In this document: in pieces, positions 1 through 32,000 of the stretch
How positions within the stretch are numbered: position 1 is the first letter of the stretch
Layout of the letters: each line of letters starts with the position of its first letter
Source: Candidatus Helarchaeota ASGARD archaeon Hel_GB_B
GTDB lineage: Archaea > Asgardarchaeota > Lokiarchaeia > Helarchaeales > HEL-GB-B
Length of the DNA: 32,000 nt
Direction: 5' to 3'
NCBI GenBank assembly: GCA_005191425.1
Contig: SUPR01000003.1
Coordinates: 1 to 32,000, forward strand
Made by a program: the position numbers and the translations under genes
Notes under the pieces: generated by a model
Databases searched by the model: none
Told to the model about the DNA's origin: nothing
What the model saw: only the letters and a program-made list of their open reading frames with translations

Positions 1-906
1 TTTCTTTACTGCAGATACCGGTATAATAGGAAATTTGTCCCTCCATTTTTGAGATAGAATCTCATAATTATTTTGCGACGCTATTATATCTCCTCTAGTT
101 GCAACAATAATTACATCTTTAAATACTCTATCAACTTTTATTGCATCTTCAATTATTTCATTTAAAACGGAAATCGACTCTATTGATTCATTAATAACAA
201 CTCTGGCATTATGTATTCCATAAGATTGCAATAATTTTACTATGTCCTTCCTTTCATTGTCAATCCGCGTTCCCTTATTAATTATAACTATTCCTCCCAT
301 TCCAGTTTTTTCGATTTTTATGTCCTTTTTATTATAGATAAATTTTATGTTCACTTCATTCATTTCTTTAATTAGAGTCCGCATCTGATAATCTGGATCT
401 CTCGATAAGTCTATAATGAATAGTATTAAATCACAGTTTCTAACAGTATTAAATTGTTCGCGGTTTTCACTACTCCCCTCATAGAAAGCAGGCAACTCAA
501 TTAATTGAATCTTAATGTCCTCAAATTTTATCATTGCTATCTCGGGTCTGCTTGTAGTAAATCCATAGGTATCTACCTTCGCTATTTCTGATGATGATAA
601 CGCATTAAATAATTGACTTTTACCAGAATTTGTAAATCCTACCATAACAACTTGTCCTGCTCCTTCTTTCTTAATATTATATTCTGATCCACCACCACTA
701 CTTTTACCTATCTCTTTTTTTCTATCTCTCTCGGCTTTTAATTTTACTAATTTTTTTTTCAAATTATGAAGTAATTTTTCAGTTCCCTTGTGTTTAGGAA
801 CTGCACTAATGTATTTCTGAAGTGTATTGATTTTCTCATCCAATGTCGTGGCAGATTCATATTTTTCTTTTGCTTCCAATGCCTCTGGAGATAAATTGAT
901 CGGCAA
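1..906 (-). CDS. OBG/DRG-family (TGS-associated) GTP-binding protein; C-terminus runs off the left edge; TTG start
   Basis: Not in the ORF track; translated by hand from TTG at 906: MPINLSPEALEAKEKYESATTLDEKINTLQKYISAVPKHKGTEKLLHNLKKKL...KKEGAGQVVMVGFTNSGKSQLFNAL...YGFTTSRP...IQLIELPAF...VATRGD...FPIIPVSAVKK. The PKHKGTEKL motif, P-loop GxxNSGKS and PVSA are typical of archaeal DRG-like GTPases. Confidence 0.88.
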   Translation of the reverse strand, partial: MPINLSPEALEAKEKYESATTLDEKINTLQKYISAVPKHKGTEKLLHNLKKKLVKLKAERDRKKEIGKSSGGGSEYNIKKEGAGQVVMVGFTNSGKSQLFNALSSSEIAKVDTYGFTTSRPEIAMIKFEDIKIQLIELPAFYEGSSENREQFNTVRNCDLILFIIDLSRDPDYQMRTLIKEMNEVNIKFIYNKKDIKIEKTGMGGIVIINKGTRIDNERKDIVKLLQSYGIHNARVVINESIESISVLNEIIEDAIKVDRVFKDVIIVATRGDIIASQNNYEILSQKWRDKFPIIPVSAVKK

Positions 907-986
907 TTTTTTCCCTATTTTCAATTTATTAATATTTGTAATTTATATTCAAAAGATATTTTAATTAAAGATTTATTCATAATCTT

Positions 987-2981
987 ATGTATCAAAAGCA
1001 CAAATTATTAACTTTATTTTATATATCAATTTTATTCTTGTCCTCTTTTGAATTCACTACACATCCAATTAATTTTAGTATATTATTTTCTTCAAAACCC
1101 AATAATTGGATTAATAACAACAATTTAATCCTAGTAAAATCTCAAGATTTTAACATAAATAGTGTTTCTAACAAAATTTCAGACGATTTGTTATCAATAA
1201 TAGAAAAATCACCAGAATCTCAAGTAAAGATAATTGTATATCTAAACAATGATAAGTTAAACAAAGAAATAAATATTTTTAATGTAAATGATAATACCTC
1301 TTCATTAGAAAAATACCGATCTTCTCTTTATAATCTCCAACTCCATGAAAATACTCCATTAATTGACCATGTATCCGATGAAATTATAAAATTAGGTGGC
1401 GAAATATTAGGGAGCTCAGTAATATTAAATGCAATATCTGTAAAAATTAAGGCAAAAAATATCGTCCTTGTCAGTAAATTACCTCATGTTATTAAAATTG
1501 AAAAAAATTTTCAAATAAAAACCCGTTTAAATTATAGTGTTCCTTCAATCACAAATTATACTGGCTCTGACCCGTCATTTCGATGGAATTATAATTTATA
1601 TAACGGTTCTGGGATCATAGTTGGTGTAATTGATACTGGAATTTATAAAAGTCATCCGGCATTAGCTGGAAAAGTTATCCAAGAAAAAGATTTTACTGGT
1701 GGGTCGAACCCTAACGATTTGGATGGGCATGGCACTCATGTCGCAGGAATAATCGCAAGCAGTAATTCCCTTTATAGAGGTGTCGCTCCTGGTGTAAATC
1801 TTATAAACATAAAATCTTTAAATACTGCAGGTGTAGGCAATTCTTTTCAAGTTATTCAAGGAGTTGAATGGGCTTTAATTGAAAATAATTTTAGTATTGA
1901 TATTCTTACAATGAGTGCTGGTGCTACTGTTGAAGCTAATGGGACAAATGGTTTTTCATGTTTTGTAGATTATATTGTTAAATATTATAAGGTAATTTGG
2001 GTTAATGCAGCTGGAAATAATGGCCCTTCCTCCAAAAGTCTGGATGTTCCCGCCGATGCTTATAATTGTATATCTGTAGGTAATATTGATGATGGAAATA
2101 ATATAGATAGAAGTTCTGATACCATTGCTTCCTCCAGCAGTCGTGGACCTACATGGGATATTCCCAGAATTAAACCAGATATTGTCGCACCCGGACAAAA
2201 TATAATTTCTTGTAATAATGGTATTGGTTTCGTATCAAAAAGCGGTACAAGTATGGCTACTCCACATGTGGCTGGCGCAGCTGCTCTCCTCTGGCAATAT
2301 TATAAAAAAAATTCAATTCCAGGAATTTCTGAAAACAATTATCCTATGTTAATTAAAGCAATATTATTACACACCGCTGAAGATAAAGGGACTCCTGGCC
2401 CTGATTATAGTTATGGTTATGGTTATTTGGACATTGTTGCTGCAAATAAATTTAGCAAATATGGGCATGCTCTGATTGATTCATTTAACTCATTTGGCTC
2501 CTCAGTTTATAAATATAAATTTGTAATAACGAAGAATTCTAAATTCAATATTAGTTTATTATGGTATAAGGACGCTACATATGACCTTACACACCATTTA
2601 TACACAGGTTGGCAAAATAATGCGATTACTAATTTGAATTTGTTTATAGAAAATGCTAACTTTCAAACAATAGCATCATCAGCTAGTTTATACGATAATT
2701 TTGAAAATTTAAAGGTGAATTTAACACCTGGTACCTATTATATTAAAGTTAATGTTGTAAACAGATATCTATGGTCAAGTCCAGAACAATTTATTTTAAT
2801 ATCATCAGCTCCTCTTGAAAAAATATTTTGGTTAGATACATATACCATTTTATTCATTGTATTAATCGTTGGTTCTGTTAGTGCACTTGTAATTTTAGTA
2901 ATTTATTATTTTAAATCAGGTAGTAATAAAACTCCCGATGAAATTGTGGACTTTGGATATTCAGAGGAAACAGGAATTTAG
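987..2981 (+). CDS. Subtilisin-like S8 serine protease with hydrophobic N-terminus, prodomain, C-terminal beta domain and a C-terminal TM anchor
   Basis: Catalytic motifs VIDTG (Asp), HGTHVAG (His), AAGN (oxyanion Asn) and GTSMATPHVAGAAAL (Ser). Hydrophobic segment ILFIVLIVGSVSALVILVIYYF is followed by a short acidic tail. Confidence 0.95.
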   Translation: MYQKHKLLTLFYISILFLSSFEFTTHPINFSILFSSKPNNWINNNNLILVKSQDFNINSVSNKISDDLLSIIEKSPESQVKIIVYLNNDKLNKEINIFNVNDNTSSLEKYRSSLYNLQLHENTPLIDHVSDEIIKLGGEILGSSVILNAISVKIKAKNIVLVSKLPHVIKIEKNFQIKTRLNYSVPSITNYTGSDPSFRWNYNLYNGSGIIVGVIDTGIYKSHPALAGKVIQEKDFTGGSNPNDLDGHGTHVAGIIASSNSLYRGVAPGVNLINIKSLNTAGVGNSFQVIQGVEWALIENNFSIDILTMSAGATVEANGTNGFSCFVDYIVKYYKVIWVNAAGNNGPSSKSLDVPADAYNCISVGNIDDGNNIDRSSDTIASSSSRGPTWDIPRIKPDIVAPGQNIISCNNGIGFVSKSGTSMATPHVAGAAALLWQYYKKNSIPGISENNYPMLIKAILLHTAEDKGTPGPDYSYGYGYLDIVAANKFSKYGHALIDSFNSFGSSVYKYKFVITKNSKFNISLLWYKDATYDLTHHLYTGWQNNAITNLNLFIENANFQTIASSASLYDNFENLKVNLTPGTYYIKVNVVNRYLWSSPEQFILISSAPLEKIFWLDTYTILFIVLIVGSVSALVILVIYYFKSGSNKTPDEIVDFGYSEETGI

Positions 2982-3580
2982 ATTAATACTTCTTGATTTT
3001 TTTTAATTTCGATCAGCATTATTTTTTCAAAAAAATATTTTTCTTCTTTAAGAATCTTAAATTCCATTGATTTATTTTTAATGGTCTCAAAAATTTCTTT
3101 TGGACGGGATAATGATGAAATTATTATTAAAATTCGACTTTTTAAATGGACATAATTATCGACCATTTCAAGAAATTCTAAAATGATTTCATTTCCTTTT
3201 TCTCCTCCACTCCAAGATTTTGCAAGTAAGTCGCTTTTATCACATGTCCCTGGTAGATATGGTGGGTTGAAAATAATAACATCAAAACAATATGGAATAA
3301 GTGGGTTTAGCAAATTCCCGACCAAAAAATTAATTCGATTTTCGACCTTATTTAATCTGGAATTTTTTAATGCACATTTAATTGCTATAGGCGAAATATC
3401 TATACTAATTACATGTGCCCCTCTCGCCGCAGCTATAATCGATAATAATCCACACCCTGTCCCTACCTCTAAAACAAAATCCCCCTTGTTTATCTCCAAA
3501 TTTTCCGCAAATAAAAAACTGTCATCACATGGCTCATAAACTTGATCTAAAATTTCGAATTTAAGTCCTAAATATTCCAA
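2978..3580 (-). CDS. HemK2/N6AMT1(Mtq2)-like protein glutamine methyltransferase
   Basis: VYEPCDDSFL, motif I VLEVGTGCG, IIFNPPY and WSGGEKG match the archaeal HemK2 pattern; lies directly downstream of rsmA, as is common in archaea. Confidence 0.9.
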   Translation of the reverse strand: MEYLGLKFEILDQVYEPCDDSFLFAENLEINKGDFVLEVGTGCGLLSIIAAARGAHVISIDISPIAIKCALKNSRLNKVENRINFLVGNLLNPLIPYCFDVIIFNPPYLPGTCDKSDLLAKSWSGGEKGNEIILEFLEMVDNYVHLKSRILIIISSLSRPKEIFETIKNKSMEFKILKEEKYFFEKIMLIEIKKNQEVLI

Positions 3581-4428
3581 TATTCTTTCAACTCAGTATT
3601 ATATTCATTTAAATAATCAAATATCTCCTTAATTTTTGAATTATCAAGATTTCGTACTCTTAATTCCCTATATGGCAATTTTTCAATAAAATTATCTATA
3701 AATTTCCGATCAAGTTTCATTCTTTTTAGTCTATTCTTCATGACCTTTTGTACTAATTGATTTTTATGGTTGAATAATTTATTTACTAAATAAAAATATC
3801 GATCTTCATTTTCAACATGGATCACTGGCGTTTTAGGCATAATTTTTAACAGAATAGAGTCTACCTGGGGAATTGGATAAAAATTTTTCCTTGATATATT
3901 CATAATATATTTTATATTAGTATTATAATTAACTCTGACTGTTAACCTACTATAATTTGCAGAATTCGGCTTGGCAAATAATCTCTGCCCAAATTCTAAC
4001 TGAAAAGTTATTACACAGTCCTTGTATTGGCTTCGTATAATTTTAAGTAATAAAGGTGAGGAAATATTATATGGCGGATTTGATATTATTTTTTTATTTT
4101 TAAAAATTGAATCTTCTAGTTTTAGAACATTTTCATTTACTATTTCTACATTATTATATTCAATTAATTCTTTTCTTAATATTTTTACAAGTTCTTTATC
4201 TATTTCAATCGCAGTTACATGTTTTACTTTCTCAGCTAAAATTCTCGTTAAATTTCCAATACCTGCTCCAATTTCAATTACTCTGTCATTACTTACTAAA
4301 TTTCCTGCCTCTACTTCTTTTAATAATATATCCTTATTTATTAAGAAATGCTGGGATTTTAATTTTGATAATTTAATTCCATTACTTTTCAAGATCGACC
4401 TTATTTGAGAATACATGTTATTTATCAA
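3568..4428 (-). CDS. rsmA: 16S rRNA adenine dimethyltransferase (KsgA/Dim1); true start may be the ATG at 4416
   Basis: SQHFL, IEIGAGIG, AIEID, ISNPPYNISSPLL, FQLEFGQRL, YSRLTV, FYPIPQVDS. Confidence 0.95.
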   Translation of the reverse strand: MINNMYSQIRSILKSNGIKLSKLKSQHFLINKDILLKEVEAGNLVSNDRVIEIGAGIGNLTRILAEKVKHVTAIEIDKELVKILRKELIEYNNVEIVNENVLKLEDSIFKNKKIISNPPYNISSPLLLKIIRSQYKDCVITFQLEFGQRLFAKPNSANYSRLTVRVNYNTNIKYIMNISRKNFYPIPQVDSILLKIMPKTPVIHVENEDRYFYLVNKLFNHKNQLVQKVMKNRLKRMKLDRKFIDNFIEKLPYRELRVRNLDNSKIKEIFDYLNEYNTELKEYWNI

Positions 4429-4477
4429 TTTGATTATTAATTTTTAAATAAATAAATCATCTTATCATTAATAAAAT

Positions 4478-5161
4478 CTATTCAAAATAATCTGTAATTT
4501 TTTTAATAGTTTTTCTCTCTTCTTTTTTAAAAATGTTGAATTCATGGTCTAGATTTAAAATTTTCTGCATTTTTAATGGCATAAGATTTTTTGCAAATTT
4601 TACATTCCTTTTTTCTTGGATATATTGTGAATTATAGTAATATTTCCAGTCATTTTTACTGAATTTTCCAAGATTAATTCTTTTAGATGTATTTTTTTTA
4701 ATAAATTTTAAAAAAGTATCAAATTCTTTCTCATTTAAGATGTAAAATTTCTTTTTAAACCGTCTATAATTTATTTTAATATCTGTTTTTTTGGTCCCTA
4801 AATAAATTTGAAATTTATTTTTTAGGCAGATAAAAAATTCCGGAAATCTATTGCAGAAAAAACCTAAAAGTAAGTCATAGATATCATGTTCCGAATTTAT
4901 TGTGGACATAAGTATCATTTCAGGGAATAATTCAAAATGTGCCCACCCTTTAACTCTATGAAATTCAGTTGCGACCTCTCCAGCCATTTTATAAAGGTTT
5001 TTAGCTTCTAAGGAAACTTTATTTATAAATAAATCCGGATTTTTAACGTAATTAGTCATAATTTTTTCAATTAAATTTGAATTTTTCGCATTTTTATGGC
5101 GTTTTGCCCAAAAAATTAGATTATTAATATCATTTCTAAATAGTTTTAAATTGTAACTCAA
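4478..5161 (-). CDS. DUF4130 / TIGR03915-type putative DNA metabolism protein
   Basis: VATEFHRVKGWAHF, EHDIYDLLLGFFCNRF and WKYYYNSQYIQEKRN...LMP resemble the DUF4130 conserved blocks; 26 nt downstream of its usual radical SAM partner. Confidence 0.8.
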   Translation of the reverse strand: MSYNLKLFRNDINNLIFWAKRHKNAKNSNLIEKIMTNYVKNPDLFINKVSLEAKNLYKMAGEVATEFHRVKGWAHFELFPEMILMSTINSEHDIYDLLLGFFCNRFPEFFICLKNKFQIYLGTKKTDIKINYRRFKKKFYILNEKEFDTFLKFIKKNTSKRINLGKFSKNDWKYYYNSQYIQEKRNVKFAKNLMPLKMQKILNLDHEFNIFKKEERKTIKKITDYFE

Positions 5162-5187
5162 TTTTTTTGACCCGACATTTAATGTTC

Positions 5188-6399
5188 CTAATATTTAATA
5201 TTTGTAACATATTTTTGAGAAAAATACTCATCAAGAGATGATTGACGCTTACCATTTACTAGGATAAATGGCTTGGCACGCTTGATTATAACTCCCATAT
5301 TTTTTAATTGAACAAATGAAGTAATTTTGTTTTTTCCATCTTTTATAAATCTATAAATTCTTTTAGCGGATAATGGTCCAATCCCTGGTACCTTCAATAG
5401 ATCTTCTAAATTAGCCTCATTAACTTCAAGTGGAAATAAATCTGAATGAAATTTCTGTGCCGAATAAATTTTCGGGTCTTTATCAAGTGGTATATTGTGT
5501 TTTTCATCAAAATACAATTCGTTAAATTTAAATTTATAGATTCTTAACAACCAATCACATTGATACAATCTATGTTCTCTAATTGATGGTGTTGCATTAT
5601 AATTCTCCAAAGGTGTTCCTTTTATGGGCATAAATGCCGAATAATATCCTCTGTTTAAATTTAATTTTTGATAACACCAATTATTCATTTTCAAAATTTC
5701 AAAATCAGATTCATTTGCTGCACCTACTACATATTGAGTTGTAAATCCAGAAGGTATATATTTTCTATCTCTATTTTCATAAGTTCTTTTATTTTTTAAC
5801 CCTTTAATCCATGATAATCTTGTAAGTATATCTGTCTTATATTCTTTTGTTGAACTTAGATCGCTAAATCTTGATCTATTTGGTGCCTCTAAATTTATGC
5901 TTATCCTATCGGCTATCAAGGCTGCTTCTTTAATTAACGAATAAGATGTTCCAGGTAATATTTTCAAATGAATATATCCCCTAAAATTGTATTTTTCTCT
6001 TAAAATATGCACTGTTTCCAGCATTCTCATCATTGATTTTTCGACATCTCCACAGACAGCAGATGATAAAAACAATCCTTCCACATAATTTCTTATATAA
6101 TAATTCAAAAATAATTTTGATAGTTCCTCTGGCTCAAATGATATTTTAGCCTTCTGATACGCGTGGCTCATATTTGTAGAATTTAAACAATACTTACAAT
6201 CATGTATACATTTGTTTGTATACAAAACTTTTAATAAGCAAACGCGCCTTCCATCTGGTAATACTGAATGACATAATCCAGAAGGAAGTACATTCCCTAT
6301 TCTATTCTTTTGCTTAGTTTTTCGATAAGAATAACTTGATTGACAAATATCATATTTAGCTGCAGCACCTAATACCGTTAACTTCTGATTAGCATCCAA
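5188..6399 (-). CDS. Putative DNA modification/repair radical SAM protein (TIGR03916-like) with C-terminal helix-hairpin-helix
   Basis: KLTVLGAAAKYD, LLKVLYTNKCIHDCKYC (CxxxCxxC), YVEGLFLSS, GYIHLKILPG, ADRISINLE, REHRLYQCDWLLRIY, LLKVPGIGPLSAKRI. Confidence 0.93.
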   Translation of the reverse strand: MDANQKLTVLGAAAKYDICQSSYSYRKTKQKNRIGNVLPSGLCHSVLPDGRRVCLLKVLYTNKCIHDCKYCLNSTNMSHAYQKAKISFEPEELSKLFLNYYIRNYVEGLFLSSAVCGDVEKSMMRMLETVHILREKYNFRGYIHLKILPGTSYSLIKEAALIADRISINLEAPNRSRFSDLSSTKEYKTDILTRLSWIKGLKNKRTYENRDRKYIPSGFTTQYVVGAANESDFEILKMNNWCYQKLNLNRGYYSAFMPIKGTPLENYNATPSIREHRLYQCDWLLRIYKFKFNELYFDEKHNIPLDKDPKIYSAQKFHSDLFPLEVNEANLEDLLKVPGIGPLSAKRIYRFIKDGKNKITSFVQLKNMGVIIKRAKPFILVNGKRQSSLDEYFSQKYVTNIKY

Positions 6400-6552
6400 A
6401 ATTATTACCTAAAAAGTTTAGATAAAATTATTTAATAGTAAACTAACTTTAATCGTTTTTGTTTTTTTGTCGATATTTTAATTTTTTTTATTAATTGTTT
6501 CATTTATCTAATTAGTCGTACATAGAGTTCATCGAAAATAAAAAATTTTAAT

Positions 6553-7680
6553 CTACTCAGAAACTTTTTCTATTATAAAAAATGGAAAAATTGGGGCTAA
6601 TAATTCAGTAGCTTTCTCAAATACCATTAAATCTCTAACATCATTTTTAATTTCTTTCTGAAATTTTAACTCAAAATTCTTTAAAAATAAAATTAATGCT
6701 TTATCTAAAAAATAAGTAACTTTATCAGTTATTAATAGTGCTACAGTTTTTTCTCCTGTTTCCATTAGGATACTAAGCCTCTTGCTTGAAATTTCACTTA
6801 TTGCTGTTTCTTCTTTAAAAATTTCTTTAAACACATTATTTATGGCTGATATCATCCCTGACAATAAAACCTCTTCTACGTTAATTTTTTTACGAGTCTT
6901 AAACCGAACTGAATATAAAGGAGTACCTGATTTTTCAAGTACCATTAGCAAATAATTATCATTCGGTAATCTATAAAGATAATTTATATTACTTAAGTAA
7001 GTAATTACAAACATAATTATTCCAATGAATGGGAATATATTTGCATAATTTGATAAATCATTTATTAAATCAGGTTTTGGGATCGATATTGTAAATACAT
7101 TTAAAATAAAGTACATATCGTTTAATAAAGAAATTATAAACCCAAAACTAACAAAAACTAATGCTACAAATAATATTATTGGCATTTTTTCTTTTGTATA
7201 AATATATGTCTTTATATAAATAACTGAACCCATTCCTAAATATACAAATAAAGCTGGCGTCCAATATCCAATATCCGCAAGAACCCAAGCAATATCTGCA
7301 TTGAGTGAATTAACCCGGCAATAAAATACTTGCCATAATCCAATTGTTTGTATTATTAAAAAGCCCGTCATAATCGAAAGTCTTATAGAATTAAGTTTTT
7401 TTGATATTAATTGCTCAAAAAAGATATAAAAGAAAAAGAAATGAAGTCCATACAAATTTAAATGTAATGATTGGAAAAAATTACTAATATTTGTATAACT
7501 TGAGAAAAATAATTCATTAATAATCGCTACCAATCCAGCTAAAAATCCAAATGTCAAACTTATCAAAAATGACCACGCTGTTTTGTGATATCTTATCATT
7601 TGAATTGTAAATAATATCACTAATATTCCAAATGCTATTGTTATAAGCAAGATTGTCCATTCAGTAATTCCTAAAGCCAT
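6553..7680 (-). CDS. Predicted 7-TM membrane protein with C-terminal longin-like domain
   Basis: Seven hydrophobic segments in aa ~8-230. The soluble aa ~241-368 region (LLMVLEKSGTPLYSVRF...LLSGMISAINNVFKEIF...LFLKNFELKF...FEKATELLAPIF) follows the longin-like pattern common in Asgard proteins. Confidence 0.72.
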   Translation of the reverse strand: MALGITEWTILLITIAFGILVILFTIQMIRYHKTAWSFLISLTFGFLAGLVAIINELFFSSYTNISNFFQSLHLNLYGLHFFFFYIFFEQLISKKLNSIRLSIMTGFLIIQTIGLWQVFYCRVNSLNADIAWVLADIGYWTPALFVYLGMGSVIYIKTYIYTKEKMPIILFVALVFVSFGFIISLLNDMYFILNVFTISIPKPDLINDLSNYANIFPFIGIIMFVITYLSNINYLYRLPNDNYLLMVLEKSGTPLYSVRFKTRKKINVEEVLLSGMISAINNVFKEIFKEETAISEISSKRLSILMETGEKTVALLITDKVTYFLDKALILFLKNFELKFQKEIKNDVRDLMVFEKATELLAPIFPFFIIEKVSE

Positions 7681-7770
7681 CTGAATATACCTATAATATT
7701 GTTTATTTTTTATTGTAATGTAATAAATTAATTATAAAAATTTAATCGGCTGATTTTTGAGAAAATAATT

Positions 7771-8442
7771 TTAAAAGTAAAAATTTTCTGCTCTCAATTT
7801 TTTAATAATTTTCAAAACTTCATCATTATTTAAATCTCGCCAATGTTTATATGCATCAGCAACGGCAAAATATGAAACATCCCTAATATTTGGGCAAATT
7901 ACTTTTGCATAATCTGATAACAATTCAACACTTGATTTTGGTGCAGTTGGGACTGCAATAACTACTTCTGAAGGATTATAATTTATAACTGATTTAACTC
8001 CAGCAAGCATTGTATAACCACTTGCAAGTCCATCATCTACCATTACCACAATTTTATCTTTAACTTTTTTTCTGAAGTCTGTATAATCAATCCCATAGTA
8101 TTTAATGCGGTCATATATATCTGCTTTTGTTTTTACAATTATTTGTTCTATCTGAAATCGTGTTAGATGTAAATAATTTAACAATTTATCATTGAAAATT
8201 ACCATCCCATCCATTGTTACCGCGCCAAACCCTGCTTCAGGATTATATGGTATCTGTAATTTTCTTACAACCAATAAAGTCATCTTTCCTCCAAGTTCTT
8301 CAACAATTTCTGCAGCCACCGGAACGCCACCATTAGGTATTGCAATTACTCTAATATCTTTTTCTTTATAATTTTTTAATAAATCGACAAGCTTTTTTCC
8401 TGCATCATATCTATCGTCATACATATATTTTCCGTCCATCAA
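7771..8442 (-). CDS. Type I phosphoribosyltransferase family protein (COG1926-like)
   Basis: DRYDAGKKL, AIPNGGVPVA, VVRKLQIPYNPEAGFGAV, PRPP loop VMVDDGLASGYTM, VIAVPTAP. Confidence 0.9.
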   Translation of the reverse strand: MMDGKYMYDDRYDAGKKLVDLLKNYKEKDIRVIAIPNGGVPVAAEIVEELGGKMTLLVVRKLQIPYNPEAGFGAVTMDGMVIFNDKLLNYLHLTRFQIEQIIVKTKADIYDRIKYYGIDYTDFRKKVKDKIVVMVDDGLASGYTMLAGVKSVINYNPSEVVIAVPTAPKSSVELLSDYAKVICPNIRDVSYFAVADAYKHWRDLNNDEVLKIIKKLRAENFYF

Positions 8443-8447
8443 ATTTT

Positions 8448-10445
8448 TTAACCATACATGTCCAAATAATGATATTGAATTCTCTTATCTATTTCCTTTT
8501 TCAATTCTTTAAATTCATTTGATTTTATATTTTCAAACTTTAATAATTCTTTTACTATAGATGCAATTTCATTTTGCTCTTCAATATTAACTTTAGGAAT
8601 TGGTAAATCTATTAAATAACTTTTATTAACTCGTGTAAATAATTTTTTATAATTTCCATAAATTAATTGATAATATTTATTAAAAATTTCTGAATTTAAT
8701 ACGGCTAATAAAAAATAAATATTATAATTAGTATTTGATGTTAATTGTAATATCTGTACCGAATCAAGGCAATAATAATTCTCCTTAAAGTCCAGTGCAG
8801 CAATTATTTTTTTAGAAATTCTTTTTATAAGGATCTTAGGTGTTCTATAATTACTTTTATTTTTGTAAATTCTTAAATTATCTGGCTCGAAAACAATATA
8901 TTTTTCTGGAAATCTTTTATTTTTATAATCTATTTTATAACTCAAAATATTATCTATTGAAACAACTTTTACTAAATTTGGATTTTTATTCAAATTAGGG
9001 TTCCTTTTTATATCTTCTTTTGAAATAATCTTGGAATTTGACTTACCAATTTCAATTCCTCTTGAAATTTTAGATATTTTTTTTAATTTAATTAATTCAT
9101 TTTTTTTCAATTTATTAAGAATGACCTTAATTTCATCCCAATCATTTGGTCTAATATTAATTGCAAAATTGTAGTTTGGAAATTCCATAAAATTATTTTG
9201 TCTAATTCTATGTGAAACTCGAAAAACACCTTTTTTTAACTCCTTAGAAGAAACAAATATGATTTTTATATTATTTGTTATTCTTTCAACTTCATTTTGT
9301 GTCTTTTTCAATATTAAAATTACATTTGAGACCCCTCCATCTTTAAAGATACTTCCATTTATTTTTACAATTTGGTCAATACAACAATTGTCCAAAATAA
9401 ATTTTCTAATTAATTTTGATGTCATCCCTGTTAATATAATATCTGGAACAATAAAACCCAAATAACCCCCTTCTTTTAAATTTAAAATTCCATGTTCTAT
9501 AAACAAATTAAAAATATTAACTTGCTTTTCATTAAAGGAAAAATAATTGCTATATTCTTTAAGGACATTTTTTGAAATATATGTCCTATGCGATCGTTTT
9601 AATCGATGCTGTTTCGAATTTCTTAAATTCTTGGCTATAATATAATAAGGTGGATTACCAATAACAACATCATATTTTTCCAGATTCTGAAAAATTAGAG
9701 CATCCTTGTTAAACAAATTTAGACTAAACTCATCATTATTTTTTATATTATAAATAAAATTCAACAAAAATATCTGGAGAGCTACAGGATTAATATCAAT
9801 TCCTGTTAAATAAATATTTTTATGGTCTTTAACTGTTTTTTCATTATTTTTTATTTTTAATAAATAATTTATAGTATTTAAAAGAAATTTACCTATACCA
9901 CAAGAATTATCTAAAATTTTTAATTCATTATTTAACTTTAATATTGGAATTTGACTTAAAATATAATTACATATAAATTCTGGAGTTGAAAATAGTCCAT
10001 AAATTTTTCTTTTATCTTGAAGTACAAAATTTTCATAGTAAAAGTCGATCACTTTTAAATATTCTTTAGTGAATTTATTGTTTTTTTTCTCAAATATTTC
10101 TCTCTCAAATATCTCAGACCAATTTAAACGATCCTTTAAAGATAATAAAATACTAAAATTGGGCAAAATAGAAGAGTTATACATATTTTTTAAATTTTTT
10201 AATGGGGGATTAGTTATTTCAATAAATAATTTATTTATTAGATAATCATTAATATAAAAAATTATTAAATTATCTAAAAAAAAGTTGGTATTATCCTCGT
10301 TTGAAATGTAATTACTAATATTTAGTTTCCATAAATTATTATTCTTTTTTAATTCTTCAATATCTATTCTTTTAAGGATTTTTTCTTTAAATTTCTTTAA
10401 TAATTCCAAAATTTCGTTATTATCTAAATTTTTTTTATAAATCAT
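8448..10445 (-). CDS. N6-adenine DNA methyltransferase (TaqI/Eco57I-like) with C-terminal target-recognition domain
   Basis: RKIYGLFSTP (motif X-like), ILDNSCGIGKFL (motif I), GIDINP, VIGNPPY (motif IV), GYLGFIVP, and a TaqI-C-like KILIKRI...FLLAVLNS...YLIDLPIP region. Confidence 0.88.
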   Translation of the reverse strand: MIYKKNLDNNEILELLKKFKEKILKRIDIEELKKNNNLWKLNISNYISNEDNTNFFLDNLIIFYINDYLINKLFIEITNPPLKNLKNMYNSSILPNFSILLSLKDRLNWSEIFEREIFEKKNNKFTKEYLKVIDFYYENFVLQDKRKIYGLFSTPEFICNYILSQIPILKLNNELKILDNSCGIGKFLLNTINYLLKIKNNEKTVKDHKNIYLTGIDINPVALQIFLLNFIYNIKNNDEFSLNLFNKDALIFQNLEKYDVVIGNPPYYIIAKNLRNSKQHRLKRSHRTYISKNVLKEYSNYFSFNEKQVNIFNLFIEHGILNLKEGGYLGFIVPDIILTGMTSKLIRKFILDNCCIDQIVKINGSIFKDGGVSNVILILKKTQNEVERITNNIKIIFVSSKELKKGVFRVSHRIRQNNFMEFPNYNFAINIRPNDWDEIKVILNKLKKNELIKLKKISKISRGIEIGKSNSKIISKEDIKRNPNLNKNPNLVKVVSIDNILSYKIDYKNKRFPEKYIVFEPDNLRIYKNKSNYRTPKILIKRISKKIIAALDFKENYYCLDSVQILQLTSNTNYNIYFLLAVLNSEIFNKYYQLIYGNYKKLFTRVNKSYLIDLPIPKVNIEEQNEIASIVKELLKFENIKSNEFKELKKEIDKRIQYHYLDMYG

Positions 10446-10922
10446 TAGTGTTTTTTATGATTAATCAAATATTTTAGAATTTTCCTTTTTACTTTAGAAA
10501 AAAAAAAGAAATGATTCGTTAAGATAAAAAGAATATATTAATTGATATCAAATAAAATTATTGAAATTCAATTTAAAACCTAAAAACATTTATAAATTAT
10601 TTAAATGATTTTATATCTTCAAGTTAATCTTTTAATTGGACAAAAATAAAAAAATATTAAATCAATTTTTTACATATTAATTTTTATAATTCAATCAAAT
10701 TTCATATATTAGAATCTATCAAATCAAACATATTAAAGAGGATTTCAATTTTCGAAAATATATTTGAAGAATCAATATATTATTTAATTCTTACCTTCTA
10801 AAGATAGAAAAGATTGGTCAATTTTATTGTCAAACTGGACAAAATCAAAGATAAGATATTTCAAATGGTTTATATAATAGAAATTTATAATTATAATTTT
10901 AAATTCTCAGATAATATTTAAG

Positions 10923-11207
10923 GTGGATTATATCAAACAAAGTAAATTATTTCCTGAAGAAGAGAAAAAAAGGCAGAAAAAAATTGATTCTGAAAAAAGA
11001 CGTTTAAATGCAATTGAGAGAAAAAAGGATTTTGAAAAGGATTTAAAAATACATAAACTCAAGGAGCTAAAACCTAAAAAAGAATATTACACATGTCCAA
11101 AATGTGGGTTAATAATGCACTGGAAAGTGGCATGGGGAAGAAGAGATGGATGCCCAAGATGTAATATTAAATTTAAAAAAGAAGATATTTTTGAACTTTC
11201 AGAATAA
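10923..11207 (+). CDS. Small hypothetical protein: charged helical N-terminus plus C4 zinc ribbon
   Basis: CPKC-x15-CPRC; K/E-rich N-terminus; GTG start. Confidence 0.7.
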   Translation: MDYIKQSKLFPEEEKKRQKKIDSEKRRLNAIERKKDFEKDLKIHKLKELKPKKEYYTCPKCGLIMHWKVAWGRRDGCPRCNIKFKKEDIFELSE

Positions 11208-11218
11208 GATTGATTAGT

Positions 11219-11653
11219 TCATAAGCTATTTTTATAAATCATAATTTCGTCAAGAATTTTTTTAAAACATTCAGCAATAGGGATATAAAGAATACCCGGG
11301 CTTCCCTCTGGGGCAATATAAATAATTAATATGAGGTCGTCAAGGATTGCAACAATTGATCCTTCATTATATATGTTTGTAGCAATTAATTTATCATCAG
11401 TTGACTGCAAAACCGTATATTTAATTCCTTGTAAAAAGATTTCTTGAGAATTTTTTTGCCAATCAATTATAAAATTTCTAATTTCTGAGATTATGTTCCA
11501 ATTACTTGATTGATATAGACAATCCAATGTGAATCTATCAAATACTGCTGCCGCTACTATTTCAGGTTCATCTTTATATAAATCTTCTAAATGTTCTTTT
11601 ATAATATAATTAATACTCTGCTTATAATTAAGATTATTATCAATTGAGGACAT
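11219..11653 (-). CDS. Asgard profilin-like protein (stand-alone)
   Basis: LYQSSNW...IFLQGIKYTVL...DKLIATN...G-IV...IIYIAPEG matches the recalled Odin/Loki profilin pattern (YQSxNW, IQG(I/V)KY, DRLIATN). Confidence 0.85.
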   Translation of the reverse strand: MSSIDNNLNYKQSINYIIKEHLEDLYKDEPEIVAAAVFDRFTLDCLYQSSNWNIISEIRNFIIDWQKNSQEIFLQGIKYTVLQSTDDKLIATNIYNEGSIVAILDDLILIIYIAPEGSPGILYIPIAECFKKILDEIMIYKNSL

Positions 11654-11955
11654 CTTTAAAAAATATTGGACAATTCTAAATTTAAAGGTTTGTTTTACTT
11701 ACTCAATAATCATTTTAGATCAATTGATTTACTACTTAACTATCAATTAAAAATAAAATTATAATTGAAAATTGGTTTGAAAAATGATTTTAAGGATGTA
11801 TTTGAAAATAAATATCGATTAAAACGCTAAATTAGACAACTTAAACGATTCTACTCAGAATTTTTGTATTTCTTTAATTGATAAAGTTATTTATTGAAAA
11901 TAGTTAAAAATAGGTAATATTCAAAAAAATGTGCCATAATTTTTTGTTTTTAAAT

Positions 11956-13080
11956 TTATTCAATACCATTTTTAATTGTATTAACAGGTATGTCAATATT
12001 ATTTGATCTAAGAGATTTGACCATTGCTAATGCTATTTGTAATATTTCTCGTGCGTCTTTTCCGTTTAATATGGGAGTACAGTCTTCTTTAATGCATTTA
12101 ATAAAATGGTTTGTCGAATTAATAAAGCTATATTTCCAATTGGTTTCCATTTTATTTTCGCAATGCCAATCACCATTTTCATCAATCCAATAAACCCCCG
12201 GCTCACCTGGCCCACCACAAGTAGCCCCTACAAACATATTTCCAGTACATCCATTTATAAAAATTATTCCTTTTTCACCTTGGACTTCTACATATTCATC
12301 ACATCCATAATAATCTGATTTTATGGGTAGTTTCGTACCCATCGAACTATTCCATGTGCCATATTTTGTTTTTGATACCTTATAAATTACAACTGCTGGA
12401 GTATCTATTTTTATTAAATTATAAATTCTAAAACCTCCCTTCCAAGCTTGAACACTCCTTATTTTGTGCGGTGAAAAAAACATATGAATTATACTATGTT
12501 TATGATATCCATCATCAAATAAAGTAGGTAATTTATAATTATGTTTTTCTTGAATTCTCCATTGCCAAGTTAAAAGAGGGACTTTCCACATTGATAGTGG
12601 ATTTTGAGCCATCCACATCCGATAATTTACTGTCATAGCATCACCAATTACTCCTTTTTTAATCAAGTCCATTGCAAACATATATGGTGGATGAAACCTA
12701 AAGTTCTCAAAAACTTTAAACTTTACTCCGTTTTTTCTAGCCGCCTTTATCATATTGTCCATTTGATTAAGTGTCAACGTAGGCGGCTTTTGGACGCTGA
12801 CATGTTTTCCAGCTTCACATGCTTCTATTACCATTTTTTCATGTAATGCATGTGGTGTCAAAATCTCAACTAAATCAATGTTTTCGTCTTTTAATGCATC
12901 GGTATAATCGGTATATATTACCTTAGCGCCCCATTTATCTGCCCGCCTTTTTGCTCTTTTATATTTTAAGTCACATACCGCATAAACTTCAGCATCGTCA
13001 TTTTGTAAATATCCCAAGGCATTTAAATCTGAAATTCTACCTGTCCCAACTATCAATACTTTAATTTTTTTTTGCGTCAT
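11956..13080 (-). CDS. Gfo/Idh/MocA-family NAD(P)-dependent oxidoreductase
   Basis: VLIVGTGRIS Rossmann motif, VYAVCD, VEILTPHALH, AGKHVSVQKP, FENFRF. Confidence 0.9.
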   Translation of the reverse strand: MTQKKIKVLIVGTGRISDLNALGYLQNDDAEVYAVCDLKYKRAKRRADKWGAKVIYTDYTDALKDENIDLVEILTPHALHEKMVIEACEAGKHVSVQKPPTLTLNQMDNMIKAARKNGVKFKVFENFRFHPPYMFAMDLIKKGVIGDAMTVNYRMWMAQNPLSMWKVPLLTWQWRIQEKHNYKLPTLFDDGYHKHSIIHMFFSPHKIRSVQAWKGGFRIYNLIKIDTPAVVIYKVSKTKYGTWNSSMGTKLPIKSDYYGCDEYVEVQGEKGIIFINGCTGNMFVGATCGGPGEPGVYWIDENGDWHCENKMETNWKYSFINSTNHFIKCIKEDCTPILNGKDAREILQIALAMVKSLRSNNIDIPVNTIKNGIE

Positions 13081-13394
13081 AGATCTTCACTTAATTATGA
13101 ATTCAAAATAAAATTTTTTAATATTAAATGCGCAATTTCATGAATTTTGCTTTTATATCCTTTATATGATATATTTAATTCATCCTTTTATTAAATTTTT
13201 AACCTTTATATCTAATTTTTAAATTAATTATGATTGAAATACTGCAAAAACATTTGTTATTTATCAAAAATCACAATCTTTCAGTTCATAAATATTATTG
13301 TAATTCAAAAATACTTGATAAATATATTTGGCGGTCGTACTTTTTAATTGACATAACTATTTTTATAATACTTATCCTACATATTTTTATTGAT

Positions 13395-14183
13395 ATGCAA
13401 CATTTTATTTATGGTCCATTTTTATCAAGAAGGTTAGGTCTATCTCTTGGAATTGATTTACTTGCTCAAAATAAATATAAAGTATGTACATTCGATTGTA
13501 TCTATTGTGAAATTGGTCGGACAAATCCAAAAGGGTATTCTTCAGTAAATAAAAGAATTTCAATAGCCAAATTTCACAAAACAATTAAAGAAAAATTAAC
13601 ACGGATATTAAAAATTGAGCAAAATTTAGACTCAATTACCATTGGATATAATGGTGAACCGACCTTAATTTCAGATTTAGCAGAAATAATTGATTTGATT
13701 AAACATGTTCGAGATTGTTTAGGAATTAAAACTCCAATCTCGATATTTACAAATTCTTCAACAATATTAGACGACCAAATATGTAATAAATTGGCAAAAA
13801 CGGATAAAATAATTGCGAAATTGGACGTAGCAACTCAAAGAGATTTTATACTTATAAATAATCCACATTTCTCAGTACCTCACATCTCAAAAATTATAGC
13901 TGGACTAAAAAATTATAAGGATAAATATCCTACCAACAAATTAATAATTCAGACAATGTTGATCGATGGTACTATAAATAATTTAAATGATGAAAATTTG
14001 AAGAATTTGTCTAAAGCATATGATTTAATCTGCCCCGATTTAGTTCAATTATATTCAGTTGCTCGTCCACCTCCAAGTCCGTCCATAAAGAAGGTCAAAA
14101 TAAATAAAATTGTTCAGATAAAAAATAAAATTAACAATTTTTCTCAAAAAGAAAAAAAAATTAATATTAAAATTTTTCAATAA
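13395..14183 (+). CDS. Radical SAM Fe-S protein (COG0731-like); start re-called to the ATG at 13395
   Basis: IYGPFLSRRLGLSLGIDL, CTFDCIYCEIG, GEPTL, FTNSST, KLD. The family N-terminus begins at MQHFIYGP; the 55 upstream codons in the track look non-coding. Confidence 0.85.
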   Translation: MQHFIYGPFLSRRLGLSLGIDLLAQNKYKVCTFDCIYCEIGRTNPKGYSSVNKRISIAKFHKTIKEKLTRILKIEQNLDSITIGYNGEPTLISDLAEIIDLIKHVRDCLGIKTPISIFTNSSTILDDQICNKLAKTDKIIAKLDVATQRDFILINNPHFSVPHISKIIAGLKNYKDKYPTNKLIIQTMLIDGTINNLNDENLKNLSKAYDLICPDLVQLYSVARPPPSPSIKKVKINKIVQIKNKINNFSQKEKKINIKIFQ

Positions 14184-14349
14184 AATAAGAAATATTGAGG
14201 TGAACATTAAAAAAACATATTTCTTAAATTTACCCAGAAATATAATTGAAAAAATTTTTTATTTATTATATTTTTTACATTAATAATATTGAAATTTAAA
14301 TAATCGGTGTATTTGTTATTCAATTAAATTTATATTTAATAAATTTTGG

Positions 14350-16467
14350 GTGATAATAATCAATAAGAAATTAAATTTTTCTATAGTCTTTCATTTTCAT
14401 CAGCCAGTTGACAATTTTGATCACGTTATTCAATTTGCTTATGAAAATTCGTATTTACCGTTACTTAACACAATTTTCGACCATCCTAAAATTAAATGTG
14501 GGCTTCATTTTAGTGGCGGATTATTGGAGTGGTTAATGAGAAAACATCCTGAATATATTGATTTAATAAAAGATTTAGGTAAAAGAAATCAAATAGAAAT
14601 CCTTTCAGGTGGTTTTTATGAGCCAATTTTTGCAGTAATACCAGACGAAGACAAATTAGCTCAAATAAATAAGTTAAAGGATTTTATAAAAACTAATTTT
14701 AACCTTGAATCTTATGGATTTTGGCTTGCAGAGAGAGTTTGGGAGCCACATTTACCAAGAATTCTTGAATTAGCTAAATTAAAATATATTTTAATCGACG
14801 ATTTTCATATTAAGGCAAATGGGCTATCTGAAATAGATACTTTTTATCCATATATAACTGAAGAACAAGGATCTAAAATTACAGTCGTTCCAATTAATGA
14901 ACCATTGAGGTATCTTACCCCATGGAAAAAAGCTGAGGTTACAATAGAATACCTTTCTAAATACCAAACTGATAAAGGCGACCGATTAATTACTTTGATT
15001 GATGACGCGGAAAAAATGGGCGTTTGGCCAGCTGGTGATAGGACAACTTATGATATTTGTTTTGGAACTGGCTATGATGGAACACCTTGGCTACCCAAAT
15101 TTTTTGAATTACTAGAAGATTCAGATTGGCTTAATATAATTACAATTAATGAATATTTACAGAAATATAAACCTCGTGGATTAATTTATATGCCTACTGC
15201 TTCTTATGATAAAATGTCATATTGGGTATTACCTACTCATGCTAGAAAAAGGTTGGAAAATTTAATACAAAAGGCAAAAAATAATGAAATCCCATATTCT
15301 AAAGACATTTTAGAGTTTGTTAAAGGTGGTTTCTGGAGAGGATTTCTAATAAAATATTATGAATCAAACGCAATGCATAAGAAAATGTTATATATCCGGG
15401 ATAAATTAAAGCTTGTTGAAAGTTTATATGGACTAGACTATAAAGGAGAAAAAATTGAAGCTATAAAAAATGCGTGGGATCATATATATAGAGCACAATG
15501 TAACGACTGCTATTGGCATGGACAATTTGGCGGAATATATTTTGGCTTTATGCGGCAAGCTGTTTATCACCACTTGATCAAAGCTGAAAAAATTGTAGAA
15601 AATATAATGTTTAGTTATAAAAATCCAATTACACCAAGTATCAGGGAATATGATATCAATTTTTGCGGTCGAAATGAAATTTTAATGGAAACAAATATGC
15701 TTAACGTCTATATTGATTGTTTTCACGGGGGTAGCATTTTTGAAATTGATGAAAAAGAGACCCAACAAAATATTTTGAACGTCCTTCAACGTAGAAGAGA
15801 AGCTTATCATGACGAAAATGTTCAATTACCATTTGATAGATGGAGAAAATATGCATTTATGGATCATTTTACTAGCGATTCCTTGACTCAAGAACTTATT
15901 ATTAATGATGCCTATAATGAATTAGGTAATTTTGTCGACTCTCAATATGAGCACTCAATTAAACAAGATAATGATAAAATTATCGCATTTTTATGGAAAT
16001 CTGGCGAAATTAAATTAAATGACTATGTTTTTAAAATAAAAATCTCAAAAAGTATTGAGGTTCTGGAGAAAAATCATGAAATTCTCGTTAAATACAAAAT
16101 TCAAAATTTAAGTGAAAAAGACCTGGAAATTAACTATCTAACTGAAATTCCATTTTATTTAAGTGGAGATCTTTCACAAACTAATATTAATATTCCTGGC
16201 AATGATTTTCCGGCTGATTTAAACCAACAATTTAATACAAATGAAATAAGAATAAGTTCAAAAGATTTAAAATTGAGTTTTGATATAAAAATAAGTGAAG
16301 AATGTTTATTTTTTGGTTATCCACTCATTTCCTTTATAAGTACAGATGGTACAAAAAATCCATCATATCAAGGGACATGTATGACACTTGTTAAAAAATT
16401 AAATATAGATGCCGGGGCTGAAAAAAACTTTAATATCTTATTAAATGTATATAAAAATGGGCAATAA
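14350..16467 (+). CDS. GH57 alpha-amylase / 4-alpha-glucanotransferase
   Basis: FHFHQP, LHFSG, EILSGGFYEPI, GFWLAERVWEP (nucleophile Glu), DDAEKMGVWP (acid/base Asp), RAQCNDCYWHGQFGG; ~700 aa, like the Thermococcus/Dictyoglomus enzymes. Confidence 0.92.
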   Translation: MIIINKKLNFSIVFHFHQPVDNFDHVIQFAYENSYLPLLNTIFDHPKIKCGLHFSGGLLEWLMRKHPEYIDLIKDLGKRNQIEILSGGFYEPIFAVIPDEDKLAQINKLKDFIKTNFNLESYGFWLAERVWEPHLPRILELAKLKYILIDDFHIKANGLSEIDTFYPYITEEQGSKITVVPINEPLRYLTPWKKAEVTIEYLSKYQTDKGDRLITLIDDAEKMGVWPAGDRTTYDICFGTGYDGTPWLPKFFELLEDSDWLNIITINEYLQKYKPRGLIYMPTASYDKMSYWVLPTHARKRLENLIQKAKNNEIPYSKDILEFVKGGFWRGFLIKYYESNAMHKKMLYIRDKLKLVESLYGLDYKGEKIEAIKNAWDHIYRAQCNDCYWHGQFGGIYFGFMRQAVYHHLIKAEKIVENIMFSYKNPITPSIREYDINFCGRNEILMETNMLNVYIDCFHGGSIFEIDEKETQQNILNVLQRRREAYHDENVQLPFDRWRKYAFMDHFTSDSLTQELIINDAYNELGNFVDSQYEHSIKQDNDKIIAFLWKSGEIKLNDYVFKIKISKSIEVLEKNHEILVKYKIQNLSEKDLEINYLTEIPFYLSGDLSQTNINIPGNDFPADLNQQFNTNEIRISSKDLKLSFDIKISEECLFFGYPLISFISTDGTKNPSYQGTCMTLVKKLNIDAGAEKNFNILLNVYKNGQ

Positions 16468-16480
16468 ATAGTGTATATAT

Positions 16481-17632
16481 ATGAAAAAATATACTGCAAT
16501 AATTTTAGCAGGAGGTATAGGCTCTAGACTAAGACCCCTAACAACACTTAAACCCAAACCATTAATTCCCGTCGTCAATAAGCCCATGATTCATTATGCT
16601 ATAGACTTACTACGATATAATGGAATAGATGATATTATTATTGTGGTTAGATATTTAGGAGATCAAATTATTGATTACGTAAAATCCAAGGATTGGGGTA
16701 ATGTGCGAATACAAATCCCAGATGTAGAACCTCTTGATACAGCAGATGCAGTAAGAAAAGTTTCTGATTATATTGAAGGCGAAAATATTATTGTCTCGAT
16801 GGCAGATATAATTACAAATATAAACCTTAAAGATAACATACGTTTTTTTGAGGAAAAAAATGCTTTTGCTACTATAAGTATGACCTCTACTAACCAACCT
16901 CAGAGATTCGGAGTTATCTTACTTGATAAAAACCAAAAAATATATATGTTCCTCGAAAAGCCAGGATATAAAGAATTAGTAATTTCTAGTATTATGGACT
17001 CTCATAAAGGTTCGGTTTTCCTCTATACTAATTTGATAAATACCGGACTTTATATTTTTAAAAATGAGATTTTGGACATCCTTAAAAAAGTCGACTTGAT
17101 GGATTTTGGAAAAAATGTATTTCCTTATTTACTAGAACGAGAATATAACTTATATGGATATATTAAGAAATATTATTGGATGGACGCAGGAAATCCAACA
17201 ACTTATAAATGGACTAATTGGGACCTAATGAGAAAATGGGCATGGCCTATATTACCTCCTGGAAATGAAATTATGGAAAATATTTGGATAGGCAAGGGCT
17301 GTCAAATTGACAATGATGTTAATATTGAAAAAGAATTAATCACAATAGGAAATAATGTAAAAATTGAGAAAGATGTTGTTTTAAAAGAGCGTGTAGTCAT
17401 TGGCGATAATTCTACAATTAAATCTGGCTCTATATTCCAAGATACTATAATTTGGGATAATACAATAATCGGAAAAAATTGTATTTCTGAAGACTGCATC
17501 ATCTGTAATGATGTTTTAATTGGAGACAATATTAAACTATATAATTGTATTATAGGAGCTCACTCAGAAATACCTGATAATTATAATATAAATAAAAATG
17601 TTGTAATTGAACCCAATTCTAAATTATCTTAA
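16481..17632 (+). CDS. Sugar-1-phosphate nucleotidyltransferase (NDP-sugar synthase) with left-handed beta-helix C-terminus
   Basis: LAGGIGSRLRPLT..KPKPL, FLEKP, INTGLYIF, DFGKNVFP, YWMDAG, and hexapeptide repeats (IGNNVKI, IGDNSTI, IGKNCIS). Confidence 0.92.
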   Translation: MKKYTAIILAGGIGSRLRPLTTLKPKPLIPVVNKPMIHYAIDLLRYNGIDDIIIVVRYLGDQIIDYVKSKDWGNVRIQIPDVEPLDTADAVRKVSDYIEGENIIVSMADIITNINLKDNIRFFEEKNAFATISMTSTNQPQRFGVILLDKNQKIYMFLEKPGYKELVISSIMDSHKGSVFLYTNLINTGLYIFKNEILDILKKVDLMDFGKNVFPYLLEREYNLYGYIKKYYWMDAGNPTTYKWTNWDLMRKWAWPILPPGNEIMENIWIGKGCQIDNDVNIEKELITIGNNVKIEKDVVLKERVVIGDNSTIKSGSIFQDTIIWDNTIIGKNCISEDCIICNDVLIGDNIKLYNCIIGAHSEIPDNYNINKNVVIEPNSKLS

Positions 17633-17650
17633 TAAATAGTTAATTTATGG

Positions 17651-19018
17651 TTAAACTTTTAATACCGATTCTACTAAATCAAAAATTTCTGAGGCATTTG
17701 CCTTATCTGTCAATTCTGCGCTAAGTCGCAGTCTATCAAAATATACTAATGGTGTTATTGTAATAAACCCTATCTCTTTTCCAAAAAAGACCTTTGATCC
17801 AAATAACATATCAATAATTTTTTCTGCCTTTCCTTTTAGTTTTTCTAAATATTTAGGATAATTGTAAAAAACATCTTGATCTACCACCAGATCTTTTTGT
17901 ATTTTTATAGATTGACTACATTGAGAAATTAATGAACTCAATTTTTCTCCCGACCTTGCAATCAATTCGCATAATTTTAAAGCAACTAAAATGGTATCTG
18001 TAAACGGAGCGTAAATTGGAAATCTTACTTTCCCCCCATCTGAGATACCTAAATTAGCCATTTTTAATCTGATATTATTACTTATATGTCCAGGGATATT
18101 CTCAACTCTAATTAATTTTATATTATATTCATTTGCTATCTCATCTAATATTCTCGTGGTAGTCTGTGAAGTTATTACTATTGGATTTTTTATGTCTTTA
18201 TTTATTAAATCAGTGAAAAATAATGTTATTAATAAATCTGAATCAATAACTGCACCACTTTCATCAAAAAAGATAGCTCTTGAAGCATCAGCATCAAAAG
18301 CAACTCCAAAATCAGCGTCAGCAGAACCTATAATTCGCGACATTTTTCGAATGGAATTTATATTTGGAAGAATACGGGTGTTCTTATACGGTACAAAAGT
18401 ATTTATAGCAATAACATCGATATCTAGACTACTAAATAATGGTGGTGCTGTAATTCCTATAGGACCATTGGCACAATCCATAACTAACCTTATATTCCCT
18501 TTCGATATTAATTTACTATCAATAAATTGTCTCATAGATTTGTGATAAATAGAATGAATCTCTCCTGAAGTCGATATTTGACCAACTTCATGGGGGTGAA
18601 CTCGAATAATTTTCTTTTTATTGATAATATCGAAAATTTGCGTAAAGAAATCTTGTCCATATTCGATTCCATGTGAATTATAAAATTTAATTGAGGTCTT
18701 TCCCTCATATAAATGACCTGCAGTAAACATTACTCCTCCGCTAGCCCCAAATCGTCTAATTGTAAATCTTAATACATTTGTCGATGCAGAATGAATATCT
18801 AAGACATTAACTCCCGCCGACATCAGTCCTGAAACAAATGCTCTTTTTAGCATCCTACTATCTGCCCTATAATCTCTAGCTAAGACAATTACTCCTTTAT
18901 TTTTTAAAAATGTTCCATATGAAACTCCTAATGTTGCTGATAATTCTGGAATAATATCTATATTAGCTCCAGCTACAATTCTATTATTAATCATATATTT
19001 TTCTTTTTTATATTCCAT
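17651..19018 (-). CDS. Phosphoglucomutase/phosphomannomutase-fold protein with degenerate active site
   Basis: ARDYRADSRMLKRAFVSGLMSAG and LVMDCANG are present, but TAGH replaces TASH and FDADASR replaces DxDxDR. Confidence 0.85.
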   Translation of the reverse strand: MEYKKEKYMINNRIVAGANIDIIPELSATLGVSYGTFLKNKGVIVLARDYRADSRMLKRAFVSGLMSAGVNVLDIHSASTNVLRFTIRRFGASGGVMFTAGHLYEGKTSIKFYNSHGIEYGQDFFTQIFDIINKKKIIRVHPHEVGQISTSGEIHSIYHKSMRQFIDSKLISKGNIRLVMDCANGPIGITAPPLFSSLDIDVIAINTFVPYKNTRILPNINSIRKMSRIIGSADADFGVAFDADASRAIFFDESGAVIDSDLLITLFFTDLINKDIKNPIVITSQTTTRILDEIANEYNIKLIRVENIPGHISNNIRLKMANLGISDGGKVRFPIYAPFTDTILVALKLCELIARSGEKLSSLISQCSQSIKIQKDLVVDQDVFYNYPKYLEKLKGKAEKIIDMLFGSKVFFGKEIGFITITPLVYFDRLRLSAELTDKANASEIFDLVESVLKV

Positions 19019-19072
19019 TTATACATCCACGGGCAATGAATTTTTATACATATTTATATTAAATTTCGTGAA

Positions 19073-20503
19073 TTATAATTTTGTGATCAATTTATAGTAT
19101 AATTTTTCGTATTTTTTGGCTGAATTTTTAAACGAGAAATCGGTTTGCATACCTTCTCTTATTATTTTTTTCCACAAATTTTTATTTTTATATATTTTAA
19201 GCGCTCTTATAATTGTCTTTAAAAGGTCTATTGCAGTATAATCTTGGAATACGAATCCATTTCCATTTATTTCTTCATCAATATCTTTAACGCTATCTGC
19301 TAACCCCCCTACTTTTCTAACAATTGGTATAGTACCATATCGTAAACTAATCATCTGATTTAATCCACATGGTTCATAAAATGATGGCATTAAAAATATA
19401 TCCGAACCCGCTTCAATTTGATGTGCCTTCTTAATATTAAATTCAATGTTTGCGCTTATAATATCTGGATAATCTTTACTTGCCTTAAGTAAAATTTCCT
19501 CATATTCCTTTGATCCTTCTCCTAATATTACTAATTGTAAATCAAACTCGGGTAATACATCAATAATTTTCACTATGAGGTCTAGCCCTTTTTGAGATAC
19601 TAATCTTGAAATAATACTTATCAATGGTAAATCCTTTTTTGGAAGTCCATTTATATCTTGCAATTTTAATTTATTATAATATTTATTTTCGATACTATTT
19701 ATTCCATAATTTCTCCAAATATATGGATCAGTCATCGGATTCCATATATCATAATCTATTCCATTTAGAATACCGTACAAATCTGCTTTTCTCTCTCTTA
19801 AAACTCCGTCCAACCCAAATCCAAATTCTGGTTTTTGAATTTCTAAAGAATATGTTTTGCTTACTGTATTCAGTAAATCAGAAAATACAATTCCCCCTTT
19901 TAATAAATTAATTTTATCGTAAAATTCTAAATATTTATAATGAAAATATTTTTTATCTAAACCTAAATTAGCGTATTTAGATTTGTCAAAAATACCCTGA
20001 TATCCAAGATTATGTATTGTAAATAATATACGTGAACTTCTGAAGAATACATCCTTTTTATATATAGTTTTCAAATAAACAGGTATTAATGCACTCTGCC
20101 AATCGTTGCAATGAATAATTTTTGGCTTATATTTTAAATATTTTAATAATTCTAATACTGTTAAAGAAAAAAAAGCAAATCGTTCAAGATTATCTTGATA
20201 ATCGTTATAAATTTGATCTCTATTGTAGAATTTATCATTACCAATTAAATAAACGTCAATATCTGTCCCGGGTAATTTCGTCCAAAAAATTTTTGCGTTT
20301 AAATTAAAAATTGGGACATGTAGTTTCTCCTTAACAACCTTTAAATTAAATTTCTCATTATTGATCTGTTTATATTTTGGTAAAAAAATCTTAATATTAT
20401 GTCCTAAACCATAAATCGCTTTTGGAAGCGCCTCAGATACATCTGCAAGTCCCCCAGTTTTTATAAATGGAAAAACTTCTGATGAAACAAATGCTATTTT
20501 CAT
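19073..20503 (-). CDS. glgA: Glycogen synthase (bacterial-type GT5)
   Basis: KTGGLADV, HCNDWQ, FTIHNLGYQG, VSKTYSLEI, GILNGID, ISRLVSQKG, PSFYEPCGLNQMISLRYGTIPIVRKVGGLADSV. Confidence 0.96.
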   Translation of the reverse strand: MKIAFVSSEVFPFIKTGGLADVSEALPKAIYGLGHNIKIFLPKYKQINNEKFNLKVVKEKLHVPIFNLNAKIFWTKLPGTDIDVYLIGNDKFYNRDQIYNDYQDNLERFAFFSLTVLELLKYLKYKPKIIHCNDWQSALIPVYLKTIYKKDVFFRSSRILFTIHNLGYQGIFDKSKYANLGLDKKYFHYKYLEFYDKINLLKGGIVFSDLLNTVSKTYSLEIQKPEFGFGLDGVLRERKADLYGILNGIDYDIWNPMTDPYIWRNYGINSIENKYYNKLKLQDINGLPKKDLPLISIISRLVSQKGLDLIVKIIDVLPEFDLQLVILGEGSKEYEEILLKASKDYPDIISANIEFNIKKAHQIEAGSDIFLMPSFYEPCGLNQMISLRYGTIPIVRKVGGLADSVKDIDEEINGNGFVFQDYTAIDLLKTIIRALKIYKNKNLWKKIIREGMQTDFSFKNSAKKYEKLYYKLITKL

Positions 20504-20827
20504 TTCAAGTTCCTATTTCTTATAATATTTCTATTCAATACATAAATCTATTTATTATCCAATTCTCTTATTAATATTAATTCCTTTTTTTAACAAAATT
20601 TCCAGAATTTACATAAAAATATTTTATTAATTATTTTAATTAATTTATTCTATAATTTTATCAACTTTGTTATAACCCATATAATATTTAAATCTTAAAA
20701 ACAAAATTAAATTTAATAATTAAATTCAAAAAAATGCTGAAATTTGTTTTAAGTAAATTAATATTTCATACTTAACTCAATCATAAAGAGTGATCTTTAG
20801 GATAAATAAAATAAAAGAGGTAAAAGT

Positions 20828-22357
20828 ATGGTAACAAGATTTATACCTAAATTAATTCAAAATGTCTCTCTTACGTTAGGTATATCTGATGACGAATATG
20901 AAGTCTTAAAAAATTGTAGCAATGGGGAAAATACTATTTCTGATATTGTGGCATTAACTAATTTTGATTGGAATTTAGTAGTTGAAATTCTAAAAAAATA
21001 CGAAAAAAAAGGATGGATAAAAATAGAATATGAAGGTGATACTCCCGAATTTCAACCTTTAAGTATTAAAAAATTTCCAGAAACTGCAGTTCGACTTGGT
21101 ATGATCAGTAAGAAAAAATATGATATAAACCTTTTATGTGATGGGACTCGGACTGTTAAAGAAATTTCTGACGAAGTAAATATCGATTATGAAAAAGTAA
21201 TAGACATTTTAGAAGATATGAAAAAAAATAAAATCGTAGAAATTTATCCTAAAATTCCTCTAAAAGAGATTACACATGAGATAAAGAAAGAAACTGAGAA
21301 AAAAATTATCCAACCTGTATGTATTAAGAATATTTCATTTTTTAGTAATTTACCAGACGATATTAAAAATATTTTACAAAATTGTGATGGTCAAAAAACT
21401 ATTGAAGATATTTATTTAGCAACAAAATTGCCTATTAGTAAAGTTCTAAAGACTATTATTGAATATGAAGAAAAAGGTTGGATTACTCTTAAACTCGATC
21501 AATATATGAAATTAGTAGAATTAAAAAATAAAATTAAAAATGTTCAAGATGATAATCAAATAAAGAAAGAATATGAAAATATTTTTGGTAAATTGAAAGA
21601 GGGAATTGAAGAGGAAAAAGCAGTAGCTCCCGAAGAATTTTTGGATAAATTTGGTGGGAAGGATATGATACGCGTTAGGATCAAATCAGAATTACCTAAA
21701 CTTCCTACTCCCGTCATTAATATTATTCTAGATAAGATCTTCCAATTACCAAATCCTAAAGATCGAGATCTCTTATTAAATAAAATATTAGCCAGTGAAA
21801 ATGCTTATAAATTCAAATTTGGCTCAACTTCTCAAGTCCAAATTCACCAAGATCAAATTACTGTTCCACCAATTCCCCAAGAACCTTTAAAACAAGACAT
21901 CCCCCAAGAAATACCTGAAATTCCTACTGAACCAATCCCATTAGAAGAACAAGCCCCTACTGATGATAGATTGACTATGGTACTTAATATTATTAATGAA
22001 CTAAGTCAACGAATTCTAAATTCAATAATTTCCTTGATTGATGTGGAAGGTAATGGTACCATTCTTTATCAAACTCATGACTGGGATTTTCAGAGTGATA
22101 TTGCAAAATTTATTCTTGATTGGCAATCATCATCACCATCAATTCAACTAAGCGGTATAAAATATGCTACAATTAAAGTGAAACCAAATGACCTCTTTAT
22201 AGCTACTAATGTCCAAGGCTATGGTCATATACTTGCCCAATATTTAAACCCCCTTACAATTTTATTAATAAAAATGCCCCGAGAACAAGACCCCCTTGAT
22301 GTTGAAGATCAATTGCCTGAATTTATAGCAAAAATCAACAGCATTTTTTCTAATTGA
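20828..22357 (+). CDS. Multidomain protein: three winged-helix-like repeats, helical region, Pro-rich linker, C-terminal profilin-like domain
   Basis: Three C(S/D)(N)G..T(I/V).(D/E)I...(KGW)I repeats, then PPIPQEP...EQAP, then ILYQTHDW...IQLSGIKY...FIATNVQGYGHILA. SD-like GAGGT at 20817-20821. Confidence 0.85.
   Translation: MVTRFIPKLIQNVSLTLGISDDEYEVLKNCSNGENTISDIVALTNFDWNLVVEILKKYEKKGWIKIEYEGDTPEFQPLSIKKFPETAVRLGMISKKKYDINLLCDGTRTVKEISDEVNIDYEKVIDILEDMKKNKIVEIYPKIPLKEITHEIKKETEKKIIQPVCIKNISFFSNLPDDIKNILQNCDGQKTIEDIYLATKLPISKVLKTIIEYEEKGWITLKLDQYMKLVELKNKIKNVQDDNQIKKEYENIFGKLKEGIEEEKAVAPEEFLDKFGGKDMIRVRIKSELPKLPTPVINIILDKIFQLPNPKDRDLLLNKILASENAYKFKFGSTSQVQIHQDQITVPPIPQEPLKQDIPQEIPEIPTEPIPLEEQAPTDDRLTMVLNIINELSQRILNSIISLIDVEGNGTILYQTHDWDFQSDIAKFILDWQSSSPSIQLSGIKYATIKVKPNDLFIATNVQGYGHILAQYLNPLTILLIKMPREQDPLDVEDQLPEFIAKINSIFSN
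20840..21496 (+). repeat. Three tandem ~65-aa protein repeats (aa ~5-68, ~75-140, ~161-223)
   Basis: EYEVLKNCSNGENTISDIVALTNFDWNLVVEILKKYEKKGWI / KYDINLLCDGTRTVKEISDEVNIDYEKVIDILEDMKKNKIV / IKNILQNCDGQKTIEDIYLATKLPISKVLKTIIEYEEKGWI; each is preceded by an xxPxxI motif (FIPKLI, FQPLSI, IQPVCI). Confidence 0.85.
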
Positions 22358-22379
22358 TCTACATTCATATTTTAATAAA

Positions 22380-22757
22380 TTATTTCAAACGTCTCTGTTT
22401 GATTTTAAATTTCTTTTTATATCTCGTTGTTTTAAATAATAAATTTTTTGGTTTTAAAGGTAATATATCACCATATTCGTCTACTAATTTCTTAATAAAT
22501 CTTGAAGTCTCTGAATTGGCAATCAAATTCGGGTACATAAACATTTCCATTAATCTCTTTTTGATATCACTATCAAAAACTCCAAAATTATTAAGCGGGA
22601 TCTCATATGACTGAGTAACCCAATGTTCGTCTTTCTTCAATAACCCTTTGACCCTTATAATCCCCTCTTTAATTTCATTTCTTTTTGTAGTAGTAATTTT
22701 ATTCATATCATGTATTTGTATAACTACATATCTTTTTTCCTTATTTTTTTTAGGCAT
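22380..22757 (-). CDS. Hypothetical basic protein (125 aa)
   Basis: Composition is plausible for a real protein and it fills the gap between neighbours; no family recognised. Confidence 0.6.
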   Translation of the reverse strand: MPKKNKEKRYVVIQIHDMNKITTTKRNEIKEGIIRVKGLLKKDEHWVTQSYEIPLNNFGVFDSDIKKRLMEMFMYPNLIANSETSRFIKKLVDEYGDILPLKPKNLLFKTTRYKKKFKIKQRRLK

Positions 22758-22996
22758 TTATATCATCATATAATTTATTTTCAACTTTTTAAATCTTTAT
22801 TTTTCATTTTTATTATGTTAAACATGAGTTTTCTATATTTCTTTACATTTGGAGAAAACAAATTTATGTAATAAAACCTTTTTATTTACACTCAAAAAGT
22901 CAGTAAATATTCTAATATTAGACAAAAAATTGAAATCTTATTTACAAGTGATAAAATGTTTAAAATTAATAATAAAAAAGAGAATAATTTTAATTA

Positions 22997-23830
22997 TTAT
23001 TTTAACAAATGCTGATTTTTTGCTTTAAGTGCATAGATTGCTCCCTTCTGTTTTGAAGCTGGCCGCTGGGCTAGGTCTCCTTGAAATTTTAAAAACGGCC
23101 CTTTAATTTTATTTCCTTCACTAATTTCTACTTCAGGTACTTCTTCTAAATATTTAAAACTAGGCAAAATTTCCTCAACTTTACCAAGTGCTACTATTGT
23201 TCCTCCTGCCATTTCAGCGCCTGCTCTCGGGCCCACATCTCCCCTCACAATAATAACACCACGATGTTGATGAACGCCAAGAAATATGTCTGCGTTTCCA
23301 TTTATTTCTATAATCGCACTTTTTCCTTTTAACCATGCCCCTGTTTCTTTACCCACATTTCCTTCTACTATAATTTTTCCACCCATCATACCGCTCCATT
23401 CTCCCCTATAACTACTTCCTAAGTAATGTCCTGCTGACCCTTTAATTATAAACTCTCCTTTTTTCATATCTGTTGCACTAAAATCTCCTACATCTCCTTC
23501 AACAACTACTTTGCCCCCATTTAATTTATCTGCAGTATGAAACCCTGCTGACCCTTTAATCAACAACTCTCCAGCAGTCATTTCTGACCCGATGTATTTT
23601 ACATTCTTTACATCGCCATTTATCACTATTTTCAAATCTGATGCATTTTCTGCAGTAGAACCTGAAATATCAAAATATGTTCCCAACTTTTCTTCTTTAT
23701 TACCTCGATAAACAGGTAAGCCCTTAATTTCCTCTAAACTTTTTCCAGCAAATGAGTCGCAACTAATATTTTCAGCTTCTAGAGGTATGCGGACGGGCAA
23801 ATTTTTGGGTGTTAATTTAATTTCTGCCAT
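22997..23830 (-). CDS. fwdC: Formylmethanofuran dehydrogenase subunit C
   Basis: IPLEAENIS, GxxG beta-helix repeats, YLGSSYRGEWSGMMGGKIIVEGNVG, GAEMAGGTIV, F..FQGD. Confidence 0.92.
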   Translation of the reverse strand: MAEIKLTPKNLPVRIPLEAENISCDSFAGKSLEEIKGLPVYRGNKEEKLGTYFDISGSTAENASDLKIVINGDVKNVKYIGSEMTAGELLIKGSAGFHTADKLNGGKVVVEGDVGDFSATDMKKGEFIIKGSAGHYLGSSYRGEWSGMMGGKIIVEGNVGKETGAWLKGKSAIIEINGNADIFLGVHQHRGVIIVRGDVGPRAGAEMAGGTIVALGKVEEILPSFKYLEEVPEVEISEGNKIKGPFLKFQGDLAQRPASKQKGAIYALKAKNQHLLK

Positions 23831-24196
23831 TTTTTACCGCCATTCATTTTTTGAGCAATTAACTTTAAATTTTATAGAAAATCATTATTTAAAATTTATT
23901 TAACAAATATCCGTTTTTATATTCTAGATTAAAATTAAAAATTTATCTATATATTTATAGCAAATAAACTGGATCTATAAAGTATTTTTTAAAATTAATA
24001 TCTATTTCATAAGAAAAATCAAAAATCTTACATATATAAATATTTTTTTAAATTTCTATTAATTCTCATACCTTCTCAATTCATAGATTAACACATTTTT
24101 TTGTCAAAGAATTGAATTATATTTAATCAGAAAGAGTTATATTTTATAAAATGGGGTAGATTAAATAATTCTCTATAAATTTTGGTGATCTATTAA

Positions 24197-25018
24197 TTGC
24201 CTAGAATATTACATTTATTAAAATTAAAAGATTATGTAACAGTGTTAGGAAGCTTTTTTGCATTTGTTTCAATAATATTGTCATTAATAGGTTTTTCAAC
24301 GAGAAATAATTATTGGATATTACTATCTTGTCTTTTTATTTTCTTTTCAATTTGTACAGACACTCTAGACGGGCTTATTGCTCGGAAAATGAAGCAAGAA
24401 AATGATATTGGCGTTCAAATTGATTCATTAAGTGATTGTGTCTCATTTGTTATTGCTCCAGCAGTAATGATTTATAGTGCTTTTGGCGGAGGTTGGCTTT
24501 TAATTGCATGTGGAATTCTGGTCGTCTGCGGTGTTCTAAGACTTGCTTGGTTTAATATTGAAGATACAACTGAAGGATATATCGGATTAGTTACTCCTAT
24601 GAGCGCCAGTACTCTTATATTATATTTTCTAATAATTTACTTTTATGAAAAAATTATTTCTACGGGAAATGTTGCTATTAATTCATTTTATTTAAGTTTT
24701 CAAATTTGGGAAAATTATTTAAAAAATGCAATAACTGTTAGTATTGTAGTGATAATCTTGGGTATTTTAAATCTTGCAGATTTCTTGAGATATACTAAAA
24801 AAGTACGTAAAAAGCGAGGTCTATGGCAATATTATATAATTGGAGCTACAATCTCAATAATATCTATAATAATAATTCTTGAAATTTCTGCATTCTTCCC
24901 AAATTTATGGACAATTGGCTTTGTTATTGCCCATGCTTGGTCTGTTGTCGCATTTTGGTGTTGCATTGGTTATATTATTTGGGGTGTTATTACATGGCAT
25001 AAATTAAAAGGTGATTAA
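24197..25018 (+). CDS. pssA: CDP-alcohol phosphatidyltransferase, probably archaetidyl/phosphatidylserine synthase
   Basis: DTLDGLIARKMKQENDIGVQIDSLSDCVSF fits DxxDGxxARx8GxxxDxxxD; LRLAWFN; 3 nt upstream of psd; GGTGA SD before a TTG start. Confidence 0.85.
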   Translation: MPRILHLLKLKDYVTVLGSFFAFVSIILSLIGFSTRNNYWILLSCLFIFFSICTDTLDGLIARKMKQENDIGVQIDSLSDCVSFVIAPAVMIYSAFGGGWLLIACGILVVCGVLRLAWFNIEDTTEGYIGLVTPMSASTLILYFLIIYFYEKIISTGNVAINSFYLSFQIWENYLKNAITVSIVVIILGILNLADFLRYTKKVRKKRGLWQYYIIGATISIISIIIILEISAFFPNLWTIGFVIAHAWSVVAFWCCIGYIIWGVITWHKLKGD

Positions 25019-25021
25019 AAT

Positions 25022-25681
25022 TTGTTTGCTAAAGAAGGTTTTTATATTGTTATTCCCTCTTTTATTGTGAATACATTCGTAATTATTTTGTTCAATTATC
25101 TATTCAATAATTGGTTTCCGCTTTTTGGCTGGTTTTTCTCACCTCTCTTTATTTTAACTGCTTTTTTTACTTTCTTTTTCAGAAATCCGCCTAGAACTCC
25201 TGAAGGCGATGGTATTTTAGCTCCAACTGATGGGACTATTATGTCAATCAAATCTGAAGGCAATAAATTGGAAATGTTTATCGAACTAGCTGCTTCTGAC
25301 GTTCATACCCAAAGAGCTCCTTCTGACGGAAAAATTTTATCTGTTGAACGTATCAAAGGATCTCACCACCCCATTTATTTTATTAATAAAGGCGAAATTA
25401 ATTCTGAATATATTGTCCCGGCAAACAAAAATGCAAGGATCAATATTGAAATGATTGATTCCGATGGCTTACCAATGAAAATAATATTAATAGCTGGTAT
25501 TTTTGCTAGGCGTTGCAAAGCTTATGTTAAACCAGGAGTTGAAGTTAAAAGAGGGCAAAATATTGGTATTATTATGTTTGGAAGCCTCCTCAAATTTGAA
25601 TTGGTAGGTAAATTTAAAATCATTAAAAAAGTCGGAGACCATGTTAAAGCAGGTAAACATGTTATTTTAAAAAAGGTCTAA
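25022..25681 (+). CDS. psd: Phosphatidyl(archaetidyl)serine decarboxylase proenzyme
   Basis: MFAKEG, FFFRNPPR, APTDG, DVHTQRAP, AGIFARR, GIIMFGS (Gly-Ser self-cleavage giving the pyruvoyl cofactor). Confidence 0.92.
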   Translation: MFAKEGFYIVIPSFIVNTFVIILFNYLFNNWFPLFGWFFSPLFILTAFFTFFFRNPPRTPEGDGILAPTDGTIMSIKSEGNKLEMFIELAASDVHTQRAPSDGKILSVERIKGSHHPIYFINKGEINSEYIVPANKNARINIEMIDSDGLPMKIILIAGIFARRCKAYVKPGVEVKRGQNIGIIMFGSLLKFELVGKFKIIKKVGDHVKAGKHVILKKV

Positions 25682-25736
25682 CATTTTTTATTGATTTTTT
25701 TAATATATAATTTATATTTAATAAATATTCTTCCTT

Positions 25737-26618
25737 TTAGATATTTTGCTCCTTTATTTTTAATATTAAATGTTTTACAATCTTTTCTGCTATATTTATA
25801 CCTAAAGTTGACTCAGCTCCAGCGAAACCAAAAGTAGAATTCCACTCTAATAAATATAAATCTCCACTATTTGATGGCAATAAATCTATACCTACTAAAT
25901 CCAAACTTGTAATTTTATTTAATTTTATAATTATCTTATCAATAATCTTATCATATTTCCAGATATTCGGGTCCATTTCGCTTATTTCTTCAAATCGCTT
26001 TCCAACTCCCCCTGAATGAATATTATGTCTAAAATCGTTTGGGTTATATCTAACATATTTTGCTATTATATCATCTCCTACAATAATTGTCCTGATGTCG
26101 TACCCTTGATTTTCTATATATTCCTGCAGATATAACACTTGAAATTTATTATAAATTTCTTCTAGATGCTCCTCATTAGATATTTTAATAATATTTTTTC
26201 CTAGCCCACCAATAATAGGTTTAAAAAGGATGCTACCTTTTTTATCCAAAAATTTCTTTCCTTCTTTTATATTTTTAGTAATAATCGTATCTGGCATTTT
26301 AATGTCATTAGCCAAATATTCCCTCCACAACAAATACATACTAACCTTGTCTTCTCGATAAATGCCACTTAAAGATGGACTTAACATTACTCCCTTTCTA
26401 TCTAATTCTTCCAGTATTGAAAGCACATAAACTATACTCAGTTTCTCCATCATACCTCTCGAATATCGTAGTAAACAGAATTTTGGAATCTTCTCTAATG
26501 GTAGTACCAATTCATCCCAATTATACTGGACAAACTTTATTCCACGCTTAGTAAATTCATCAATTAATCTTCTTGATTCATATGAATTTTTCGCGCCAAT
26601 CATCCAATATTCTCCCAA
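25737..26618 (-). CDS. RimK-family ATP-grasp alpha-L-glutamate ligase
   Basis: PDTIIT, LFKPIIGGLG, YLQEYI...GYDIRTIIVG, FRHNIHSGG, VGIDLL, LEWNS; GAGGTG SD upstream of a TTG start. Confidence 0.88.
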   Translation of the reverse strand: MGEYWMIGAKNSYESRRLIDEFTKRGIKFVQYNWDELVLPLEKIPKFCLLRYSRGMMEKLSIVYVLSILEELDRKGVMLSPSLSGIYREDKVSMYLLWREYLANDIKMPDTIITKNIKEGKKFLDKKGSILFKPIIGGLGKNIIKISNEEHLEEIYNKFQVLYLQEYIENQGYDIRTIIVGDDIIAKYVRYNPNDFRHNIHSGGVGKRFEEISEMDPNIWKYDKIIDKIIIKLNKITSLDLVGIDLLPSNSGDLYLLEWNSTFGFAGAESTLGINIAEKIVKHLILKIKEQNI

Positions 26619-27024
26619 TTAAAGGTACACCTCATAATTTTACTATTTCTATCTCTAATTCTTTTTATTTTTTAGACCCCAATTTTCTTTTTTCATTGTA
26701 TTTAACTTTTTTAATTTGTTATTTTCTAGTCATGAATTAATTGGTTAAATATACCGAATTTCTCATCATTTATACTATAAAAGATTTTTCTCAATATAAT
26801 TTTTATATCTTTTTATTATTTCTATAATTTATTTAAAATTAGAAAGAATTTTGGGAATGTAAATAAACAGATATCGGAATTATTCATTAAAAAAAAGCTA
26901 AAAAATAAATAACTATTTTCATATATGCCATAAAAAATCGAGTATAAAAATTATTCATATTTTCTATTTCTTAACCCCAAATAAACCTTGAATAAGAAAA
27001 AAAGCCTTGAATTTTTGTTTTTAT

Positions 27025-27038
27025 AAAAAAAATAAAAA
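27025..27038 (-). terminator. Candidate oligo-U terminator of actin
   Basis: U5-A-U8 on the minus strand immediately after the actin stop; weak because the genome is AT-rich. Confidence 0.35.
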
Positions 27039-27041
27039 GGT

Positions 27042-28178
27042 CTAGAAGCACCTGTGGACTACGGGTGGACCAATTTCATTGTATTCCTTTCGAGTAACCC
27101 ACATCTTCTGAAATGTCTTTAATGAGGCTAAAATTGAGCCACCTATCCAAACGGAATACATTCTTTCAGGAGGTGCTATAATTTTCACTTCTACATTGTC
27201 TGGTATCATCTCTGATATCTCTTTTGTCAATCTCTCTTTTAGTCCTTGATACATTGAGCTACCTCCTGATAATATGATATTACCATATAAATCTCTTCGT
27301 AAGTCTATATCACATTTCGATACTGCTTGGACAATTACTTCATCAAGGGGCGGAGTTTCTTTTCCCACAGCCCCTGGGTTAAAGAATACCTCTGGTGCTA
27401 AAAATCTCTCAACACCTATAATTAAAGTGGACCCATCTGGGAGTAAATACGATTTTTCCATTCCGCTTACTTTTTCTGCATATCGCAATTCTTTTTCTGG
27501 GTCAAGTGCTACATAACATAATTTCTCTTTTATATCTCTAACAATTTCTTTTTCTGCTGATGTTGTTAATGAATATCCTCTCTGTCGTAATAGCCTCATT
27601 AAGTATTCAGTAATATCCCTTCCTGCTAGGTCTAACCTTGAAATAGCATGTGTCAGAGCAAACCCTTCATAAATTGGTACAATATGTGTAACTCCTGTTC
27701 CTGAGTCGCAAACAAGTCCGGTAGTACGTCCTGAAGCATATAATGAGAGAACTGCTTGCATTGAAACATAAAGTGCTGGAACTCCAAATGTTTCAAACAT
27801 AATTTCACACATTTTCTCTCTATTAGGTCTTGGGTTTAGTGGTGGTTCTGTTAAAAGTATAGGATGCTCAGCAGGGTCAACTCGTAAATCTGTATAAAAT
27901 GTATAATGCCAAATCTTCTCCATAGCACCCCAATCTTCCACTATTCCGTGTCCAATTGGATATGATAGCCTTAAAACACCTCTTAGTTGTAAAGCTTCCT
28001 CTCCAATGTAATATTCCCTAGTATAATGTTCTACATCTGACATTATTGAAGTAAATTTTGGATAGCCAATTAGAGTTGGGAAAACTGATCTGGGTTGGTC
28101 TTCACCTGCATAGCCATTTTTTGTGATTCCTGTCCCATTATCTATTACAATTGGTTTTTGAAATACTCCTTCTTCCAT
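27042..28178 (-). CDS. Actin (conserved Lokiactin/Asgard actin)
   Basis: [121 protein letters not shown]; 378 aa. Confidence 0.99.
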
Positions 28179-28185
28179 AAATTAT

Positions 28186-28193
28186 TCACATCC
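28186..28193 (-). promoter_or_regulatory. Shine-Dalgarno-like site of actin
   Basis: GGATGTGA on the minus strand, 7 nt upstream of the ATG. Confidence 0.55.
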
Positions 28194-28210
28194 ATTATAT
28201 ATACAAAATT

Positions 28211-28311
28211 TATTGTTCCAAAGCCGTCCAAAACTAAATAAAATAAAGGAATTATTGCCGAAACACCGACAAAGCCCAACTACTAATTTTGTACCGGCTT
28301 TGTAAACAATA
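28211..28311 (-). ncRNA. Candidate structured 5' leader element upstream of actin
   Basis: 28211-28217 pairs with 28305-28311 and 28219-28226 with 28295-28302. There is an internal 7-bp GU-containing hairpin at 28255-28272 and an alternative 8-bp pairing of 28269-28276 with 28296-28303. Confidence 0.45.
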
Positions 28312-29197
28312 TTCATATTTATATAAACCAATATTTTACTAAATTTATTAAGATCGTGAAATCTATTTCAATATTTGTAATATATCTTTTATTAAATAAA
28401 GATTTTTGAAAATCCTTATTTTAATCGGTTTTATATTAACATTCGAAGAAAAGTAATTTAAACATTTATATTTCTTTATGAACTATAAAGGTGATAATTT
28501 AATAATTTCACTCTAATTTTCAAATGATAATGAAATAAATTATGAATAATAAGAAGTATTTTTTTATATTGACAAATAATATTCAATTAATCGATTTAAC
28601 AATATTCATATACATAATTAAAAACTCCAAACAAATTTTATAGTAAACTTTATAATTGAATCTCCTCAATATATTGTTAATTTTAAAACTTTATCACAAT
28701 AAATTATGAATGATATAAAATTAAATCAATACAATAATTGGTCTAACTATACCTTTTTAAAACGCAATAATTCTTTAATAACCGATTTATTTGTACTAAA
28801 TTTTTAAATTAATTTTAAATATTGAAAAATTGTCGTAGGGAGTAAAGAAATTGAAAAAAATGTTGTATTTTACAATATAGACAATTAGTTTACTACAATA
28901 TATTTGAAATTGGAAAAAATATTTTAATTTAGAACAGTAGGTTATCATTAAAAAGCGATAGTTCCTTATAATTTATTTATTTATTCTAAATTTTTAAAAT
29001 ATTTTCTTTAAATGTTTAAGAATTTTTTAGAGGTTTAAGATATTTATAGAAGTTTTTCTATTAAATTAATTTATTTATCAAATTTTTTTAGAAGGTCATT
29101 GAAAAATGGACACAAACTAAAAATTTTCCGAAAAGAAAAAAAGTTTAAATAATCAATATATTTTAAAATAAATTAAATTGAAAATAACGAAATGTAG

Positions 29198-31774
29198 ATG
29201 AAAATAATGACTGAGCGGAGTAAAAAATTTATCTTAACATTTGACGAGATTGGGATTGAGGATGTGCCACTAGTTGGAGGTAAAAACGCATCTTTAGGCG
29301 AAATGATCAGAAAAGTCAAAGTACCAGTACCACCCGGTTTTGCAATAACTGCATATGCTTATAGATATTTTATTGAGAAATCTAATTTAAAAAAATTAAT
29401 AGAAGATACACTTAAAGACCTTGATACTCATAATATGAAGCAGCTTGCTGAAGTAGGGGAAAAAATTCGTAATGCTATTAGGTCTGCTGAATTACCAAAA
29501 GAATTAAAAGATGAAATCAATAAAGCCTACAAACAATTAAGTATAGATCTAAATATAAAGGAAGATATTGATTGTGCTGTTAGGAGTTCTGCAACTGCTG
29601 AAGATTTGCCTGACGCTTCTTTTGCTGGACAACAAGATACCTTTTTGCATGTAAAAGGAATCGATAATATTCTTGAGAAAACGGTAGAATGTTTTGCAAG
29701 CCTTTTTACCAACAGAGCCATTTCGTATCGAGTCGACAAAGGATTTGATCATTTTAGTATAGCATTATCTGTAGGAGTCCAAATGATGGCACGGTCTGAT
29801 CTGGCTTGTTCAGGGGTCGCTTTTAGTATTGATACTGATTCAGGATTTCCAAATGTTGTTTATATTACTGGATCATATGGATTAGGGGAATATGTAGTAC
29901 AGGGTAAGGTAATTCCTGATCAATATTATGTTTTTAAACCTACTAAAACTATAATAAGTAAACAATTGGGAGAAAAACATGTTAAATTAATTTATTTTAA
30001 AGATGGAGTCAAGGAAATGAAGACTCCCGAGGAGGATCGCCAGAAATTTGTGTTGTCTGATGAGCAAATTTTAGAGTTAGCTGAATATGTAATACGTATT
30101 GAAGATCATTATAAAAAACCAATGGATATTGAATGGGGTTTGGACGGGCTATCGAATAAAATATTTATTCTTCAAGCTCGGCCAGAAACAGTTCATTCCC
30201 AGAGAAAAAATTTCATTGAACTTTATAAATTACAAGAACATGGTAAAATTTTAGTTACAGGAGAAGCAGTTGGCTCTAAAATAGGCGAAGGAGCAGTAAA
30301 CATAATTCCATCAGTTAAAGATATTGGAAAGTTCAAAAAAGGACAAGTTCTTGTAACTGAAATGACCAATCCTGATTTTGAACCAATTATGAAAATTGCC
30401 GCTGGAATAGTCACGGATCGTGGTGGAAGGACCTGTCATGCTGCGATAGTATCAAGAGAACTAGGTATTCCATGTGTTATCGGCACAGAAAATGCAACTG
30501 AAATTTTAAAAGCTGGTCAGAATATAACAGTTGATTGTAGTGAAGGTCGCGGAATTGTTTATGAAGGGCTATTAAAATTCGAATTATCAAAAGTTGAACT
30601 CGATAAAATTCCAGAAACAAAAACTCAAATAATGATGAATGTTGGTATTCCAGAAAAAGCTTTTATTTTAGGTCAATTACCCCATAAAGGTGTTGGACTA
30701 GCAAGACTTGAATTTATAATAAATTCACATATACAAATTCACCCCACATTCCTTTTAAAATATTCTAATATAAAAGATTGGGTAACTGGTAAATCCAAAA
30801 ACTTAGATCTAGATAAAGAATTTGCTGATGTGATACGGTCTGATGAAGAATTAAAGGAAATGAAAAAATATTATGAAGATCTATTACCAACAGTCAAAAA
30901 ATTAACGAGAGGTTATGAGGACAAATCAAAATATTTTATAGATATTCTAGCTCAAGGAATTGGAAAAATCGCTGCTGCATTTCACCCTTACCCTGTCATC
31001 GTCAGATTATCTGACTTCAAAACTAATGAATATGCTAATTTAATTGGTGGGAAATATTTTGAGCCTGAAGAAAATAACCCCATGATCGGGTGGCGAGGAG
31101 CTTCCAGATATTATAGTGAAAAATATAGAGAATCGTTCAGGTTAGAATGCTTGGCACTTAAAAAAGTTAGAGATGAAATGAAACTTACCAATGTAAAAGT
31201 GATGATCCCATTCTGTAGAACACCAGAAGAAGGCGAAAAAGTTATAAATATCATGAAAGATTTCGGACTTGTTCAAGGTGAAAACGGACTTGAAGTTTAT
31301 GTAATGTGTGAAATTCCCAGTAATGTAATTTTAGCTGATGTATACTCTAAAATCTTCGATGGTTTCTCAATTGGTAGCAATGATTTAACACAATTAACTT
31401 TAGGACTGGACCGAGATAGTGAACTAGTACAATCATTATTTAATGAGCGCCATGAAGCAGTTAAAAAGATGTTGAAAATGGTAATTGAAATAGCAAACAA
31501 AAATAATAAAAAGATCGGTATATGTGGACAAGGCCCAAGCGATTTTCCAAGTTTAGCTGCATTTCTTGTGGAATGTGGGATCAATTCAATGTCTTTAAAT
31601 TCGGATGTAGTTGTTCAGACTATTGGTCTAGTAAAAATTCTTGAGCATGCCATGTCTGAAGGTAAAACTTTTTCAGACCTAACTCCTGACTACATAAAAT
31701 CCGTCCCCAATGTAGATAAAAATTTAAAACAATTAGCAATCGCAATGATTGAAAATGAAAATAAAAACTCGTAA
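29198..31774 (+). CDS. ppsA: Phosphoenolpyruvate synthase (pyruvate, water dikinase)
   Basis: VGGKNASLGEM, AVRSSATAEDLPDASFAGQQDT, MDIEW, LQARPETV, GGRTCHAAIVSRELG (phospho-His), RLSDFKTNEY, GFSIGSNDLTQL, GICGQ. Confidence 0.98.
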   Translation: MKIMTERSKKFILTFDEIGIEDVPLVGGKNASLGEMIRKVKVPVPPGFAITAYAYRYFIEKSNLKKLIEDTLKDLDTHNMKQLAEVGEKIRNAIRSAELPKELKDEINKAYKQLSIDLNIKEDIDCAVRSSATAEDLPDASFAGQQDTFLHVKGIDNILEKTVECFASLFTNRAISYRVDKGFDHFSIALSVGVQMMARSDLACSGVAFSIDTDSGFPNVVYITGSYGLGEYVVQGKVIPDQYYVFKPTKTIISKQLGEKHVKLIYFKDGVKEMKTPEEDRQKFVLSDEQILELAEYVIRIEDHYKKPMDIEWGLDGLSNKIFILQARPETVHSQRKNFIELYKLQEHGKILVTGEAVGSKIGEGAVNIIPSVKDIGKFKKGQVLVTEMTNPDFEPIMKIAAGIVTDRGGRTCHAAIVSRELGIPCVIGTENATEILKAGQNITVDCSEGRGIVYEGLLKFELSKVELDKIPETKTQIMMNVGIPEKAFILGQLPHKGVGLARLEFIINSHIQIHPTFLLKYSNIKDWVTGKSKNLDLDKEFADVIRSDEELKEMKKYYEDLLPTVKKLTRGYEDKSKYFIDILAQGIGKIAAAFHPYPVIVRLSDFKTNEYANLIGGKYFEPEENNPMIGWRGASRYYSEKYRESFRLECLALKKVRDEMKLTNVKVMIPFCRTPEEGEKVINIMKDFGLVQGENGLEVYVMCEIPSNVILADVYSKIFDGFSIGSNDLTQLTLGLDRDSELVQSLFNERHEAVKKMLKMVIEIANKNNKKIGICGQGPSDFPSLAAFLVECGINSMSLNSDVVVQTIGLVKILEHAMSEGKTFSDLTPDYIKSVPNVDKNLKQLAIAMIENENKNS

Positions 31775-32000
31775 TTAACTTTCCATTTTATTTAATTTTT
31801 TTTCTTCGTTAGTTAGGTCAATCAAGACATTTCTTACTATTTTTCTCCATTTAAGCACCTGGGGAATAATTGACTTAACATTATTGAATTCTATCTTTTT
31901 ATCTTGTTCTATCCTCGTTAATCTATTTAACCAGACATTCATCTGTAAAAGAACTGGTACCAATTCATTTACCTTCTTTTTACTTAAAAATTGTATCAAA
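31775..32000 (-). CDS. 3' end of a hypothetical helical protein; start probably beyond the window
   Basis: The frame is open to the right edge; its stop codon abuts the ppsA stop (TAATTA). Confidence 0.55.
   Translation of the reverse strand, partial: LIQFLSKKKVNELVPVLLQMNVWLNRLTRIEQDKKIEFNNVKSIIPQVLKWRKIVRNVLIDLTNEEKKLNKMES

Follow-up and report, generated by a model that had tools for sequence, protein, structure and literature searches.

An Asgard archaeal gene joins a seven-helix membrane domain to a cytoplasmic longin domain in a single chain, and we read its product best as a seven-helix (7TM) sensor of prokaryotic type with a longin as its output. The gene (P0001; 6553..7680, minus strand) is intact, starts with ATG and encodes 375 aa. 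It lies in a window of 32,000 nucleotides, the whole stretch of DNA analysed here, from a Helarchaeales genome (Lokiarchaeia; 3.54 Mb, 28% GC, 94% complete). Our whole proposal, a one-chain membrane sensor whose longin platform recruits or switches a small GTPase, has a probability of roughly 0.4. An earlier note made from the sequence alone had likewise proposed a receptor that signals to a small GTPase. The receptor half of that proposal gained support from a GPCR-like fold nearest to prokaryotic 7TM sensors, from kinase-fused sister proteins and from a variable outer and conserved inner face. The GTPase half did not, given the lack of gene linkage in the core family, the lack of GAP motifs and the presence of the same longin subtype on unrelated proteins. 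Fold, topology, family, conservation pattern and the use of the unit as a kinase input in relatives were all computed.

The protein belongs to a widespread family that current annotation overlooks. The 375-aa query has no match in Pfam or NCBIfam. Its closest homologue comes from the same genus and is labelled Helarchaeota, and 22 further homologues share 34–67% identity over the full length, one partial copy excepted. A profile search returned 1693 matches at E<1e-3 among 50% identity clusters, and more than 100 of the best 150 are full-length proteins of 350–450 aa. The membrane-domain profile alone matches in 77 of 301 Asgard genomes and 36 of 70 genera; every translated full-length strong match to it also carries the C-terminal domain. 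Core-family frames found with this profile are nearly always 350–450 aa, with up to seven copies per genome and tandem pairs common, so the paralogue count that the earlier note had asked for reveals expansion. Members with a named source belong to Helarchaeota, Ca. Harpocratesius, Thorarchaeota and Ca. Heimdallarchaeum, each annotated as hypothetical. The core family also occurs in Ca. Harpocratesius repetitus and two species of Ca. Heimdallarchaeum, whose genomes are near-complete and in one contig each. Its profile has no match in Promethearchaeum syntrophicum MK-D1; this cultured archaeon carries three tandem 7TM-longin genes of a sister subfamily near DSAG12_03431 (QEE17594.1). In many sister-subfamily members (among them L110, L113–L115 and L154) the longin is followed by an extra 70–120 aa, for which Pfam gave no match in the members tested. 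Occurrence beyond Asgard was covered by a pattern scan of GTDB genomes and Atlas taxa. A record labelled 'Deferrimicrobium' was rejected as a bacterial occurrence, its gene content being that of a genome from the same archaeal order.

The genes around the family member do not form a conserved module with it. A PRTase and an N6-methylase gene lie upstream and a radical-SAM/DUF4130 pair downstream; we rejected them as a module because only the upstream pair recurs, and in the same genus. Scans for promoters, terminators and repeats stayed at chance level. Several neighbours merit mention in their own right. A radical-SAM/HhH gene (TIGR03916, over cut-off) followed by a DUF4130/TIGR03915-like gene (4478–6399, minus strand) is a known putative DNA-repair pair, unlinked to the 7TM-longin gene. 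The N6-adenine methylase (8448–10445, minus strand) has a specificity domain of TaqI type, and no nuclease gene is evident beside it. The window further encodes a 144-aa profilin (11219–11653, minus strand; weak to Pfam Profilin, PDB 5zza_P at E 3e-12 and 7pbh 'Profilin' at 2e-7) and a 378-aa Asgard actin (27042–28178, minus strand; PF00022, E 2.6e-134). A glycogen-type cluster (14350–20503) comprises GH57, nucleotidyltransferase, phosphomutase and bacterial-type glycogen synthase GlgA genes, and a CDP-alcohol phosphatidyltransferase gene adjoins a phosphatidylserine decarboxylase-family gene (24197–25681, plus strand).

The N-terminal domain (aa 5–230; 6991..7668, minus strand) crosses the membrane seven times. 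Hydropathy of the single sequence gives only about five strong peaks; averaged over 115 homologues it gives seven, at about aa 8–28, 37–57, 67–89, 100–121, 132–155, 167–189 and 211–230. An AF2 model built from 115 sequences (pLDDT 95.9, pTM 0.92) places helices at aa 5–31, 36–58, 63–92, 98–123, 129–162, 165–195 and 215–230, with a short helix 8 next, which bears out the seven hydrophobic helices first seen in the sequence. The high pTM of the two-domain chain suggests that the 7TM and longin domains adopt a defined arrangement in the model. Basic residues concentrate in loops 1, 3 and 5 (K+R per sequence 3.0, 2.3 and 3.2) over loops 2, 4 and 6 (0.65, 0.57 and 0.71). The N-terminus therefore lies outside and the longin inside, and the extracellular C-terminus that would have undone the receptor proposal is not what the charges indicate.

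The membrane domain has a GPCR-like helix arrangement. Compared with solved structures, it is most like GPCRs, which align with it over all seven helices (Z 13.7, rmsd 4.2, 223 aa). Identities are 4–12%, and unrelated helical bundles can score as high in Z; by Foldseek, no GPCR exceeds a TM-score of 0.55. Among predicted structures the model of the membrane domain alone comes closest to bacterial 7TM sensors on histidine kinases, GGDEF and PP2C proteins, with TM-scores of 0.62–0.72. Fungal RTA1 (TM 0.67), LYCHOS (Z 12.5), ACER3 (Z 12.0) and AdipoR2 (Z 11.5) also match, and microbial rhodopsins do so weakly. The protein shares helix arrangement and topology across all seven helices with GPCRs and GPCR-fold proteins (TAS2R, P2Y, Ste2, LYCHOS/GPR155, RTA1). 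Looser parallels are an acidic residue at the inner end of TM3, a tyrosine ending TM7, and helix 8. Unlike GPCRs, the family consensus lacks DRY, CWxP, NPxxY and the conserved disulfide cysteines. A PDB sequence search with the family profile found no GPCR, and no G-alpha (PF00503) match passed the cut-off in the 94% complete genome. The loose GPCR analogy drawn earlier is valid for fold and topology, not for family membership.

Profile comparison gives a link to prokaryotic 7TM sensors only through an intermediate. Weak Pfam matches appear within the family (PF07695 in 9 of 114 members, PF16927 in 2 of 114), with no member at cut-off. Direct alignment of the family with Asgard HisKA_7TM by hhalign gave 20%, not above control families or reversed alignments. 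A transitive route connects them: the family aligns to the sister subfamily at 96.8% (E 2e-10, 192 columns), and the sister subfamily to HisKA_7TM at 85% (E 6e-6, 209 columns in register), where reversed controls gave 1.5–5%. HisKA_7TM (PF16927) and 7TMR-DISM_7TM (PF07695) kinases and 7TM-GGDEF proteins likewise have seven helices, an outer N-terminus, an inner C-terminus and an output after TM7. Compared with HisKA_7TM and 7TMR-DISM proteins, the output here is a longin with no enzyme domain, and no extracellular DISM domain is present. Structural likeness to GPCRs has precedent among prokaryotic 7TM-output proteins in E. coli DgcT/CdgI (PMC10760455).

Sister proteins that join the 7TM-longin unit to a histidine kinase are the best evidence that the family senses. 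Four Lokiarchaeia genomes of four genera encode 7TM-longin-HisKA-HATPase fusions (L148:647-2593, L149:13-1902, L151:759-2642 and L152:196-2022), which are kin and not independent cases. The core-family membrane profile matches one of them at E 4e-6 over aa 6–214. Their longin is of the core-family subtype (97%), terminal FP included. The fusions were reached via the sister subfamily; a search for longer proteins bearing the core-family membrane domain found none, itself weak evidence. A further sister protein (L150) carries a C-terminal winged helix in place of the kinase. Because relatives join the 7TM-longin unit to histidine kinases, the 7TM-longin protein is probably a sensor.

Conservation follows the pattern of a variable outside and a constrained inside. 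Membrane proteins are commonly more conserved on the cytoplasmic side, and here the outer face is the less conserved (p 8e-8), in helices (entropy 2.96 vs 2.64) and in loops (3.36 vs 2.66) alike. Mean identity to the query is 19% in the outer half and 31% in the inner half. Family conservation reveals no invariant polar residue inside the bundle and no strongly conserved ligand pocket. Five polar residues had been singled out beforehand, and all are where they were said to be; only D136 (56%) and D188 (53%) are conserved in the family, whereas E56, H73 and H80 are not (17, 11 and 8%). D136 (7273..7275, minus strand) sits at the outer end of TM5 with Y139 (64%), and D188 (7117..7119, minus strand) at the outer end of TM6. 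These three are the only moderately conserved outer polar residues and are candidates for a ligand pocket.

The cytoplasmic face offers a possible path from the bundle to the longin. E164 in the TM5–TM6 loop (7189..7191, minus strand; 74% conserved) is a candidate salt-bridge partner of R237, with a coupling z of 6.9. This pair ranks fifth among long-range couplings, E89-R100 is also in the top five, and E164-R237 connects the TM5–TM6 loop with the helix entering the longin. From sequence covariation, we consider it a plausible relay from the bundle towards the longin. The joint itself, a helix 8/linker at aa 231–240 (6961..6990, minus strand), has the consensus N-x-D-Y-x-Y-R-L-P and is helical in the model at 232–236; Y234, Y236, R237 and P239 are conserved at 79, 81, 83 and 90%. 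Inter-domain couplings from 201 sequences stayed at noise level, impossible cross-membrane pairs included, and single out no longin face as the one in contact with the bundle.

The C-terminal domain (aa 241–368; 6577..6960, minus strand) is a longin, the fold that eukaryotes use to dock small GTPase switches. In the model its strands lie at aa 242–249, 254–260, 296–298, 303–308 and 312–318 and its helices at 270–288, 323–345 and 351–364. The order is beta-beta-alpha-beta-beta-beta-alpha-alpha with a five-stranded sheet and no roadblock N-terminal helix. Two C-terminal helices distinguish a longin from a roadblock domain (PMC10933270), and the domain is therefore a longin. Structure comparison (VIA) matched Fuzzy (Z 11.8), Sec22 (Z 11.8) and VAMP7 (Z 11.6) at rmsd 2.8–3.3, and roadblock MglB at Z 11.5 over 104 aa. 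The longin-like signature that the earlier note had quoted from this soluble region is present, and model topology and structure matches uphold the fold it assigned. The Foldseek comparison it proposed gave Bet5, Trs23, AP-sigma, Mon1-Ccz1 and MglB for the longin, but neither this model nor that of the membrane domain had a match at E<=0.001. Sequence matches are weak: Pfam Fuz_longin_1 in 16 of 110 members (best E 2.2e-5) and a Bet5 profile at E 0.009.

Conserved features of the longin resemble those of GEF platforms in part. G252 in the beta1–beta2 loop (6925..6927, minus strand) is 97% conserved. Helix alpha-1 (aa 270–288; 6817..6873, minus strand) presents a small-residue face of S274, G275 and A279 (58, 77 and 80%); in eukaryotic longins this is the surface for dimerisation and GTPase docking. 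A family-specific F-P-F motif closes the chain (aa 365–367; 6580..6588, minus strand; F365 97%, P366 99%), with a coupling between A328 and F367; FP[FY] occurs in only 2 of 32 longin-like ORFs of the host genome, query included. In longin GAPs the arginine finger sits in beta4–beta5. GAP longins combine it, as a conserved residue, with a GP motif at the beta1–beta2 loop (PMC12290439). Unlike the GAP longins NPRL2, FLCN and SMCR8, the family has no GP motif, and Arg is not conserved in aa 305–314 (6–10%). Mon1-Ccz1, Fuzzy-Inturned and TRAPP Bet5/Trs23 share the longin fold (Fuzzy Z 11.8, rmsd 3.3), the beta1–beta2 glycine and small alpha-1 residues, the Mon1 equivalence being by motif position. 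The GTPase partner of Mon1-Ccz1 and of TRAPP is bound by a pair of longins via alpha-1, where bulky substitutions abolish activity, and a Mon1 G232-K233 double mutant loses GEF activity (PMC5216073). In contrast to these platforms, a single longin here sits on a polytopic membrane domain with no conserved lysine behind the glycine: position 253 is mostly L, I, V, M or T, where Mon1 has Lys and the GAP motif Pro. The 'NPRL2-like' longins described in the preprint text of Liu et al. (10.1101/2020.10.19.343400) are likewise Asgard proteins of longin fold.

Whether the longin platform serves a small GTPase is a tentative matter that we put a little short of even. Matches to the Ras family number 43 in the host genome, alongside about 40 related longin-like ORFs. 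A GTPase gene lies within 1.5 kb of only 1 of 43 core-family genes (6% background), and a search of the query contig found none. Small GTPases and longins occur by the dozen in Asgard genomes, and gene order seldom pairs the two (PMC10933270). In the sister subfamily, a Rab-like GTPase gene is convergent with a 7TM-longin tandem pair at 8 of 8 loci (L087–L094), all of one genus. These Rab-linked longins mostly lack G252 and G275, which weakens the case for the glycines as GTPase contacts.

The longin could instead be a general relay or dimerisation plug on a 7TM sensor, serving non-GTPase partners, an alternative that we judge rather unlikely. Such a plug would capture or release longin-tagged HTH regulators, a helicase or PCI proteins, or modulate a histidine kinase in trans. 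The longin subtype is also fused in the host genome (G000) to MFS-like transporter domains (C136:22789-23736 and C164:8653-10014; L031 and L033), HTH proteins, a DEAD-box helicase with a C-terminal longin (C106:14234-16897), PCI proteins and giant surface proteins. Found on so many unrelated proteins, it may be a general docking module. HTH-longin and other fusions are among its closest longin paralogues in this genome, the only effectors found fused to the 7TM-longin unit are histidine kinase and, once, a winged helix, and the core family has no GTPase gene linkage. The preprint text of Liu et al. describes many longin/two-component fusions and argues that Asgard signalling is still centred on two-component systems (10.1101/2020.10.19.343400). 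Against this alternative, none of the genome's 10 HATPase_c proteins is a longin-like ORF, and the alpha-1 small-residue motif that the core family keeps is absent from all four kinase fusions, which suggests a different partner. The genome also encodes a second, distant membrane-longin fusion (C182:21249-22373; L032/L117). Seven stand-alone membrane proteins of 220–240 aa match its membrane profile (C26:18681, C104:1932, C150:55425, C122:24333, C147:6682, C164:6682 and C182:22978), and three of them adjoin longin genes.

The protein is less probably a constitutive membrane anchor or a cargo or lipid chaperone than a ligand-gated receptor. It would then place its longin at the membrane as SNARE and coat longins are placed, or handle lipids, as do some GPCR-fold proteins such as RTA1, LYCHOS/GPR155 and the GOST proteins. 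Sec22, VAMP7 and AP-sigma stand among the longin matches at the same Z as GEF longins, the membrane domain matches RTA1 and LYCHOS, and the ligand pocket is not strongly conserved. However, a seven-helix bundle with conserved salt bridges on its cytoplasmic side is more than a plain anchor needs, the 7TM-longin unit drives histidine kinases in relatives, and an expansion into paralogues whose outer faces diverge agrees with receptors. We consider an anchor or chaperone unlikely.

It is very improbable that the 7TM fold serves here as a membrane enzyme, a channel or a photoreceptor, for instance a CREST hydrolase or rhodopsin with an accessory longin. CREST hydrolases (ACER, PAQR) carry conserved SxxxH and HxxxH zinc ligands. 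ACER3, AdipoR2 and, weakly, microbial rhodopsins match the fold, and TM3 holds two histidines. But H73 and H80 are unconserved, TM7 has no HxxxH or His pair, the query has no retinal-binding lysine at aa 212–230 and the family none conserved in mid-TM7, and no polar residue of the bundle is invariant. Missing both catalytic and chromophore residues, this alternative is largely refuted. It is scarcely credible that the protein is merely what truncation has left of a 7TM-longin histidine kinase, with hardly any function. Longer kinase-bearing relatives do exist, but the kinase-less 350–450-aa form dominates in 36 genera, where its frames are intact and its C-terminal FP is nearly invariant.

The preferred reading, a 7TM sensor with a longin output to a GTPase, can be drawn as a chain of steps in which we infer ligand binding, dimerisation and the GTPase as partner. 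The HisKA_7TM/7TMR-DISM-like domain would detect an outside or membrane signal in its variable outer pocket, for which D136, Y139 and D188 are candidate residues. The change would pass through the conserved cytoplasmic face (E89-R100, E164-R237 and helix 8) to the closely attached longin. The longin may pair with a partner, a second longin or a roadblock protein, along helix alpha-1 and the beta-2 edge. A full-length homodimer prediction scored 0.35 against a mark of 0.42, a value that counts neither for nor against a dimer. The paired platform would then recruit or switch one of the many small GTPases in the cell, acting as a scaffold or GEF-type module more probably than as a GAP.

Published accounts cover the parts of this protein rather than the fusion. 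We found no literature description of a 7TM-longin fusion, Liu et al. being covered as preprint text. That text reports that longins have expanded in Asgard archaea and are fused to two-component domains (Fig. 5c), and it mentions no 7TM or transmembrane longin fusion (10.1101/2020.10.19.343400). A 2026 preprint mentions '7TM proteins' of Asgard archaea and clusters labelled as GPCRs; the passages found in it contain no longin fusion, and the searched text of Kostlbacher et al. and Eme et al. holds no 7TM-longin statement.

As a widespread family without annotation, the 7TM-longin proteins are a concrete candidate for an upstream input to Asgard small GTPases. We know of no upstream input to these GTPases and longins. 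In its broadest form, the idea is that Asgard GPCR-fold receptors control small GTPases directly through a built-in longin, without heterotrimeric G proteins, and arose when the histidine kinase that a prokaryotic 7TM sensor had as its output gave way to a GTPase regulator of eukaryotic type; we regard this as possible but doubtful. Ordered as HisKA_7TM kinase, 7TM-longin-kinase and 7TM-longin alone, these architectures suggest how two-component sensing could have led to GTPase-type signalling. This is testable, with sister genes in cultured MK-D1 and the core family in Ca. Harpocratesius repetitus and Ca. Heimdallarchaeum.

Follow-up and report, generated by a model that had tools for sequence, protein, structure and literature searches.

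A structured, GC-enriched element upstream of the actin gene in one genus of Helarchaeales, a candidate domain of the mRNA leader

INTRODUCTION

Asgard archaea have a eukaryote-like actin, but to our knowledge the control of its abundance has not been described. The actin locus of Candidatus Helarchaeota archaeon Hel_GB_B raises this question in a concrete form. In the 32,000-nucleotide (nt) stretch of contig SUPR01000003.1 that we analyzed (the window), a patch of 101 nt upstream of the actin gene stands out in its composition and in its predicted folding. The initial annotation of this DNA described the patch as a switch-like structured element in the actin 5' leader and proposed that it is a cis-regulatory RNA or a small noncoding RNA (ncRNA) controlling actin expression. 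Is the structure more than chance would give, is it kept in relatives, and what could it do for the actin message?

RESULTS

The actin locus and its upstream spacer

The actin gene (lokiactin type; positions 27042 to 28178, minus strand) was recognized from its open reading frame (ORF) and translation; it starts with the ATG at 28178 and encodes 378 amino acids. The 90%-identity protein cluster that contains this actin includes entries titled "actin ... Candidatus Helarchaeota archaeon." The genome is metagenome assembled, 3.54 Mb in size, and 28% GC. The 5' spacer of the gene runs for 1019 bp, at 14 to 19% GC, up to a divergent PEP synthase/PPDK gene; of the gaps between ORFs in this genome, 95% are shorter. 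We rejected the possibility that this AT-rich 1-kb spacer is a replication origin, as the neighboring genes are those for PEP synthase/PPDK, lipid and ATP-grasp functions, not orc/cdc6 or mcm. A tRNA scan of the window found zero tRNAs.

The sole GC-enriched patch of the spacer is the 101-nt element at 28211 to 28311 (minus strand), with a GC fraction of 0.34 to 0.35 versus 0.14 to 0.19 around it. Its 3' end lies 17 nt short of the Shine-Dalgarno (SD)-like sequence GGAUGUGA (28193 to 28186), which is where the initial annotation had placed a GC-enriched patch.

Architecture and stability of the element

All of the pairings and coordinates listed in the initial annotation were present on the actin-sense strand. 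The main structure (fold A) is a single rod with 38 pairs, of which 7 are G-U. Its closing helix, P1, is formed by a 5' arm, UAUUGUUU-A-CAAAGCCG (28295 to 28311), and a 3' arm, CGGCUUUG-G-AACAAUA (28211 to 28226). On the minus strand, UAUUGUU (28311 to 28305) pairs with AACAAUA (28217 to 28211), and CAAAGCCG (28302 to 28295) pairs with CGGCUUUG (28226 to 28219); read along the rod, UAUUGUUU.CAAAGCCG pairs with CGGCUUUGGAACAAUA, and a 3x2 internal loop follows. In the pair table of the minimum free energy (MFE) structure, the next helix, P2, joins CAAAAUUAGUAG (28280 to 28291) to the U-rich tract UUA-U-UUAGUUUUG (28229 to 28241), and then come a 3-bp helix and the apical hairpin UUGUCGG-UGUU-UCGGCAA (28255 to 28272), which contains two G-U pairs and is followed by a U-rich tail. 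P2 holds a second ACAAAR unit and a second YUUUGG unit, and the arms of the element appear to be internally duplicated (ACAAAG/ACAAAA and UUUUGGA/CUUUGGA). Within the element, G and C favor paired positions (Fisher P = 0.03). A local-fold scan extended the closing helix to 28200 to 28318, the flanks AUAUGAA and UUUGUAU adding about 7 bp to P1; this 119-nt window folds to -36.2 kcal/mol.

The sense-strand MFE of the 101 nt is -33.7 kcal/mol (z = -5.96), and none of 200 dinucleotide-shuffled sequences was as stable, so that the shuffled-control folding proposed as a check came out in favor of the structure. Because the 7 G-U pairs cannot form on the antisense strand, its energy is only -16.9 kcal/mol (z = -2.6); the initial annotation had pointed to the two such pairs of the inner hairpin as specific to the sense strand. 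With the pairing span limited to 150 nt, positions 28187 to 28334 (148 nt) fold to -41.7 kcal/mol (z = -5.3), a value reached by 3 of 1200 (0.25%) random 240-nt intergenic windows with the same limit (span of ≤150 nt).

We also compared the element with the rest of the genome by scanning both strands of the 646 kb without ORFs of ≥100 amino acids, which gave 1303 nonoverlapping local structures. With its flanks, the element ranked 36th of the 1303 by stability, and it ranked 4th of the 29 structures whose end lies 5 to 70 nt before a same-strand ORF. Among structures with a GC fraction of ≤0.36 it ranked 5th, and the rest were near-perfect palindromes or members of repeat families. The other genes with structured leaders (those for HDAC and PRPP synthetase, and unknowns) had no common theme. 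The structure of the element is thus real and well past chance.

Known RNA families, motifs, and repeats

A search of positions 27900 to 29400 on both strands with Rfam (release 15; 4227 models) gave no matches at E ≤ 10, and the whole window gave none at the gathering score. The corresponding spacer of G001, the one other genome of the genus in our comparison, had just two chance-level matches to Rfam, both outside the structured domain described below. Inspection of the predicted structures revealed no K-turn, C/D, or H/ACA motifs. An archaeal bulge-helix-bulge has two 3-nt bulges on opposite strands with a 4-bp helix between them. Inspection of the MFE structures led us to reject this identity: the Hel_GB_B element has a 1-nt bulge, a 3x2 loop, and a 3-nt bulge 8 bp apart, and the G001 domain has only 1x1 and 2x2 loops.

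Like miniature inverted-repeat transposable elements (MITEs), the element is about 100 nt long, intergenic, and bounded by terminal inverted repeats (16 to 23 bp) in TA-rich flanks, although flanking TATA/TA is uninformative as a target-site duplication in DNA that is 85% A+T. Unlike MITEs, the element is single copy: in the 3.54-Mb assembly it matched only itself, and the G001 element is single copy in G001 and absent from the Hel_GB_B genome. The arms also differ between the two species at the same locus. Within these two assemblies, each about 93% complete, a multicopy mobile element was therefore ruled out.

Comparison with the sister species

Actin orthologues were found in all 41 of the related genomes searched. 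Protein identity to the Hel_GB_B actin was 97% for G001, 88 to 92% for five genomes of the same order, and 77 to 80% for many genomes of the same class. A scan of metagenomes for actin added two contigs at the order level, and for the genus returned only the G001 contig; two more close actin variants, P0005 (99.7%) and P0014 (96.6%), are present in public data. The genus-level comparison is thus between two genomes, Hel_GB_B and G001, whose assemblies are both about 93% complete.

The two actin genes are 81% identical in DNA sequence. At fourfold-degenerate sites, 41% of the bases are identical versus about 36% expected from composition, so that DNA free of constraint is essentially randomized between the two species. 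Because neutral sites are saturated, any likeness between the spacers is either selected or due to chance. Outside three short blocks, the 1-kb spacer could not be aligned.

The leaders are nevertheless colinear, each with block A, block B, a helix-closed domain, TAATGGATGTG, and the ATG. Block A (CTTTATAGTTCATAAAGAAATATAAATGTTTAAAT; 28456 to 28490, minus strand) resembles a BRE/TATA sequence. Its 16-nt core, ATATAAATGTTTAAAT (28471 to 28456), is identical at 16 of 16 positions in G001 (E = 4.7e-4) and has conserved flanks; it lies at -293 from the ATG in Hel_GB_B and at -338 in G001. Block B (GATTTTCAAAAATCTTTATTTAATA; 28390 to 28414, minus strand; -236 to -212) is about 225 nt upstream of actin, reads GATTTTCAAAAA..CTTATTTAATA from 28414 to 28390, and is identical at 22 of 25 positions. 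The third block is the 11-mer TAATGGATGTG (28197 to 28187), identical at 11 of 11 positions and at an equal distance from the ATG; with the SD-like GGAUGUGA, it spans 28186 to 28197. The upstream neighbor gene differs between the two species, and therefore the conserved blocks belong to actin.

The stretch of G001 from block B to the SD contains a GC-enriched domain of 139 nt. A long helix, GGCUCCAAAA.CUCG with CGAG.UUUUGGAGCU, closes this domain, whose folding energy is -30.7 kcal/mol (z = -4.5). In the Hel_GB_B genome, 2 to 4% of random intergenic windows are as stable, and we regard the G001 domain as a modestly significant, out-of-sample replication of the structure. The GC fraction of the domain is 0.35 in Hel_GB_B and 0.28 in G001, versus 0.14 to 0.16 in the leader flanks. 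The spacings are also similar, with 75 to 85 nt from block B to the 5' arm and 17 to 23 nt from the 3' arm to the SD. In contrast to the Hel_GB_B element, the G001 domain has no strand asymmetry (-28.5 sense, -30.8 antisense).

At a nearly equal distance from the SD, the 3' arms share a core with a YUUUGGA motif, GCUUUGGA in Hel_GB_B and GCUUUUGGA in G001; the 5'-arm partners are CAAAG and CAAAA, respectively. As we read the arms, this would amount to a single G-C to A-U exchange in a CAAAR/YUUUGG helix core that is otherwise identical. The remaining helix pairs differ in their bases, and the interiors and inner hairpins are unrelated and cannot be aligned. When the two domains were aligned with MAFFT and folded with RNAalifold, no common helix was found, and the 3' arm of Hel_GB_B was placed on an internal CUUUGG of G001. 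Because sequence alignment recovers no common helix, the homology of the two helices is our own reading of the arms. Thus, of the conservation and covariation among relatives that the initial annotation had suggested as a check, a helix-closed domain recurs in G001, but no common helix emerges from the alignment (n = 2).

Actin leaders in other Helarchaeales and in Lokiarchaeales

The actin leaders of other Helarchaeales and of Lokiarchaeales had no comparably stable structure (z = -0.3 to -4.0). The structured domain is thus specific to the genus, and because the actin leaders of other orders and genera lack it, the element is not essential for actin expression. Noncoding DNA upstream of actin is about 270 nt long in other Helarchaeales versus about 1 kb in the genus of Hel_GB_B. 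The other Helarchaeales have a TATA-like box with an upstream motif of the type TCATCTATA, 87 to 164 nt before the start codon. The best local alignments of the Hel_GB_B and G001 spacers to these upstream regions repeatedly fell on block A, and so did the best alignments to the block "GATAAAAATATATAAATG" about 100 nt upstream of Lokiarchaeales actins; none of these alignments beat shuffled controls in AT-rich DNA. They give weak support to the idea that block A could be the ancestral core promoter of actin and that the leader became about 200 nt longer in the genus of Hel_GB_B.

Across Lokiarchaeia, the regions upstream of actin have architectures that are clade specific yet conserved, and these are possibly the more useful lead.

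Translation and transcription signals

The SSU rRNA gene, which we sought for its anti-SD sequence, is absent from the Hel_GB_B assembly, and the SD was deduced from base frequencies upstream of genes in the same genome. G is enriched at -14 to -8 before start codons genome-wide, and the actin GGAUGUGA is located there; 7 of its 8 positions agree with GGAGGUGA, the canonical sequence in archaea, and other Helarchaeales actins have TGGTGA in its place. Genes of this genome generally use an SD for translation. For this reason, and because the SD of actin is conserved, transcription should start upstream of 28193 and the mRNA should have a leader.

Three sequences on the sense strand are TATA-like: block A, the palindrome TTTATATAAA (28327 to 28318), and a sequence at about 28213 to 28195. 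The last is unlikely to be used because the conserved SD would then be lost from the RNA. The palindrome was present as the initial annotation had noted, adjoining the 5' arm; if used, it would start the RNA at about 28297 to 28293, just beyond the 5' arm. G001 carries a TATA-like sequence, TGTATATATA, that adjoins its own 5' arm. TATA-like boxes are, however, expected by chance because the region is about 85% A+T, and the boxes at the 5' arms differ in sequence between the two species, whereas blocks A and B are conserved. From its sequence and its conservation, we propose block A as the candidate promoter of actin.

A positional k-mer analysis of the Hel_GB_B genome gave no promoter signal. 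For deriving a promoter consensus, the genome yielded no more than 8 tRNA genes, and the only strand asymmetry was a general A-richness. Neither Hel_GB_B nor G001 has an oligo-T run of ≥5 between the element and the ATG, and consequently transcription that enters the element should read into actin. The predicted accessibility of the SD and AUG showed no clear change with or without the long leader. In the literature, we found neither a paper on Asgard actin leaders nor one on maps of Asgard transcription start sites (TSSs).

An alternative fold and a terminator-like hairpin

The 5' arm has a second partner, as the initial annotation had seen. In fold B, ACAAAGCC (28303 to 28296) pairs with GGCUUUGU (28276 to 28269) over a perfect 8 bp; by our own estimate, the probability that the 5' arm meets another perfectly complementary sequence within 100 nt by chance is about 0.002. 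At lengths of 44 to 84 nt, every nascent RNA is predicted to adopt fold B, with energies of -12 to -14.6 kcal/mol, and so fold B would be the favored intermediate as long as the 3' arm is still to be made. The apical hairpin overlaps with fold B and, together with its T-rich tail, is the one terminator-like site within 1.3 kb (1 versus 0.2 ± 0.5 in shuffled sequences).

These features would suit an attenuator in which the hairpin and U-rich tail (28272 to 28229) terminate transcription early and fold B blocks the hairpin, allowing read-through. We think such an attenuator improbable, and the same is true of a variant based on promoter choice, in which transcripts from the proximal TATA-like box would lack the 5' arm and behave differently; temperature-dependent choice of the TSS does give rise to alternative 5' UTRs in a methanogen (PMC5378194). 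Although it has these points in its favor, the attenuator also faces several difficulties. When fold B was imposed as a constraint, the element reached only -19.6 kcal/mol, and at equilibrium fold A is ahead by 14 kcal/mol. The T tract starts 7 nt past the stem and is interrupted (T3-T4-T3-T4), and archaeal termination, which relies on oligo-T tracts and aCPSF1, is not known to depend on hairpins. In G001, the 5' arm has no alternative partner of ≥6 bp and the leader has no terminator-like hairpin on the sense strand. The two congeners also share no conserved aptamer core (loop or junction nucleotides) that could form a pocket for a ligand or a protein, as the interior cannot be aligned. Because fold A is the better by 14 kcal/mol, G001 has neither the alternative partner nor the terminator, and the interior is not conserved, a switch is improbable, and we no longer describe the element as switch-like.

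Should the element nevertheless be a device for dosing actin, early fold B, the terminator-like hairpin, and the final helix would together decide the output of full-length, translatable mRNA. We doubt that this is so; if true, it would be the first known cis-regulatory RNA over a eukaryote-type cytoskeleton gene in archaea.

DISCUSSION

The element is a rare, single-copy structure that recurs at the same place in the sister species with a shared helix core. On balance, it may well be a genus-specific structured RNA domain in an actin 5' UTR of about 190 to 265 nt; that transcription comes from an upstream promoter, and that the domain affects the mRNA, we infer. Transcription would most likely start near 28440, downstream of block A, and no later than about 28368, past block B, and RNA polymerase would pass through the 101-nt patch and continue into actin, there being no intervening terminator. 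Once the 3' arm is complete, CAAAGCCG/CGGCUUUG, UAUUGUU/AACAAUA, and the inner CAAAAUUAG/UUAGUUUUG would zip about 100 nt into a rod that ends 6 to 17 nt before the SD-like GGAUGUGA. The actin mRNA of this genus would thus most likely have an unusually long leader.

In the comparison of the two species, selection would appear to keep the long-range helix and the G+C content, but not the interior sequence, and because of this the domain most plausibly acts physically. The rod could be a barrier or stabilizer that protects the AU-rich leader of an abundant message against 5'-end-dependent or endonucleolytic decay; alternatively, it could tune the access or loading of ribosomes. Because the predicted accessibility of the SD does not clearly change, we favor stability over translational masking. 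In either case, an effect on mRNA stability or translation is more likely than the sensing of a ligand, and a ligand-sensing aptamer is unlikely.

The most serious alternative, although we consider it rather unlikely, sees in the element a palindrome, neutral or a relic, that plays no part in actin expression and arose by insertion of an inverted repeat or as a local quasi-palindrome in expanding AT-rich DNA, its self-complementarity perhaps maintained by hairpin-templated repair. The noncoding DNA upstream of actin has indeed expanded in this genus, from about 270 nt to about 1 kb, the genome has other long, near-perfect intergenic hairpins and families of repeats, and the terminal inverted repeats in TA-rich flanks and the internally duplicated arms point the same way. 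In addition, the 2 to 4% chance that the G001 structure is accidental is not negligible when n = 2. However, the element is single copy in both genomes, and its helix and GC patch have persisted colinearly; given saturated neutral sites and a strong AT bias, an unselected helix and GC patch should have decayed. In a hairpin made of DNA, moreover, each of the 7 G-U pairs would count as a mismatch, which argues against homogenization at the DNA level.

The same G-U pairs, together with the twofold difference in folding energy between the strands, indicate RNA and bear on a further reading, in which the element acts as DNA: the palindrome at 28318 to 28327 would start transcription near 28297, and the arms would be protein half-sites or a cruciform. 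This is suggested by the TATA-like TTTATATAAA and TGTATATATA adjoining the 5' arms, as a start about 22 to 25 nt downstream would, in each of the two species, lie immediately beyond the 5' arm. Yet TATA-like octamers are everywhere in DNA of about 85% A+T, and these two are unconserved in sequence, unlike blocks A and B. Half-sites 84 to 125 bp apart would be atypical, and arms that differ between species save for a short core are ill suited to a shared DNA-binding protein. We therefore regard a DNA-level role as unlikely. Still less probable is that the element is an independent gene that merely lies upstream of actin, either for a small ncRNA or for a small protein. Such a gene could be expected to look like this element, which is discrete, rich in GC, highly structured, and preceded by a TATA-like box, and a 49-codon ORF (28182 to 28331) covers the element and stops 3 nt before the actin ATG. 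But this ORF has no SD, ORFs of similar length arise by chance elsewhere in the spacer, and the G001 domain has stops in all three frames. Between the element and actin there is no oligo-T terminator, and neither an Rfam match nor C/D or H/ACA boxes were seen. Of the cis-regulatory RNA or ncRNA originally proposed, what remains is a stable, strand-asymmetric structure of RNA type that is likely to lie in the leader; since no terminator precedes actin, the element is unlikely to be a small RNA that stands on its own.

The reading as a leader domain has precedents in archaea. In the methanogens Methanolobus psychrophilus R15 and Methanosarcina mazei, long, structured, alternative 5' UTRs affect the stability or translation of mRNAs (PMC5378194). 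The examples include the mtaA and mtaC leaders and the isoforms of Hsp20; leaders of >150 nt with predicted stem-loops influence transcript stability or mask the ribosome-binding site, and several promoters give rise to leader isoforms (PMC5378194). The Hel_GB_B locus has a similar layout, in which a conserved promoter-like block lies farthest upstream, the structured domain and the SD follow, and TATA-like boxes may be present proximally. It differs in that the methanogen TSSs were mapped and experiments were done, whereas here the TSS is deduced from the DNA; there is no homology in sequence or structure, the SD is not obviously masked, the gene is an Asgard actin, and the element is confined to one genus.

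In bacteria, 5' stabilizers such as the ompA 5' stem-loops and the Bacillus elements place a helix upstream of the SD and protect the message from 5'-end-dependent decay. By analogy, the helix of the actin leader would most likely work as a stabilizer of this type, although bacterial stabilizer stems are at or near the 5' end, whereas the actin helix would follow about 55 to 130 nt of leader, and the nucleases involved in archaea are different. Like riboswitches and attenuators, the element is in a leader, has mutually exclusive folds (A and B), and has a hairpin followed by a U-rich tract; unlike them, it has no Rfam match and no conserved core, and its alternative fold is weak and is absent in G001.

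The element belongs to no described family, but its kind, a lineage-specific structured domain of an archaeal 5' UTR, is already known. Restricted as it is to one lineage, the element is for now a lead for those who hold metatranscriptomes or cultures, not a discovery in itself. If our reading is true, the actin message of this lineage carries a structured leader of unusual length, and the promoter block that drives it has been conserved while its surroundings were randomized.

Repeats and structured elements elsewhere in the Hel_GB_B genome

The 3.54-Mb query assembly holds a structured multi-copy element of ~110 nt that starts with GTGGACGGGATAGAGGCGTTTGGGGTCACGCC and often lies at contig ends. 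Copies were found on contigs C18 (8532-8652), C99 (36426-36535), and C110 (20-128), with others close to the ends of C105, C116, C148, C35, and C95; copies resembling the reverse complement are at C93:43023-43141 and C119:573-691. It probably corresponds to an insertion-sequence terminus or to another repeat that breaks the assembly. On the short contig C66, a near-perfect hairpin, TAGCTACCGAGTAGCTTTAAAGCTACTCGGTAGCTA, occurs several times between minus-strand genes, together with tandem AAATTCAGTCAGTTCATTGACGGAA units (416-528, 1790-1907, 2012-2115, and 5883-5973). On C12, a perfect 24-bp stem (6546-6631; 26% GC, −36.9 kcal/mol) is separated by 83 nt from the gene before it and by 38 nt from a downstream 133-amino-acid open reading frame, which had no Pfam match.

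Sequences upstream of actin in Helarchaeales

The AT-rich spacer upstream of actin is ~1 kb long in both species of the query genus, versus ~270 nt in other Helarchaeales. Within it are two pairs of imperfect direct repeats (28514-28551/28678-28715 and 28778-28815/28968-29005), with 76 to 82% identity and 164 to 190 nt apart; neither pair is conserved in the sister species.

At actin loci across Helarchaeales (L011-L015, L041, and L010), the TATA-like box is preceded, ~35 to 45 nt upstream, by a recurring TCATCTATA-type box, which in some genomes is accompanied by an inverted partner, TATAGATGA. The query has a degenerate form of this box, in the 28490-28480 region. The box is a possible binding site for a regulator.

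Shine-Dalgarno position and upstream layout in related clades

We compared positions −15 to −6 from the actin start in Lokiarchaeales-type loci (L019-L038, L049-L068, and L101) and in L009-L015 and L078-L093. The motif at this Shine-Dalgarno position differs between clades and is conserved inside each: the query genus has GGATGTGA, other Helarchaeales have TGGTGA, Lokiarchaeales-type genomes have (A/G)GCTGA, and a further Asgard group has GAGGACCGA. GCTGA has one mismatch relative to GGTGA, at a position that is normally paired.

When the region from about −230 to −1 relative to the ATG was aligned for the same Lokiarchaeales-type loci, which come from class-level relatives (alignment A2), a common, conserved layout was evident. 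An invariant AAATTTATA box at about −195 is followed by TTATTA and then by a hairpin or palindrome, the arms of which vary by genus with complementarity kept (TTTATCGATATTATTAT/ATAATAT.GATAAA, TTTATAAC/GTTATAAA, ATCAAAAA/TTTTTGAT, and GTAATATTT/AAATATTAC); GATAAAAATATAAAAA, at about −100, is always 3′ of it. Folding z scores averaged −1.6 and were negative in 27 of 28. The hairpin or palindrome of the Lokiarchaeales-type actins may be an RNA leader hairpin, or it may be a DNA operator directly upstream of a second TATA box.
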